DNA of 63,298 nt, the filler included, from an uncultured bacterium (GTDB lineage: Bacteria > CAZSTA01): assembly GCA_964609495.1 (NCBI GenBank). It is 8 parts of 8 records of this genome, joined end to end, with 100 filler letters (N's around TTAATTAATTAA, not from the genome) between each part and the next. Parts side by side here need not be neighbours in the genome. Positions count along the whole stretch, not along the records: positions 1 to 7,993 come from CAZSTA010000173.1; 7 more parts are not named here. One strand, 5' to 3'. Of this stretch, positions 1 through 63,298 are shown one piece after another (positions within the stretch are counted from its first letter, which is position 1; every line of letters begins with the position of its first letter). The notes under the pieces are model-generated. The model was given only the letters and a program-made list of their open reading frames with translations, was not told the DNA's origin and did no database searches. The position numbers were made by a program, and so were the translations under genes.

Positions 1-60
1 CTCGGATTCTGCAAGTTGAAGCTCCTCTTTCAAACTCTTGATCAAATTATCTTCACTCAT
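1..60 (-). CDS. hypothetical protein, 5' part only (MSEDNLIKSLKEELQLAESE...), runs off the window
   Basis: ATG at 60 preceded by RBS AGGAGGTG; open frame to the window edge. Confidence 0.65.
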   Translation of the reverse strand, partial: MSEDNLIKSLKEELQLAESE

Positions 61-106
61 CTATTCTCACCTCCTCTCGTCTCTGTCTAGTCTATCTTAA
101 TTCAAG

Positions 107-124
107 GCAGTCAACGTTGACTGC
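107..124. promoter_or_regulatory. perfect 18-bp palindrome GCAGTCAACGTTGACTGC (operator or hairpin)
   Basis: self-complementary, intergenic between two minus-strand ORFs. Confidence 0.45.
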
Positions 125-146
125 TTCCCTTAACTTTTATACAATA

Positions 147-509
147 TTACCTTTGAGAATTAGACCCAAAATAGAATGCGTGCCAAAATTCCTTACCTTG
201 CAAACGATGATATCTTAATTCGTTAGTTCGAGGAAGATCCGGTCCATCATCTAGTTGACTTTTCAATTCCTGCTCCTTCTCGATTAATTCGTGATAGCGA
301 TTTAGATATCGAAGTGCTGTCTCTAGCCACACCTCATACTTGGGATCACTCTTCGGTGGCTCTTCTGCAAAGTGCACTCCAAGATATTCTAATCCTAATT
401 TGATATGCTTTTGTGTATTCGCAAGCTCTGATCTCAAAGCCTCTAAATTATCTTTACTCTGCTTATCCTCTATACCACATCTCTCCATTCGATCAAGTAA
501 TCCTAACAT
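147..509 (-). CDS. hypothetical coiled-coil protein of the mobile element (about 120 aa)
   Basis: track ORF 147..554; better start is ATG at 509 after GAGGAGG, because the longer version runs into the iteron region. Confidence 0.7.
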   Translation of the reverse strand: MLGLLDRMERCGIEDKQSKDNLEALRSELANTQKHIKLGLEYLGVHFAEEPPKSDPKYEVWLETALRYLNRYHELIEKEQELKSQLDDGPDLPRTNELRYHRLQGKEFWHAFYFGSNSQR

Positions 510-534
510 TGTTATCCTCCTCTCAATACTCTTT

Positions 535-813
535 TGTAACCCTTGTAACCACATGTAACCGTTTTTGTAGCCCTTCCAAAGTCCACTTATTGATTGTATT
601 TTCTTTATCTTGTAACCTTTGTAACCCTTTTGTATAACATATATAAAATATATATTTTTATGGAATATATTAACTCAAGTATTCTTATATTTTAGAATTA
701 TATTTAGTATATCAAACTTTTTGGTTACAAAGGTTACAAAGTATAATTTAGTTAGTTGTAGAGTAAAAATCAAAGTGGTTACATTTTGGTTACAAACGGT
801 TACAAGGGTTACA
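535..813. repeat. putative replication origin: TGTAACC/GGTTACA iterons flanking an AT-rich core
   Basis: TGTAACC at 535, 544, 554, 566 (TGTAGCC), 611, 620; GGTTACA at 723, 732, 777, 788, 798, 807; AT-rich 627-722; directly 3' of the primase-helicase. Confidence 0.8.
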
Positions 814-3733
814 TTTCTGAAGTAAATCCACTAAAGTCTAAATGCTCCTTTGCCTTATCAAAATCAAGAACAATGGCACTCTTTACCTTGGTCCCCACTC
901 GACAGGCTTTTTTCGTGGCTTTAACGAAGCCTTTACTACTACAATCCTCCCTAAACTGTACCCTATAAGCTTTCTCGTTAAGTCCCCCAGCTATATCGTG
1001 TTCCCTACAAAACTTTTTAAAAGCTAAGACACTACTAGGTAAATGTAGGTATAGCTCCGAGCTATCAGCAGAAAAATCATATTCATCACCCTTCTTTATA
1101 ATCCCTTTTTCCGCCATTATCGCAAGAATTTCCAATAAGGTATCAACAGCTCTCTTGACGTGTCCGTGATCGAAGCCTAATTCCTCTTTATAGCTCTTAA
1201 TAAATCCGCTTATCCCTTCTTCTATGATCTGATCATCCAAGATGTAGTTAAATTGTCTCAGAAATTCATCTAGCATAACCAAACCGAATATCACTACTCT
1301 GATATTATCTCTAGGTCGTGAAGCTAGGTCAATATCGGTGCTATCGCTACTTTTCCACCGAGTTACCTCTTCCCAAAAGGGAGTGGGATCGGTATTTAAC
1401 ACAAAACGGATATATCTCTCTATAAAGCCTCTCAAGGGGAGTTTAGTTAAAGAATAAAAAGCCTTCTCATTTTTCATATTAGGATTAAGATTGATAGGGA
1501 TAACCCTCTCCAAGAGAGCTGATTCTGTAACCGTAACCTCCCCAGCGAATACAACAGGGGTTGTGATATGATATGCTACAAGAGTGAGATCAGGTCGTCC
1601 TCTAGTTTCGATCTCACTATCATAAGCTCGTCTTATTAAGCGGTGAAAATAATTTACTTGATAAGGCTTCATATCACTAGGCTTATATTCATCTATGAAA
1701 ATAGGTATAGCGTTAGAGCTTGAGAAGAGCTTTATAAAGGAAAATTCAGTTTCAGTTACCGAATAGGCTTCCTCTCTATTCACACCCATAAGAGGCCAAT
1801 AGATTCTTCTTATGGTTTGAGATTTTCCCGCTCCGAAAGTTCCCCAAAGCTGAAGTATTGGAAAGTGTCCAAGTATCTTATGGATAAAGGGTCTAAATGG
1901 AGTAGCCATAAACCAGCCTAAGATAGGTATAACTACCTTCGGCTCGTTAAGCCCCAAGAGATTAGGGATTATAGAATAGATAAATTGTCTATACTCCTCA
2001 TCAGATAGGGATAGATAGTTAATTGATTTAGGGAAGCTCGCTCCACTATCAATATAGGTTTCCTCTGGATTGGTGATCCAGCCATCCTTACTCAATATCC
2101 CTTGAGGGAGTATCCACTTTTCTGTTTCTNNNNNNNNNNTATCCAAGCCGATAGTGATATATCCCTTTTTTCGTGGGATTGGATATGTCTTAAAGATATA
2201 ATCGAGTATCCGCTGAATTGGCACATCTCCACTAAAAAAGGTATTACAATTAAGATCGGGTAGAGCTGATAGAAAACGAGGTTTTGAGGAAAAATCACTT
2301 TGCTTAAAGGTCTTTTCCGCTGATCTTCCACTTTCGGTTTTTACATCAGCTATCATACTCATTCCTTGATCTTCCACTGATACTACAAGCTTGGGAATTA
2401 AGATAAAGTTAGTTAGCTTTTTTAATTCCCCTTTAACCCCAAATTGATAATAGCAATTATCAACCTCTGATACTAGCGGCTCTCTCTGGATTATCTTATC
2501 CCCTTTAGTCTTCTGCTCTATCCTCTCCTCAAGTTTCTTCTTTAGCACTGCTCTAGCTTCTTCTGGCAAACTCTCCAGATATTCGTCGGGAGGTAGAGCC
2601 TTTGAGATCACCTCTCTAAAGTCCTCGGCAGTATGACCATCAGCTAAAGCACTATCGCAATCCACCTTCCCGTCTTTTCCTCTCCACTCGTCTGGCAACC
2701 TAGCAATTCTACAGTTAAATCCAGTTTTCGATAGCTTTCTAGCTATTCTTATGCTCCATTCGTCACTATTGTATTTATCTCCCTCATTATCGAAAAGGAT
2801 CGNNNNNNNNNNCTCTATCTTATGTTTTTTAAGCAATTTCTCAAGTTGGGGAAATTTATTCCCTCCAAAAGAATTAATACCAGGGATGCTTATCGCTGGT
2901 ATCCCTAGCTGATAAAGAGCAACTGCCTTAAATTCACTTTCAGTTAAGATAATATGTTGAGGATCATCTTTAATCAGAAATTCGCAATATATCTCAACAC
3001 TATCACCTTTGAGATATATTTTATGGGGGCGAATCTTATAAACACTCCTATCTGCTTTCAGATAAGGGATTAAAATCGTTCCCTTTGATAACAGAGTGTT
3101 AATTTGGGTTGATTTGCTATTACTTGTCATCAATTTACTTTTTATCAATTCATCTATGCTAAATTCCTTCTTCAATAACGTAATAACTTTAGAGACAATA
3201 TTTATATCCCCAGATCGAAACCCAAATTTATCCATAATCTCATCTGTATATCCTCTCTTCTTTTTAAGTGTTGCTCGATCCTCATCAGTTAGTTTTGCCT
3301 CCTCAATAAAGCTGGTGTAAATCTGGATTAACCGCTCTTTGTTTAGTCTTGAAGATTTATCAGCTTTTTGAGGGGGTGGTTTTGTGATTGCTTCACCCAT
3401 CTTATCATTACCTCCCTTCTTAATCGAAATACCAACTCTACCAGCCAGGTAATTAAGAGCCTCCACAAAGCTGATATTTCGGATTTTCATAATAAACTCA
3501 AATACATCTCCATCCTCCCCACAACCATAGCAGTGATATTTCTGGTCTTTTGGATATACCGTGAAAGATGCCTTATTCTCATCATGGAAAGGACACATAC
3601 CCTGGTAACTATCACCCACTCGTCTCAGCTTTATTCCGAACTCTTCAACTATGTCAATTATATCATTCCTTTCCCTGATTCGCTCTTTATCCATTAACTT
3701 ATCAAGATCACCTTTTCTCTCATTGCTATCCAT
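809..3733 (-). CDS. primase-helicase fusion (CHC2 zinc finger, TOPRIM-like primase, DUF927/SF3-like ATPase)
   Basis: CPFHDE...CYGC zinc finger; LTESEFKA and DCD acidic motifs; Walker A GTFGAGKS, Walker B FIDE; RBS AGGAGG; two short internal N gaps. Confidence 0.9.
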   Translation of the reverse strand: MDSNERKGDLDKLMDKERIRERNDIIDIVEEFGIKLRRVGDSYQGMCPFHDENKASFTVYPKDQKYHCYGCGEDGDVFEFIMKIRNISFVEALNYLAGRVGISIKKGGNDKMGEAITKPPPQKADKSSRLNKERLIQIYTSFIEEAKLTDEDRATLKKKRGYTDEIMDKFGFRSGDINIVSKVITLLKKEFSIDELIKSKLMTSNSKSTQINTLLSKGTILIPYLKADRSVYKIRPHKIYLKGDSVEIYCEFLIKDDPQHIILTESEFKAVALYQLGIPAISIPGINSFGGNKFPQLEKLLKKHKIEXXXXILFDNEGDKYNSDEWSIRIARKLSKTGFNCRIARLPDEWRGKDGKVDCDSALADGHTAEDFREVISKALPPDEYLESLPEEARAVLKKKLEERIEQKTKGDKIIQREPLVSEVDNCYYQFGVKGELKKLTNFILIPKLVVSVEDQGMSMIADVKTESGRSAEKTFKQSDFSSKPRFLSALPDLNCNTFFSGDVPIQRILDYIFKTYPIPRKKGYITIGLDXXXXETEKWILPQGILSKDGWITNPEETYIDSGASFPKSINYLSLSDEEYRQFIYSIIPNLLGLNEPKVVIPILGWFMATPFRPFIHKILGHFPILQLWGTFGAGKSQTIRRIYWPLMGVNREEAYSVTETEFSFIKLFSSSNAIPIFIDEYKPSDMKPYQVNYFHRLIRRAYDSEIETRGRPDLTLVAYHITTPVVFAGEVTVTESALLERVIPINLNPNMKNEKAFYSLTKLPLRGFIERYIRFVLNTDPTPFWEEVTRWKSSDSTDIDLASRPRDNIRVVIFGLVMLDEFLRQFNYILDDQIIEEGISGFIKSYKEELGFDHGHVKRAVDTLLEILAIMAEKGIIKKGDEYDFSADSSELYLHLPSSVLAFKKFCREHDIAGGLNEKAYRVQFREDCSSKGFVKATKKACRVGTKVKSAIVLDFDKAKEHLDFSGFTSEM

Positions 3734-3818
3734 TTTATAAAACCTCCTTTATAAATAAAAATTATTTTGCCCTAATTCCATCGCATATTTTCCCATAATA
3801 TTTAACAATATCCAACTC

Positions 3819-3847
3819 TTGACAAATTCAGAAATTTATGGTATAAT
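3819..3847 (+). promoter_or_regulatory. consensus sigma70 promoter with extended -10
   Basis: TTGACA(3819)-17 bp-TATAAT(3842), preceded by TGn. Confidence 0.8.
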
Positions 3848-3853
3848 ATAATT

Positions 3854-3927
3854 AGAGTAAGTAATATAATAGAATATCATCGGTAGAATAAAAAGCTGAC
3901 TGCCCAAAAACTTCAGCTTTTTATTCT
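3854..3927 (+). ncRNA. candidate antisense (countertranscript) RNA A
   Basis: perfect promoter, no ORF, ends in a 15-bp inverted repeat AGAATAAAAAGCTGA/TCAGCTTTTTATTCT (3885-3927). Confidence 0.5.
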
Positions 3928-4026
3928 TAATAGTAATCATTATCAAACATAAAATATACATTTGTAAGCCTGTTTATATTTTAATTATCAGTCATAATAT
4001 TAATTATATGTAAAAAATTCCAAGTA

Positions 4027-4055
4027 TTGACAATATCCCAAAAATTTGGTATAAT
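4027..4055 (+). promoter_or_regulatory. second consensus sigma70 promoter with extended -10
   Basis: TTGACA(4027)-17 bp-TATAAT(4050), preceded by TGn. Confidence 0.8.
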
Positions 4056-4061
4056 TAACAT

Positions 4062-4220
4062 AGAAGGAATATATAGAAATCCCCTCTTCAGAGCTACATC
4101 TCTGGAGAAAAAGTTTATAATAAAGATTACAAAATCTTATCTCAAATGGTGTCAATCTCATCTAATCTCAAATTCCATGCCTCTCTCCCAAGTCTACAAG
4201 AGGGTGGAATTTATTTTTTT
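4062..4220 (+). ncRNA. candidate antisense RNA B
   Basis: perfect promoter; internal hairpin near 4086-4109; terminal stem AAATTCCA..CCTCT/AGAGG..TGGAATTT (4170-4212) followed by a T-tract. Confidence 0.45.
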
Positions 4221-4232
4221 ATATCCTAAATT

Positions 4233-4430
4233 CTACTTTACCTCTATCAACTTATCAACTTCTTTCGCGTTGTTATTCCCTTCCAAATTCCCAATTCCCA
4301 GATGATTACTCAATAACTCGACAATAATCTTAGTCATCGTTTTCCTTTCTCTAGCAGCACTCACCTTCAGGTCTTCCTTCATTTTTCTTGGTATTTTAAT
4401 AAATAAATTATCAAATTCTATCTTTACCAC
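4233..4430 (-). CDS. ribbon-helix-helix (CopG/Arc-like) transcriptional repressor
   Basis: LFIKIPRKMKEDLKVSAARERKTMTKIIVELLSNHL fits the RHH pattern; the track's TTG start lies in the -35 box, GTG at 4430 is more plausible. Confidence 0.7.
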   Translation of the reverse strand: MVKIEFDNLFIKIPRKMKEDLKVSAARERKTMTKIIVELLSNHLGIGNLEGNNNAKEVDKLIEVK

Positions 4431-4463
4431 CCTCTTTGTATGTTGATTTATTGGTCTATTTAA

Positions 4464-4493
4464 ATTATACCATAAGTTGTTTTTCTCTGTCAA
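4464..4493 (-). promoter_or_regulatory. sigma70 promoter for the RHH-primase transcript
   Basis: TTGACA-18 bp-TATAAT with TGn on the minus strand. Confidence 0.75.
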
Positions 4494-4534
4494 ATAAAAG
4501 TAAATAAAAATTTATTAGTAAGCAATATTTAAGG

Positions 4535-4562
4535 AAGGGGAGCTTATCAATAGCTCCCCTTT
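4535..4562. terminator. hairpin/terminator after the FtsK operon
   Basis: AAGGGGAGCT-7 nt-AGCTCCCCTT immediately after the stop at 4568. Confidence 0.65.
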
Positions 4563-4567
4563 GCGTT

Positions 4568-5023
4568 TCAATATTCGGTAATATTTTCGGAGCGATCATT
4601 CGTAGTAGTGGGTATATATCGCTTGCTTTGATTAAGGATTAAGGCTAGAGCCTCCAGGGTGCTTTGATCTAGTTTAATCGGTTGATTCGGAACTTGCCTT
4701 CCGCTTGGAAGCTCCCTTTGTGGATTACCGTCGATGTAATAAGGGATATCACGGGGATTCACTTCCCTCGCTTCCCCGTTTTTGATAAGGATTACATTGC
4801 TAGGCTGGTTACCTCTAGCTTTGCTATGCTCTAAGGAAAAGTGGAGAGCTAAGGATAGAATCATCACCACGATTCCGAGTACTGCACATCCGATAAAACC
4901 GATATTACAATTGTAGCCGAATTCGTATAGCTCATAGTATTCTGCTATTTGCATACCGATCATACAAGCTCCAGCCGTTAGGAAAAGAAAAATCGAAGCT
5001 CCTATACCGCCCTTAATTAACAT
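4568..5023 (-). CDS. membrane protein with two predicted N-terminal TM segments
   Basis: two hydrophobic stretches, RBS AAGGATGGTG. Confidence 0.75.
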   Translation of the reverse strand: MLIKGGIGASIFLFLTAGACMIGMQIAEYYELYEFGYNCNIGFIGCAVLGIVVMILSLALHFSLEHSKARGNQPSNVILIKNGEAREVNPRDIPYYIDGNPQRELPSGRQVPNQPIKLDQSTLEALALILNQSKRYIPTTTNDRSENITEY

Positions 5024-5152
5024 CTTAAATTCACCATCCTTTGATTTTATTTTACTTCCAAAAACAGCCCTAAAATACCTTAAAATAGCATATATTTTAA
5101 CTGTCCTTTGACACTTAATTTATCTAATCCTAGATTAACTTTACAAGTGTCT

Positions 5153-5223
5153 GGACAGTAGAGCGGACACATAAGGACACTTAGTTTATAAGGACACTTG
5201 GTCGGACATTACTAAGGACACTT
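5153..5223. repeat. direct-repeat cluster GGACA(CTT) overlapping the FtsK-like gene stop
   Basis: GGACA at 5153, 5165, 5175, 5192, 5204, 5216; three copies read TAAGGACACTT. Confidence 0.7.
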
Positions 5224-6530
5224 AATACCTCGTTCAAAACATCCTTATTGATCGGTCTTGGACTCTTACCATCTGGAGCTTCACCTAATAGACTCTCAAT
5301 TTGATCTAACTGTTTTATGATTGCACTTGCCTTATCTTTACTTACCCCGATTCCATCCCTTAGCTTCCTTACAGATATACCATCATTAGATTTGAGATAA
5401 GACAATACTTCCTCTGATATAGCCTTAAAACTTTCGATATCTCTAAGCTCTTGGGTATCCCTTGCCTCGGTCCGGTCCGATATTGGACCAAGTCCACCTT
5501 CTACTAGGGCAAGGGTGGAAGTAGAAGTTTCGCTCTCTATAGGATAGCCTTCTAGTAAATCACCTATTGGGATATTTACCCTTGCATAGCCTAAGCTAGA
5601 GATAACGAACGCTTCACCTATCCTTAGCTTGCTACAGTTTATCTCTTTAACTCCAGTTAAAGCATTACTTTCGATCTTATCACTTACTCTCATAATAATT
5701 TTAGCACTTGCATTTTCTCTAATGAGATTCGATTGGATTAGAGATTTTTTAGATGTGATCATACTAAGTATAAGATGAACTCGGCTTGACCTTCCCTTCA
5801 TAGCGATAGCTTCTATAAAGCCCTTTGCTATATCAGATAAGCTGATAAGCGAATTAACTTCATCTAAAACAATCAATATTGGCTTGTAACTTCCCGCTCT
5901 TTTCTCACGTCTTAGCATAATCTCATATACATCAGATAAGCACACTTCAATATCTGATATATTCTTTATCACATCATATCGCAAGCTATCACAAGCGTTA
6001 AAACAATCTAAATCAGCTTTAGGGGTATATAACAGCATATCAACTTTTTTACTCTCTATATCCCTCTCCAGCACGGAAGATATGATGTTGTGTAGTAGAG
6101 AAGTTTTACCGGACCCACTGCTACCAGCTATAATCACGTGTGGATTGCGATCCCCAATCTCCAGCGTGATCATAGTATTGAAAATATCAACTCCTATGAG
6201 TAGCGATAAGGGATTAGAGTATATCTCTTTATGATCACCCTCTAGCCTCTCTAAAAGAGAAGATAAAAGAAGATCGCCTTGTGGCTCGGAGTTGATTATG
6301 AGATGATAGCAATCTTCCCCTTGCACCAGTGATATATCGGCTTCTTTTACTCCGATCCACATTGCTATTTTTGATAACAACTTAGGTATGAGTTCGGCTT
6401 TTCGGATGTCTGGAGATATATTGATTGTAACTGTAGAATACCCTACGATCTCTTTGTCAAGCTCCACTTCGATATCGTATATATCGAATAGATCATATAA
6501 GCGTTGATAGATATATCTCAAATCTAGCAT
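5181..6530 (-). CDS. FtsK/SpoIIIE (TraB-like) DNA translocase ATPase with C-terminal winged helix and no N-terminal TM domain
   Basis: PHVIIAGSSGSGKT Walker A, LIVLDE Walker B, AMKGRSSRVHLI motif, C-terminal ISVRKLRDGIGVSKDKASAIIKQL; ATG at 6530 follows GAGGTG (track start 6539). Confidence 0.85.
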   Translation of the reverse strand: MLDLRYIYQRLYDLFDIYDIEVELDKEIVGYSTVTINISPDIRKAELIPKLLSKIAMWIGVKEADISLVQGEDCYHLIINSEPQGDLLLSSLLERLEGDHKEIYSNPLSLLIGVDIFNTMITLEIGDRNPHVIIAGSSGSGKTSLLHNIISSVLERDIESKKVDMLLYTPKADLDCFNACDSLRYDVIKNISDIEVCLSDVYEIMLRREKRAGSYKPILIVLDEVNSLISLSDIAKGFIEAIAMKGRSSRVHLILSMITSKKSLIQSNLIRENASAKIIMRVSDKIESNALTGVKEINCSKLRIGEAFVISSLGYARVNIPIGDLLEGYPIESETSTSTLALVEGGLGPISDRTEARDTQELRDIESFKAISEEVLSYLKSNDGISVRKLRDGIGVSKDKASAIIKQLDQIESLLGEAPDGKSPRPINKDVLNEVLSVLSNVRPSVLIN

Positions 6531-6543
6531 AACTTTCACCTCT

Positions 6544-6711
6544 CTATTTATCTTCTGATATGATTATGATAGTATCTGGAGATATAGCCTCAACTTCCTC
6601 TTGGATATCATCTTTTCTAATCAGATAAACGATTAGATATCCGAGCGGAATACTTGCTAAAGCCCCTAATCCTCCTCCTATGATTATTGCAGCTAAATTA
6701 TCTAAATCCAC
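6544..6711 (-). CDS. 55-aa single-TM membrane protein missing from the ORF track (MDLDNLAAIIIGGGLGALASIPLGYLIVYLIRKDD...)
   Basis: GTG start overlaps the upstream stop (TAGTG); fills the gap exactly; one hydrophobic helix followed by RK. Confidence 0.75.
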   Translation of the reverse strand: MDLDNLAAIIIGGGLGALASIPLGYLIVYLIRKDDIQEEVEAISPDTIIIISEDK

Positions 6712-7904
6712 TATACCATCGTCTCCTCTCTATATCTCTGGATATATTGATCTCTTAGCTTCTTCTCCTCATCAGGAGATAAGAATATTCCCTCCAATTG
6801 CAAGCCGAATTTTCTGATCACCAGCCTCTCCTCGGCTCTTTGCTCTGGAGTCTTCCTTTTCTCATCCTCTAATTCCCTCTCCCACTCAAGTCTTAGCTTT
6901 TGGGACTCCTCTTTGAAAGCCTCAATAGTCTCCCAATTGGTAGCAAGGGGATCGGGTTTGCTCTTGGGAGCTAAGTCCCAGCCTTTATCGAGACTTGACC
7001 TGAACCAGCCTCTCAGGTTTTTAATCTTCTCCTTACCATTTGAGCTAAAGTGCCTTCGCATATCTCCAAGTTGTTTGAGGACAGTTTCGTAGCTATGATC
7101 TTTTAAGCGATCGTAGAAATATTCTTCAACAGAGGAGTTGTCATCGGATAACCTAAAGTCAATAACTACCCGATTCCATTGAGAGGCTAAGCCTTTTGCA
7201 TAATAAGTCTTCTTGGTATCCTCAGAGATAACAATATCCGGTCCGTTCTTTTGAGAATCAAAAACAACAACAGAGTCGGATTCGGTAGAAACCGATTTCT
7301 GATCAGATTCTACTGGTGGCGGACCTGTTGTTGTCTTCTTCTTAGTATGTCTTCTACGTAGTATGTCTTCCTTCCGCAAATTGCGGTGGGGTTGATCCGC
7401 ATTCTGCGGTGGGGTTAATCCGCAAATTGCGGTTTTACCCTCTTTCTCCTCTCCCTCAGCGATTCTCTCTTTTAGCTTCTCTTCATCTTCGGGAGTTAGA
7501 GGATCATCCATTGCTACATAATAGAGATTGCTAGTTCTTCCTCCTTGTCCCTTATTATTATATCTTGGTTCTATCCTGACAAATAGCTTTGCTTCGGGTT
7601 TTTTAAGTTCCCTCTGGACTGTATCCACGCTAATACCACAAGCCTCCGCTATGAACTTTAATGATGGCCAACAGTAATCTCTCTTCTCTCCTGTCTCAGG
7701 ATTGTAATAACATCTTCGCCTTAACTCCATTACTATTACCGTCAAAGTCGGTCCGAGTCTCGGCTTCCACTTATCCCAAAAATACTTGGTCTCTACCACT
7801 ATATTTTTGGGTTGCACGATCTCATTCCTTAGATCGTGATAAAACGGGTGTAATTCGATCTGCTCATCTGTTGGCTTATCCATTATCTCTTGCTTTCTAT
7901 CCAT
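6711..7904 (-). CDS. winged-HTH replication initiator (phage replisome-organizer/lambda O-like)
   Basis: CWPSLKFIAEACGISVDTVQRELKK HTH; C-terminal IKNLRGWFRSSLDKGW motif; internal iterons; RBS GGAGGT. Confidence 0.8.
   Translation of the reverse strand: MDRKQEIMDKPTDEQIELHPFYHDLRNEIVQPKNIVVETKYFWDKWKPRLGPTLTVIVMELRRRCYYNPETGEKRDYCWPSLKFIAEACGISVDTVQRELKKPEAKLFVRIEPRYNNKGQGGRTSNLYYVAMDDPLTPEDEEKLKERIAEGEEKEGKTAICGLTPPQNADQPHRNLRKEDILRRRHTKKKTTTGPPPVESDQKSVSTESDSVVVFDSQKNGPDIVISEDTKKTYYAKGLASQWNRVVIDFRLSDDNSSVEEYFYDRLKDHSYETVLKQLGDMRRHFSSNGKEKIKNLRGWFRSSLDKGWDLAPKSKPDPLATNWETIEAFKEESQKLRLEWERELEDEKRKTPEQRAEERLVIRKFGLQLEGIFLSPDEEKKLRDQYIQRYREETMV
7343..7433. repeat. intragenic iterons of the initiator gene (second origin)
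   Basis: CCGCA-N3-TGCGG at 7374, 7397, 7420 (23-bp period), plus tandem TAGTATGTCTTC just before. Confidence 0.75.
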
Positions 7905-7993
7905 TTCCTCTTACCTCCATTCCTGCCTCTTTAGGTGTTCGATTATTTTTTCTGCGATTACATTTTCTACAAGCTGTTATCAAATTCTCTGGG

Positions 7994-8093
7994 NNNNNNN
8001 NNNNNNNNNNNNNNNNNNNNNNNNNNNNNNNNNNNNNTTAATTAATTAANNNNNNNNNNNNNNNNNNNNNNNNNNNNNNNNNNNNNNNNNNNN
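7994..8093. other. artificial contig spacer (same spacer at 16024, 24052, 32036, 39956, 47808, 55614)
   Basis: 44 N + TTAATTAATTAA (stops in six frames) + 44 N. Confidence 0.98.
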
Positions 8094-8750
8094 CCAAAAT
8101 AGGGGGAGAAGCCAGCTAAGACACCCCAATATCAAGATAATAGATGAAACGATGAATTTCCTCGGAGATCTGGGAGGAAGCCCCAGGGAAACAAGCCAGA
8201 GGGGAAAGAAGAATAGAAGCAAGTTCTGACGAAAGCCTCCCGCCAATCCCAAGGCCAGCGAGGCAAGATATATATACCTTTTCTCTCCCTGCCAAACCAG
8301 ATAACAGAGATATACTATGATAATGCTTCCTAAAGCTTCGCCTATATAAGCCTCAGCAACCTCTCCATAGAACCAAAAGACGTTATTCACCGCGAAGAGG
8401 AGCGCGGCCCAAGAACCGACTTCAACACCTGCCATCCGCTTCCCCAGGGAAAAGATGAGGAAAACAGTGATCGAACTAAAAATTATGTTGAGGAGGACAA
8501 AACTTGTGTTTGGATTATGAACGATATAATTTATAAGCTGAGCCATCCCTACAAAGATGAGGTAACCGGGAGGATGAGGTTGTTGAGCCTTGATATCGAA
8601 TCGTTCTAAAGCTAGAGCAAATTGAACCGAATCCCAACTATATAAGATTCGGCTGATGAAGGGGAGCCTACTTAATATAGTGAATCCCGCAAGACCCAGC
8701 CCTATCCATCCTTCCTTAGATCGTATTGGAGCTTCCGATCGGAATATCAC
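8094..8750 (-). CDS. GT-C fold membrane glycosyltransferase (PMT/ArnT/DUF2723-like), 3' truncated
   Basis: YSWDSVQF...HPPGY motif, multiple TM segments, GFRQN. Confidence 0.8.
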
Positions 8751-8850
8751 ACCTTATTCCCTCCTCTGAGAAGAGGGATAGTTAGAAAACGGGGAAAAAT
8801 CTTTAAATAACCCAATTAACTTAGCTAAGGGGAGTAATACTTCCATCTCC

Positions 8851-10140
8851 TTAACGACCGATCCCTCGATACTCGAAGCCCATCTCCCTCATCTCGGCTG
8901 GCTCGAAGATATTGCGACCATCTATTATCACTGGTCTTCTCAACAGCGACTTGATCCTATTAAGATCCAGATGTTTGAACTCCTCCCAATCGGTGATTAT
9001 AACGAGGGCATCGCTCCTATCAGCTACCTCATAAGGATCTCTGCAGTATAATACTTCGGGCATAATTTGTTTTACTTTCTCCATCGCTTGAGGGTCATAA
9101 GCTTTGATCCGCGCCCCTTCTTCTTGCAAATATCTTATGATATCTATAGCAGGAGAATTGCGTATATCATCGGTATTCGGTTTAAAGGATAGCCCTAAGA
9201 TTCCTATCAATTTATCGTTTAAGATCCACAAAGCCTCATTTATCTTGTCGATTAAGCTTTGCTTCTGTCCCTCGTTTATCTGTTGGACAACCCGCAATAA
9301 TTGGAAATCGTAGCCGTATTTCTCCGCGATATTTATGAAGGCCGCAACATCCTTAGGAAAGCAAGAACCCCCATATCCCACCCCTGCCTTCAGAAATTGA
9401 GATCTGATTCTCTTATCGTAGCCCATCCCCTCTGCTACCTTGACCACATCTGCACCTACCCGCTCACATATATTGGCAATAGCATTGATAAAGGATATCT
9501 TAGTAGCGAGGAAGGCATTCGAGGCATGTTTGATGATCTCGGCACTTCTAATATCCGTGATTATTATAGGGGCTTTTAAGGGGCGATATAGCTCCTTCAT
9601 TATCCCGGCGGCTCGGTCACTCGTCACCCCGATCACGATCCGATCGGGATGCATCGCATCTTGAATCGCCGCTCCCTCACGAAGGAACTCTGGATTCGAT
9701 ACCACATCAAATTCCACATTGTGGATATTATAGGCTCGAATAGTTTTAGCTACCCATTCTCCAGTCTCAACTGGAACGGTGCTCTTATCAACTATTACTT
9801 TATAGCTGTCCATAACCTCCGCGACTTCGCGAGAGACCTTTTCCACGTAGGATAGATCCGCGCCCCCATCCACACGAGGAGGGGTATTCACCGCGATGAA
9901 GATGATATCAGAGCGCTCTACTCCCTCGGCGATGCTCGTGGAGAAGGAGAGCCTGCCCTTATGAACATTACGCTTCACCATCTCCTCAAGTCCTGGCTCA
10001 TAGATCGGCATTTCCTCCCTCTTCAACATAGCTATCTTCTCTTCATTATTATCGATGCATATCACCTGATGCCCGATCTCAGCCAAGCATGTGCCAGTTG
10101 TCAAGCCCACATATCCTGTTCCTATTATACATACCTGCAA
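8851..10140 (-). CDS. ugd: UDP-glucose/GDP-mannose 6-dehydrogenase
   Basis: GTGYVG, NPEFLREG, GYGGSCFPKD, FKPNTDDIR. Confidence 0.95.
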   Translation of the reverse strand: MQVCIIGTGYVGLTTGTCLAEIGHQVICIDNNEEKIAMLKREEMPIYEPGLEEMVKRNVHKGRLSFSTSIAEGVERSDIIFIAVNTPPRVDGGADLSYVEKVSREVAEVMDSYKVIVDKSTVPVETGEWVAKTIRAYNIHNVEFDVVSNPEFLREGAAIQDAMHPDRIVIGVTSDRAAGIMKELYRPLKAPIIITDIRSAEIIKHASNAFLATKISFINAIANICERVGADVVKVAEGMGYDKRIRSQFLKAGVGYGGSCFPKDVAAFINIAEKYGYDFQLLRVVQQINEGQKQSLIDKINEALWILNDKLIGILGLSFKPNTDDIRNSPAIDIIRYLQEEGARIKAYDPQAMEKVKQIMPEVLYCRDPYEVADRSDALVIITDWEEFKHLDLNRIKSLLRRPVIIDGRNIFEPAEMREMGFEYRGIGR

Positions 10141-10155
10141 ATTATATCACCTCTA

Positions 10156-10959
10156 TCAGATGGCCAACTTCTCTAGAATCTGGAGGGAGAGCTCCTTTAG
10201 CTTTCCAGAGGAACTTTGAGATAACTCCGTAAGCTTCTGTTCAACCTCCCTCGTCCCTATCTGCCCTAAAGCCTCGGCAGCACAGCTTTGCACGTGAGCA
10301 TCATCATCTTGCAGTGCTTCGATGAGAGGGTCGATAGCTCTCTTGACCCTTAACTGTCCCAGGATAGTGGCCGCTTTACCCCTCTTGAACCAATTCATAT
10401 CTTTGAGCGCCAGGATGAGGGCGTCAATAAAATCATTCAGATTTATCTTACTCGATATCTTCTTGGATTTTTCAGGAGCTATCTTTTTTAAAGCCTCTAA
10501 AGCGCTGTAGCGCACGAAGATATCTGCATCATCCAAAGCCCTTCCCAAAGAATAGATAGCCTTCTCAGAGCCGATTCGCTCCAAAGCCGATATAACTCTA
10601 CTTTTGGTCTCGGTACCCTTTGCCTCACGAAGAGTCGAGGTTAGGGATTCAACAGCTCTTTCATCGCCCAATTGCCCTAGAGCATTTATAGCCCGAACTC
10701 GAACTATATGCTCTTTATCCTTCAGAAGAGCGATGAGCGGTTCCACCGCCCTTTTATCCTCCAACTGCCCCAGAGAGGAGGCGGCGTTACTTCTTACCAA
10801 GCTTATCTCATCCCTGAGGGCTTCGATAAGTGGTCCAACAGCATCCATATCTCCCATCTTCCCCAAAGCCTCCGCGGCGATCCATTGGGCTGGTCCCTTC
10901 CCATACTTCAGATCATAGAGCAGTCTCTCCAGCTCCTCTTTCTCTTTCATATTGCTCAA
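10156..10959 (-). CDS. HEAT (PBS lyase-like) repeat protein
   Basis: repeated VRxxAAxALGQLGDxRAVEPLIxAL units. Confidence 0.9.
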   Translation of the reverse strand: MSNMKEKEELERLLYDLKYGKGPAQWIAAEALGKMGDMDAVGPLIEALRDEISLVRSNAASSLGQLEDKRAVEPLIALLKDKEHIVRVRAINALGQLGDERAVESLTSTLREAKGTETKSRVISALERIGSEKAIYSLGRALDDADIFVRYSALEALKKIAPEKSKKISSKINLNDFIDALILALKDMNWFKRGKAATILGQLRVKRAIDPLIEALQDDDAHVQSCAAEALGQIGTREVEQKLTELSQSSSGKLKELSLQILEKLAI

Positions 10960-11005
10960 TGCTCCTTTTTCTTATTAACTATGAGAAGTGAACTTCTCTG
11001 ACTTA

Positions 11006-11034
11006 ATTATATCTGAAAAGTTAATCCTTGTCAA
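11006..11034 (-). promoter_or_regulatory. sigma70 promoter of the HEAT-ugd operon
   Basis: TTGACA-17 bp-TATAAT. Confidence 0.75.
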
Positions 11035-11379
11035 CAGGAGTTAACTACCCCTTGCAGATTCAGGGGGTTTGTAGCTCATCTAAGGCAGAAAATAGACTGG
11101 TTGACAACAGCTCGGGTAAGCTTCATATTTATATATTATTACATACAAAGGAATTTGTCAAGTATTTTTTAGTTTCTTAATGAGGGTGTGAGAAAGAGCA
11201 ATTCCTCCCCTACTCTGAGAGATAGGGAGCTCCTTGCCCAATCTTATGATACTTAGAAAAAAGGTAAATTGACTTGCATTTAGAGATAAATTTGATATAA
11301 TTATATTGAGCTACTTCAGTTAGCAAAGATTCATAAATTAAGCAATATCCCCAATCTCCCGAGGGGACTTTTAGGGGCT

Positions 11380-14300
11380 ATGTTGAGCAGAGCATTAAAG
11401 CTGGGTTCTGAATATGAAGATTTTAGAGAGATAATAAGGACGATCGAAGCTGGAGGGTCCGGCTGGAGTTTAAGCGGATTAGGAGAAGGAGCTAAGGCTT
11501 ACTTCCTAGCCGTTTTGTATCTCACTCTCAGGAGACCTCTTTTGATTATCACTTCTAATCAGGAGAAAGCGCTTCAATTATATGATGATCTCTTGAGCTT
11601 CTGGGGAGAGGGGGTATATCTCTTTCCTAGTTGGGAGATATTGCCCTATGAGCCTGCCTCTCCGAGCAATCAACTTGTGGGGGAACGTCTCCTAGTTCTG
11701 GATAAACTTCTCCAACGGGAGAGGGTCTGTGTAGTAGCGACGGTGAAAGCGATATCTCATAAGCTCATTCCGCCCAGGATCTTCGCGGCTAATGTTATGC
11801 GCTTAAGACAGGGGCAATTAATCCCTCAAGAGGAACTCCTCTCCAAACTGGTATGGCAGGGTTTTAAGAGTTCCCCTATGGTCGAGAATAGAGGAGAGTT
11901 CAGTCATCGCGGGGGGATCATCGATATCTTCCCTAGTTCGGCTTCCCATCCCTGGAGATTGGAATTCTTCGGTGATGAGATCGAATCGATCCGCCAATTC
12001 GAGGTGGCAACCCAAAGATCAATAGATAAAAGCGAAAAGATAACGATTCTGCCCGAGAGAGAAGTATTGATCGCAGGGGGGATCGTAAAGGAGGCAACTA
12101 AGCGAATTACGAGGGCGCTTGAGCAATTCCTGGAAAAGCAGGATAAGAGGAAAGTGGCTTCTCGACACCTAGAGGGGATATTACAATCTGGAGATAGAGA
12201 AGCTCAGGCTCTTCAACAGATCATCTCCGAACACCTTGTCGGTGCTAGCCAAAGATTGAGGGAGCGAGTCGAGGAGGAAGTAGAGAAATTGTCTGCAGGT
12301 GTCTATTTCAGCGGCATCGAGTCCTATCTTCCCCTCCTCTATCCTGAACTGGAGACCTTCTTCTCCTATCTTCCGAGGGATGTCCTTACCGTCCTCGATG
12401 AGCCTTTGCGGATCGAGGAGAGTAGTAAGATGTGGGAAGAAGACGTGGCTTCCTCCTATATTACCGCTTTAGAAAGAGCGGAGATACTGCCTCATTCTAC
12501 CTCTCCGTATCTCTCGAAAGAGGAGATAATGTCTCAACTGAAGAGCAGGCAACATCTCAATCTCTCTCTTCTCCCTCTTGGTGGCTCTAAGGAGAAGGAG
12601 ATAGCTATAAATACCGTCGAAAATTTCTCCGGAAAGTGGGAGGAATTAGTTGTTACTTTAGAGCATTGGCAGCAGGAAGGTTATAGGATCGTGATCTTGA
12701 TCAATACCAGGGGGCAATTGGAGAGAGTAGAGGAATTGTTAGAAGAATGGGAGCTCTTCCCGATTATCTCCTCCGAGCAGGAGGGCGCCCCAGAACAAGA
12801 TTTGCAGAACGGTAATGTCTATCTAGTGGAGGGTCGATTAAGCACTGGCTTTCGTCTTCCCGCCCTGAAACTAGCTGTTCTGACGGAAAATGAGATCTTT
12901 AGCCGCCGTAAAACTAGAAGGAAGCGTTGGACATTCACCGATAGTAGTCAGGCGATCAGCAGTTATACCGATCTGAAGGTCAGCGATTATGTAGTTCACA
13001 TCAATTATGGCATAGGACAGTATTTAGGGACCCAAACCTTGGATATCGAGGGATCGCTCAGGGATTATATGGCGATTCGCTATGCCGATAAGGATCGCCT
13101 CTATATCCCCCTCGATCAGGTCGATCTTATTCAGAAGTATATTGGGGTGGAGGGACATACTCCAAGGCTTTCTAATTTAAGCGGAGGAAATTGGCAACAG
13201 ATCAAGCAGAGAGCGAAACGGGCAGTAAGAAAGATGGCCAGAGAATTGCTGGAACTATATGCACTTCGAGGATCGCTTCCCGCCTATGCTTTCTCGACTG
13301 ATACTCCTTGGCAACATGAGTTGGAAAGTTCCTTCGAGTATGAGGAGACTCCAGATCAACTGCGGGCTACCTCCGAGATCAAGGAGGATATGGAGGCTTC
13401 ACGCCCTATGGATCGTCTGGTCTGTGGTGATGTGGGTTATGGCAAGACCGAGGTAGCAGTGAGATCGGCATTTAAAGCAATTCTTGATTCGAAACAAGTG
13501 GCGATCCTAGTGCCTACCACCATTCTGGCTCAACAGCATCTGAACACCTTCCAGGAAAGATTCTCGCCCTTCCCCATCAGGGTGGAAATGCTGAGCCGTT
13601 TTAAGACCCCTCGAGAGCAAAGAGATATCTTAAAGGATCTCAAGCAGGGAAAGATAGATGTGGTAATCGGCACTCATCGACTTATCCAGAAGGATGTAGA
13701 ATTCCATGACTTGGGATTGGTTATAATAGATGAGGAGCAACGTTTTGGTGTGGTTCATAAGGAGAGGTTAAAGGAGTTAAGAAAAACTGTTGATGTCCTT
13801 ACTATGACTGCGACTCCGATCCCTCGCACCCTTCATATGTCCCTGGCTGGAATCAGGGATATGAGCATAATCAATACCCCTCCTGAGGATAGATTGCCGA
13901 TAGCAACTTTCGTCGTTCCCTTCGATAGGGAGCTCATCACCGAGGCGATCTTAAGGGAGCTCTCGCGAGGGGGGCAGGTCTATTTCGTCCACAACCGAGT
14001 GCAGAGTATCGCCTCCATGGCGAGCTTCGTCCAGAGGCTTGTCCCTCAAGCTCGCGTGGCTATAGCCCATGGACAGATGAGAGAGAGGGAATTGGAACAT
14101 ATTATGACTCGTTTCATCGAGGAGGAATACGATATCTTGGTATGCACCACCATAATCGAGTCGGGGTTGGATATCACTAATGTTAATACCATTATAGTGG
14201 ATGGAGCCCATTATCTCGGTCTTGCTCAGTTATATCAACTGCGCGGTCGAGTGGGGAGAGCTAAGCGCCAAGCCTATGTCTATTTCCTCTATCCAAGAGG

Positions 14301-15000
14301 GCGAGCTCTCTCCGAGGTGGCCGAGAAGAGGTTGCAGGCTATAAGAGAGTTCACCGAATTGGGCTCCGGTTTCAAGCTCGCTATGCGAGATCTGGAGATC
14401 AGAGGGGCAGGTAATATTCTGGGAGCGGAACAGCATGGTCATTTGATCGCGGTGGGTTTCGAGATGTATTGTCGTCTCCTCGCTGAGGCGGTTAAAGAAC
14501 TAAAAGGTGAGGGAATCGAGATCGAATTTGAGAAGCTTCGTCCTAGCATCGATCTCAAGATTCAAGCTCGTATCCCCGATGACTATATATCCTCTCCTGA
14601 ATTGAAGATAGAGGCCTATCGAAAGATGGCTTATGCTGAGAAAGAGGAGGAGATAAAGGACCTCGAGTGGGAGTTGGAGGACCGTTATGGTGCTCCTCCA
14701 ACTACTGTGCGGAATCTTCTGAAAGTAATTCTTCTGAGGATATTGGCTAAAAATAAGGGCATTAGATCTTTAAGTAGCGGGCCGCGAGGTATAGCTATCG
14801 AATTAGAGGAGGAGACTCGTTGGAACAAGAAATCTTTAGAGCCACTTCTTCGCCAATATCAAGGGCGCCTTTCCCTCTCAGGACGCGGCACGCCTCGTCT
14901 CCTCCTCAATAACAAGGGTGCTAGCGAGGGCAAATTATTAAGTTGGCTAGAGAAGATATTAAGGACTGTTGAAACTGAGAGGACGATATGGAAGCCTTGA
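11380..15000 (+). CDS. mfd: transcription-repair coupling factor
   Basis: UvrB-like N terminus, CarD/RID domain, GDVGYGKT, DEEQRFG, QLRGRVGR, TRCF C-terminal domain. Confidence 0.97.
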   Translation: MLSRALKLGSEYEDFREIIRTIEAGGSGWSLSGLGEGAKAYFLAVLYLTLRRPLLIITSNQEKALQLYDDLLSFWGEGVYLFPSWEILPYEPASPSNQLVGERLLVLDKLLQRERVCVVATVKAISHKLIPPRIFAANVMRLRQGQLIPQEELLSKLVWQGFKSSPMVENRGEFSHRGGIIDIFPSSASHPWRLEFFGDEIESIRQFEVATQRSIDKSEKITILPEREVLIAGGIVKEATKRITRALEQFLEKQDKRKVASRHLEGILQSGDREAQALQQIISEHLVGASQRLRERVEEEVEKLSAGVYFSGIESYLPLLYPELETFFSYLPRDVLTVLDEPLRIEESSKMWEEDVASSYITALERAEILPHSTSPYLSKEEIMSQLKSRQHLNLSLLPLGGSKEKEIAINTVENFSGKWEELVVTLEHWQQEGYRIVILINTRGQLERVEELLEEWELFPIISSEQEGAPEQDLQNGNVYLVEGRLSTGFRLPALKLAVLTENEIFSRRKTRRKRWTFTDSSQAISSYTDLKVSDYVVHINYGIGQYLGTQTLDIEGSLRDYMAIRYADKDRLYIPLDQVDLIQKYIGVEGHTPRLSNLSGGNWQQIKQRAKRAVRKMARELLELYALRGSLPAYAFSTDTPWQHELESSFEYEETPDQLRATSEIKEDMEASRPMDRLVCGDVGYGKTEVAVRSAFKAILDSKQVAILVPTTILAQQHLNTFQERFSPFPIRVEMLSRFKTPREQRDILKDLKQGKIDVVIGTHRLIQKDVEFHDLGLVIIDEEQRFGVVHKERLKELRKTVDVLTMTATPIPRTLHMSLAGIRDMSIINTPPEDRLPIATFVVPFDRELITEAILRELSRGGQVYFVHNRVQSIASMASFVQRLVPQARVAIAHGQMRERELEHIMTRFIEEEYDILVCTTIIESGLDITNVNTIIVDGAHYLGLAQLYQLRGRVGRAKRQAYVYFLYPRGRALSEVAEKRLQAIREFTELGSGFKLAMRDLEIRGAGNILGAEQHGHLIAVGFEMYCRLLAEAVKELKGEGIEIEFEKLRPSIDLKIQARIPDDYISSPELKIEAYRKMAYAEKEEEIKDLEWELEDRYGAPPTTVRNLLKVILLRILAKNKGIRSLSSGPRGIAIELEEETRWNKKSLEPLLRQYQGRLSLSGRGTPRLLLNNKGASEGKLLSWLEKILRTVETERTIWKP

Positions 15001-15929
15001 AGAATATAATTATAGGTGCAATTAAAGTTATAACTATACTTTTCCTCCTATTTGTGTATCTCATCTTTCCAGAAGCATATGAAAGAGTATCTGATACTTC
15101 AGTCGTGTTGGTGAACGGAGAGGCTATCACCGAGAGCGAGATAGAGCAACAGTTCAGATTGTCCTTGTTTTATGGGAGGGAGAATAATAAATCTTTGGAT
15201 GAATTAAAAGCCGCTATTATAGAGGAACTTATCGATCGACACCTGATCCTCCAGAAGGCTAGGGAAGATAATATTAAGGTATCTAAAGATGATATAGAGC
15301 TAACTCTCGGTGAGATAATGCATATGTATGATTCTCCAGAGGAGTTCGAGAGAGCGATCGATAAGGCATCTTTATCGTTAGAGGAGCTAAGAAAGAGATT
15401 GGAGAATGATCTTCTTATAAAAATTACGGAGGAGAGGATATTAGACGAGATAGATGTTACTGAAGAAGAGGTGAAGAAGTATTATGAAGAACACAAAGAT
15501 ATCTTAAAACAGCCTGAGCTTATAAGGTTAAGCGCTGTAATCGTGGAGACTGAAGAAGAAGCTCAGCTTCTGCTCGATAAGATCAAAGAAGGGAGAGAAT
15601 TTGCAGAACTATCTAAGGATGAATCGTTAGGAGTAAATATAATATCGGACAAAGATATGGGCCACTTCGCTAGAGGACAGATGTCTCCAGAGATCGAGAG
15701 GATCGCTTTCTCCCTTAAAGAAGGAGGAGTCAGTCAACCCATTCCCGTTAAGGAGGGATACCAACTCCTCAGATTGGAGGAGAGACTACCAGGGAGCGGT
15801 TACAAATTTGAAGATATAAAGGGACAATTGCCACAGAGGGTATTGGAGGAGAAGCAGCAACAGGTGTTGTCTGATTGGCTGAAGCAGTTACGGGACAAGG
15901 CTGAGATAATAAGATGTAATGCTAAGTAG
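14988..15929 (+). CDS. SurA/PrsA-type parvulin peptidyl-prolyl isomerase
   Basis: N-terminal anchor, VNGEAIT SurA_N domain, rotamase domain; usual position after mfd. Confidence 0.88.
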   Translation: MEALKNIIIGAIKVITILFLLFVYLIFPEAYERVSDTSVVLVNGEAITESEIEQQFRLSLFYGRENNKSLDELKAAIIEELIDRHLILQKAREDNIKVSKDDIELTLGEIMHMYDSPEEFERAIDKASLSLEELRKRLENDLLIKITEERILDEIDVTEEEVKKYYEEHKDILKQPELIRLSAVIVETEEEAQLLLDKIKEGREFAELSKDESLGVNIISDKDMGHFARGQMSPEIERIAFSLKEGGVSQPIPVKEGYQLLRLEERLPGSGYKFEDIKGQLPQRVLEEKQQQVLSDWLKQLRDKAEIIRCNAK

Positions 15930-15959
15930 TTTCAAAGAAGTTTCAGGGGAAATTGTTTA

Positions 15960-16008
15960 AATCACCCTCCCCCTAACCCCCTCCCATCAAGGGAGGGGGA
16001 AATAAAAG
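15960..16008 (+). repeat. REP-like GC hairpin repeat
   Basis: ATCACCCTCCCCCTAACCCCCTCCCATCAAGGGAGGGGG; related copies near 16157, 19822, 22324, 29840, 33056, 33120, 40056, 55746, 60001, 60066. Confidence 0.8.
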
Positions 16009-16123
16009 GAATCGCAGTTCTCANNNNNNNNNNNNNNNNNNNNNNNNNNNNNNNNNNNNNNNNNNNNTTAATTAATTAANNNNNNNNNNNNNNNNNNNNN
16101 NNNNNNNNNNNNNNNNNNNNNNN

Positions 16124-16239
16124 ACTTAATTGAGAGGCTCTCTTGATCTTTTATTTCTCCCCCTCCCTTGACGGGAGGGGCTAGGGGAGGGTGATTTAAG
16201 GAAATTCAAATCTGCTAGCACGATATTCTACATGCTTAC
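16124..16239 (-). mobile_element. partial composite MITE (REP-like hairpin plus terminal repeat)
   Basis: matches 33088-33201 and the reverse complement of 59956-60050. Confidence 0.7.
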
Positions 16240-16336
16240 TTTCTTAACACTTTATATTGACTTTTAACCTGAGCTATGATACAATTAGGCAAGTTTGTTG
16301 TTCCCTTAGTATCTAATAGTTTAAAGGAGGATTTCC

Positions 16337-17242
16337 ATGAAATTAGGATTTCTAACTGGTTGTATGAGGAACATCGCTTTAGAGGATATAGTGGAGTGGG
16401 CGGCGGAGAATGGATTCGAGGCTTTAGAGGTCGCCTGTGTGTCCCTCCCTACTGCGGAGAAGGTTACAGGAGGGATAAATGCAAATAATATGGGTGATAA
16501 GGAGGTAGCCCGTATAAAGAAGTTATTTGCAGATAACGGTATTATGATATCCTCGCTAGCGAGCTATCAGAATAACCTCGATCCCGATAAGGAGAGAAGA
16601 GAAAGATATCACGAACATCTGAAGAGAGCGATCGACGCGGCTCAGAAGCTAGAGGTCGAATCGGTAGGGACTTTCGTGGGAAGGGACCCAAATAAGACCA
16701 TAGATGAGAATATCGAGCTATTTAAGAGCGTCTTCCCGGAGTTCGTGAACTACGCGGAGGAGAGAGGAATCAAGCTAGTGATCGAGAACTGTCCTATGGA
16801 GGGTTGGCAGAGGGAAGGATTAGCTGGCAACATAGCTTATTCACCTGATATTTGGGAGGATATGTTCGAGGCTATCCCCAATGATAACTTCGGTTTGAAC
16901 CTTGATCCCTCTCACCTTTACTGGCTAGAAGTGGATTATATCCAAGCGACAAAATATTTCGCGGATAGGATATTTCATACCCATGCTAAGGATACGGAGA
17001 TTATGTATGACCGACAAGCTTGGGTCAGTATCCTTAGCCGCTATGGCCGACGTTGGTGGAGATATAGAATTCCAGGTCTAGGAGAGATAGATTGGACAAG
17101 ATTCGTATCAACTCTCGTCGAATCCGGATATGACGGCGTCCTAAGTATTGAGCATGAGGATCCTGTCTGGGAGGGAGAGGAGGAGAAGGTCAAGAAGGGC
17201 TTGATCTTAGGGAGACGTCATTTAGCTCCTCTCCTGATGTAA
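16337..17242 (+). CDS. sugar phosphate isomerase/epimerase (AP endonuclease 2 TIM barrel)
   Basis: IENCP, NLDPSHL, HAKD, LSIEHED metal ligands. Confidence 0.9.
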   Translation: MKLGFLTGCMRNIALEDIVEWAAENGFEALEVACVSLPTAEKVTGGINANNMGDKEVARIKKLFADNGIMISSLASYQNNLDPDKERRERYHEHLKRAIDAAQKLEVESVGTFVGRDPNKTIDENIELFKSVFPEFVNYAEERGIKLVIENCPMEGWQREGLAGNIAYSPDIWEDMFEAIPNDNFGLNLDPSHLYWLEVDYIQATKYFADRIFHTHAKDTEIMYDRQAWVSILSRYGRRWWRYRIPGLGEIDWTRFVSTLVESGYDGVLSIEHEDPVWEGEEEKVKKGLILGRRHLAPLLM

Positions 17243-17292
17243 ATATTGCCTAAACCAACTCGGACAGATAGCGAAGGTTGAGAAAAGCAGAG

Positions 17293-17325
17293 CTATCCAC
17301 CAGGAGAGTAAGTCCTGGTGGATAG
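17293..17325. terminator. 13-bp perfect intergenic hairpin
   Basis: CTATCCACCAGGA-7 nt-TCCTGGTGGATAG. Confidence 0.55.
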
Positions 17326-17371
17326 TCACCAATTACTAACTGTTAAGCTTGGATTACCTAAGGAGGGATTG

Positions 17372-18421
17372 ATGATTGTGTCAACTATGAAAGCCGCAGT
17401 TCTACATAAGATCGAGGATATAAGGATCGAACAAGTTGAAAAGCCGACTATAAAGCCAGATGAAGTGCTAGTTAAGATAAAAGCGGTGGGAGTCTGTGGT
17501 TCTGATGTTCACTTCTATCGAGATGGGCATATCGGCTCCTTTGTTGTAGAGAAGCCCATTATATTAGGTCATGAATCCTCAGGGGAGATAGTTGAGGTAG
17601 GAGCTGAGGTCAAAGATCGTAAGATAGGGGAGCGAGTAACTATCGAGCCAGGTTTCCCCTGTCGTCGTTGTCAATATTGCAAGACTGGTCATTATAACCT
17701 CTGCCGAGATGTAACCTTCTTAGCAACTCCTCCCACCGATGGTGCTTATGCTGAATATCTGGCAGCGCCTGCCGACTTCGCTTTCCCGCTCCCTGATAAT
17801 ATGAACTTCGAGGAGGGAGCGATGATCGAGCCTCTAGCGGTTGGAGTTTATGCGGCGAGAAGGGCAAACGTTAAGATAGGGGATAAGGTGGCGGTCTTGG
17901 GGGTCGGTCCTATCGGCTTAGTCACCCTTCAAGCGGCAAAGGCTAGGGGTGCTACTCAGATAATCGCCACTGATCTAGCTGAGAATAGACTCGAATTAGC
18001 TAAGAAGTTAGGAGCGACTGAGGTTATCAACGCTAAGGAGAAGGACACTGTTGAGGAGATTATGAATCTGACCGAGGGGATAGGAGTAGATGTAGTTCTG
18101 GAGACTGCAGGGGCGGTGAAGACGATCCAGCAAACACCACATATCATAAGGCCAGGAGGGATGATCACCTTTGTTGGTATGGCAACTCCCTTGAAGATCG
18201 AGTATGAGATCATCACTGCCATTATTCAGGAGGCAAACATCACGACCGTCTTCCGCTATGCCAATGCTTACCCGATATCGATCGATTTGGTATCGAAAGG
18301 GCTAGTCGATGTGAAATCCCTTATCACCCACAGATTCACCTTAGATCAAACCCAGGAGGCTCTTGAATTCTCTGATAAGAATAAGGATATCTCCGTTAAG
18401 AGCGTGATTATCATTGACTAA
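17372..18421 (+). CDS. zinc-dependent polyol (sorbitol/L-iditol-like) dehydrogenase
   Basis: GVCGSDVH, GHESSG, CRRCQYC...C, GVGPIG; ATG at 17372 follows AGGAGG. Confidence 0.9.
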   Translation: MIVSTMKAAVLHKIEDIRIEQVEKPTIKPDEVLVKIKAVGVCGSDVHFYRDGHIGSFVVEKPIILGHESSGEIVEVGAEVKDRKIGERVTIEPGFPCRRCQYCKTGHYNLCRDVTFLATPPTDGAYAEYLAAPADFAFPLPDNMNFEEGAMIEPLAVGVYAARRANVKIGDKVAVLGVGPIGLVTLQAAKARGATQIIATDLAENRLELAKKLGATEVINAKEKDTVEEIMNLTEGIGVDVVLETAGAVKTIQQTPHIIRPGGMITFVGMATPLKIEYEIITAIIQEANITTVFRYANAYPISIDLVSKGLVDVKSLITHRFTLDQTQEALEFSDKNKDISVKSVIIID

Positions 18422-18498
18422 GGCAATGGAACACTATGAGGGTCAACCACTCCTACCACAAGGGTAGGGTTTTCACACCGGTTTTTTATAAAAAACGC

Positions 18499-18527
18499 AA
18501 AATCTCCCGCTTCGACGGGAGATTTTT
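18499..18527 (+). terminator. intrinsic terminator
   Basis: AAAATCTCCCG-loop-CGGGAGATTTTT. Confidence 0.7.
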
Positions 18528-18664
18528 CTAGAGGGTATGATTTTATCCGCCGGTAGATGAGGCAAGATAATATCTCCGAGATGAGTTGAAACTTTTTATA
18601 TCCTTTTTCTTATATATATGAAAGATCAGTTATGTAAATATCTTATATGAAAGGAGGCAAAATT

Positions 18665-18930
18665 ATGAATCGCGCTATTCGACTGATCAGTGTTATTTGT
18701 GCTGTGCTGTTAGCGATAACTGGGCTATCCACCATCGCTTTAGCAGCGGAAACGACACCCCAGCGCTTCTTCCTGGATTTCGTGGATGCCTACCTGGTGT
18801 ACGTGCCAGATAGTGGAACACTCCAGATCGCCGCTGAGTTAAATGTCCTATCCTACGGTAGTGATTGGGAAGTTGCGAAGCTCAAACCCTATCTGTATCA
18901 TATGCGGCTGAAGACTTGGAAGGGTTTCTA
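18665..18930 (+). CDS. exported hypothetical protein, 3' end lost in a 100-N scaffold gap
   Basis: RBS AAGGAGG, signal peptide ending ALA-AE. Confidence 0.7.
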
Positions 18931-19030
18931 NNNNNNNNNNNNNNNNNNNNNNNNNNNNNNNNNNNNNNNNNNNNNNNNNNNNNNNNNNNNNNNNNNNNNN
19001 NNNNNNNNNNNNNNNNNNNNNNNNNNNNNN

Positions 19031-19582
19031 TTCTTTTTACTGATGGTAGTTCTTGCTTTAGTGGTGTCGGGGGCCATCTGTGAACCGTCGTCTCCCGGGG
19101 CAATGAAATGCATCGATTTCGAGGATTTGGCATTAGGAACGGCTTGGAGTGTAGGGACCTCGCTCCATCCCTCGGGTTACATGGTTACAGGCAAGGAATT
19201 CCAACATTATGGCTGGTGGACTTGGGATGGTTATGCGGATGTCGATACTAGCGGGTTGGCTGGTGGCTCGGGTCAGGATGTGCGGGTTAATAATATCAAC
19301 CTCGACTTCAATTTCGGCGGCGATGTAAAAGACCTCAGCTTCCGCTTCGGCGAGTACGGTGGTAACCTCAATATCAGAATCAACGGCTATTTTAAAAGCT
19401 TCGACAATTTCGCCGATATCAACGGGACCACCTTCGGTAGCGTTAACGTTTCCGTTACCAATGGTCTTGGCAGTGATAAAGGGGAGGTAAAGTTAACCGG
19501 TGGCATAATCACATCGTTCGCTGTTGGTGGGCAAGAACTGTGGATCGACGATGTTTGCCCATCAACGCTTATAATATACTAG
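19031..19582 (+). CDS. exported beta-rich protein, paralog 1 (start lies in the gap)
   Basis: clear paralog of 20011 and 20667 (NNINLDFNFG, FGEYGGNLN, GGQEL.IDD.C). Confidence 0.85.
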   Translation, partial: FFLLMVVLALVVSGAICEPSSPGAMKCIDFEDLALGTAWSVGTSLHPSGYMVTGKEFQHYGWWTWDGYADVDTSGLAGGSGQDVRVNNINLDFNFGGDVKDLSFRFGEYGGNLNIRINGYFKSFDNFADINGTTFGSVNVSVTNGLGSDKGEVKLTGGIITSFAVGGQELWIDDVCPSTLIIY

Positions 19583-19610
19583 CTCTAAAATTTAAGGAAG
19601 GTGATAAATA

Positions 19611-19693
19611 ATGATAATCAGGTAAGTAACCTTCCTTCGAAAATCGGCATCTATCGCGACTATTACTTAAATGATGTTTGCCCATCTTGGTAA
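19611..19693 (+). pseudogene. collapsed remnant of another paralog
   Basis: RBS + ATGATAATCAGG-stop, then a DVCPS-like 3' end and downstream flank homologous to 21201-21295. Confidence 0.55.
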
Positions 19694-19864
19694 AAGCTAT
19701 GGAAGCATATTAAATTGGGGATCTGATACTTCACCTCTCCTCGAGGGAGGAAGAGGATTATCTCTCTTCATCTTAAGCTCAGGATATAATTTCCCCTCAC
19801 CCTAAGTCTATACTTCGTATTATCCTCTCCCTTGATGGGGGGATTAGGGGGAGGGTGTAAAGGA

Positions 19865-19932
19865 AACTTTTTAATTCTGGTAACTTTTTAACCTTATATA
19901 TTTTTGGAAGCGAAAGTTACCAGAACACTTGA
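19865..19932. repeat. 68-bp palindromic dispersed repeat (copy at 38961-39028)
   Basis: one mismatch between copies; stem TTCTGGTAACTTT/AAAGTTACCAGAA. Confidence 0.85.
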
Positions 19933-20010
19933 GTTTTGTTGCCTGCAAAAGTTTTCTTTGTCTAAACAATTCTTCTTGAAACTAATCAATGAAGAAAGGA
20001 GGGAATAGAA

Positions 20011-20583
20011 ATGATGAAGATCAGAGTGTTCTTTCTACTGATGATGACTCTTGCCTTAGTAGTGTCAGGAGCCATCTGCACATCACCGACTCCCGGGTCA
20101 ATACCATGCATCCATTTCGGGGATTTGCCATTCGGAACGACTTATCACGTAGGGGACACGTTCCATCCCTCGGGTCACATGGTTACAGGCAACGATTTCC
20201 AATATAGTACTGGGGGTTGGACTAGCGATGGTTATGCGAAGGTTGGAAATGCCGGGGAAGCTGGTGGCTCGGGATTGGAGATGTTTGTTAGCAATATTAA
20301 CCTCGACTTCAATTTCGGCAGCGATGTAAAAGACCTCAGCTTCCGCTTCGGTGAGTACGGTGGTAACCTCAATATCAAAATCAACGGCTATTTTAAAAAC
20401 TTCGCCAATTTCGCCGATATCAACGGAACCACCTTCGGTAGCGTTAGCGTTTCCGTTACCAATGGCCTTGGCAATGACAAAGGAGAGGTAAAGTTGACCG
20501 GTGGCATAATCACATCGTTCTCTGTTGGTGGGCAAGAACTGTTCATTGACGATGTTTGCCCATCAACGCGTATAATATACTAG
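20011..20583 (+). CDS. exported beta-rich protein, paralog 2
   Basis: signal peptide ending GAIC, shared domain. Confidence 0.88.
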   Translation: MMKIRVFFLLMMTLALVVSGAICTSPTPGSIPCIHFGDLPFGTTYHVGDTFHPSGHMVTGNDFQYSTGGWTSDGYAKVGNAGEAGGSGLEMFVSNINLDFNFGSDVKDLSFRFGEYGGNLNIKINGYFKNFANFADINGTTFGSVSVSVTNGLGNDKGEVKLTGGIITSFSVGGQELFIDDVCPSTRIIY

Positions 20584-20666
20584 CTCTAAAATTTAAGGAA
20601 GGTGATAAATAATGATAATCAGGTAACTGAGGAAGCATATAAAATTAAGGAAAGGAGAGAATAATA

Positions 20667-21224
20667 ATGAAAATCAGAATGCTCTTTTTACTGATGGTGG
20701 TTCTCGCCTTAATAGCGTTAGGGGCCGTCTGTGAACCGCCACCTTCTGGACCAATGAGGTGCATCGATTTCGAGGACTTGGCATTAGGAACGATTTACAC
20801 TGTAGGGATCTCGTTCCATCCCTCGGGTTACACGGTTACAGGCAAGGATTTCCAATGGAGTAATGGGATTTGGACTAACAATGGCTACGCGAAGGTCGAT
20901 AATGTCGTGAAAGCTGGTGGTTCGGGTAAGGATATGCAGGTTAATAACATCAATCTCGACTTCAATTTCGGTGGCGCAATAAAAGAACTCAGATTCCGCT
21001 TCGGCGAGTATGGCGGTAACCTCAACATCGACATCAATGGCGATTTTAAAAACTTCAACAATTTCGTCGATATCAAAGGGACCACAATCGGTGGCGTTAA
21101 TGTCTCTGTTACCAATGGCCTTGGCAATGATAAAGGAGAGGTAAAGTTGACCGGTGGAACGATCAACTCATTCGCCGTTGGTGGGCAAGAATTATGGCTC
21201 GACGATATTTGCCCATCTCGATAG
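20667..21224 (+). CDS. exported beta-rich protein, paralog 3
   Basis: signal peptide ending GAVC, shared domain. Confidence 0.88.
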   Translation: MKIRMLFLLMVVLALIALGAVCEPPPSGPMRCIDFEDLALGTIYTVGISFHPSGYTVTGKDFQWSNGIWTNNGYAKVDNVVKAGGSGKDMQVNNINLDFNFGGAIKELRFRFGEYGGNLNIDINGDFKNFNNFVDIKGTTIGGVNVSVTNGLGNDKGEVKLTGGTINSFAVGGQELWLDDICPSR

Positions 21225-21465
21225 AAACTATAGAGGCATACAAAATCGGGTTCTGATATTTCACCTCCCTCTCTTAGGAGGGGGAGGATTATCTCTTTCG
21301 CTCTTATACGAAGTATCGACTTATTCACATTACGAGGTAAAGACATTTTTCCCTCACCTTAGCTCTCTCTCACTAGTGGAGAGGAAATATCTGGATAGGA
21401 ATTGCTTTTTATATTAGTCTATACTTCGTATTTGAAACTAATTAAAAAGAAAGGAGGGGATAGAA

Positions 21466-22224
21466 ATGATAAAGATCAGAGTATTTCTTTTACTGATGGT
21501 AGTTTTCGCCTTAATAGTGTTGGGGGCTGTCTGTGAAGAGCCTCTCCCAGATGACCTTCCAGAGACTCGGGATGAAACAACACTTTACGAAGGAATAAAA
21601 ACCTATGTTCTCACTTCAGCGGGATGGTGGTATCGACAGGATGGGGTGGTTGATACCAACGTAAATAGCTATTTCCCAGACATTAACCTAAGAAATACAG
21701 ATACTGCTGAATTGCTTTCCGATCTGGGATTGCCAACGAATAGGACTAGCAATGCTACGGAGGTTTGGCAGAGGACTTGTGCTGTCTGGAATTGGCTTAG
21801 AAGTAACTTGCTGACTCCAGGAACAACCGATTATGATAACGCCAAAAGTTATTACGAGAGTCTTGGGCACTGGCCCTCTTTCGCCGATATTTCCTACATT
21901 TATACCCATTTTGGAGGGATATATGTAGGCACTTGTATGAGCAGAGCTCAAACCTTTGCCACCCTACTTTGGGTTGTGGGAGTTCATCCTGATCTCTTCG
22001 CGATCGGGGAGTCGAAATGGAAAGCAGAGTATAGCCAACATATGTTCGTGATTCTCTACCTTGATCCTCACTGGTATTACGTAGATCCGAGCTGTCTTGA
22101 GCAGAAAAGTCTATCCTCCGGAAAGGTTGAAAGTGTAGGATGTACTGCGGCTGATTATAAGCATCCCAACACTATCAAAATTGTGCCTGAGTCTAATTTG
22201 AACAAGGTCCCACTTGTAGAATGA
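21466..22224 (+). CDS. exported transglutaminase-like (Cys-His-Asp) protein
   Basis: GTCMSRAQTFATLL, HMFV, WYYVDPS; same signal peptide as the paralogs. Confidence 0.8.
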   Translation: MIKIRVFLLLMVVFALIVLGAVCEEPLPDDLPETRDETTLYEGIKTYVLTSAGWWYRQDGVVDTNVNSYFPDINLRNTDTAELLSDLGLPTNRTSNATEVWQRTCAVWNWLRSNLLTPGTTDYDNAKSYYESLGHWPSFADISYIYTHFGGIYVGTCMSRAQTFATLLWVVGVHPDLFAIGESKWKAEYSQHMFVILYLDPHWYYVDPSCLEQKSLSSGKVESVGCTAADYKHPNTIKIVPESNLNKVPLVE

Positions 22225-22386
22225 TCATAGTTGGCTTTTGAACTTCTAATTCGGTTATGCAGAGCTAATATTTTGTTAGGGAGTTGTGGGAGAGGGGACG
22301 TCGAGATAGGACTGGACCCCAGTTCCCTCTCCCTTAGGGGAGGGTGATTTAGAGCGGCTTTGAGATCTAAGCTGATAGATCACATC

Positions 22387-22437
22387 TGGGTTATCAGGAA
22401 GCTATTGACTAATGTTGTAGCTCTTGGTATAATTAAC
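22387..22437 (+). promoter_or_regulatory. promoter cassette duplicated at about 23774-23824
   Basis: GGGTTATCAGGRAGCTATTGACTAATGTTGTAGCTCTTGRTATAATTAAC; TTGACT-17 bp-TATAAT. Confidence 0.75.
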
Positions 22438-22577
22438 GTCAAATAAGGAGATCATCTGCTCAAGTAGCTTCAAAGAAAAAAAATCCCTATTTGAAACTAC
22501 TTAAATCTGTGAAAGGAGGACTGAAACAAAAAGTCCTAAAAGAAGGATGATTAGTTTCTTTTTATGGAGGTGCTAAC

Positions 22578-23600
22578 ATGAAGATCTTTGACTTTCTAAG
22601 ATGTAAAAGTCAAATATTGGTGCTTGAGATTATTGTGCTCCTTCTATTTACTTTGACGGTTGGGAGTGTATCAGCTAGTGAGTCAGGAGTAAGTGAGAAA
22701 CCAGAAGAAAACCAGGAATTACTCAACTGTCTCTGTAGCTGTGCGGCCCCCCCTGGAGGACAATTCGTGTGTAGTTACAATCTAGAAGATAAGGGATGGT
22801 CGCCCTCATGCGCAAACCTTGAAAATGGACCCTGTATCTGTAAAGCATACGGTTGCTTCAGAACAAAACTTCCCCCAGAAGGTGAGTGTGGAGATTGGTG
22901 CAAAGAGTGCGTTAAAAAATGTTATGAGAAGTACGGTGTACCCGAGGGTGGTCAACCACCATCTCCCCCTGACGAAGAAGACTATGACTGGGAAGAAAAT
23001 TGGAATGAATACGATGAATGGGAAGAAGATTGGGAAGATTGGAATGAATACGATGAATACAATGAGTGGGAAGAAGATTGGGATGAGTATGAAGAGTGGG
23101 AAGAGGGCTATTGGGGAGATGAAGTGACTGCTGTCGATATATTTAATATATATCCCGAAAGGTTTCGTCGATGCTACGATCTCCCCTATGCTGAGATCCA
23201 TAAACAGCCGCCTCCCTCAGAAAGACTATCGGTAGGAGAAGAGAAAAAAAGAATTTATGATGATCTCATTGATAATGGGTATCAATGGCTTAGAACAGGG
23301 TTTATACCCAAAGGAGTAGGAGAAAGAGCAGAAGAATTTCCTGACTTAGGCTTGGAGCCAGGGGACATTCTAATGTTAGGCTTCGATTCCCTTGACCCTC
23401 ACAATGCCCCTCATTATACTGTGGTAGGACCAGATGGGATGATCTATCAGGTTATCAACTGGTCCGAGGGAGGAGCCCTAGATGGTCCTCGCTCTCCAGA
23501 ATGGCTTTTCAAAAAAAGAACGCTTGTAAATCCCTTTACGGGAGGGACGAAAACCTCCCCTAGGATTTTTCAACACTACATAATTTTTAGAAAAGAGTAG
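22578..23600 (+). CDS. exported protein with a 12-Cys domain and a Trp/Glu/Asp low-complexity linker
   Basis: signal peptide (VSA-SE), RBS GGAGGTG, internal tandem repeats about 22975-23120. Confidence 0.85.
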   Translation: MKIFDFLRCKSQILVLEIIVLLLFTLTVGSVSASESGVSEKPEENQELLNCLCSCAAPPGGQFVCSYNLEDKGWSPSCANLENGPCICKAYGCFRTKLPPEGECGDWCKECVKKCYEKYGVPEGGQPPSPPDEEDYDWEENWNEYDEWEEDWEDWNEYDEYNEWEEDWDEYEEWEEGYWGDEVTAVDIFNIYPERFRRCYDLPYAEIHKQPPPSERLSVGEEKKRIYDDLIDNGYQWLRTGFIPKGVGERAEEFPDLGLEPGDILMLGFDSLDPHNAPHYTVVGPDGMIYQVINWSEGGALDGPRSPEWLFKKRTLVNPFTGGTKTSPRIFQHYIIFRKE

Positions 23601-23863
23601 CACTCAAATAGGGGCATTCTCACGAATACTACCTTCTTTAAAATTTTAACTCTAATTTCTTCCTCCCTTTTCAAGTGGTTTCAAGTAAATAAGTTCTTGT
23701 ATTACCTCCCTCACCCTATAAGATAACTTAAGTCTATGCTTCGCATTTCATAATGATATAAGTTATCTTACCTTGGGTTATCAGGGAGCTATTGACTAAT
23801 GTTGTAGCTCTTGATATAATTAACACTAGGGAGACTCCCAGAAGATAGCGGAGGTAGAAAATA

Positions 23864-24016
23864 GTGAGAACTATTCAAGAAAAATTTGACACTGTGATTA
23901 ATAAAAATACATTTTACTTTTACAATAGAGATTTTGAAGAGAAATATGAGGGGTATGTCAATTCCTTAAAAGAAACTCTATTTGATACAATAGAGCATAA
24001 TAAGAAAGGATGGTGA
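23864..24016 (+). pseudogene. probable 5' fragment of a DpnII-family type II restriction endonuclease
   Basis: RBS GGAGGT + GTG; MRTIQEKFDTVINKNTFYFYNRDFEEKYEGYVNSLKETL resembles that family's N terminus from memory; stops at 50 aa. Confidence 0.45.
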
Positions 24017-24210
24017 TAAACCTGGTTACCTCCGATGTAACTAGGGAAGTANNNNNNNNNNNNNNNNNNNNNNNNNNNNNNNNNNNNNNNNNNNNTTAAT
24101 TAATTAANNNNNNNNNNNNNNNNNNNNNNNNNNNNNNNNNNNNNNNNNNNNCAACGCGATATGGACGGTAACTATTATATTGGATAATGTGATCGCCAAG
24201 CAAAATGGAC

Positions 24211-24256
24211 GTTTAATATGGGGTTGCTGAAGTCGGCAACCCCGAAAACGTTATAT
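24211..24256 (+). mobile_element. degenerate attC-like site
   Basis: GTTTAAT..GGGGTTGCTGA/TCGGCAACCCC..GTTATAT. Confidence 0.45.
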
Positions 24257-24357
24257 GGAATTAAAAGAAAGCCTCGAGTCTTCTATATACCTAAATCCAG
24301 GAATTGTTTTTCCCTTCCTCTCAACTAGTAGGATAACATAATGGAGTAATAAACAAT

Positions 24358-24385
24358 AGTGGTCGGGTCTAAGAACCCGACCACT
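24358..24385. terminator. hairpin downstream of the alpha-2-macroglobulin gene
   Basis: AGTGGTCGGGT-6 nt-ACCCGACCACT. Confidence 0.6.
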
Positions 24386-24416
24386 CACGTTTATTTCTAT
24401 TTTCCTATTCTCCAAC

Positions 24417-27400
24417 TCATTCGAAGATGCTCAACCGATACTCTGCCGACGTTCCCCTTATCTCAGGAAGATACATAGGATATCCGAGCGTTGGCATCAC
24501 ATGGAAGTCCCCAGGAATCTCCGCCCTTAGTCGGTGAGTTATAGTATGCTCTCCTGCTGGCAACCAGGTGCGGAAGATAACCACCTTCTCATCCCGAACC
24601 TCCTTATTGGAATACCACCAGTAGTATTCATCTCTAGTATCTTCAACAGCCTCGCATCCACTGGGCTTCGGATCCTCGAAGACCAGATACTCATAGTCGT
24701 TATCGGCTTTGATCGTCAGCTTAACCTCGATCTCATCGCCAGATCTTACCTCTCCCTCAAGCGGTATCCTATCATATACTAATTTGTTATCTCTATCGAG
24801 CTTCGGAATAAGGCGGAAATACTCTCGCTTGATCTCCAGACCATAACCGCTAGGAGGTATATCCTCCTCCATTGTATAGTAGGTAAAGATGATGGAGTAG
24901 TAGAAGTTCCCTTCTCCCTCCCTCTCTACTCTAACGGTGTTTTCCCCATCCGCTATCATATTTCTGGGGAATATAATGGTGCCAGGGAAATCTAAGATGT
25001 TTTCGGGGGTTACCTCCATGATCTTGTATAGATTATCGTTGAGATATATCTCAAGCACATAATTCGCCTTCAACTCCTTAGTCATCCTGACGTGATCGGC
25101 TAGAGCGTAGATCACCGCCGCAGTATCCTTAGTCGATTTCCACTTGCTACCTCGTCTGTTAAGCACTAGCCAATTAACTGCTTTCGATACCAACTCGTGA
25201 TCAGGAGCGATCGCTAGATAAGCTTTCAAGGTATAAGCTGTAGCCTCCACTCTATCACTCGACCAGCGATAATACCTGCGTTCTTTTCCTCCCCAATAGG
25301 CGGTATTATCGGTGAGGGTGGCATATCCCTCCATATTTCTGATGAGCAGTTGAGCATCAGCACCTCTTCCCAAGTTATGTAAACTCAAGGCTAAGAAAGC
25401 TCTGGTGAGATCGTTTAACTCATCGCGCTCGGAGAAGAGATATTCGATCTCTTCTTCGATATCCTTTACTCCAGCCTCCGTTAGAGAATAGATAGCATAG
25501 GCTTTGGTATCAAGCTCTTTGATGCTCTTTAAGCCGTCCTTCAGGAAATCTACGCCTCTTCGCAAAACATCTTGAGATACGGCAAAATCCGCCGCCTGAG
25601 CTTGTGCCAACCCATAGACCACATAAGCGGTCATATAGTATTGAGAATCGCCATTCTTCCACCAGCCCCAACCACCATCGCTGTGCTGGAAGTCATATAG
25701 CCTCTTCAATCCCTTCTCGACCATATCGGGAAGCTTTGCCTCCAAATCCTCATTCCTCTGACCCAATTCTTGTAGTACCCTCGCCACGATCACATCTGGC
25801 AGGAAACGGCTCATAGTCTGTTCCACACAGCCGTAGGGATAGCCAGCTAGATAGGGAAGAGCTTCTAACAACGCGGAAGCGATGGTCGGGGAGAGGATGA
25901 GCTTCAATTCGTCAGCTTCCTTGTTTCTATCCGCGGGAACTTCGAGCTTTTCCGTGAACACCTTTTCGCTCTTTCCAGTGGAGACGATCGCCTTCTCAAT
26001 ACCGTGGGGGAGAATGGGGAAGGTGTATTGCACTGCATCGGACTCCTCATCAGTCAGAGCGGTAGCGGTTATCTTAACTTCACCGGGAGAGGTGGCTTTG
26101 ACTTTCCAATCCACTCGTATCTCTTCATTGGGCTCGATCGTTATCTCTTTACTACTATCCTCCAGCATCTCAAGCCCTTGAGCATCGAGTATGACCTTGC
26201 AATATTTCGCCTCATCAAGGTAATTATGAACTATAGCTGATAGGGTTACCACATCGCGCTGAGTGAAGAAGCGAGGTGCTTCTAAGCGGATGATCACGTT
26301 CTTCCTCGTGATCACCTCCGAGGTCACCCACCCGACTTTGGTATCGAGGGTTATAGCCCTGGCGGTAGCTCTCCAGGTGGTCAAGGTATCGGGGAAGCGA
26401 ACCTCGACCTCCGCTCGACCCGATTCATCGGTCTTAATATATGCTCTCCAGAAGGCGGTATCGGGGAAGTAAGCTCTTATCCTAGCAACTGCGAAGGCCT
26501 CTTCACCTTCCTTCGCTTTTACTCCCCTCTCCATCGGTGCGGCGGCCATCGGCGCTATTTCCTCTTCCAGCATAGCAAATCCCAGCTCGTTAGCCTCTTC
26601 TTTAGCCTCTCCTTCTACAGCCGACCAATATCTGAACTCGAAAGAGCTATTGGTGATGACGCGGTTGTATCTCTTATCTCCATAGAAGAATTTTCTGATG
26701 TCGTCTGCTAGTTCCTCTTGGATATAATATATCGAGGCATCTACTAATCCCAGCGATAATTCCGCTGATACTGGTTCTCCCTTCTCGTTCAAGGTCTCGA
26801 TGGTGAATTTTCCGATCTCTTGAGGACCATACGTTTCCTTATCAGTGATGATCCTTACCTTCAGGAACTTATCGGTGGGGGGAACGATTATATCCTTTTG
26901 GCGGGTGGCGAGCTGGTTAGAGGAGACTATCGCAACGGAGAAATAGACATTAGGAGAGTATTCATCTTTGATAGGAACTTCAAAGGAGGCCGAGTTGCCC
27001 TTCAACTCGATAACGCGACTGTAATACAGACCATCAGCCTCTATCGTGAAGAGGGCGGAGGTATCGCTATAGACTGAATTGATGAGTATATGAGCAGTGT
27101 CACCCTTGTCATACACATCCTTATCGGTGATTATATCCACTCCAGTATAGTCATAAAAAGCTCCGTAGTAATCCTCTCCAGCAACCCAGACATAAGCACT
27201 CCCTTCGACCATCTCCTCTCTTTCGTCTAGGGCGGTTACCTTAACCCTGAAATATCCCTGCATATCGGGATAAAACTCATAAGTGCCTTTACCCTTCTCA
27301 TCCGTTTCCGCTTTATCCTCGAATAGCTTCTTCTCATCATATCTCTTTCTCTTGCTGTTCCACTTCTCAAGATAGACGGCTATATCGACTGGCGTGCGAA

Positions 27401-29657
27401 CTGGCTTGTTATTAGGAGTTAAGGCTCTGATATTTATCCTAACCTTATCGGTTGGGTTATAGATGAACCTCTCCGCTCTAGCATATAGATAGAAGGCGGT
27501 CCTGGTGACCTTAGCACTCGTATCAGCTATTACCTCTCTTCGGCTCTGATCCACAACCTTTGCCTCTACGCGATATAGATAATCATCATCATCGAACTTA
27601 TCGGCATAGAAGGCTATCACCGCTAGCCCTTCAAGATCGGTCTTCAACTTCCCTTGATCCACAACTTCCTCGTCCCAATATCTCTGATAGGGAGGGGCTT
27701 GTTCGATGAACCAATCGAACTCTCCTGACCACCAGAAGGGATGATAATATTTGCTGCGGAAGACGGTGTAGGTCACATCAGCATTGGGAACAGGACCTCC
27801 GAAGTAGTATTCAGCCTTTAACTCTACCTCGATCCTATCGCCAGGGTGATACAGATCTTGATCGGGAGTTAGGGAGACCTTATATTCGGGTTTTTTATAC
27901 TCCTCCACTCGGAATCTCCCCCGTCCACCGCCTAGATCTAGCTGAGCCTCGATCGAGTAGAAGCCCAGGGGAGGTTCTTCACCTAATACGATCTCTCCGC
28001 TGAAGCTTCCCATCTCGTTAGTCTTGAGCTTCTTCTCGTAGATATATTCACCTTTGGAGTTTCTGATCCTGACTTGTATCTCACGAGATTGCGGAGGTTT
28101 GTATATTCCCCTCTGATATATCCTTAAAATCCCTTTGAAATAGACAGTCTGTTCGGGTCTATATACTGGTCTATCGGTATAGATGTAGATCTTAGCTTGT
28201 TCAGTCTCATAATATCCATACCACCATCTATAGTAGGGTGAGCCTGAGAGGGCGTAGTTATCTCCATACTTAGCCAGAGTTATCGGATATCCTCTCTCGT
28301 TTTCCTTCCTCTTGGCTTCGAATAGACCATCTAAATCGGTGTAACCCTCAGTATATACTTCTCGTTTTTCCTCTGAGATATAGTGACTAACCGCTACTTG
28401 GGCTTCGGCATAAGGCTTACCGGATTGATTGTTCACCACGAAAGCTAATAGCTTATCACTATCGTATTTGGTGACCAAGGCGATATCGGAGACGATCAGT
28501 AGAGTCTTAGTAGTAAGCTCCTCTGAGCTTGTCTCGATTATATAAGCTCCTGAAGCGGTTATGGGAAGCTCGACTTCCTTCATCAACCACTGGTGATCCT
28601 TCTTATCGCCAGTGGATATCGATAAGCTATCCAATCGCTCTAAGCTGGAGGTATCGACCTTCTCCACGCCCAGAACATCTCCAGTACTGCGGAAGAACTT
28701 CATAAGATCGAATTTATACAAGGATAGCTTAACCTCGGAGATATTCCTTGCTCTTAGATTAACAAATATCTCTTGGCCGGGATAGAACATCCGATCGATA
28801 TAGAGGTTTAACACCCTTCTTCTGAGGACAGCTAAAGCAGATTGGGTCTCCTTAGTCCATTCGCTGTCAGGATAGTTATTTAGCAGATTTTCAAGTTCCT
28901 TCTCCGCCTCAAGGAATTTATCTGCCTGAATATAGAGTTGAGCGATTCTACACTGGGCATCATCAGCTAGTTCGGAATCGGGATAGGTACTTAGAAGCCT
29001 TCCCCAAACTTTCAAGGAATTCTCCATCCTCGTTTCATGATCTCCTCCATACTGCTGATAGAACTCTCCCATCTTGAAGAGGACTTCGGCCGCTTGCTCT
29101 TTGGTGGGCTTAAGGCGGAGGATACGGCGATAGTTATTGAGCGCCTTTTCCCTATCATCCCATCTAAGCATATACGTCTGAGCCTGATCGAAGTAGGTTT
29201 GGATAAGCTCTGAACTTTTTATATAGCGTCGCTCATAGTAATCGATCGCCTTCTGATAAGCCTCGATCCCATCATCATAATAGTTCCAGCGATCCCACAC
29301 GAAATAGATATTTCCTATCTGATGATAGGCTTTTGCCATAAATTCTGTATCGGGGAAATCCTTGACTACTCTCTGGAAGGATTTTACGGCATCTTCATAT
29401 CGCTCCAGCTTGAAATCACACATCGCGACCATATACTCAGCCTCGGCCGCGTACTCGCTATCGGGATAGGTCTTAACTATCTCCTCAAAGTAATCTCTAG
29501 CTCTATGATAGGTATGCTCCTCGTAATATTTCATCGCAGTATCATATAGCTCTTCCATCCTATCAGCTCCTTTCCCTCTTGAGATAGCGTTGCCAGTTAC
29601 CAATAGAAACAAGAGGGATACTGATATTATTATACTTAGGAATATCTTTTTCTTCAT
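24417..29657 (-). CDS. bacterial alpha-2-macroglobulin with N-terminal TPR domain
   Basis: YTDRPVYRP MG2, VEEYKKPE, FPDTAFW, thioester motif YPYGCVEQ, DGGWGWW; N-terminal TPR repeats after a signal peptide. Confidence 0.93.
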   Translation of the reverse strand: MKKKIFLSIIISVSLLFLLVTGNAISRGKGADRMEELYDTAMKYYEEHTYHRARDYFEEIVKTYPDSEYAAEAEYMVAMCDFKLERYEDAVKSFQRVVKDFPDTEFMAKAYHQIGNIYFVWDRWNYYDDGIEAYQKAIDYYERRYIKSSELIQTYFDQAQTYMLRWDDREKALNNYRRILRLKPTKEQAAEVLFKMGEFYQQYGGDHETRMENSLKVWGRLLSTYPDSELADDAQCRIAQLYIQADKFLEAEKELENLLNNYPDSEWTKETQSALAVLRRRVLNLYIDRMFYPGQEIFVNLRARNISEVKLSLYKFDLMKFFRSTGDVLGVEKVDTSSLERLDSLSISTGDKKDHQWLMKEVELPITASGAYIIETSSEELTTKTLLIVSDIALVTKYDSDKLLAFVVNNQSGKPYAEAQVAVSHYISEEKREVYTEGYTDLDGLFEAKRKENERGYPITLAKYGDNYALSGSPYYRWWYGYYETEQAKIYIYTDRPVYRPEQTVYFKGILRIYQRGIYKPPQSREIQVRIRNSKGEYIYEKKLKTNEMGSFSGEIVLGEEPPLGFYSIEAQLDLGGGRGRFRVEEYKKPEYKVSLTPDQDLYHPGDRIEVELKAEYYFGGPVPNADVTYTVFRSKYYHPFWWSGEFDWFIEQAPPYQRYWDEEVVDQGKLKTDLEGLAVIAFYADKFDDDDYLYRVEAKVVDQSRREVIADTSAKVTRTAFYLYARAERFIYNPTDKVRINIRALTPNNKPVRTPVDIAVYLEKWNSKRKRYDEKKLFEDKAETDEKGKGTYEFYPDMQGYFRVKVTALDEREEMVEGSAYVWVAGEDYYGAFYDYTGVDIITDKDVYDKGDTAHILINSVYSDTSALFTIEADGLYYSRVIELKGNSASFEVPIKDEYSPNVYFSVAIVSSNQLATRQKDIIVPPTDKFLKVRIITDKETYGPQEIGKFTIETLNEKGEPVSAELSLGLVDASIYYIQEELADDIRKFFYGDKRYNRVITNSSFEFRYWSAVEGEAKEEANELGFAMLEEEIAPMAAAPMERGVKAKEGEEAFAVARIRAYFPDTAFWRAYIKTDESGRAEVEVRFPDTLTTWRATARAITLDTKVGWVTSEVITRKNVIIRLEAPRFFTQRDVVTLSAIVHNYLDEAKYCKVILDAQGLEMLEDSSKEITIEPNEEIRVDWKVKATSPGEVKITATALTDEESDAVQYTFPILPHGIEKAIVSTGKSEKVFTEKLEVPADRNKEADELKLILSPTIASALLEALPYLAGYPYGCVEQTMSRFLPDVIVARVLQELGQRNEDLEAKLPDMVEKGLKRLYDFQHSDGGWGWWKNGDSQYYMTAYVVYGLAQAQAADFAVSQDVLRRGVDFLKDGLKSIKELDTKAYAIYSLTEAGVKDIEEEIEYLFSERDELNDLTRAFLALSLHNLGRGADAQLLIRNMEGYATLTDNTAYWGGKERRYYRWSSDRVEATAYTLKAYLAIAPDHELVSKAVNWLVLNRRGSKWKSTKDTAAVIYALADHVRMTKELKANYVLEIYLNDNLYKIMEVTPENILDFPGTIIFPRNMIADGENTVRVEREGEGNFYYSIIFTYYTMEEDIPPSGYGLEIKREYFRLIPKLDRDNKLVYDRIPLEGEVRSGDEIEVKLTIKADNDYEYLVFEDPKPSGCEAVEDTRDEYYWWYSNKEVRDEKVVIFRTWLPAGEHTITHRLRAEIPGDFHVMPTLGYPMYLPEIRGTSAEYRLSIFE

Positions 29658-29767
29658 TCTCTATCCTCTCCTTTATATATAGATTACTATCTCTCTACCT
29701 CAGTATCATCTTAGTATTAAGACGCATCGGATAGGCAAAAAGTTCCTTCCTAATATTTAATTGATTA

Positions 29768-29961
29768 GCTCATATTCGCATAAGGTGCGCTAGGCTAATC
29801 TAATGAGCGAAGGGAATAATTTAGTCTATACTTCGTATTACCCCCCTCACCCTATCCCTCTCCCACGAGGGGAGAGGGAACACTGAGATTAAACTAAAGC
29901 CCTTTATCCTCTATTGCGAAGTATAGACATTTTTAGCTAGGCACGCTATTCCAATATGAGC
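29768..29961. mobile_element. nested inverted-repeat element (MITE with GTCTATACTTCGYA ends around a REP-like hairpin, inside an older imperfect IR)
   Basis: GTCTATACTTCGTA (29824) / TGCGAAGTATAGAC (29915-29928); outer GCTCATATT...AATATGAGC. Confidence 0.6.
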
Positions 29962-29966
29962 GAAGT

Positions 29967-31424
29967 TCAGAATGGATGTCTCCTCACGATCTTGAATACA
30001 TAGGCGTGTTCACAGGGCTTCTTAGCGGGGGGCTTGATCTTAAGACCTTCTTTGGTCAGCGACCATTCCAATTCCTTATCAACGCCAAGCATCTTGATGA
30101 AGCAAATCTCCGACTCATACAATACTTTCAGAGATTCAATGGTCACCTGCTCCCCCGGCCAGCCCAGGCAAGTCGCATATAGCACATCATCCTTAACTGT
30201 AAATCGAATATCCTGGGCCGTATATTGGACCTCCTCTCTCTCACTAAAAGCTCCGCTCTTCTTCATTTGGGTAGGCCCTTCCCCATAAACTAACCAGGGC
30301 GTGGTTCCGTAGATAGCTTCACCATTGATATCCAACCATTTGCCTATCCCCAATAGACACTCTTTCGCCAGCTCCGGAATATCTCCATTCGACTTGGGAC
30401 CGACATTCAACAGAAGGTAACCATTCTTGCTCACGTTGTCCACAAGATTGTGCACCAGCGTTCTCACCGGTTTGAAACCCGCCTCCTGAACATAGGACCA
30501 GGCACCCTTCTCATCCACCGAGGTGTCTGTGATCCAATCGTGATAGGTTAGTTCGCTCATTCGCCCCAATTCAAGGTCCACAACAGCTGTCTCAGGGGCG
30601 AGACAATGGTGCTTATAGGTTACGACAACTTCCTTGCCCCATTCCCTGCCCTTGTTATAGTAGTAAGCCAGAAATTCCTTCTTATATTGCTCTTGGATTC
30701 GTTGCAACCCAAAGTCGAACCATAGCATATCAGGTCTATACTTGTCGATGACCTCCAGAATCTTTGCCTTCCACTTCTCGAGAAATTCTTGGCTGGGTTT
30801 CTCTTGATCGAAAAACTCTGGGCCGACTTCAGTATCTATATTGTGTATCGGGCCATACAGGCCTGAGTAGCGCGGGTCCGAAGTATCATATTCTTTTTTC
30901 CAATGAGGAAAGAACCACCAATTCGCAGCGTGGTGAAGGGCTATCATGAACCTCATGCCCTGCTTCCGGATAGCCTTCTCCAGCTCTCCCACAACGTCTC
31001 TCTTAGGACCCATCCTGGCCGCATTCCATTCCGTAAGTTCGCTGTCCCACATAGCAAAACCATCATGATGTTCACCAACAGGACCGGCGAATTGAGCGCC
31101 AGCTTTCTTGAACAGTTCTGCCCACTCGTCCGGATCGAACTTCTCTCCCTTGAACATAGGGATAAAGTCTTTATAACCAAACTCCGAGGGAGGACCGTAG
31201 GTTCTCAAGTGGTATTGATACTGCTCAGTCCCTTCCCTATACATGTTGTAGGGATACCACGTGCCATTCGGGCCGCAGGCGGGAACTGAGTAGATCCCCC
31301 AGTGGGTATATATACCGAATTTGGCATCCTTGAACCATTGGGGAGTAGTATGAGTCTTGAGAGAATTCCAGGTTGGTTTGTAGGTTTTATTCACCTTTGT
31401 CAAGCTCCTTTGCTTTTTTTGCAC
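29967..31424 (-). CDS. alpha-L-fucosidase (GH29)
   Basis: WFKDAKFGIYTHWG, EHHDGF, LWFD, VSKNGYLLLNVGP. Confidence 0.93.
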   Translation of the reverse strand: MQKKQRSLTKVNKTYKPTWNSLKTHTTPQWFKDAKFGIYTHWGIYSVPACGPNGTWYPYNMYREGTEQYQYHLRTYGPPSEFGYKDFIPMFKGEKFDPDEWAELFKKAGAQFAGPVGEHHDGFAMWDSELTEWNAARMGPKRDVVGELEKAIRKQGMRFMIALHHAANWWFFPHWKKEYDTSDPRYSGLYGPIHNIDTEVGPEFFDQEKPSQEFLEKWKAKILEVIDKYRPDMLWFDFGLQRIQEQYKKEFLAYYYNKGREWGKEVVVTYKHHCLAPETAVVDLELGRMSELTYHDWITDTSVDEKGAWSYVQEAGFKPVRTLVHNLVDNVSKNGYLLLNVGPKSNGDIPELAKECLLGIGKWLDINGEAIYGTTPWLVYGEGPTQMKKSGAFSEREEVQYTAQDIRFTVKDDVLYATCLGWPGEQVTIESLKVLYESEICFIKMLGVDKELEWSLTKEGLKIKPPAKKPCEHAYVFKIVRRHPF

Positions 31425-31905
31425 GCTCCAATATTTCCTCTAACGGTATATATTTACCATCCCAGTATTCAAATACTCTTAAACCTTCATCTTCCAGTAT
31501 AGGTCCGATAACCTCTACGCTACTGTCTATTCTCCTTATTATCTCTTCGCAGGGGATGAATTTGTGATCACCTGGTATCAACTTTGAAAAGGCAGCGTTT
31601 GATACACCATACACTATCTTAGGTATCCCGGCAGCCAGTATTGCAAATATACAACGGACACATGGAGCGGTGCTCGTATATAATATGCTCCTTGATAAAA
31701 TGCTGTCTGGATATCGTTGCATGCACTTAATCGCAAGATTATATTCTGCATGTCCATATTTCCCCCCACCAGTTACTTCTGTATTCTCTGCTGTCTCGAT
31801 TATTTCACCATCGTGAACAAGCACTGCTCCAAATGTGTGATTTCCCTTTTTTCCAGAACTAATGGCTAATGAATAACATTCTCTAATGAATTGCTTATGT
31901 CGCAT
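31387..31905 (-). CDS. nucleoside/nucleobase deaminase (HAE...PCxxC)
   Basis: FGAVLV, GHAE, STAPCVRC. Confidence 0.88.
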   Translation of the reverse strand: MRHKQFIRECYSLAISSGKKGNHTFGAVLVHDGEIIETAENTEVTGGGKYGHAEYNLAIKCMQRYPDSILSRSILYTSTAPCVRCIFAILAAGIPKIVYGVSNAAFSKLIPGDHKFIPCEEIIRRIDSSVEVIGPILEDEGLRVFEYWDGKYIPLEEILERAKKAKELDKGE

Positions 31906-32135
31906 TCCATTTCATCTCCTATTAAGTATCAAACATACCTATCCAATTATGCGGCGATATTTCGCCTAACGGATGAAGCATTGACGACTACCATTAGCTC
32001 AAAAGATGCGCACGTCTATTTGGCGGATGAAAGAGNNNNNNNNNNNNNNNNNNNNNNNNNNNNNNNNNNNNNNNNNNNNTTAATTAATTAANNNNNNNNN
32101 NNNNNNNNNNNNNNNNNNNNNNNNNNNNNNNNNNN

Positions 32136-32514
32136 CAAAAGGCACCTTGATCTTAGGTTTGGGTTTGACCTTAGCCATCCCCATCTGGTGGAAGATCTTG
32201 CGCACTTCATCAGGATGCAAGGGGGTAGGCTTAGAACCCGATCCTACGAAGCCAGTCACTCCCGGGGTATTGCGCACCACATGCCAGGATTCATCGGTAA
32301 GATCCATCTCCACTAATAGATAACCCGGATATATCTTCTTCTCCGTAATCTTATCTCCCCCATCTTTAGTCTTCTCTATAGTCTCCTCGGCGGGGATGAT
32401 TATACGAAATATCTTGTCCTCCATACCCATCGATTCGATACGGCTTTCTAAATTGGCTTTTACTTTATTCTCATATCCTGAATAGGTATGGATCACATAC
32501 CAGCTCTTCTCCAT
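32136..32514 (-). CDS. nusG: transcription termination/antitermination factor NusG, 3' truncated
   Basis: WYVIHTYSGYENKV, YPGYLLVEM, VRNTPGVTGFVG. Confidence 0.97.
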
Positions 32515-32541
32515 GGTTGAGGATATTCCCCCTCTTTAACC

Positions 32542-32745
32542 TCACTTTATCTTCAATAGAAAAGATAACACCCCACTCAAGAGCGTATCTATTGCCCCGA
32601 TATAAGCTGCCATAATAACAATTGTGATTAGAACGATACCAGTGGTAGATATCGTCTCCTGACGGGTTGGCCAGGCCACTTTCCTTAGCTCGATTATAGC
32701 TTCCCGAATGAATCTTCTGATTCGTTCATACAAATTCCTAATCAT
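32542..32745 (-). CDS. secE: preprotein translocase subunit SecE
   Basis: ELRKVAWPTR plus one TM segment; ATG at 32745 after GAGGAG. Confidence 0.93.
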   Translation of the reverse strand: MIRNLYERIRRFIREAIIELRKVAWPTRQETISTTGIVLITIVIMAAYIGAIDTLLSGVLSFLLKIK

Positions 32746-32783
32746 CTTCACGCTCCTCGGATCGATAAGAGGCTTATCATAAT

Positions 32784-32933
32784 TTATCTGGTCTCTCGAT
32801 GAAGAGTATGCTTTCCACAAAATTTGCAATACTTCTTGATCTGAAATCTGCCAGATATAGTCTGCTTATTTTTGGTAGTAGTATAGTTTCTTCTTTTACA
32901 TTCTTCACAAGCTAACTTAATCAATACCCGCAC
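32784..32933 (-). CDS. rpmG: 50S ribosomal protein L33 (zinc type), missing from the ORF track
   Basis: [60 protein letters not shown]; promoter TTGACA-17 bp-TATACT at 32965-32993. Confidence 0.96.
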
Positions 32934-33018
32934 TATTCGCACCTCCTAACTCTTTATCAGAGTAAGTATACCATAGAAATGATTTTATGTCAAGACTTTC
33001 TGCGGGGTTTATTTTTCC

Positions 33019-33201
33019 AAGTATGTAAAACTTCGTGCTAAGAAAGATATGTTTCTCCCTCACCCTTTCCCACGAGGGGAGAGGGATCGTAATTGAGAAG
33101 CTCTCTTGATCTTTTATTTTCCCCTCTCGTCGAGGGAGGGGTTAGGGGGGAGGGTGATTTAAGGGAAGTTCAATTTCCCAGCACAAAGTTTACATGCTTA
33201 C
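33019..33201 (-). mobile_element. complete composite MITE (imperfect TIRs enclosing two opposed REP-like hairpins)
   Basis: AAGTATGTAAAACTTCGTGCT ... AGCACAAAGTTTACATGCTTAC; same layout as 59956-60159. Confidence 0.7.
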
Positions 33202-33284
33202 TTTATTTTCTGGGAGTTGCCTATAATCCTCTTTTATGTTATAATTACTTTAATTATACTATATAGAAGGACGGATGAGAGAGA

Positions 33285-33578
33285 ATGGAAGTGCGCCTAT
33301 GTCAGAGGTGTGGAAAAGTCCTAAAAGAGGAAGACCTTCGTTATATCGCGGAGATAAAGGTATATGCCGCCCCGAAGGAGATAGAGATAAATCTTGAAGA
33401 TCTGATAAAAGATTACAAATTCAGAATAAATAGAGTGGTGGAAGAGATAGCACAAAAGGGCGAAAAGGAATTATCAGATGAAATATATACTGAATGGAAA
33501 TTCGATCTATGTCCCGAATGCCATAAGGAATACATCAAGGATCCTTTAGGGATCAACAGAGGTGAGAATCTGAGTTAG
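33285..33578 (+). CDS. small protein with two CxxC pairs (zinc ribbon-like)
   Basis: CQRCG...LCPECH. Confidence 0.8.
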   Translation: MEVRLCQRCGKVLKEEDLRYIAEIKVYAAPKEIEINLEDLIKDYKFRINRVVEEIAQKGEKELSDEIYTEWKFDLCPECHKEYIKDPLGINRGENLS

Positions 33579-33706
33579 AGATCTATCGACTTCACCAATT
33601 AATAACCCCCTCGAAGTTTTCAGGGGATTTTTGTTTTTACATCTATTGACAATATGCAACTCTATATGATAATATTAGAGATAATTACTGAGATAGGATA
33701 AAGGAG

Positions 33707-34678
33707 ATGATATATTTGCCAGAGAAAGTCAGAGTCGTGGGGCTAGGGAGTTGCACTGTAGATTACTTCGGTCTCACTCCTAAGATAATCGGACCCGAAG
33801 AGAAGGTAAATATGAGAGGATTAGAGGTTTATGCTGGAGGAGTGACAGCCAATAACCTAACCCAAGTCGCCCGTTTGGGAGTCAAAACTGGTTGGTTCGG
33901 AAAGCTGGGCGATGACGAAAATGGACGAATAATTATGGAAGCATTTAAAGAAGATGATATGGATATAAGCCATATTAAGATAATAAAGGGAGAGCGCTCT
34001 ACCTTTTGTTGGATTCCTGTTGATCCTCAAGGTAATAGATGTATATATATGTTTCGTAATGTCACTGCTAAATTAACTCCGGAGGAGATCGATGAGTACT
34101 TCAGCGATTATATAGCTCAAGCTGATGCCTTTCATACCGAAGCCTCCCAACTACCCTTACCTCCAGTGATAAGAGCTATAGAGATAGCTAAGGAGAATAA
34201 CACTAGGGTAGTATTCGATCTAGATATGGATCCCACTTACTTTGTGGAGGTCGCGGGACTCGGGACTAGAGAGGAATTAAGTAGAGCCTTAGAACTCTCC
34301 GACGTATTGAAGCCTTGTAAGGACGCCGCAGCCGAGATAACCGGGGAGACCGATCTTGAGAGAGCCGCGGTTAAGCTCTTAGATATGGGACCCGAGCTAG
34401 TTGCTCTGACAGCAGGAGAGAGAGGATGTATCATAGCTACCAAAGATAAGGTAGTCAAAGTTCCTACTTTTGAAGTTACAGTAGTGGATACCACCGGAGC
34501 GGGAGATGCTTTTCAAGGTGGATTATCCTATGCTATTTTGCAGGGATGGGATCTAGAACAAGTGGGGAGATTCGCCAATGCCTGCGCAGCTCTTTGCTGT
34601 ACTAAGATTGGGGCTAGGGCGATGTTCGGTCTAAAGGAAGTTAATGCGCTGATAGAAAATGGGAAGATTTTAAGCTAG
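33707..34678 (+). CDS. PfkB family carbohydrate kinase
   Basis: GGVTAN, GKLGDD, VVDTTGAGDAF. Confidence 0.93.
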   Translation: MIYLPEKVRVVGLGSCTVDYFGLTPKIIGPEEKVNMRGLEVYAGGVTANNLTQVARLGVKTGWFGKLGDDENGRIIMEAFKEDDMDISHIKIIKGERSTFCWIPVDPQGNRCIYMFRNVTAKLTPEEIDEYFSDYIAQADAFHTEASQLPLPPVIRAIEIAKENNTRVVFDLDMDPTYFVEVAGLGTREELSRALELSDVLKPCKDAAAEITGETDLERAAVKLLDMGPELVALTAGERGCIIATKDKVVKVPTFEVTVVDTTGAGDAFQGGLSYAILQGWDLEQVGRFANACAALCCTKIGARAMFGLKEVNALIENGKILS

Positions 34679-34897
34679 TCGAATTATTTCCCCAAATCAA
34701 TGAGAGATAAGTTAAATCTAACAGAGCTTAACATAGATCTTGAAGAAATTGGGATATAATCGCAAAAGTGCTTGGGAGAAGCTAAATATCTAATCAAACC
34801 GAAGTTTTCGATATCAAAATCCCATGAATTAGAGTGTATATTCGTGGGATTTTGTCTCTCATATCACAATTCACCTGTTGTAAAGGTTCTCTAATAC

Positions 34898-34952
34898 TTT
34901 ACAAATTTGGAATTTAGTGATATAATATAAGTACAATCGACCTTATGTTCGA
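34898..34952 (+). promoter_or_regulatory. nurA-herA promoter with a Gram-positive-type LexA (SOS) box
   Basis: TTTACA-17 bp-TATAAT; TCGACC-TTAT-GTTCGA at 34937-34952, one mismatch to TCGAAC-N4-GTTCGA. Confidence 0.6.
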
Positions 34953-34974
34953 TTATAAATAGAGATGGCTCAAA

Positions 34975-36024
34975 ATGCTTAATATAAATAAAAATTTAGA
35001 GGATCAGCTCAGACAAATGGTGGACTTCGTCAAGGAGATATTGGCGGAGGAGCCCGATCACATAGAATTAGAGCAGGGAGAAGATGTCGATCCTCTCTTG
35101 CTTGATATAGATCCAGATGAGCTAGAATTTATACCTATAGATCCCGAGGCAGAGGTAGAAAAGGTAGCCGCGGTGGATGGAGGTTCCTCTATCATCGCTG
35201 ATGGTCTTTCCTTCCAGATAGGTATGTATCGAGCTGGATATCTGATATTTCAAGGAGATAAATTAGCGGAAGAGCATCTACCTCCCCCGACCGTTCTATC
35301 TATAACCGATGATAACTTCAAGACGCTATATGCTGAGGCTTATTATGAGTTAACTGGTCAAGAGCCAAAACGCTTCCCCAAGGCATCTCGTTTAATCGGT
35401 GAACTTAGATCACTTCAGGAGTGGTTCTTAACCGAGAAACTGGTGGATAAAATGGGTCCAGGGGATATAGTGCTGACTGATGGGTCTCTAAGAGTTAGTA
35501 CCTCAGCACCTAGCAGTGCTTTACAGAGGATAACCTCTTCTGCAGCTGCAAAAGGAGTGCATATAGTGGCGATCACCAAACAGAGCACTCTCCGGTGGGG
35601 AAAGCGATCTCCTCTTATTCCTCGCATCTCTCAATTGGGAGATGAGCGTTATCCAAGTAGCTCTTGGCTGTGCCGAATAAGTGATCTACATCGCGATATT
35701 AAAGATCGCACTTGGTATAGCGTCATCTACGTGGCTAAGCTATGCAGTGGGGCACCATTCGGCTTCAGAATCGATATTAATCGAGAAGATGATACCGATC
35801 CTTCCATCATTATGTCTAAGCTAGCGAGATATAGCAAGGATCCTGTTTATTTAGGATACCCCTATCCTTTGGCGGCGATCCATAACTTCGTTCGACTAAC
35901 TCCGACTGAGATCGAGGATATAAGATATCGCTTACAAAGTCTAGCTTTGGAGAGAGGAATAGATATCAAGGATTGGGATATGTTATTTAAAGATTTCCAC
36001 GAGTTGTTGGATATAAATCAATGA
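34975..36024 (+). CDS. nurA: NurA family nuclease
   Basis: AAVDGGS, LTDGSL, AITKQS, GYPYPLAAIHNFVR. Confidence 0.9.
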   Translation: MLNINKNLEDQLRQMVDFVKEILAEEPDHIELEQGEDVDPLLLDIDPDELEFIPIDPEAEVEKVAAVDGGSSIIADGLSFQIGMYRAGYLIFQGDKLAEEHLPPPTVLSITDDNFKTLYAEAYYELTGQEPKRFPKASRLIGELRSLQEWFLTEKLVDKMGPGDIVLTDGSLRVSTSAPSSALQRITSSAAAKGVHIVAITKQSTLRWGKRSPLIPRISQLGDERYPSSSWLCRISDLHRDIKDRTWYSVIYVAKLCSGAPFGFRIDINREDDTDPSIIMSKLARYSKDPVYLGYPYPLAAIHNFVRLTPTEIEDIRYRLQSLALERGIDIKDWDMLFKDFHELLDINQ

Positions 36025-36076
36025 TATTGAGGGGGAGCTTCCCTCGCTATCAAAATGGTGAGGTTTGAATAAGGAT

Positions 36077-37639
36077 ATGGCTGATAGATACAAGGGAAGA
36101 GTTTTTGGCAGAAGTGTAATGGAGATATACTTCCGTTCCTATTACGAGGAGGAAGTCCATCTGGGAGATATACTAGTAGTCGAAGATACTGAGAGGGATT
36201 TCAGATTCTATTTGAGGGTGATCGATCTCTTCTATGGAACGGAGGCTACCGATCCCGATTGGGCGGTGCGAACTGCTGGGAATATGATGTTAATGGATAA
36301 TGAGGATCAAAACTACGATCTTCATGATAGAGGTCGACGTCTGTATAAGATAGGAAAATGCATTCCTTTAGGTATCCTCAAGAATGGCGAGTTTCGAAAG
36401 CCCAAGACTGTTCCTACTCACTTCTCCTGTGTGAAGAATCCTACCGAGAAGGATTTTGCCTTCCTAAAGAAGTTCATGGGAGATGTAGAGGTGGGAAGAC
36501 TGAGAAGCGGAGAGGAGATATTTGATTTTCCGGTAGGGATTCAAGGAGAGCTGTTTCCCTCTCATATAGGAGCCTTCGCTACCACGGGAATGGGTAAGAG
36601 CAATCTGATGAAAACCCTTGCCGCCAGCGTTATGGAATTGGGTAAATACAGTATGATGATCTTAGACCCCCATGGAGAATATTATGATGGAGGACCTGAG
36701 CCAGTGAGAAAAGGACTTAAACACCATCCCCTGGCAGATGAAAGGCTAAAAGTATATAGCTCTCGCAGGCTTACTGGCCCTTACAATCAGTTGAAGTTGA
36801 GCGCCAGCGAAATTAAAGTCGGTGATGTTCGCAATCTCTATTCCTTTAGCAGCGCTCAGATAGAGGCTTTAGCCGCAGTGGAGAGTTGTTATGAGGATGA
36901 GTGGTTAGTCAAACTAGCGGATATGGAGATAGAAGCTTTATCAGGAGATTTGGGAGGAGGGGGCTTCAGAGGGGCTACGATCTCGGTTCTGAAGAGAAGG
37001 GCGCTTAGTATTATGAACCTGCCTTTTATCCATCGAGATAAAGAGGTAACGATAACTCACGATGTAATAAGGGCTTTGCGTCAAGGGAAATTAGTGCTAA
37101 TAGATACCTCCAATATGGCTGAAGTAGAGGAGCTATTAGTAAGTTCTGTCCTAGCCCGTTCGATATTCGAGGCTAACAGAAACGCCTATCAAGATGAGAG
37201 GAAATTTAGAGAGGTTCTTCCTACGCTCATCGTTATGGAGGAAGCTCAGCGAGTTTTAGGGAAAAAGGTGGAGGGAGATACTAATATCTTCGCTCAGATA
37301 AGCCGAGAGGGACGTAAATTTAACACTGGTCTTTGTGCCATAACCCAACAACCGAAGCTGATAGATGAGGAATTACTCTCGCAGTTTAACACCCTCTTCA
37401 TCTTAGGATTAGCTGATGAACGAGATAGAAATATCCTCCGTAGCTCTGCTAAACAGGATATCTCTCAACTGGGAAATGAGATTCAAACCTTGATGGCGGG
37501 AGAGGTGCTTATCACTTCGCCTCGGGCTCCATTTGCAATACCAGCTATGATCCACCTCTACGAGGATTGGTTGCTAACTAGGAAGAGAATATTTAATAAA
37601 CGGGAACAGCCGATAGCGGATAAAGGATTCTTCGAATAG
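36077..37639 (+). CDS. herA: HerA-like ATPase/helicase (HAS barrel, DUF87)
   Basis: ATTGMGKSN, ILDPHGEY, MEEAQ, SREGRKF, TQQP; start 36065 or 36077. Confidence 0.9.
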   Translation: MADRYKGRVFGRSVMEIYFRSYYEEEVHLGDILVVEDTERDFRFYLRVIDLFYGTEATDPDWAVRTAGNMMLMDNEDQNYDLHDRGRRLYKIGKCIPLGILKNGEFRKPKTVPTHFSCVKNPTEKDFAFLKKFMGDVEVGRLRSGEEIFDFPVGIQGELFPSHIGAFATTGMGKSNLMKTLAASVMELGKYSMMILDPHGEYYDGGPEPVRKGLKHHPLADERLKVYSSRRLTGPYNQLKLSASEIKVGDVRNLYSFSSAQIEALAAVESCYEDEWLVKLADMEIEALSGDLGGGGFRGATISVLKRRALSIMNLPFIHRDKEVTITHDVIRALRQGKLVLIDTSNMAEVEELLVSSVLARSIFEANRNAYQDERKFREVLPTLIVMEEAQRVLGKKVEGDTNIFAQISREGRKFNTGLCAITQQPKLIDEELLSQFNTLFILGLADERDRNILRSSAKQDISQLGNEIQTLMAGEVLITSPRAPFAIPAMIHLYEDWLLTRKRIFNKREQPIADKGFFE

Positions 37640-37691
37640 AGAATCAAATTTGATAATACTTCAAATCGCTCGGCAGAGAGGAGTTGATTAG

Positions 37692-38858
37692 ATGACCACC
37701 CCTTTAGAACATGTGAAATATCTATCCGAAAATATTGGGCCTCGGGGATCAACTACAGTCGAGGAGAGAGAATCAGCCAAATATATAGCAGAGCAGATGG
37801 AGAAAGTTGGTGCTGAGGTATCAATAGAATCGTTCAAGTCTTATACCTCTTTTTCTTATCCCTACGGATCTATATATCTATTAAGCGTCATTGGTGGTTT
37901 CATAAGCTTAACTGCGAATTATATTTTATCCTTTATTTTGAGTCTCATAGCAGTAGTGATATTCGGATTTGAGACTCACTCTTATGAGTTGATAAGCAAG
38001 CTATTTCCTCGTCATCTCAGTCAAAACGTTCTCGGCAAGCTTAAAGCCTCCGAGCAGAGGAAGAGATTGCTTATCGTAAGCGCCCATTATGATTCATCCC
38101 GTTCAGCTATAAGTTTCAGCCCAACTATGGTGAAGAGCTTCCGCTCCTCCTTTCTGCTTATGAGCTTATCTCTAGCTCTGATCCCCGTTCTCAGTGCTTT
38201 AGGAGTGATAGTTAAAGGACGCGTCTGGTCTTATCTAGCTTTGATACCCTCCTTATATCTACTCTTCGCGGTTATACTTATGATTCACCGAGAACTTTTC
38301 GGCAAATATACCCCTGGAGCAAACGATAACGCCTCGGGGGTGGGAGTCCTTCTAAGTTTAGCTGAGACCTTGGGAAAGCAACCACTGGAGAATACCGAGA
38401 CCTGGTTTTTAGCTACTGGCTGTGAAGAGGTAGGAATGGTTGGAATGCTATCCTTTCTCCGAGAACATAAGGATGAGATGAAAGAAGCGTATCTGCTCAA
38501 TTTAGATAATGTAGGCATCGGAGATATAAAATACATCACCGCTGAAGGGATGCTCAAATCCTACCCTTCCCATCAAGAATTAGTATCAATAGCCCAAAAG
38601 ATAGCTTCCTCCCACCCTGAGATCGGAGCAGGACCTAAGATATATGATACCTTAACAACCGATGCTCTACCCGCTCTAGTTCGAGGATATAAGGCTATGA
38701 GCATTATGTCCTTCGATAAAGAAGGGGTGATCCCCAACTGGCATTGGAGGACGGATGTCTATGCTAATGTGGAGGAAGAGACCTTAAATAAAGTTGATAA
38801 ATATCTGTTAGAGATAGTTAGAGAGATGGACAAGCAAGTTGGAGAGTTAGATAGCTGA
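37692..38858 (+). CDS. membrane-embedded M28 family peptidase
   Basis: SAHYDS, GANDNASG, GCEEVG, NLDNVG, NWH. Confidence 0.9.
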   Translation: MTTPLEHVKYLSENIGPRGSTTVEERESAKYIAEQMEKVGAEVSIESFKSYTSFSYPYGSIYLLSVIGGFISLTANYILSFILSLIAVVIFGFETHSYELISKLFPRHLSQNVLGKLKASEQRKRLLIVSAHYDSSRSAISFSPTMVKSFRSSFLLMSLSLALIPVLSALGVIVKGRVWSYLALIPSLYLLFAVILMIHRELFGKYTPGANDNASGVGVLLSLAETLGKQPLENTETWFLATGCEEVGMVGMLSFLREHKDEMKEAYLLNLDNVGIGDIKYITAEGMLKSYPSHQELVSIAQKIASSHPEIGAGPKIYDTLTTDALPALVRGYKAMSIMSFDKEGVIPNWHWRTDVYANVEEETLNKVDKYLLEIVREMDKQVGELDS

Positions 38859-38960
38859 TTTCGACTAAGTAAGTAAAAGCTTGCGACTATATTGTATCCG
38901 CAAGGGGTGTTGAAAAATTACTTGACTAATTGATAAATATTGTGTAAGATCAAGAAAGGG

Positions 38961-39105
38961 AACTTTTTAATTCTGGTAACTTTTTAACCTTATATATTTT
39001 TGGAAGCAAAAGTTACCAGAACACTTGAAGCTCTATTTGTATAAGAGGGATTGAAAAGGTAACTTTTTTAACCGTGAGTTCTATTTGAGGCAAAAAGTTA
39101 CCTTT
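38961..39105. repeat. two tandem ACTTTT...AAAAGT palindromic repeats
   Basis: 38961-39028 matches 19865-19932; 39055-39105 has stem AAAAGGTAACTTTT/AAAAGTTACCTTTT; relative at 49553-49602. Confidence 0.75.
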
Positions 39106-39182
39106 TAGGGGAGAATTTCTCCTCCAATGTGAAAGCAAAAGTTCCCTTTTATATAATCTTGGCTACTTTTGGGGAAATAGAT

Positions 39183-39884
39183 TTGGTGAAAGATAACAAA
39201 TTTAATTTGAACCTTCCTCCTCGGCGAATCGAGATCTTCGCCGGGGGCTCTGGAAGTGGTAAGACCGAAATATCCATTAATAGAGCTATACAATTGAGGC
39301 GGAACGGGACCGAAGTAGCCCTAGTTGATCTGGATATCGTAAAGCCATATTTCCGCTCTAGGGAGAAGCGAGTCCAGTTGGAAGAGGAAGGCATAGCTCT
39401 AATATCCTCTCTCGAGAGGTTAATTCACTCCGATCTACCAGCCTTATCACCTCGGATAATGGGAGTTCTTCAAAATAGAGATTATACGGTCATCATAGAT
39501 GTGGGAGGCGATGACGAAGGAGCAGTAGCTTTAGGAAGATTTAAGCCCTATCTACCCGATGGTAGCTACGAGATGTATATGGTGATAAATACCAGGAGAC
39601 CTTTTAGTAGAGATGTTCGAGATATTATAAGAACAATGCAGAAGATAAGTTCTGCCTCTCGCCTGAAGATCACGGGTTTAGTCGGCAACACAAATTTGGG
39701 AAATGAGACCAATTGGCTTCATATAAAGGAAGGATATAGAACCCTTGAAGATGTGGCTTATGAGACAGGACTGCCCATAAGATTCATAAGCCTTAAGGAG
39801 GATCTCATCGAAGATAGCGAAGATTACGACATACCTCTTTTCCCCTTAAAGCTGTTTATTAAGCCACCCTGGGAGATAGATTAA
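39183..39884 (+). CDS. conserved P-loop ATP-binding protein (CobQ/MinD/ParA-like)
   Basis: GGSGSGKTE, DLDIVKPYFRSRE, DVGGDDEGA; start approximate. Confidence 0.85.
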   Translation: MVKDNKFNLNLPPRRIEIFAGGSGSGKTEISINRAIQLRRNGTEVALVDLDIVKPYFRSREKRVQLEEEGIALISSLERLIHSDLPALSPRIMGVLQNRDYTVIIDVGGDDEGAVALGRFKPYLPDGSYEMYMVINTRRPFSRDVRDIIRTMQKISSASRLKITGLVGNTNLGNETNWLHIKEGYRTLEDVAYETGLPIRFISLKEDLIEDSEDYDIPLFPLKLFIKPPWEID

Positions 39885-39907
39885 TCCGCCATAAGGAGGA
39901 ATGAGAA

Positions 39908-39955
39908 GTGATTTCTCAATTCACCGTATCTACTAGATCAAGAACAGCTATGGAG
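39908..39955 (+). CDS. probable YjbQ/UPF0047 protein, 5' fragment
   Basis: RBS AAGGAGG + GTG; MISQFTVSTRSRTAME. Confidence 0.45.
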
Positions 39956-40122
39956 NNNNNNNNNNNNNNNNNNNNNNNNNNNNNNNNNNNNNNNNNNNNT
40001 TAATTAATTAANNNNNNNNNNNNNNNNNNNNNNNNNNNNNNNNNNNNNNNNNNNNGACGGGAGGGGTTAGGGGAGGGTGATTTAAGGTGAGTTAAAGACC
40101 TAATCTGATCTCAGGGAAACAG

Positions 40123-40830
40123 TCAGCGTAGAGGTCTCTTTTTAGGTATCCCCACTCGCCTAGGATATTTCCCAGGGGTAGGCTTTATCTTTTTTATGAT
40201 GATTAAGTTGTCCTTTTTGAGACTCGTCGGAGATATGACCGTCTTTATATCTTTTATCTCCCCACCTAAGATAGAGATAGCATTCGTAGCTTCTGCGACC
40301 TCATTCATAGGATCAGTCCCCTTCAGGGCTACAACCTCCCCTCCTATCTTCACCAAGGGAAGACAATATTCGCTCATAATAGCAAGAGGAGCTAAAGCTC
40401 TGGCTAGAGCTAAATCGTATTTCTCGCGGTGTTCCTCATCCTTTCCACAAATCTCCGCTCGCTCATTTATAACTCTGGCATTATCAAGTTCCAGGGTGCG
40501 AATTATATGATTTAGAAAGTGAACTTTCCTCTGGCTAGCCTCTATAAGAGTTAAATTCAAGCGAGGATTATATATCTTGAGTGGGATCCCAGGGAAACCC
40601 GCTCCTGCCCCGACATCTACTATCTTCAGCTCCTGAGCGAGATCTCTGGCTTGAAGAAACGTGAAGGAGGAGAATAAATGTTTATCTATAATCTGATGCT
40701 CATCTTCGGCTGAGGTCAAATTTGCCGTTTTATTCCAACGGAGTAGTTCAGATATATAGCGTTGAAGTTGAGTTATCTGGCTGTTAGTCAGTGATAAGTT
40801 GAGATATTCGGATAGCTCCTCTAAGTTCAT
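40123..40830 (-). CDS. rsmG: 16S rRNA m7G527 methyltransferase
   Basis: WNKTANLT, DVGAGAGFPGIPL, ARAL, KYPRRVG. Confidence 0.95.
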   Translation of the reverse strand: MNLEELSEYLNLSLTNSQITQLQRYISELLRWNKTANLTSAEDEHQIIDKHLFSSFTFLQARDLAQELKIVDVGAGAGFPGIPLKIYNPRLNLTLIEASQRKVHFLNHIIRTLELDNARVINERAEICGKDEEHREKYDLALARALAPLAIMSEYCLPLVKIGGEVVALKGTDPMNEVAEATNAISILGGEIKDIKTVISPTSLKKDNLIIIKKIKPTPGKYPRRVGIPKKRPLR

Positions 40831-40851
40831 TCATCTAGTTCCTTATCAGAC

Positions 40852-41925
40852 TTAAGCTTCTTTCGATCTCTGAATATATGGAAAGTCGTCAAGCTCCAAG
40901 TATTCAAATCCCACTTTATCATTCTGGGTGCAGTTGATCGGCAAGCCCATACTCAATTTAGCCAGACATTCTTTATTCTCCGAGAGACAGGGAACAACAT
41001 CATCCTCCTTGCCCTCAGCTATCTTACGTGGCCAATCAGGATCGGCGATCAATTGACGACCGATAGCGATTAGGTCTGCTTTCCCCTCTCGCAATATCTT
41101 CTCCGCTACCTCCGAGGTGTTGATCCTCCCCACGGCGATCACCGGGATATTGACCACCTGCTTTATCTCCCCTGCTAATTCTGCATAAGTTCCCATCTCC
41201 TTTGAGGGACCGGGGCTGGTATAAGCAGAAGTTGCTCCCGCGGAGACATCTATTACCGCCACTCCTGCTTGTTCTAAGGCGATGGCGAATTGCTTCGAAT
41301 CCTCGATCGTAACCCCTCCCGTAGTGAACTCATCGGCGCTGAAGCGATAGAAGATGGGGAAATCGTAGCCAGTAGCTTTGCGCACCGCCTTCACGCATTC
41401 CAAAGCGAAACGCATCCTATTTCCCCTGCTTCCTCCATATCTATCGGTGCGCCGATTAGTGCGCGGGGAGAAAAATCGACTGATGAAGTGCCCATGCGCG
41501 CCATGTATCTCTGCGGCATCAAACCCTACCGCCTCCGCGCGAAGGGCCGCAATGCCGGAGCGAGCATGGATATCCTCTATCTCCTCTATGGTGATCTCGC
41601 GAGCATCCCCCGTAGCTGAAGGCGCAAGGCGTTCTCCTTCAGGTGTCTCATTTCCCACAACTAGCTGGATCGCGATCTTCGCGCCCTCTTTGTGAACTCC
41701 ATCGACCAGAGGAATAAGATCATCTACGAAAGCCATTGAACTGAAGTTATCGATCGAAGTTCCCTCCACTATTATTAATCCTACTCCTCCTTTAGCTCTC
41801 CTCATGTAATAGGATACACCTCTAGGGCTGGTTATATCGAAGTTGGTAGCCATAGGAGCCATAACGATCCTATTTTTCAACTTCAAGTCCCCGATCGTGA
41901 TCGGCTCGAACATCTTTAATTCCAT
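40852..41925 (-). CDS. NADH:flavin oxidoreductase (Old Yellow Enzyme family)
   Basis: LKNRIVMAPM, EIHGAHG, TNRRTDRYGG. Confidence 0.93.
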   Translation of the reverse strand: MELKMFEPITIGDLKLKNRIVMAPMATNFDITSPRGVSYYMRRAKGGVGLIIVEGTSIDNFSSMAFVDDLIPLVDGVHKEGAKIAIQLVVGNETPEGERLAPSATGDAREITIEEIEDIHARSGIAALRAEAVGFDAAEIHGAHGHFISRFFSPRTNRRTDRYGGSRGNRMRFALECVKAVRKATGYDFPIFYRFSADEFTTGGVTIEDSKQFAIALEQAGVAVIDVSAGATSAYTSPGPSKEMGTYAELAGEIKQVVNIPVIAVGRINTSEVAEKILREGKADLIAIGRQLIADPDWPRKIAEGKEDDVVPCLSENKECLAKLSMGLPINCTQNDKVGFEYLELDDFPYIQRSKEA

Positions 41926-42001
41926 GTTATAATCCCCCTTTCTAATCTTCGTTCTCGCTATGTAACCATAACCAATTACTTACTTGAAACTACTTGGAAT
42001 C

Positions 42002-43354
42002 TCATCTCATAGCTACATTCGCCGCTATGGTAAGGGCATCTAGAGCCGAGGCATAAGGAGGAGCATAGCTTAAATCTAGTTCCGCTATCTGCTCAATTGT
42101 CATCTGATTATATAGAGCAGTGGCTAAAACATCTATCCTCTTAGCCGCTCCTTGTTCTCCAATTATCTGTCCTCCAAGTAGCTTTCCGCCCTTCTTATCA
42201 TAGATATATTTAATGTGAAGAGGAGTTACTCCCGGATAGTAGCCGGCGCGATCGGTCGCTTTGATCTTGGAGGTCTCCACTTCATAGCCCAATTTATTCG
42301 CTTCTTCCTCGGTTAAACCGGTTCGAGCCGCTTGAAGATCAAATATCTTACAGACCGCAGTCCCAACTACACCCTTGAAGGTCGAATGTCCTCCCGCTAT
42401 ATTATCTCCTGCTGTCCTTCCCTGTTTGTTAGCTGTGCTTCCTAGAGGGATATAGTTACTGTGTAGAGTTATGATGTTCTTCACCTCGACGCAATCGCCT
42501 GCGGCATAGATACTGTGGGAACTCGTCTTCATCTTCTCATCGACCGCGATCGCTCCAGCAGGCCCAATATCGATCCTAGCCTCTTTAGCTAGTGATACCT
42601 CGGAGCGGATCCCCATCGCCAGAAGAACTATATCAGCCTCGAACTCGCCATCCTCAGTTGTGACTCTTCTCACTACCCCAGAGCTATCACCTTCAAATGA
42701 TTTAACCCCAGCCGAGGTTACAACCTCCGCGCCTTTATTTTGAATCTCCTCTCTTATCAACTCGCTCATATCGGGATCGAAGTTCAGCATAACCCGGGGA
42801 GCCTTCTCTACGACTGTAACCTCCATCCCCACGGTCTTGAAGGACTCCGCCATCTCTAAGCCGATATACCCTGCTCCCACGATAATCGCTCGCCGCGGTC
42901 GCTCTCGCTCTATAAAATCCCTTATCGCTATCCCATCCTCGATATTTCTCAGGGCGAAGATATTCCTTAGATCGATCCCAGGGATAGGGAACTTTGTAGC
43001 CTTAGCACCAGTAGCGATGAGTAACTTGTCATAATCGGCATAGAACTCCTTTCCCTCCTCGAGATTGACGACCTTAACCCGCCGCTTCATTGTATCGATT
43101 TCCACAACCTCATGTCTTATATAAACCTCAATATCCCTCTTGGCAAAATCCTCCGGAGTTCTAGCTATTAATTTCCGATAATCCGTTACGACTCCAGATA
43201 TATAATATGGCAATCCACAAGAGCCGTAAGATACGAAGCTTAATTTCTCAAATACCTTTATTTTAAGGTTGGGATTGGTTCTCTTCGCCTTCGAGGCCGC
43301 GCTCATTCCTGCCGCTACTCCCCCGATTATAACCACCTTTTCCTCATTAGACAA
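42002..43354 (-). CDS. CoA-disulfide reductase / NADH oxidase family
   Basis: GGVAAG, SYGSCGLPY, GAGYIGLE, DLSYAPPY. Confidence 0.92.
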   Translation of the reverse strand: MSNEEKVVIIGGVAAGMSAASKAKRTNPNLKIKVFEKLSFVSYGSCGLPYYISGVVTDYRKLIARTPEDFAKRDIEVYIRHEVVEIDTMKRRVKVVNLEEGKEFYADYDKLLIATGAKATKFPIPGIDLRNIFALRNIEDGIAIRDFIERERPRRAIIVGAGYIGLEMAESFKTVGMEVTVVEKAPRVMLNFDPDMSELIREEIQNKGAEVVTSAGVKSFEGDSSGVVRRVTTEDGEFEADIVLLAMGIRSEVSLAKEARIDIGPAGAIAVDEKMKTSSHSIYAAGDCVEVKNIITLHSNYIPLGSTANKQGRTAGDNIAGGHSTFKGVVGTAVCKIFDLQAARTGLTEEEANKLGYEVETSKIKATDRAGYYPGVTPLHIKYIYDKKGGKLLGGQIIGEQGAAKRIDVLATALYNQMTIEQIAELDLSYAPPYASALDALTIAANVAMR

Positions 43355-43360
43355 GGTCGA

Positions 43361-43549
43361 TCACTCTCCTTTCTCCTCAAATTGAGCTAGGATCTTTCGT
43401 TTAGCCTCCAGTTCATCCTCTACGTTATCCATCTCCATGAGGATTCCAACTTCTGCCGAAGTCGTATGTTTAGGAAGCCTATCTTTCAAATCCTTGAGCT
43501 TAGCTTCGAGTTGAGCTATCTCCTGTCTGAGCTTTTCCTTGTCTATCAT
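43361..43549 (-). CDS. small coiled-coil hypothetical protein
   Basis: ATG at 43549 after GAGGGG; heptad pattern around LPKH. Confidence 0.75.
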   Translation of the reverse strand: MIDKEKLRQEIAQLEAKLKDLKDRLPKHTTSAEVGILMEMDNVEDELEAKRKILAQFEEKGE

Positions 43550-43722
43550 TAACTTGCCCCTCTCTTTCGCCTTAAAAGTCATAAATATCTTCAAAGTTGA
43601 AAAAAAATGAGTCGATTGCTTTTTGAGATAACTTCTCCGATATGGAGGTTTCTCTTATCAAGAATAAGTATAGCATATAAAATTTGATCTGGCAAGATTG
43701 GATTTCTTAAAAGTGAAATTAA

Positions 43723-43756
43723 AAAGGACTCTATCCTAGCTAGGATAGAGTCCTTT
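43723..43756. terminator. perfect 34-bp palindrome ending the trx operon
   Basis: AAAGGACTCTATCCTAG|CTAGGATAGAGTCCTTT. Confidence 0.75.
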
Positions 43757-43776
43757 AACTGTCTAACACGGTGATC

Positions 43777-44046
43777 CTAATGAGGTGCTTTGAGTAAAGC
43801 TTCTATCATCTCTTTTATAACCTCATCGGTAGATTCTCTCTGCTCCGGATGATGCAGGCATTCCATAACATAGTTCTTGACGAGTAAAGTGCTGACGTTG
43901 TAAAGCGCTGCTCTTACAGAAGCCAATTGATTCATAATCTCTCGGCAATCTCTATCCTCCTGTATCATCCGTTGGATGCCCTTCACCTGTCCTTCTATCC
44001 TATTCAGTCTCTTGGTGACACTTTCCTCCATCTCTGATGAGAACAT
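43777..44046 (-). CDS. CsoR/RcnR family repressor (two Cys, no metal-binding His; CstR-like)
   Basis: RLNRIEGQVKGIQRMI..DC.EI..QL; NYVMEC in place of HxxxC. Confidence 0.9.
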   Translation of the reverse strand: MFSSEMEESVTKRLNRIEGQVKGIQRMIQEDRDCREIMNQLASVRAALYNVSTLLVKNYVMECLHHPEQRESTDEVIKEMIEALLKAPH

Positions 44047-44064
44047 TTTGAAGTTCTCCTTAAT

Positions 44065-45015
44065 TCACAAATTCTCGATATATTTCAGAGCAGCCATCGC
44101 GGCTGTTGCTCCCTCTCCCACCGCAGTCACTATCTGTCTCAAGGACTTATGTCGAACGTCCCCTACCGCATAGATACCCGGGGTCGAGGTCTGCATATTC
44201 TCGTCAGTTATTATATACCCATTTTCGTCCCTCTCAACTGAATCGGCGATGAAATCGCTATTGGGCTTAGAGCCGACATAGATAAAGACTCCCTCTGCCT
44301 TTACAGAGCTCCTCTCTCCGGTCTTGACACTGCGCACAATTGCCCCCTCTACTTGGCCATCGCCGCTTATTTCATCCACAACTGTGCTCCAGAGGAAGTC
44401 CACCTTCTTATCCGCAAAAGCCCTGTCCTGAAGTATCTTTACCGCCCTCAGCTCATCTCTACGATGGATCACAGTAACCTTGCTTGCGAACCTGGTAAGG
44501 AAAAGCGCCTCCTCGATCGCGGTATCTCCACCCCCTACAACTAAAACCTCCTTGTCTCTGAAGAAAGCTCCATCACAAGTGGCACAGTAGGATACTCCTC
44601 GACCGGTAAATTTATCCTCCCCAGGAACGTTTAGCTTCCTCGCCTCAGCTCCGGTAGCTACGATCACCGCTTTAGCAGGATAGGAATCTTCAGTCGTTCG
44701 CAATATCTTCTGAGAAGAGGCAAGCTCGATGCTTTTCGCTTCACCTAGCAACACCTCTAAACCGAATCTCCTCGCTTGCTCCTCGATCAATTGCATCAGT
44801 TCGGGGCCGGAGATCCCTTGGGGAAAACCAGGGTAGTTCTCCACGATATCAGTGGTAACTACCTGACCACCAGGCATTAACCTCTCCAACATCACCGTAT
44901 CTAATCCCGCGCGAGTCGCATATATGCCCGCGGTCAATCCACCTGGACCACCCCCGATGATTATCAAATCATATTCCTCTTTTGCTGATCCCTTGGAGAA
45001 GGGAGTTAAATACAT
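44065..45015 (-). CDS. trxB: thioredoxin reductase
   Basis: GGGPGG, GVSYCATCDG, GGGDTA, HRRDE. Confidence 0.96.
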   Translation of the reverse strand: MYLTPFSKGSAKEEYDLIIIGGGPGGLTAGIYATRAGLDTVMLERLMPGGQVVTTDIVENYPGFPQGISGPELMQLIEEQARRFGLEVLLGEAKSIELASSQKILRTTEDSYPAKAVIVATGAEARKLNVPGEDKFTGRGVSYCATCDGAFFRDKEVLVVGGGDTAIEEALFLTRFASKVTVIHRRDELRAVKILQDRAFADKKVDFLWSTVVDEISGDGQVEGAIVRSVKTGERSSVKAEGVFIYVGSKPNSDFIADSVERDENGYIITDENMQTSTPGIYAVGDVRHKSLRQIVTAVGEGATAAMAALKYIENL

Positions 45016-45028
45016 AGTTGTTCCCCCC

Positions 45029-45361
45029 TTAGGAGAGGTGTGATTCTATAATGTTCATTATCTGCTCCTTGGGTCGAGCACCGACGATTCTCTCCACATC
45101 TTTACCTTTATCGAAGAGCATTAAAGTCGGGATCCCGGTTACCCCATAGTTAGAAGCGATAGAGGGACTCTCATCGGTATTGAGCTTAACAACCTTCAAC
45201 TTCCCCACGTTCTCCCTGGCTAAAGCTTCCACCGCAGGAGCGACCATAAAGCAGGGCATACACCAAGGAGCCCAGAAATCCACCAAAACAGGGATGTTAG
45301 ATTCTAAAACCTCTTGCTTGAAGTTGCCATCAGTAACTTCACTCATGTTGTCACCAGCCAT
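45029..45361 (-). CDS. trxA: thioredoxin
   Basis: VDFWAPWCMPC, GIPTL; ATG at 45361 after AGGAGG. Confidence 0.95.
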   Translation of the reverse strand: MAGDNMSEVTDGNFKQEVLESNIPVLVDFWAPWCMPCFMVAPAVEALARENVGKLKVVKLNTDESPSIASNYGVTGIPTLMLFDKGKDVERIVGARPKEQIMNIIESHLS

Positions 45362-45402
45362 TCGATTCTCCTCCTTTTTAATAGATATTTTTAAGGTGTG
45401 GA

Positions 45403-45885
45403 TCACCAAACCTTTATCAGAAAGATCCCGATCATCACTATGGCGATCAGGATTTTGAAGATCGTTCCTCCTACGAAACCGAGCAAAGTTCCCATTCCCG
45501 ACCTTAGAGCTTCTTTCACTCTCTTACCACCTATTAGCTCCAGAGTTATAACCCCAATGATAGGACCTATTATCAAGCCAGCGAGATTAGCCACTATAAA
45601 GCCTATGATCGCGCCGAGCAAGGCTCCGATCATCCCCCACTTACCGGCTCCCATCTTCTTCGCTCCGATAGTAGATGATACATAATCAGTAGCTAAGGCT
45701 ATGCCCATTAGAATAGCTAATATTATCAGCGTTGTGGGAGTTACATCTTTAAATTTGCTAAAATATGCGTATATTAAAGCACCAATCAAGATCAAAGGGG
45801 TGCCAGGTAGTATCGGGAGAAATGTCCCGACTAAGCCGACGATAAACAAGATCGCCGTTACTATGATAACTATAACCTGTAACAT
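45403..45885 (-). CDS. DUF456 family membrane protein
   Basis: GLVGTFLPILPG, GAKKMGAGKWG; ATG at 45885 after GAGGT. Confidence 0.88.
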   Translation of the reverse strand: MLQVIVIIVTAILFIVGLVGTFLPILPGTPLILIGALIYAYFSKFKDVTPTTLIILAILMGIALATDYVSSTIGAKKMGAGKWGMIGALLGAIIGFIVANLAGLIIGPIIGVITLELIGGKRVKEALRSGMGTLLGFVGGTIFKILIAIVMIGIFLIKVW

Positions 45886-45930
45886 ATTACCTCTTCGTGC
45901 TATCTCAACTGTTGGCAGTTCCAACGGAAC

Positions 45931-46017
45931 TTAGCGCCTACTTCAGGTACCACCACAGCCTCTCAGAAAGGCGAAGAAAGCTACTAAAAATAGAACTACA
46001 AGCACTATATCCCACAT
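45931..46017 (-). CDS. 28-aa membrane peptide with in-frame UGA, candidate selenopeptide (MWDIVLVVLFLVAFFAFLRGCGGT-U-SRR)
   Basis: RBS GGAAGGGTG, ATG 46017, TGA 45943-45945, TAA 45931; SECIS-like hairpin 45914-45938. Confidence 0.6.
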
Positions 46018-46029
46018 ATCGCACCCTTC

Positions 46030-46704
46030 CTATTCACCTACTGCTTTGATTAGTTGCTCCATAACCATCTGCTCAGGAGCCGCCCCTTCAAAGCTGATTG
46101 TCTCGTTGATCACCGTCTTAGGCACTCCCCGGACCGCATATCTGTTTGCCAGATAGGGGAACTCTATGCCCTCGATCATATCCGCGGTCACTAGCTCGCT
46201 CTCTACTGCTATCTGATGGGCCAACCTCACCGCGGAAGGACAATAGGGACAAGCCGGGGTGACAAATACTTGGATATGCACCGGTTTCGCTATCTCACTC
46301 AGGGATATCTTCGTCTCCTCGGAGAGGGAGGTTCTCCCTGTAGATACATCTATTATATCCTCTATCAAGCCGATGAACTCATATCCCGAAGGCAAACCAA
46401 AGAATCTGACCTTTCCCTTCGCCTGTCCCTCTATCAAAATGGCAGGTATCTTATCCACTCCATATTCATCGGCTTTCTCCTTATCCTCAATAAAATTGTA
46501 TTTCTCCACTTTGATCTTATCCGAAAGGGAGGCGATCTCAGCTACGATCTGTCCTGTCTCCTTGCAGTATTTACATTCCACACCTTGGGGGAGAATCAGC
46601 TTCGACTCCTTTTGAGTGAAGAAGTGCAAAGTTACCTCGCCTTCCATCTCCTGGGCGAATTTATCTCTTAAGAGCTGTTGATCTTCAGCGGAAAGTAAGC
46701 TCAT
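46030..46704 (-). CDS. protein disulfide oxidoreductase (two thioredoxin folds, AhpF-N-like)
   Basis: CKYC and CPYC, GLPSGYEF, VRGVP. Confidence 0.92.
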   Translation of the reverse strand: MSLLSAEDQQLLRDKFAQEMEGEVTLHFFTQKESKLILPQGVECKYCKETGQIVAEIASLSDKIKVEKYNFIEDKEKADEYGVDKIPAILIEGQAKGKVRFFGLPSGYEFIGLIEDIIDVSTGRTSLSEETKISLSEIAKPVHIQVFVTPACPYCPSAVRLAHQIAVESELVTADMIEGIEFPYLANRYAVRGVPKTVINETISFEGAAPEQMVMEQLIKAVGE

Positions 46705-46737
46705 TTGTATTTCCTCCTCATCAAATTCTAGGGTGCA

Positions 46738-47148
46738 TTATCTCATAACCCTTGCTTGGTCGCTGTAGCTATCCACGGTCATATATTCGAAGTCCCCATT
46801 TAAGACGACTTCTCCACCGACTATACATTCCCACGAATACTTACCCGGTTTTGCGTACGTGTCGAAGTCATCTGGGAAGTAGCAAAAACCCCACTCATCG
46901 CCAGAGACATGTTTTTCAGCCTTGTATTGCTTCCCATCAGGACCAGTAACTACAAACAAAGCCTCGTATGATTCAAGCTCTCCGTATTTATCCCTAACAC
47001 CCAGTTTCACAGAGACGGACTCTGAGGACTGCCAGGTTACATCGGACACACTCTTTTGAGCATTAACCACAACGACAAAGACAATTGGAAGTAAAACGAA
47101 ACACCCCCAAAACAAAATCCATCTCCTTAGCGAAGATCTAACTATCAT
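46738..47148 (-). CDS. exported hypothetical protein, likely inserted cassette
   Basis: signal peptide; RBS GGAGG; GTTAGGC core site 37 nt upstream. Confidence 0.75.
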   Translation of the reverse strand: MIVRSSLRRWILFWGCFVLLPIVFVVVVNAQKSVSDVTWQSSESVSVKLGVRDKYGELESYEALFVVTGPDGKQYKAEKHVSGDEWGFCYFPDDFDTYAKPGKYSWECIVGGEVVLNGDFEYMTVDSYSDQARVMR

Positions 47149-47256
47149 TTTTTTTGCCTCCGTGTCGAAATCATAGGCAATATCGCCTAACTCACCTCTA
47201 TACGAAATATATATAACTCAAGTGGCACATAAAAGTTTTTGCCCGAATAATGCTTA

Positions 47257-47568
47257 CTATTTCTCTATCTTTATAATAACATCCTTGGGCAAAGCCAATC
47301 CCGCTGTCACCTCGATGGCTTTGATTATGGCGCTAGGAACAGGACAGGCGGCGTGGGGAATACATTCGGCGGCTCTCTGGTAGGTCTGAGTCCTCAGAAT
47401 AGAGCCGATCTCCTGAATCGCCTCAACCCTCTTCAACTCTTCAGCTAATTTTTGGATATAAGAACAGGTACTCATTATCTTCAACTCGATATTCATCATA
47501 TCAGATGAATTTCCCTCGATCGTTGTCTTATGTCCACATATCCCTGCCTCTACTAGAACTTTAGCCAT
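47257..47568 (-). CDS. DUF6951-like small Cys protein
   Basis: AGICG, STCSYI, HAACPVPS, AGLALPKD. Confidence 0.8.
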   Translation of the reverse strand: MAKVLVEAGICGHKTTIEGNSSDMMNIELKIMSTCSYIQKLAEELKRVEAIQEIGSILRTQTYQRAAECIPHAACPVPSAIIKAIEVTAGLALPKDVIIKIEK

Positions 47569-47592
47569 ATCTCCTCCTCAATATATATATAT

Positions 47593-47644
47593 ATACCCCT
47601 ACCCCCTATGTCCACATTATACCAAAGTTTTGGAATTTTGTCAA
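47593..47644 (-). promoter_or_regulatory. operon promoter with CsoR-family operator
   Basis: TTGACA-17 bp-TATAAT (47644-47616); G/C-tract ATACCCCTACCCCCTAT at 47593-47609. Confidence 0.7.
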
Positions 47645-47907
47645 GGGTTTTTTTGAGGCGATGCATATAAAATCTGGGATCTGAGATCTAATTTACTCTG
47701 TATTACACTCTCCTCCTATCCCCCTCCCGTCTTGGTTTTTGAACTTATAATCGGAGTATCATATTCTTAGTTCTTCGTTAGGGAGTTAAAGACTAATTCC
47801 CCCTCACNNNNNNNNNNNNNNNNNNNNNNNNNNNNNNNNNNNNNNNNNNNNTTAATTAATTAANNNNNNNNNNNNNNNNNNNNNNNNNNNNNNNNNNNNN
47901 NNNNNNN

Positions 47908-49554
47908 GACTTGCAGGGGGATCGAACCTTCTACGACCTCTATCAGGGGGAGGAGGATGAGAAGGCGATAGAATATAGTCTAAAGGCGGGAGAGAGAGCA
48001 AGAGGGATATATGCCAACGAAGAGGCTATAAAGTTTTATAAGATGGCTCTTCAATTGCTCGAAAAATTGGAAGATGACTTCCTGCGAAAGAGCGAGGTTA
48101 GAGATAAGCTGGGAGATACTTATGGACTTATTGGAGAGTATGATAAAGCGCTATCCTATTATGAATCTGCTCTCTCACTGCTCTCTAAGGAGAGAGCGAT
48201 ACTTCCCTTTATGAGGGCGGAGTTAAATTGCGATATAGGAGAGATATATGATAAAAAGGGAGATTATGAAGAGGCTTTGCGCTATCTAAACCTTGCTTTA
48301 GAGTCACTATCAGATAGAGATGTCGAAGAGGCGGGTAAGATATATAGCATTATGGGAAGAGTGTATGAGAGGACTGGGGAGTATGATAAAGCCCTAGATC
48401 ATCACTTGCAGGCTCTTCAGCTTGCTGAAAGGAGTGAGGAGACCGTTAAAGCTTATGACGATCTAGGTGGCGTCTATTACTGCAAAGGAGAGCTTGATAA
48501 AGCCAGCGAATACTGTGAACGTAGCTTAGAGATGGGGTTGAAAATCGGATATCTGCAAGAGGTCGCAAACGCCTATAATAATCTGAGGTTCATCTACTGG
48601 AGCAAGGGGGAGATGGATAAAGCCCTAAAATCCGCTCAAGAGGCTCTGTTGATAAAGGTGAAGATAGGCGATGTGGAGGGGATAGTCCGAGCGCACAGCG
48701 CTTTAGCGAGCATATATTCCTTTAGGGGAGAATCTGAGGTAGCTCTCGATCACCTTCAGAGCGCTTTGGAGATGGCGAAGAAGATAGGCGATGCCCGAGG
48801 AGCAGCGATATCCTATAATGATCTGGGGCTTGCTTACTGGACGGAAGATGAATGGGATAAGGCGATAGAGAGCTATAAGGATAGCCTGATGAGATTCGAG
48901 GAGATCGGGCATATCCAGGGGATAGCAGTAGTAGCTAATAATTTAGGGGATATATATTGTAATAAAGGCGATTTTGAACAGGCTATAAAATACTTTGAGC
49001 AGAGCATAGAGCTGAAGGAGAAGATGGGGAATAGGACGGGAGTTGCTCTTTCTATAGGTGGGTTGGGACTCGTTTACTCTGAGAGGGGCGATTGGAAGAG
49101 GGCGATAGGATATTATCAAGAGAGCTTGAAGATCTCGGAGGAGATAGGATACATTCCGATTATGATCAAGGTCAATCGTGAGCTAGCCAGAGCTTATGCT
49201 AACTTGAAGGAGATAGAGAGAGCGAAGGAATGCTTCCAGAAAGCTCTTGATGGGGTTTCCAGGGAAGACGATAAATTAGAGTTGGGGCGAGTCTATAGAA
49301 CAGGAGGGATCGTCTATAGGGAGGCGGGTGATTTAGATCTATCAGAACAATATTTCCGAGAAGGGATGGAGATATTCAAGGAATTGGATAGCAAATACGA
49401 TATGGGGCAACTATACTACGAGTTTGGGATATATTTAGAGAAGACTGGGGATAAGGAGAGCGCTATAGATTATTGGCAGGATGCCTTGGACGTATTCGAG
49501 GCGTTTGGAGCTAAAGAGATGAACAGGAAAGTAGTAAATAAATTAGGGATGTAA
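47908..49554 (+). CDS. TPR repeat protein, 5' truncated (probably the C terminus of a larger ATPase/cyclase-type protein)
   Basis: KAIEYSLKAGERA...YANEEA followed by many TPR units. Confidence 0.85.
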   Translation, partial: DLQGDRTFYDLYQGEEDEKAIEYSLKAGERARGIYANEEAIKFYKMALQLLEKLEDDFLRKSEVRDKLGDTYGLIGEYDKALSYYESALSLLSKERAILPFMRAELNCDIGEIYDKKGDYEEALRYLNLALESLSDRDVEEAGKIYSIMGRVYERTGEYDKALDHHLQALQLAERSEETVKAYDDLGGVYYCKGELDKASEYCERSLEMGLKIGYLQEVANAYNNLRFIYWSKGEMDKALKSAQEALLIKVKIGDVEGIVRAHSALASIYSFRGESEVALDHLQSALEMAKKIGDARGAAISYNDLGLAYWTEDEWDKAIESYKDSLMRFEEIGHIQGIAVVANNLGDIYCNKGDFEQAIKYFEQSIELKEKMGNRTGVALSIGGLGLVYSERGDWKRAIGYYQESLKISEEIGYIPIMIKVNRELARAYANLKEIERAKECFQKALDGVSREDDKLELGRVYRTGGIVYREAGDLDLSEQYFREGMEIFKELDSKYDMGQLYYEFGIYLEKTGDKESAIDYWQDALDVFEAFGAKEMNRKVVNKLGM

Positions 49555-49600
49555 AGGAAACTTTTGCTTCCAATAGGACTCAAGGTTAAAAAGTTTCCTT

Positions 49601-50419
49601 TTAATCGAGACTTATCACTTTCAACATCTTGAAGAGACGGGTCTGATAGATCTTCTTAGTTCTATCACACGTGGGGCATTTATAAATATGATATCGTCTG
49701 AGGGGACGCCTTCCCACATATTGCATATCTACTAGTTCTTCGTGAGGTTCTTTATCGCTCTCCATCTTCTCTCCCCTGAACCATGTCTCTCCATCGCACT
49801 TTACCTTTAGCTTCTCCCAATCTATGGGTTTCTTTCCCTCATTTCGCGACCAAGTGAGCCACTGAGATTCTCTCGTAACATTATCCGATTCTATCCTCTT
49901 CCTTCTCCCACAGACAAGACAGACATATATATCCCCTGGGAGTACTGCCTTACCCTCATAAAACATTTTGACCGGTTTATGTCTGCTGTAAGCTGAATTT
50001 CCACCGCTACATATTACTCCTTTCTCTTCCTTTTTTTCACCTTCACCAGAGGAGTATATCTTATCTATAACTAGGGCGGAGAGAGAAGCCACCAATACAT
50101 TTTGAGCTTTTTGGGCATCTATACTCCCCTGTCCTTGTGATGAACTCTCGGATAACATCTCCTTCAATAACTTTTTAATCAGTTGATGGATATCCACTTC
50201 CTCTTGGGGAGGGGGCAACTGAGCTGGTTCATTTTTCCTCCGAGTTTTTGGCCACGCTATAGTAACGATGACGATAGTCCCAATTGTAAGCCCTATGCCG
50301 AATGCTATGAGGAGGGTCTCTTTCGGAATATCCAGTATTTTCTCTAAGTGTAAAGCGGCCCACGTCACTACTAAGAGGTATAATATGACTAAAGTAATTG
50401 CGAGGCCTTTAGATCTCAT
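49601..50419 (-). CDS. membrane protein with two C-terminal Cys/His zinc-ribbon-like repeats
   Basis: two TM segments; C..H..YVCLVCG and C..H..YKCPTCD. Confidence 0.75.
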   Translation of the reverse strand: MRSKGLAITLVILYLLVVTWAALHLEKILDIPKETLLIAFGIGLTIGTIVIVTIAWPKTRRKNEPAQLPPPQEEVDIHQLIKKLLKEMLSESSSQGQGSIDAQKAQNVLVASLSALVIDKIYSSGEGEKKEEKGVICSGGNSAYSRHKPVKMFYEGKAVLPGDIYVCLVCGRRKRIESDNVTRESQWLTWSRNEGKKPIDWEKLKVKCDGETWFRGEKMESDKEPHEELVDMQYVGRRPLRRYHIYKCPTCDRTKKIYQTRLFKMLKVISLD

Positions 50420-50470
50420 TTTTTACTCCCTCGGGATGAGAGATGGGAGGCTAGGTGGGAGGATTATCCT

Positions 50471-51511
50471 CTAATTTCCATTTGTAGTGAAGAGCGCTTC
50501 TACAAAATCGTTAGGATCGAATGGACTAAGATCGTTTACTCCTTCCCCGATCCCTATATACTTAACAGGAATCCCCAACTCATCAGCGATAGCGATGATT
50601 ATTCCTCCCTTAGCTGTGCCATCGAGCTTGGTTAGGATTAATCCAGTAATCCCTACAGCTTCATTAAAGAGGTGAGCTTGAGACATACCATTTTGCCCGG
50701 TAGTTGCATCCATCGCTAGGAGGACCTCCTGGGGAGCATCAGGTATAGCTTTGGCGATGACCCGCTTTACCTTCTTCAATTCCTCCATCAGATTTTTCTT
50801 AGTATGCAATCTTCCAGCGGTATCCACTAGGACAACATCTACCTGGCGAGCTTGAGCGGCTTGAATAGCATCGTAAACTACTGCGGCGGCATCCGCTCCT
50901 GGTTGGTGCTTAATTACCTCCGCCCCGACTCTTTTGCCCCAGATCTCTAATTGCTCTATTGCAGCGGCTCGGAAGGTATCTCCCGCGGCTAAAAGAGGCT
51001 TTAATCCAGCATCTTTGAATTGCTGAGCCAATTTACCAATAGCCGTCGTCTTTCCAGTTCCGTTCACTCCTACTACTAGAAGGACGGTTAATCCCCCCCT
51101 CTTCATCTGTAAAGGCGTTACTTTCTCACCTAAAATAGCTCTGATTTCCTCTTTCACAAGTTCATAGAGCTGAGCCGGTTCTTTTACCTTATCTTGTTTA
51201 ACTCTCTCTCTCAGATCAGCTACGATGCGGGTAGTGGTGTTTACTCCTGTATCCGCTTGAATTAGGACCTCTTCTAGCTCTTCGTATAGTTCCTCATCGA
51301 TCTTAGCTCTGCCAGAGAATATCTGGCCTAGGCGATCCACCAATCCCCCTCGAGATTTAGATAGACGATCTCTCAGGTGAGATAGCCAGTTCCTTCTCTC
51401 CTTAGTCTCCCCTTCGATCTCAGTCTGAATTCCTTTTGACTCTTCCGTTTCCTGCTTTATCTCTTTCTTATCTTCTTTCTTCTTACGTTTGAAAAGATCG
51501 GTTAATGACAA
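50471..51511 (-). CDS. ftsY: signal recognition particle receptor
   Basis: GVNGTGKTT, DTFRAAA, DTAGR, TKLDGTAKGG. Confidence 0.97.
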   Translation of the reverse strand: MSLTDLFKRKKKEDKKEIKQETEESKGIQTEIEGETKERRNWLSHLRDRLSKSRGGLVDRLGQIFSGRAKIDEELYEELEEVLIQADTGVNTTTRIVADLRERVKQDKVKEPAQLYELVKEEIRAILGEKVTPLQMKRGGLTVLLVVGVNGTGKTTAIGKLAQQFKDAGLKPLLAAGDTFRAAAIEQLEIWGKRVGAEVIKHQPGADAAAVVYDAIQAAQARQVDVVLVDTAGRLHTKKNLMEELKKVKRVIAKAIPDAPQEVLLAMDATTGQNGMSQAHLFNEAVGITGLILTKLDGTAKGGIIIAIADELGIPVKYIGIGEGVNDLSPFDPNDFVEALFTTNGN

Positions 51512-51529
51512 CTTATGCTTCCCCTTTCC

Positions 51530-51700
51530 TCAAATTATTCCCCAATGATAATTTTTTGGAGATCAGCTCTCCATTAACTTCATTAGTCAACAACTTTTTC
51601 AAATCCTCCCTAAAATGCTCAAATAACTTAACCTTGTCACTTTCCTCAATAACTGCTCTTTCTTTTTTAGATATAATCTTTTTAAATCTTCAAATTCCAT
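51530..51700 (-). pseudogene. internally deleted type II restriction endonuclease (BsaWI-like)
   Basis: MEFEDLKRLYLKKKE joined out of frame to IEESDKVKLFEHFREDLKKLL, directly after the MTase. Confidence 0.6.
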
Positions 51701-51705
51701 AATTC

Positions 51706-53037
51706 TCACTTCTTTAGCCCAATTACAATATATTCTATAGGGTAGGCTTCTGAATTTGCCTCATTGTTACTGGCAAATCTGCCCGTTTTCTCATCTTTCT
51801 TTTGGGGGAGTATCTTCAGGGGGATTTCCCTTTTTATTATTCTATCAAGTTTAAAACCAGAGTATTGTAAACTCTTAGCAAAAACCTCAGCATTGAGTAT
51901 ATCTACACCCTTCAGTTTCGTATCACCTATAACATAGCAACATCTGCCACCAGGCCTTAGAATTCTGTAGCTCTCAGTAAACACTTCTTGCATATCAATG
52001 AAAAATGCTTCAATTTCTTTTGCCATCTTTTTGCTTTTCTTAGACATTTCAAGGACAATATTTTGGGCAATTTTACTTTTTAATTTTTTATCTTCGTATT
52101 TTTTATATGAAGTTCCGATAAACTCCTTTTTATAATCTGTTAAATCATCTGCCAAATCAAGCCAAATCGTTGATAATTGATGTAAGTCCGCATATTCGTA
52201 ACTGGTAACATAAGGGCTTGAGCTTATGATTAAATCCACACTATCACCGGGGACAGGCTGTCTTCTAGCGTCACCAATCTTGATGTTCAAATATTTATTT
52301 AAATTCTCTCTTACTTCTATAGGAACAACATTATAAAAAGCATCATTCCCTCTCTGCATTTTCTTTAAGTGTCTTCGCAAAGCATTATAAGGTTTTATCG
52401 AGTTCTTATTTAAATCCCTTATTGGTTTTGTGCTTCCCTGGGACCACATAGAACAATTTTTTAAAATATGACTGAAGGCCACAAGGAGAAAATCCCTGAT
52501 TGTTAAATCATCTTCTTTATAAATAACTCTCAATATTCTTCCAAGTTCATCTCTGTTTTCCTTAGTAAACCAGTAGTTAATTCGGTCAATATGTTTTTGA
52601 GGGAGTAAAGGTTCAATCCTTTCACGAAATAGTGATTCTTGAGGCCCTTCTAAAGATTTTACTGTTGACAAAAATTGCTTTATTTTTCTATCAAGATATC
52701 CTGGATTTATAGGCGTTGATTTTACCTTGGTTATCAAATAAGCTATTTTATTAATATCTGTTCCACTCGCTCTTAAACCTCTTGATATTGTAGTGACTAC
52801 AGTAGTTCCACATCCCATAAATGGGTCGTTTATATGGGCATCTTCATTAGAGATATATTCATCAATTAATCTCTCGACCAACTGTGGAATAAACTTAGCA
52901 GGATAGCGATGATAGCTATGTGTCCACTTGCCAGTATCAGATGGCTTGCATTCCTCAAAAGACCACTTTTTATCGATTTGTTTTGCATTAAATATTTTAA
53001 CTGTCTCCTCCGCTGATATCATCTGTTGCTGCATCAT
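51706..53037 (-). CDS. N4-cytosine DNA methyltransferase
   Basis: HSYHRYPAKFIPQ, DPFMGCGT (motif I), SSSPY (motif IV). Confidence 0.9.
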   Translation of the reverse strand: MMQQQMISAEETVKIFNAKQIDKKWSFEECKPSDTGKWTHSYHRYPAKFIPQLVERLIDEYISNEDAHINDPFMGCGTTVVTTISRGLRASGTDINKIAYLITKVKSTPINPGYLDRKIKQFLSTVKSLEGPQESLFRERIEPLLPQKHIDRINYWFTKENRDELGRILRVIYKEDDLTIRDFLLVAFSHILKNCSMWSQGSTKPIRDLNKNSIKPYNALRRHLKKMQRGNDAFYNVVPIEVRENLNKYLNIKIGDARRQPVPGDSVDLIISSSPYVTSYEYADLHQLSTIWLDLADDLTDYKKEFIGTSYKKYEDKKLKSKIAQNIVLEMSKKSKKMAKEIEAFFIDMQEVFTESYRILRPGGRCCYVIGDTKLKGVDILNAEVFAKSLQYSGFKLDRIIKREIPLKILPQKKDEKTGRFASNNEANSEAYPIEYIVIGLKK

Positions 53038-53074
53038 ACACGTATTATTATCCTTTCATGTTAATTACCGTTTC

Positions 53075-53145
53075 GTCTGACGTCTGGCGGGTATTTGAAG
53101 TCCGAGCGAAGCGAGGATTTGGGCGGAGTGCCGAAGGGCGGGCTT
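53075..53145 (-). mobile_element. attC-like half site (partner arm at 53859-53886)
   Basis: minus strand ends in GTCAGAC (GTTRRRY-like); GGGCGGGCTT pairs with AAGCCCGCCC at 53859. Confidence 0.5.
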
Positions 53146-53780
53146 CATTTTCTACCCTTTAAATACAATGCTTTTGTTTTATCTCCTATAAGCTGAACTT
53201 CCTCTACCTTAAAATCTGCACTTTCCACAAGGGAACTAAATTCATTTGGCGAAAGGTTAGTTTCAAAATAGCGAGGTGGTATTCCCCTTCTCATAAGGAA
53301 TTTGATGCCTAATTTCATTTTTTCAAGCCATTTCATTCCATATCCTGTGTAATCTGCGAGAAGTAACAATCCACCATCCTTTAGAATTCGATAACTTTCT
53401 TCAAGACATGCATAGGGTCTTTCAATAAAATGTATTACGTTAACAGCGACTACCGTATCAAATCTTTCCGATGGGAAAGGTGTATTTTCACAATCAGCTT
53501 TTTCAAGGGCTACGTTTTTGTATTCTCTTAATTGCGCTCTTGCTTCTTCTAATATTTCATCTGAAAGGTCTGTGGCAATAACACAATCCGCGTTTTTAAC
53601 TATTGCTTTAGTGAAATATCCTGTGCCACATCCAAATTCTATAACTTCTCCTAGATTGCGTTCTTTAGATAATCTTCTAAACATTACCTGTTGAATAGGT
53701 CTTCCAACTATATACTCCGTGCCCTCATCGTAGTCATGAACAAATCTGCTCCAATATGTTTCTTGCTTATCTTCTGTCAT
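53145..53780 (-). CDS. class I SAM-dependent methyltransferase
   Basis: EFGCGTG, ATDLS, FDTVV, YRILKDGG. Confidence 0.9.
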   Translation of the reverse strand: MTEDKQETYWSRFVHDYDEGTEYIVGRPIQQVMFRRLSKERNLGEVIEFGCGTGYFTKAIVKNADCVIATDLSDEILEEARAQLREYKNVALEKADCENTPFPSERFDTVVAVNVIHFIERPYACLEESYRILKDGGLLLLADYTGYGMKWLEKMKLGIKFLMRRGIPPRYFETNLSPNEFSSLVESADFKVEEVQLIGDKTKALYLKGRK

Positions 53781-53934
53781 GCTTACCCACCAACATTTTT
53801 TAATTTATTTGCCATCATAGATTGTACATCCAAAGATATTTTATAAATGTTCCTTTTTAAGCCCGCCCGAAGCAATTTCGCACAACTTAAAATAACCAAA
53901 CTATACTTTATTTTCAAATAATTTGGCTTTCGCA

Positions 53935-54406
53935 AAGACTTAAGTCGAACTTCAATCCTGCTCTTTATATCTATAGGAAGATGTACCTCCTACTTCCTCA
54001 GAAGATGCTCTTCCCTCTGAAGGTCTAGCCATTCCGGGAGATTCTATCTCCCTTATATTTTATAGATAATTTTTGGATATCAGGAGGGCGACGGAGATCG
54101 TTATTTACATAGTATTTACTTGCTCTAGAGCGAAATATTCTTCGGCCTACCTCGAGTTCGATGAAATTGAGGGGAAGTAGATGATCGGAATTATCAAACT
54201 CTATTAAGACTTCGTCCTCCCTTAAAAGATAACCTTCAGCACTTCCCCTCTTAAAAAGTTTCACTATACCCAGCGGATAGTATCGACTATGTTACTCTTT
54301 CTGCATCCCTTTGATCTTACCAGGGCAATGATACCAGACTCTAGCTCTAACTTAACGCGATCGGCAAAGCTTTTAAAGCCAAGTATCTCAATCTGTATAG
54401 ATGCAG
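53935..54406 (-). pseudogene. smc: chromosome segregation protein SMC, degenerate 5' remnant
   Basis: IEILGFKSFADR..RSKGCRKSNIVDTIRWV*; FDNSDHLLPL..RRIFRSRASKYYVN; RPSEGRASSEEVGG; between spoVS and ftsY. Confidence 0.85.
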
Positions 54407-54408
54407 GA

Positions 54409-54699
54409 CTAAAGACCTCCGCTCTCAGGAATTTGCGCATATCTGTGTTGGCATAGGAATTTTATAGCTGTCCTCTCTTCTCCGTCAACTTCGATCTTTA
54501 CAAAGGATGGAATGCATACTAAGTCGATACCGTCTAGGGCAACGAATCCACGAGCGATAGCAATAGCTTTAACTGCCTGATTTACAGCTCTCGGTCCAAT
54601 AGCCTGCACCTCGGCTGCATTATCGCTGCGCAGGACAGCTGCTAGTGCTCCAGCTACCGCTTTTGGTCTTGATTGGGCTGATACTTTCAGTAATTCCAC
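54409..54699 (-). CDS. spoVS: SpoVS family protein
   Basis: LKVSAQSRPKAVAGALA, QAIGPRAVNQAVKAIAIARG. Confidence 0.95.
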   Translation of the reverse strand: MELLKVSAQSRPKAVAGALAAVLRSDNAAEVQAIGPRAVNQAVKAIAIARGFVALDGIDLVCIPSFVKIEVDGEERTAIKFLCQHRYAQIPESGGL

Positions 54700-54950
54700 A
54701 TCGATCCCTCCTTGTTGATTGCTATGCGAACTAGTTTAACGCTAGACCAAACAGTTTGAGGAACCATCCTTCTTGCCCTAAACTATAACAGTTATTTCTC
54801 ATTTTGTCAAGTGATATTTATGAATAAGCTATCGATTCGATAGATATCTTGATCTTGCTATCTCGACCAGTATGTGCTATAATTACGCTGGATGAGATAA
54901 AGGAGACAAGGGAGCTTTATACATATCACCTCTTAACAGGTGAAATTCTG

Positions 54951-55013
54951 TTGACAAATTTGTAATTAAATGTTAAAATTGAATAAAATATTGTTGAGAT
55001 AAATACTCGGGAT
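54951..55013 (+). promoter_or_regulatory. cysteine desulfurase promoter with candidate IscR/Rrf2 box
   Basis: TTGACA-17 bp-TAAAAT; ATTGTTGAGATAAATACTCGGGAT at 54990-55013. Confidence 0.5.
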
Positions 55014-55038
55014 TATGCTTAGAAGGGAGGAAATAGCT

Positions 55039-55613
55039 ATGGGGAAGAAGAGGATATATTTAGATAATGCCGCAACGACTCAGGTTCATCCAGGAGTGGT
55101 TGAAGCGATGTTGCCTTATTTCACTAAATATTACGGGAATCCCTCCAGTGTTCACTCTTTTGGTCGGGAGGCTCGTAAGGCGATAGATGAAGCTAGAGGA
55201 AGGGTAGCTAGTTTGATAGGAGCTGATGAGAAAGAGATCGTCTTTACTGGCGGTGGAACTGAGGCGGACAACTTCGCTATCCGAGGGGTAGCTTGGGCGA
55301 GTCGGAGGAAGGGTGATCATATAATAACCTCCTCCATCGAACATCATGCGGTATTGGAAACCTGCGAGTATATGGAGAAGAGGGGATTTAAAGCCACCTA
55401 TCTACCAGTCGATAAGTATGGTTTAGTTGATCCTGAGCAGGTTCGAGAGGCTATAACGGATAAGACGATCCTGATCTCTATTATGCACGCCAATAACGAG
55501 GTGGGAACTATCGAGCCGATAAAGGAGATCGGAGCTATAGCTAAGGAAAAGGGTGTCTATTTTCATATAGATGCGATCCAGACCGCGGGCCATATCCCCG
55601 TCAAGGTTGATGC
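55039..55613 (+). CDS. nifS: cysteine desulfurase (NifS/IscS), 3' truncated
   Basis: YLDNAATT, GNPSS, FTGGGTEADN, IEHHAV, NNEVGT. Confidence 0.93.
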
Positions 55614-55785
55614 NNNNNNNNNNNNNNNNNNNNNNNNNNNNNNNNNNNNNNNNNNNNTTAATTAATTAANNNNNNNNNNNNNNNNNNNNNNNNNNNNNNN
55701 NNNNNNNNNNNNNGGAACACTGAGATTGAACTAAAGCCCTTTATTCCCCCCTCCCTTGACGGGAGGGGGTTAGGGGGAGGGTGAT

Positions 55786-56637
55786 TTAAGGGAGTTCATT
55801 ATTGACAAGGCTTCGTATTACCCTCATATTTCGCATATCATCATCGTCGCTGTGGCGGGGAGTCTCCATTATCCCTGGAATAGAGGATAAATAGGGATGA
55901 TTGATGATGCGGCGGAATCCCTCCAGACCGATATAACCATCTCCGATATGCCAATGGCGATCTGAGTGGGAATTAAGAGGAGTCTTTGAATCGTTGAGGT
56001 GTAACAGTTTCAGTTTCTCCAGACCGATCATTCCATCTAATTCAGTGAGAGTTTGAGCGAGTCCTTCTTCAGTTGATAGATCATATCCAGCCTCGAAGGC
56101 ATGAGCAGTATCCAGGCAGATTCCAATTCTATCTCTGTTCTCAACTCCTTCTATTATCTGGCTCAATTCTGTTAAGTTACCGCCCAGCTTGGTTCCTCCT
56201 CCAGCGGAGTTTTCCAATAGCAGACTTACTCCGTTGGACGTTCTGTTGAAAGCTTCATTTATCCCCGAAGAAACCCTTCGGACAGCCTCTTCTAAAGTGC
56301 TTTCTCCCCTACTTCCGACATGGATGATTAAGAACTTAATCCCTAATTGCTTTGCTATCTCAAGATCTAAAACTAAGGAATCGACGGATTTCCGCTGAAG
56401 TTCTAGATCAGGGGTCGCTAAGTTGGATAGATAGAGAACGTGGATAAATAACGGATGGATATCCGATTTCCCCATATCCTCTTTGAAGGTCCCTACGTCC
56501 TTCGGATCTAATGAATTAACCTTCCACCTTCGAGGATTACGCGCGAAGAGTTGGAGGGTATCACAATTCTTGGCGTTAGCTCTAGGGGCTACTTTAGAAA
56601 AGCCTCCTGAGATCGAGATATGGAATCCAAAACGCAT
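55786..56637 (-). CDS. nfo: endonuclease IV
   Basis: GFHISISGG, LLENSAG, CLDTAH, HLNDSK, DRH, METP. Confidence 0.94.
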   Translation of the reverse strand: MRFGFHISISGGFSKVAPRANAKNCDTLQLFARNPRRWKVNSLDPKDVGTFKEDMGKSDIHPLFIHVLYLSNLATPDLELQRKSVDSLVLDLEIAKQLGIKFLIIHVGSRGESTLEEAVRRVSSGINEAFNRTSNGVSLLLENSAGGGTKLGGNLTELSQIIEGVENRDRIGICLDTAHAFEAGYDLSTEEGLAQTLTELDGMIGLEKLKLLHLNDSKTPLNSHSDRHWHIGDGYIGLEGFRRIINHPYLSSIPGIMETPRHSDDDDMRNMRVIRSLVNNELP

Positions 56638-56809
56638 CTTAAAACCTCGTTTTCGCTAAATTCCTTACAGAACTATTACTGTGGAGAGTAATGTATAAGT
56701 TCTAAACTTTTCGACCTTGAGCTCTATTTGATAGGGAGGTAAAGCCGAAGATCGATTTTCGGCTTAGGGGGATTTCCTCCCTCAATATGATAAGATCGGC
56801 GTGCCTTGC

Positions 56810-57565
56810 TCAGGCTTCCACCGCTTCGGTTTGAACTGGATGAGAGGTTATAATCTTGCTATCGTAAGTAGCGCGGACTCTCTCACCCGGTTTCAAAACT
56901 AAAAATTCCTCCTCATCCCATTCTCCCTCAACTAATTTTTTGATTATCCTCATATCTCCTTTTATCTCTTCATACCCCCAATTATTCTCAGCGGAAATTT
57001 TTTGGGCTTCCTTATCATAATTCAGAAACTTGGCTAATTCCATCTCGATGAAAGCTCCTCGAGTATAGTTAGTTTTCCATTTCCCTTCTATTTCCATCAG
57101 ATATTTGGCGTTCTCCTCTCCATACTTTTCTACATATTCCTGATAGGTCTTGCCTAAACCTTTTCCCATAGCTTGAGTTCGTTCCATCTGAGCTCCTCCT
57201 CGCTCCATCCAGCCAGTGGTGTAGTAGTAAGTTCCTGGATATTTGGAGAAGTGCTCATTGTATCTTCCCTTAGATCCTAAGAAGAGAGTTATACAATCAT
57301 GAGCTCGGGGGATCACCAAGGTTTTATCTTTAACTATGAGACCCTCTGTTCCATTACAGCAGAGTCCATATCCTAAAGCTATAGCCTCGTATTTATCATC
57401 CTCCAAAGAGGAGTCTATTCTTCTTTGAAGCTCAGTCCGCATTGCATCGGGGTTATCATGCAATCCCTTAGTCATAAATTCCACATCTACTATATTTTTA
57501 GAGTGTGCGGCGCATAAACATACCTCCCTGAACAGAACCTCGCAAGATATTATCTTTAAACGCAT
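56810..57565 (-). CDS. DUF1638 family protein
   Basis: ISCEV, GLHDNP, LGYGLC, PRAHDCITLFLGS, YYTTGW. Confidence 0.85.
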   Translation of the reverse strand: MRLKIISCEVLFREVCLCAAHSKNIVDVEFMTKGLHDNPDAMRTELQRRIDSSLEDDKYEAIALGYGLCCNGTEGLIVKDKTLVIPRAHDCITLFLGSKGRYNEHFSKYPGTYYYTTGWMERGGAQMERTQAMGKGLGKTYQEYVEKYGEENAKYLMEIEGKWKTNYTRGAFIEMELAKFLNYDKEAQKISAENNWGYEEIKGDMRIIKKLVEGEWDEEEFLVLKPGERVRATYDSKIITSHPVQTEAVEA

Positions 57566-57580
57566 TATTTTCCTCCTGAA

Positions 57581-58405
57581 TTATGGTTCGATAACCCCTA
57601 ATTTTGCTACCTCTAATCCCCTATCCTCTAGGGCTTTGAGGAAGGGATTTATCCCCAAGCAATCACTGGCTATATGACCAGTAACTATCAGATTGCCCTT
57701 CTTCTCCTCCTTCAACCTCCGGTAATCATCTTCGCCGATATGGATATATATGACTGTATCCACGCCATTTTCAAAATAGGTATTAGCAACTGGATAGCCA
57801 CCGTTGGTCAACGCTCCATGGGCTACAACCGTTTTCCCCGCTCTATTCATCTCATCTCCAACAAGAAGTTCTATCTTCGTCTTAGCGTTTTTAAACTCGC
57901 CAAACTCGTTCAGAGCGGATATGATATCCTTCAAAGTAGCCGAACTATCTTCGGCCAGAGTCGCATCGATCTTCTCCTGCATTCTCTTCCTTCCCATCTC
58001 ATCTAAGGGACAGTGGATATTTAAGAAGGGCATATTGAGTAATCTAGCGACGGAAGAATTATGATCGTAATTCGAGCGCTGAGCAGTGATCTTCATCATC
58101 TCCACCCGTTCTTCCCCAGCCTTCCGCGCTTTATCCTCCGGGACTCCTGCGGCTATCATAAAGTCGATATGTCTTAGAAATACCTTCCAAGAGTTCAAAC
58201 TAACTACCCCTGCGGAGGGATGATGAGCTATCACCGCGTCATATCCAAGCTCTTTGGCTATGTATAACTCCGCTGGGCCGATATCGATCCCGAATAATAC
58301 TCTCTCGATCCCCTCTCCTGGGTTATAGATACCAGAATCCGCAGGGATCTCCCTAAATCCTACTAGCTCTAAAGCAATCTGCATAATCTCCTCAGTATTA
58401 AGCAT
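57581..58405 (-). CDS. NIF3-like metal-binding protein
   Basis: FGIDIG, IAHHP, IHCPLD, GHIASD. Confidence 0.75.
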   Translation of the reverse strand: MLNTEEIMQIALELVGFREIPADSGIYNPGEGIERVLFGIDIGPAELYIAKELGYDAVIAHHPSAGVVSLNSWKVFLRHIDFMIAAGVPEDKARKAGEERVEMMKITAQRSNYDHNSSVARLLNMPFLNIHCPLDEMGRKRMQEKIDATLAEDSSATLKDIISALNEFGEFKNAKTKIELLVGDEMNRAGKTVVAHGALTNGGYPVANTYFENGVDTVIYIHIGEDDYRRLKEEKKGNLIVTGHIASDCLGINPFLKALEDRGLEVAKLGVIEP

Positions 58406-58599
58406 TTTATCTCCTCTCCATCGTTTAGAGAGCGGTCGAATTTAAAATCCGACCGCCAGTCTATATTGTAACCTCCGTTTTACAATTATTAGAAGTGAAA
58501 TTGAGAGCGATCAAATCCCCTAGCAGTAGAGATTCTTTGAGCTTCAGATCGATCTCTGTGATTGATCTTTAACCCTACGCAATCTAATAGGATAGATGA

Positions 58600-59889
58600 C
58601 TATAAATCCTTACTACTCCCTATATATGAGTACATATCAATCAGTTTCCCAGTGTTATCTCTTAGGTAAGCAGTATCACCATCATTGTTCCATACGGCGT
58701 GATTAAATCCCCAGTATAATTTGGTCGCAGTGTCTGTTCCTTGTCCTGAGTGGAGATATACAACTCCATTCTCAAGAAGTGTAAAGCTATAGAATTTGTA
58801 GACGTGATTAGCTTTATCGCTTATCGTCCAATCTTTAAGATTGATAGTGCTCCCGTAATTACGGATTTCTACATACTCTCCATTTGGATTCTGATTATCA
58901 TCTCCAGGAGCATCATATTCAATATGGACAATTCTTACATCAACTGTTGGTTGAGGCTCAGATTGGACAGATATAATAACAGAATCTCTTCCTGTAGCTC
59001 CATCATCATCAGTTACTGTCAAGGTAGCTATATATGAGCCGTTACTTTGATAGGTATGGGTCGGATTCTGCTGACTACTGGTAGCTCCGTCACCGAAATC
59101 CCAAGAGTATGAGACAATTACTCCATCGCTATCTGAACCAGAACCTGTGAAATTCACAGTTAATGGTGCCTGTCCACTTGTAGGATTAGCACTAGCTTTA
59201 GCTATCGGTGGATTATTTGCAGGTGATTGCTTAATAACTGTAAAGGGGCGGGTAGCAGGATTCGCCTCTATATTTCCAGCTCGGTCCTTAGCCCTTACGT
59301 AAAAGGTATATTCTCCCTCACTCAAGTCGGTGATCTCCGCCTGGGTGGCGGAAATCCAAGTTGACCAAAGGGTGTTATGCAATCTATAGGAATATAGCAG
59401 TTGAGGAGTGGGAGTTAGATTATCGCTCCCCAACCAAGTGAAAACGACCTTATTAGTAGATATTACGCCCGATGGCCCACTTTTGATTAAGGTGTTGGGA
59501 GGAACCGTGTCGAGGGTGAAAGAGCGAGTAGCAGGTTCATCGCTCACGTGACCAGCTAGATCGATAGTTTTAACCTCAAAAGTATATTTGCCATCCAATA
59601 GATATGTATAATCGACCTCGGTTGCTGAAGTCCAGGCTGACCAATTATCACTCTTCCCCACCAGCCTATAGGAATAAAGGAGGACTGGCTTAGGTTCGTA
59701 GGGAGTGACGTTTTCCCAAGTGAAACTTATATCAGGGGTATTAATCATTCCAGTAGGACCACTTTTGATCGCAACGCGAGGTGGAGTGATCGGGTTCGAG
59801 GGGATACCGCCTGTTTTATCCTCAGAAACCTCGCATCCTAAAGCTAAGATAATTAAGAGTATAACTATTGATATTAGAATTCTTCTCAT
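58600..59889 (-). CDS. lipoprotein with Ig-like repeats, PKD domain and lamin-tail domain
   Basis: LALGC lipobox; YSWDFGDG PKD; EYVEIRN...WNNDGDTAYL lamin-tail domain. Confidence 0.88.
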   Translation of the reverse strand: MRRILISIVILLIILALGCEVSEDKTGGIPSNPITPPRVAIKSGPTGMINTPDISFTWENVTPYEPKPVLLYSYRLVGKSDNWSAWTSATEVDYTYLLDGKYTFEVKTIDLAGHVSDEPATRSFTLDTVPPNTLIKSGPSGVISTNKVVFTWLGSDNLTPTPQLLYSYRLHNTLWSTWISATQAEITDLSEGEYTFYVRAKDRAGNIEANPATRPFTVIKQSPANNPPIAKASANPTSGQAPLTVNFTGSGSDSDGVIVSYSWDFGDGATSSQQNPTHTYQSNGSYIATLTVTDDDGATGRDSVIISVQSEPQPTVDVRIVHIEYDAPGDDNQNPNGEYVEIRNYGSTINLKDWTISDKANHVYKFYSFTLLENGVVYLHSGQGTDTATKLYWGFNHAVWNNDGDTAYLRDNTGKLIDMYSYIGSSKDL

Positions 59890-59955
59890 TTTCTTCCTCC
59901 TATCTTTTCGCTTTTGGCTTTCAGCCCAAGCTTATGTCTTATCTATCCTCTCCTT

Positions 59956-60159
59956 GTAAGCATGTAGAATATTGTGCTAGCGGTTTTGAACTCCCTTAAA
60001 CCACCCTCCCCCTAACCCCTCCCGTCAAGGGAGGAGGAAATAAAGAGAGCAGTCTTATCTCAATGTTCCCTCTCCCCTCGTGGGAGAGGGATAGGGTGAG
60101 GGGGAAATCATATCTTGACTTCTTGGTAAAAATCTATTAGCACGAAATTTTACATACTT
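59956..60159 (+). mobile_element. complete composite MITE; its right end supplies the larC stop codon
   Basis: GTAAGCATGTAGAATATTGTGCTAG ... TAGCACGAAATTTTACATACTT with two opposed REP-like hairpins. Confidence 0.7.
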
Positions 60160-61334
60160 CCTCTATCCTTTAATTCGATTCCTAGAGCTTCTGCTACTGC
60201 GTAAACGCTCTTTATAGGGACTCCTTTCTCGAGGGATAATCGTTTGCAATCCTCATATTCAGGAGCGATCGTCATTATCCGATCTCCCAGCTTCGCTATC
60301 TTCAGTCTGACCTCACCGTAAGGAGTCTCGACCGTCTTCCACTCTCTAGATAGACATTGTCTTCTCATCACCTGCTCTCGGATACCTAAAGTAGTGGTCT
60401 CCTTGAATATTATCTCCCTCAATCGGTCTGCATTCTGAGGAGAGGTGAGGATTGAGAGCAGGATAGCAGGCCTATTCTTCTTCATTTGAATAGGAGTTAA
60501 ATATACATCTAAAGCAGAAGCCTCGAATAGCCTGCTTGATAGATGATCATAGATCTCCGGATTCATATCATCTATATTCGTTTCCAATAGAACAACAGTA
60601 TCTGTTATCCCTTCAGTGTTTTGCTTCATTCCAACGTAGATTCTCAAGAGATTAGGGATGTCAAAATCCTTCTTACCTGCTCCATAACCAACGCCCTCAA
60701 GCTTCATTTGAGGCATCATCCCCGCTCCCTTAGCTAAAGTGGTGAGTATAGCCGCTCCAGTAGGGGTAAGCAACTCCCCCTCGATGTCAATGGAATAGAC
60801 AGGAAAACCCTTTATAAGCTCCATCGTTGCTGGGGCTGGCACAGGTATGATCCCGTGAGCGGATTTGACATAGCCATGGCTCATAGGAAAGGAGGAGGTA
60901 TATATTTCCTCGATTCCCAGAAGTTTTAACCCGATCACCGAGCCGACTATATCTATTATCGCATCTATCCCCCCCACTTCGTGGAAATGAACTTTATCAG
61001 GAGTCGTCCCGTGAACATTGGCTTCTGCAACTGCTAATCTTCCGAATATCTTCTTACTAGAGAGCTTTATATCCTCCTCTAAATTCGAGGTATCTATGAG
61101 CTTCTCTATATCGTCTAAGTGACGCTCGTGGACGTGATCGGAGACTATAACATCGACATCAGTGCCAGTAATCCCATGCTTTTTGACTTTGGAGACCTCG
61201 ATCTCATAGCCGGGAAGATCAAGCTTCCCCAACTCACCTTTTAGCTCCTCTACTTCAACTCCAGCATCGATCAAGGCGGCTAGGGTCATATCCCCACTGG
61301 CGCCAGCAAAGCAATCAAAGTAAGCTATCTTCAT
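60150..61334 (-). CDS. larC: nickel pincer cofactor nickel insertase
   Basis: YFDCFAGASGDM, VHFHEVG, PVPAPAT, ETNIDDM, PEYEDC. Confidence 0.95.
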   Translation of the reverse strand: MKIAYFDCFAGASGDMTLAALIDAGVEVEELKGELGKLDLPGYEIEVSKVKKHGITGTDVDVIVSDHVHERHLDDIEKLIDTSNLEEDIKLSSKKIFGRLAVAEANVHGTTPDKVHFHEVGGIDAIIDIVGSVIGLKLLGIEEIYTSSFPMSHGYVKSAHGIIPVPAPATMELIKGFPVYSIDIEGELLTPTGAAILTTLAKGAGMMPQMKLEGVGYGAGKKDFDIPNLLRIYVGMKQNTEGITDTVVLLETNIDDMNPEIYDHLSSRLFEASALDVYLTPIQMKKNRPAILLSILTSPQNADRLREIIFKETTTLGIREQVMRRQCLSREWKTVETPYGEVRLKIAKLGDRIMTIAPEYEDCKRLSLEKGVPIKSVYAVAEALGIELKDRGSM

Positions 61335-61379
61335 AATATGTTGTTACACTCCTTTTATTGTGATATATCACCATAAACG

Positions 61380-62132
61380 CTATCTGTTGATAAGATGGGC
61401 GAAGAAACCCGCCCCAAAACCGTTATCGATGTTTACCACTGCTATGCCTGGGGCGCAGGAGTTGAGCATCGAAAGCAAGGCGGCAAGACCGCCGAAGCTT
61501 GCTCCATAACCAACGCTTGTGGGGACTGCGATCACCGGACTTTTAACAAGTCCTCCCACTACGCTCGCTAAGGCTCCCTCCATACCAGCTATAACGATGA
61601 GAACGTTGGCTTCGAAGAGCTGTTCTCTATTATCTAATAAGCGATGTAATCCTGCTACTCCTACATCATACAATCTCTTAACATAACTCCCTAATAGCTC
61701 AGCGGTAACTGCGGCTTCCTCAGCTACCGGGATATCAGAAGTGCCTGCGGAGATGATCAGAATATAGGGGTCGTCTTCCTTAAATTCTCGAGGCTCTTCT
61801 CTGTTAACTAGTATAATCCGAGCCATATCACTGTAACGGGCCTCAGGTAGAGCTTTCTTCACCTCTTCATATATTTCCGGTCTAGCCCGAGTAGCCATAA
61901 ACTTATCGCTACGTAGGGATATCTTACTCATTATTTGGACCACTTGCTCAGCGGTTTTATTCTGACAGAATACCACCTCTGGAAAGCCCCGGCGCAAAGC
62001 CCGATGATGATCGAGCTTGGCAAAGCCGAGGTCTTCGTAAGGAAGATCGCGAAGAGACTTTAAAGCCTCATCGACTGAGAGAGTGCCCTCTTTCACATCC
62101 TCTAACATCTTTCTCAAACGTTCCGAATCCAT
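61380..62132 (-). CDS. larB: nickel pincer cofactor carboxylase
   Basis: DHHRALRRGFPEVV, AGTSDIPVAEEA, AGMEGAL, VNIDNGFGA. Confidence 0.95.
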   Translation of the reverse strand: MDSERLRKMLEDVKEGTLSVDEALKSLRDLPYEDLGFAKLDHHRALRRGFPEVVFCQNKTAEQVVQIMSKISLRSDKFMATRARPEIYEEVKKALPEARYSDMARIILVNREEPREFKEDDPYILIISAGTSDIPVAEEAAVTAELLGSYVKRLYDVGVAGLHRLLDNREQLFEANVLIVIAGMEGALASVVGGLVKSPVIAVPTSVGYGASFGGLAALLSMLNSCAPGIAVVNIDNGFGAGFFAHLINR

Positions 62133-62153
62133 ATCACTTGACCTTTCTACGCC

Positions 62154-62957
62154 TCATTGTTTTTTTAAAACTTTATTCATACTTCCCATACGATAACCGT
62201 TTAAATCTAAAGCCACGTAAGTATATCCTAATTCGCGAAGGCGAGCTACGATCTCACTTCTCTTCTCAATCATAAGGGGAAAATCACTTGGATCTACTTC
62301 GATACGAGCTATGGTGTTATGATGACGAACTCGTAGTTGTTTTACTCCTAAACGGCGGATGAATTGTTCTGCTTGATCTATCTGGGTTAGGGCATCTCTG
62401 GTGATCGGGATGCCATAGGGAAAGCGAGAAGCTAAACAAGCGAAAGAGGGCTTATTCCAAGTAGATAAACCCATCTTCTGGGAGATAGCCCGAATATCCT
62501 CCTTAGTAAGCTCGGCCTCTATTAGAGGACTACGGACTCCCAATTCATCAGCGGCTTTCATCCCCGGACGGTGATCTGAGAGATCATCATAATTAGATCC
62601 ATCTGCTACATATTTTATGTTATGCTCAAGGGCAATCTGTTTCAGCTTAGTAAATAGCTCATACTTACAGTAATAGCAGTGATCAGGAGGGTTAGAGGCG
62701 AAATCAGGATTATCAAGCTCCTCGGTTTTGATGATGATATGGTTTAATCCTAGAGATTTTGCCACCTCCCTAGCTTCGGATATCTCGGCTTGGGGATAGG
62801 TCTCGGAGATAGCGGTAACAGCCAGAACTTTATCTCCCAGACGATCCTGAGCGACCTTAGCGAGTAGAGTGCTATCAACCCCCCCGGAATAGGCAACTAC
62901 CACACTCCCCATATCCTCTAAAATTTTCCTTAGATTCTCAAGTTTATCCTCAACCAA
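62154..62957 (-). CDS. larE: ATP-dependent sulfur transferase
   Basis: AYSGGVDS, CYYCK, DHRPG, ACLASRFPYG, RVRHH. Confidence 0.95.
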   Translation of the reverse strand: MVEDKLENLRKILEDMGSVVVAYSGGVDSTLLAKVAQDRLGDKVLAVTAISETYPQAEISEAREVAKSLGLNHIIIKTEELDNPDFASNPPDHCYYCKYELFTKLKQIALEHNIKYVADGSNYDDLSDHRPGMKAADELGVRSPLIEAELTKEDIRAISQKMGLSTWNKPSFACLASRFPYGIPITRDALTQIDQAEQFIRRLGVKQLRVRHHNTIARIEVDPSDFPLMIEKRSEIVARLRELGYTYVALDLNGYRMGSMNKVLKKQ

Positions 62958-62981
62958 ACTAAAAACCTCCTATATAGAATT

Positions 62982-63164
62982 TTAAGCCTTAATTTTATTG
63001 CCTACTTCCTCTCTGGATAATTGCTTCCACACATTGCCTCCACACTCAGGGCAAAGGGTAACAGAAGCCAGAAAGGGAACTGGATTTAATGTTCTACGTA
63101 TGATGCCACATTTCTGACACTTCATGTAATATATAGGAGGTATATTCTTCTCATCCTTCTTCAC
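62982..63164 (-). CDS. small zinc-ribbon protein
   Basis: CQKCG...CPECGG; RBS GAGGTGA. Confidence 0.7.
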   Translation of the reverse strand: MKKDEKNIPPIYYMKCQKCGIIRRTLNPVPFLASVTLCPECGGNVWKQLSREEVGNKIKA

Positions 63165-63298
63165 TATATCTCACCTCAGGAGGTTTATATTAGACAAATT
63201 ATTTCTAATTATAACATAACTACTTGCAAATTTCAACTTTCGACAATTATTAGTAAGCATGCAAAACTTTATGCTGGTAGATTTTAAGTAGCTTTTCG

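Follow-up and report, generated by a model that had tools for sequence, protein, structure and literature searches.

The contig analysed here occupies positions 1–7993 of the window, that is, of the whole 63,298 nt stretch of DNA that was studied. Its minus strand encodes an FtsK-like ATPase whose gene ends inside an array of short direct repeats and is flanked by genes for two small membrane proteins. Somewhat short of an even chance, we read this arrangement as a plasmid DNA-pump module of a TraB/clt-like or FtsK-like kind. By sequence, the ATPase itself is a stand-alone FtsK alpha-beta-gamma motor. The first-pass annotation had proposed a TraB/clt-type transfer module with the membrane anchor split from the motor; its observations were partly confirmed, and its interpretation is partly supported.

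The FtsK-type ATPase

The ORF of the ATPase was listed at 5181–6539 on the minus strand. The database copy of the protein (P0001) has 449 aa, and the true start is likely the ATG at 6530, which gives a protein of the same length (5181–6530). It contains a Walker A motif (GSSGSGKT), followed by a disordered linker (residues ~323–367) and a C-terminal winged helix (residues ~376–443). Pfam assigned it to FtsK_SpoIIIE (PF01580, 2.4e-9), the profile of the ATPase family matched FtsK motor structures in the PDB (4.5e-19), and Foldseek with the ATPase model returned FtsK motors bound to dsDNA as top matches (2e-14 to 1e-11). A transmembrane (TM) helix was called when a 19-residue window reached a Kyte-Doolittle value of 1.6. 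The maximum for the ATPase was 1.51, and no TM helix was predicted. This agrees with the initial description, which gave the FtsK-like ATPase a winged helix at the C-terminus and no TM domain.

The family profile aligned with a canonical FtsK of 782 aa (P0059) over 408 columns (E 2e-27), colinearly and finishing in register on the gamma domain. Many canonical FtsK proteins covered profile positions ~10–430 as a single stretch. The C-terminal 95 aa of the ATPase aligned in register with FtsK gamma domains (hhalign E 3.8e-4, probability 36%). Pfam gave only HTH_24 (0.0089) at the C-terminus and no FtsK_gamma match in the ATPase. The structural model was of medium quality overall (pLDDT 63.8); its residues 376–443 formed a three-helix-plus-wing domain with a pLDDT of ~80, and a single-sequence AF2 prediction of the C-terminal 97 aa had a pLDDT of 52.5. 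The profile alignments and this medium-quality model suggest that the winged helix is a gamma domain. A DNA-reading role of the SpoIIIE gamma domain is stated in an abstract.

PADLOC returned generic FtsK-like matches only (mad8 2.6e-16, SspH) and found no defence-system partners on the element. The best PHROGs matches were FtsK/SpoIIIE-like morons, next to a weak match to a 'terminase large subunit' family (8.1e-8). The FtsK-HerA superfamily includes the packaging ATPases of membrane-containing viruses. The element could be part of a small membrane-containing virus or a vesicle-borne element, in which the ATPase packages DNA at a pac-like array and the TM proteins belong to the envelope. The weak terminase match, the presence of several small TM proteins and the self-encoded primase and initiator would fit this explanation. 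Against it, the best PHROGs matches are morons and not packaging enzymes, Pfam and PHROGs detected no capsid, spike or lysis gene on the contig, and two motif scans and two protein scans found neither the element nor its relatives among 2.9 million IMG/VR contigs. The 'viral' matches of 32–34% identity came from tailed phages, whose FtsK-like protein has 232 aa and belongs to a different family, and were rejected as relatives. We consider a viral or vesicle-borne nature of the element highly improbable.

The GGACAC repeats and the replication region

The array of GGACAC(TT) 8-mers (5099–5223, plus strand) lies astride the stop codon of the ATPase gene (5181–5183). Six GGACA copies on the same strand are found at 5153, 5165, 5175, 5192, 5204 and 5216 (span 5153–5223), with spacings of 12, 10, 17, 12 and 12, mostly 10–12 bp. 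Three of the six read TAAGGACACTT, as had been noted before. Additional copies of the array 8-mer with one mismatch are present at 5109 (plus strand), 5099 and 5145 (both minus strand). The ATPase 3' end had been described as overlapping all six copies. The six co-oriented copies are indeed there, but only those at 5192, 5204 and 5216 lie within the last 14 codons of the gene; the copy at 5175 contributes the stop codon, and those at 5153 and 5165 fall into the 157-nt spacer (5024–5180). The tail encoded by these 14 codons, ...SVLSNVRPSVLIN, was not conserved in the homologues and was modelled as disordered.

Six GGACA copies within 70 nt did not occur in any of 300 dinucleotide shuffles of the contig (maximum 3), and neither did any 5-mer at all reach six copies in 70 nt in 300 shuffles (maximum 5). 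The array is, by this measure, non-random. The exact sequence GGACACTT has four copies in the 63-kb window, all of them in the element and three of them in the array. Low-depth strain variants appeared to retain or improve the array. In one of them, the fifth copy changed from GGACAT to GGACAC, and a 2-nt insertion in two runs extended the sole 10-nt spacing to 12; both are weak observations from single contigs with a depth under 5. Whether the pump is loaded at the GGACAC array is, in our judgment, evenly balanced.

The array may instead serve another protein, as iterons or for copy control by the initiator or as a centromere or operator of a ribbon-helix-helix (RHH) protein, with its overlap with the ATPase gene being incidental. 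Direct 8-mers at about one helical turn, as found here, are a usual feature of both iterons and RHH-bound centromeres. An AT-rich stretch (5024–5100, 24.7% GC) adjoins the array, which makes a second origin or a partition site conceivable, and an RHH gene follows some 600 nt further downstream. The array is also located upstream of the gene for the 2-TM protein, which it could regulate, and a plus-strand promoter-like site (5108–5136, 10/12) overlaps it.

The replication genes and the regulator gene bear on this explanation. The initiator-like protein (397 aa, 6711–7904, minus strand) has an N-terminal HTH_36 domain (Pfam 8.6e-8) and matched PHROGs replication-initiation families (7.8e-10 to 1e-3). 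Its N-terminal half has 88 relatives, some of them with DnaA_N or Bac_DnaA_C domains. The DnaG-type primase (974 aa, 809–3733, minus strand) comprises a CHC2 zinc ribbon (Zn_ribbon_DnaG, 1.9e-31) and a DUF3854/Toprim-like part (DUF3854, 3.3e-5), with a P-loop part fused on at the C-terminus; its gene contains two N masks of 10 nt each (2130–2139 and 2803–2812). Beside the primase gene, an origin-like region with a GGTTACAA iteron array was found at 534–814. Six GGTTACA(A/T) copies on the minus strand (534–626) and six on the plus strand (723–814) flank a stretch of 13.5% GC (627–722). The motif gave 68 matches versus 30.2 expected, and none of 100 shuffles reached 68. With an AT-rich core between repeats and the primase gene adjoining, this region fully has the make-up of an iteron origin. 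As judged from sequence, 534–814 is the likelier replication origin than the GGACAC array. The array, which is located within the pump module, is therefore less likely to be an iteron set of the initiator and would be free to serve the pump.

The RHH (Arc/CopG-like) regulator (4233–4493, minus strand) was recognized by Pfam (RHH_1, 0.018) and PHROGs (Arc-like repressor, 1.2e-4). Its gene has its own perfect promoter (4493–4464, 12/12 with TG). In the 86-aa ORF as listed, the TTG taken as 'start' is the −35 box, so that the real start is located further down. The element carries three near-identical perfect promoters that share a repeated sequence and are candidate targets of the RHH protein, and the promoter of the RHH gene itself contains no GGACAC copy. 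Considering the origin, the array and the promoter sites together, each of three DNA-binding proteins can be paired with a different site. The better origin, the promoter without GGACAC and the confinement of the exact sequence to the element all argue against service of the array to the initiator or the RHH protein, which we regard as unlikely.

Membrane proteins, relatives and host

The two membrane proteins were found as the first-pass annotation had described them. The first (TM1) is encoded by a 55-aa ORF (6544–6711, minus strand) with one TM segment (residues 3–31, hydropathy maximum 1.89) and a C-terminal tail that is acidic. The GTG start of the ORF and the TAG stop codon of the initiator gene overlap by one base, and the TM1 stop codon lies 13 nt ahead of the ATPase ATG. 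TM1 had no family match in Pfam, PHROGs or NCBIfam. The second (TM2, 151 aa, 4568–5023, minus strand) has two N-terminal TM helices, both within residues 1–66, and an 88-aa tail that is predicted to be cytoplasmic. TM2 belongs to no family of Pfam, PHROGs, NCBIfam or PADLOC, and four relatives with 88, 70, 67 and 51% identity were found; the ESM Atlas gave no usable matches for TM2 or orf135. A complex prediction for the ATPase and TM2 had a score of 0.12 (mark 0.32) and speaks neither for nor against contact between the two. Between 5024 and 5180, the minus strand had no promoter-like site in the promoter scan, and none of the terminator-like sites listed falls within 4568–6711. It is plausible that initiator, TM1, ATPase and TM2 form one operon. 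A hairpin with an 8-bp stem (4537–4559) separates the TM2 gene from the RHH promoter; it has a T-run on the plus-strand side and was not listed by the terminator scan.

The ATPase family is very rare: a search of 1.84 billion representatives yielded 8 clusters at E ≤ 6.5e-35. Apart from two fragments, the members have lengths of 434–467, and none of the 8 clusters has an N-terminal TM extension. Recognition-helix residues differ between the members while the winged-helix scaffold is conserved, a pattern expected for element-specific sites. For the homologues of the ATPase (P0002, 56%), TM2 (88%) and the N-terminal domain of the initiator (P0195, 66%), the longest contig has 13,629 nt, and all three share this second contig. 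For DNA of the family, profile scans of metagenome, genome and viral contigs and tblastn listed matches of at most 34% identity, which are distant. Scans of contig collections with the TM2 profile and the initiator found no relatives, and two family-specific degenerate DNA motifs revealed no family member among genome or viral contigs.

More distant TM-less FtsK alpha-beta genes occur in Chloroflexota, where a 2-TM gene followed in seven of the eight loci examined. A gamma domain was undetectable in the ATPases of five of these distant loci, and arrays of at least three copies between ATPase and 2-TM genes were present in none of the five loci examined. Short shared motifs seen by eye had suggested that TM2 is homologous to these 2-TM proteins of Chloroflexota; profile comparison did not support this (hhalign E 0.09–0.46), and the idea was rejected.

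Chromosomal pairs of TM-less FtsK alpha-beta and 2-TM genes occur in housekeeping neighbourhoods, and Bacillus has a soluble FtsK homologue, SftA. Both fit a second explanation, in which the ATPase is a plasmid-specific FtsK/SpoIIIE-like segregation motor. It would load on the polar 8-mer array of the plasmid and clear or pump plasmid copies through division or sporulation septa as these close, perhaps also aiding multimer resolution, and would have no part in transfer. The nearness to chromosomal FtsK fits segregation equally well as transfer; the alpha-beta-gamma sequence and architecture are much closer to FtsK than to pIJ101 Tra, TcpA or pELF TraD. Pfam scans of the contig also revealed no integrase, relaxase or lysis gene. 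On the other hand, the contig revealed neither a Xer-type recombinase nor a dif-like site, a motor of this kind is rarely required by small high-copy plasmids, and a single clustered array is more clt-like than a skewed motif distributed over a chromosome. The rarity of the family (8 clusters) is also unlike a general maintenance function. We consider a pure segregation motor unlikely.

The element (positions 1–7993) is a separate contig of low GC. It shows no terminal overlap and no Rfam match and is best explained as a small replicon, plasmid-like and at least 8 kb in size. The runs containing it are salt-marsh or marsh metagenomes; the Logan contigs aligned to it were short (depth 2–8), and none of those placed on it was an end-spanning or joint piece. 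The absence of relaxase and T4SS genes, noted before for this contig, was confirmed by Pfam scans of the seven minus-strand ORFs. For the relaxase, it is weak evidence, since the contig has 7993 nt without terminal overlap and the contig of the relative has 13.6 kb. In genomes from the phylum to which a Bacillota-labelled MAG belongs, the Mfd protein of the window had full-length matches (residues 7–1197, up to 1129 bits). With 301 Chloroflexota, the best matches covered residues ~276–1137 only (up to 855 bits). From these alignment spans and scores, the bin looks Bacillota-like or mixed; the element is assigned to this bin by binning alone.

Relation to known DNA pumps and proposed function

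FtsK is a hexameric dsDNA pump that is oriented by a winged helix reading polar 8-bp words. Chromosomal FtsK/SpoIIIE proteins are the best match of the present ATPase in sequence and fold, over the whole length and including the gamma domain. The canonical FtsK matches carry PF13491 and 'FtsK 4TM' in their NCBI names; in contrast, the present ATPase has no N-terminal 4-TM domain and no long linker, the parts by which chromosomal FtsK is positioned at the septum. It is plasmid-encoded, and the words that it may read are gathered in a single array of 125 bp and not spread and skewed chromosome-wide.

TraB and TraA of Streptomyces plasmids read clt direct repeats, and TraB forms membrane pores. 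The present ATPase resembles the Tra, TraB and TraA proteins of pSVH1, pIJ101, pJV1 and pWTY27 in its FtsK-like type, its location on a plasmid and its C-terminal winged helix. As in Streptomyces, short direct repeats adjoin and partly lie inside the ATPase 3' end (a clt function is only a candidate here), small membrane-protein genes are located in the presumed same transcription unit (spd genes there), a relaxase is absent (here from 7993 nt), and a replicon with Rep, primase and iterons is separate. In pWTY27, the clt comprises 16 bp inside the traA 3' end and 159 bp of adjacent non-coding DNA and carries four 7-bp direct repeats (TGACACC), its TraA has two TM helices, and the plasmid is a theta replicon that encodes Rep and primase itself and has separate iterons (PMC3583192). 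The position of our array relative to the ATPase gene corresponds to that of the experimentally mapped clt relative to traA. The anatomy thus supports the TraB/clt-type module of the first-pass annotation, while the ATPase sequence does not. pIJ101 Tra, the sole Tra protein compared, aligned with the core only (197 columns, E 3.5e-8 versus 2e-27 for FtsK). Its sequence places the ATPase outside the Tra family and nearer to chromosomal FtsK. Unlike the Streptomyces proteins, it has no TM or membrane-association segment, the family searches with TM1 and TM2 brought up no similarity to Spd proteins, and the element is of low GC, in a bin that does not resemble an actinomycete.

N-terminal TM helices are present in TcpA, which is not known to have a sequence-reading winged helix. 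On pCW3 of Clostridium perfringens, it is the coupling protein of a T4SS-like system. It shares with our ATPase the FtsK/SpoIIIE type of NTPase and the location on a Gram-positive plasmid, and the match (5e-6 by profile, 1.8e-10 by Foldseek) was weaker than that with FtsK (4.5e-19; 2e-27 over the full length). A pELF-type tra operon is present in record NZ_LR135245.1, and the TraD protein of this type aligned with the core of the ATPase only (E 1.2e-15, 185 columns). TraD of the Enterococcus faecium linear plasmid pELF2 is described in a 2026 study as a TM-less FtsK/VirD4-type ATPase of 458 aa, which is essential for conjugation and thought to be linked to the membrane via the separate proteins TraC (two TM helices) and TraG; a nickase is absent from pELF2 (PMC13492992). 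pELF2 and our element share a TM-less FtsK-type ATPase, separate membrane partners (putative in our case) and the lack of a nickase (here from 7993 nt), and the idea of splitting motor and anchor is already known in principle. The alpha-like N-terminal domain and the gamma-like winged helix do not align with TraD. Furthermore, TraD acts jointly with another ATPase, the operon has 12 genes and is carried by a linear plasmid of roughly 100 kb, and the text covered does not describe a cis-acting repeat array (PMC13492992).

These matches would also fit a type IV coupling protein, TcpA-like or pELF TraD-like, with the relaxase and/or VirB4-like and VirB6-like partners encoded off the contig. The contig shows no sign of completeness, that of the relative is 5.6 kb longer, and TraD likewise has no TM helices. 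The closest similarity of the ATPase is nevertheless to FtsK and not to coupling proteins, whose matches cover the core only, while the N-terminal alpha-like part and the gamma-like winged helix align with FtsK. No partner relaxase, VirB4-like ATPase or channel gene was found on the 7993 nt. A coupling protein appears improbable to us.

For the DNA-pump module that we prefer, we propose the following mechanism. Downstream of the initiator, the module would consist of a 1-TM peptide, a TM-less hexameric FtsK-type dsDNA translocase, a co-oriented 8-mer array and a conserved 2-TM protein. The co-oriented GGACAC(TT) copies would be read by the pump through its gamma-like winged helices, much as FtsK gamma domains read polar chromosomal 8-mers and TraB and TraA read the clt repeats, so that the ring would be loaded on the plasmid with a single orientation. 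At the membrane or septum, the pump may be held by either or both of the small membrane proteins, and it would drive the double-stranded plasmid across a membrane barrier. We infer that the winged helix binds the repeats, that the pump is tethered to the membrane, and in which direction and to where DNA is transported. As the most likely role, we propose relaxase-free transfer between cells in the manner of TraB/clt, with pumping of the plasmid through a closing septum as a close second. Taken by itself, intercellular transfer by the ATPase module is possible, if rather doubtful. About as doubtful, or slightly more so, is the complete picture of a self-contained, relaxase-free dsDNA transfer system that evolved from chromosomal FtsK outside the actinomycetes, with clt-like loading and the 1-TM and 2-TM proteins as a tether in trans, on a plasmid of 8–13 kb in a Bacillota-like salt-marsh host.

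If the array serves a Rep or partition protein, the ATPase would be merely an unusual accessory FtsK paralogue on a plasmid and of modest interest. The literature covered names only Streptomyces and other actinomycetes for dsDNA conjugation by a single FtsK-like pump, and the 2026 study extended a minimal FtsK-type motor with membrane partners to Enterococcus linear plasmids (PMC13492992). With an unmodified FtsK alpha-beta-gamma motor, a candidate loading array and two small membrane proteins on a tiny plasmid, the element would offer a compact test case for how a septal DNA pump gets recruited for plasmid movement and for whether the membrane anchor must belong to the motor. If the complete picture of such a transfer system is true, one pump, one array and two tiny membrane proteins would form a minimal system in which to study the passage of dsDNA across two envelopes, and TraB-type conjugation would be convergent and recurrent and not peculiar to mycelial growth.

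Kinship of the TM-less ATPase

The open reading frame of the ATPase (5181-6530, minus strand) is real and likely starts at ATG 6530, with AGAGGTGA ahead. This start results in a protein of 449 aa, as long as the database copy, and coincides with the point where the homologues begin. The first-pass annotation had described an FtsK-like ATPase without a transmembrane (TM) domain and with a C-terminal winged helix. Both features were confirmed: FtsK was the best profile match, no hydrophobic window of the ATPase reached TM strength (maximum 1.51), and in the AF2 model (pLDDT 63.8) an alpha/beta N-domain and a RecA-like core were connected by a disordered linker (323-367) to a C-terminal domain of three helices plus wing, which was modelled with confidence.

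In searches with the profile of the ATPase family, FtsK motor structures ranked first (4.5e-19), and EccC, TcpA (5e-6) and HerA followed far lower. Foldseek with the model placed dsDNA-bound FtsK motors at the top (2e-14 to 1e-11) and TcpA next (1.8e-10). The alignment of the family profile to a canonical 782-aa FtsK spanned 408 columns, beginning in the alpha domain and extending through the final helix of the gamma domain (E 2e-27). An all-against-all search of representatives also revealed many FtsK proteins of 700-900 aa that matched in one stretch over profile positions ~10-430, up to their C-termini. Used alone, the C-terminal 95 residues gave an in-register alignment to the gamma domains of FtsK (E 3.8e-4, probability 36%). 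Only core columns were aligned for pIJ101 Tra (197 columns, 3.5e-8) and for TraD of the pELF type (185 columns, 1.2e-15). Since the alignments were of full length with FtsK and confined to the core with Tra and TraD, we rejected membership in the Tra family as well as in the coupling-protein family, and concluded from the sequence that the ATPase is an FtsK alpha-beta-gamma motor of the stand-alone kind, lacking both the 4-TM domain and the linker. Alternatively, the ATPase could act as coupling protein in a minimal T4SS, with the remaining T4SS genes located off the contig; the core-only match to TraD and the low rank of TcpA in the profile search argue against such an assignment.

Five near-full-length relatives with 41-56% identity were found among 5.8 billion proteins. 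Eight clusters were retrieved at E <= 6.5e-35 from 1.84 billion representatives, with lengths of 434-467 save two fragments and an N-terminal extension in none. Residues of the recognition helix, which comes next to the conserved GIS.S.L on its C-terminal side, vary among the family members. The homologue P0045 is 28% identical to the ATPase overall, and in the family alignment (A2) its wing is nearly identical (…LLG..PDGKSP.PINK..L.E.LSV…) and its recognition helix different. Such a conserved wing despite the low overall identity suggests that parts of the DNA-reading domain were exchanged or recombined.

Gene order, co-travelling genes and host

The window is a chain of ~8-kb contigs joined by N runs (7994-8093, 16024-16123 and later ones) and all-frame stop linkers. 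On the contig at 1-7993, every long ORF lies on the minus strand, and a search for a terminal overlap of this contig gave none. From the far contig end, an initiator-like protein (6711-7904, 397 aa; HTH_36 8.6e-8, PHROGs replication-initiation families) is followed by a 55-aa ORF with one TM segment (TM1, 6544-6711), the ATPase gene, the gene for a 151-aa protein with two TM segments (TM2, 4568-5023) and an Arc/CopG-like RHH gene (4233-4493). The remaining part harbors, in transcription order, a gene for a DnaG-type primase of 974 aa with a fused P-loop part (Zn_ribbon_DnaG 1.9e-31), interrupted by two 10-nt N masks (2130-2139 and 2803-2812), an ORF of 135 aa without assigned function (orf135) and a short ORF that runs off the contig start. 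TM1 had been proposed to begin at the initiator stop, and its GTG start indeed has one base in common with the TAG stop; its end lies 13 nt before the ATG of the ATPase gene. In a promoter/terminator scan, the spacer ahead of the TM2 gene was free of promoter-like sites on the minus strand, and no terminator-like site was listed across 4568-6711. It is plausible from this arrangement that initiator, TM1, ATPase and TM2 genes are on a single transcript.

The four relatives of TM2 had 88, 70, 67 and 51% identity. A longest contig of 13,629 was common to P0002 (ATPase, 56%), P0036 (TM2, 88%) and P0195 (N-domain of the initiator, 66%), so that the gene set is kept in at least one other element, whose contig exceeds the one described here by 5.6 kb. 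A 13,543-nt contig encodes a near-identical ATPase.

A gene for a TM-less FtsK alpha-beta protein was present in 8 of the 401 Chloroflexota genomes searched. Eight of nine loci were examined (the ninth, L154, is fragmentary, being located where its contig ends), and at seven of them the ATPase gene was followed by a small frame on the same strand with two adjacent TM segments; at L155 neither gene was flagged. The open frames of these ATPases have 326-512 aa (e.g., L146 5247-6616 and L147 6932-8389; also L148-L153 and L156), the small 2-TM proteins carry a proline-rich tail, and at least two of the loci sit in housekeeping neighbourhoods. No gamma domain was detectable in the five ATPases checked, and an array of three or more copies was absent at all five ATPase/2-TM junctions examined. 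Homology of the small proteins to TM2 could not be demonstrated by profile comparison. These pairs parallel the element in architecture only, and may represent an undescribed split FtsK-like pair.

The contig at 1-7993 is tied to the other contigs by binning, and it differs from them in GC content (37.6% versus 44.0% in the remaining window). Metagenome runs from salt marsh contain near-identical DNA, at low depth. The Mfd protein of the bin (11380-15000) matched genomes from the phylum of a Bacillota-labelled MAG over its full length (residues 7-1197; best 1129 bits, 295/301 matched), whereas the best matches to Chloroflexota covered residues ~276-1137 only, with at most 855 bits (292/301 matched). 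The genome tallies include the unpublished genomes G041, G176, G230 and G275, on which no specific claim is based. The host looks like a low-GC, Bacillota-like bacterium or a mixed bin, and not actinomycete-like.

The GGACAC array and other DNA sites

Six GGACA copies lie on the same strand at 5153-5220, and three of them read TAAGGACACTT; the full repeat word is GGACAC(TT). The repeats had been reported to overlap the 3' end of the ATPase gene. The array is real and non-random, and only three copies are within the gene, in its last 14 codons; the fourth forms the stop codon and the others lie in the 157-nt spacer before the TM2 gene. GGACA is not enriched in the whole window (78 matches, 80.3 expected). 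Its clustering is extreme, as six copies in 70 nt were reached in none of 300 dinucleotide shuffles of the contig, neither by GGACA (maximum 3) nor by any 5-mer (maximum 5). Exact GGACACTT occurs four times in the 63-kb window, always on this contig and three times in the array, and copies with one mismatch are also present at 5165 (+), 5109 (+), 5099 (-) and 5145 (-). The repeats encode an ATPase tail (…SVLSNVRPSVLIN) that lacks conservation among homologues and is disordered in the model, which argues for a dominant DNA-level signal at this 3' end.

Strain variants from two salt-marsh runs retain the array (single contigs, depth under 5). A T>C change at 5209 turns the fifth copy into GGACAC (single contig, depth under 5), and a 2-nt insertion at 5170-5171, seen in two runs at a depth under 5, changes the sole 10-nt spacing to 12. 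Low-depth contigs from salt-marsh runs also have two T>C changes at 5108-5109, adjoining the inverted copy.

The array could serve the Rep or the RHH protein instead of the ATPase. An origin-like region is located at 534-814 between the primase gene and orf135, with six minus-strand (534-626) and six plus-strand (723-814) copies of GGTTACA(A/T) flanking a 96-nt stretch of 13.5% GC. Repeats of the GGTTACA type gave 68 matches (30.2 expected), a number reached in 0 of 100 shuffles. This region is a better candidate for the replication origin than the GGACAC array. Three perfect (12/12) sigma-70 promoters with extended -10 (TG) at 3819-3847 (+), 4027-4055 (+) and 4493-4464 (-) have one repeated sequence in common and would be natural targets for the RHH protein. 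The contig encodes three proteins that bind DNA and has as many kinds of sites, so that a pairing without conflict is possible, and we infer that the initiator would act on GGTTACAA, the RHH protein on the promoters and the winged helix of the pump on GGACAC.

The promoter at 3819-3847 (+) is predicted to produce an RNA of ~80 nt with a perfect 15-bp hairpin at its end (3885-3927; fold z -3.09), and that at 4027-4055 (+) a structured RNA (4062-4232; z -3.23) antisense into the RHH gene, facing the promoter at 4493-4464 (-). Rfam had no match for these predicted RNAs, and region 3795-4493 resembles a control region with antisense RNA or convergent promoters. In the listed 86-aa RHH ORF, the TTG "start" is the -35 hexamer of the RHH promoter (4464-4493), so the protein start must be further downstream.

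Comparison to known systems and putative mode of transfer

For Streptomyces plasmids, a single FtsK-like protein is described as sufficient for transfer. The C-terminal winged helix of the Tra-type protein reads 8-bp direct repeats in clt, TraB forms membrane pores, and spd genes for small membrane proteins are part of the same operons. The closest anatomical match to our element is pWTY27, described as a theta replicon with RepA, primase and separate iterons, whose clt comprises 16 bp in the traA 3' end and 159 bp downstream and contains four direct repeats of 7 bp to which TraA binds (PMC3583192). The element repeats this layout. Its motor, however, has no TM segment, while TraA has two TM helices (PMC3583192), and it is not Tra-like by sequence. 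An anchor in trans has a precedent in Enterococcus pELF2, a plasmid described as lacking a nickase, with a TM-less FtsK/VirD4-type conjugation ATPase that relies on membrane partners (PMC13492992, 2026); the pELF2 operon is also present in record NZ_LR135245.1.

In our preferred reading, an ATPase hexamer would be loaded onto the co-oriented array through its gamma-like domains and kept at the envelope by the small membrane proteins, and would drive the plasmid as double-stranded DNA through a membrane barrier. Another cell as the destination, as for TraB, is favoured by the plasmid context and by the clustering of the array. The FtsK-like sequence fits equally well with a daughter cell or forespore as destination, as for FtsK/SpoIIIE. 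Alternatively, the contig could belong to a membrane-containing virus.

Apart from the share of repeats inside the gene, the features reported in the first-pass annotation are real, non-random and correctly located. Its proposal of a TraB/clt-type module holds as an analogy in layout and does not extend to Tra family membership. We concluded that this analogy to TraB/clt currently offers the best model for how the module may work, with its key steps being putative.
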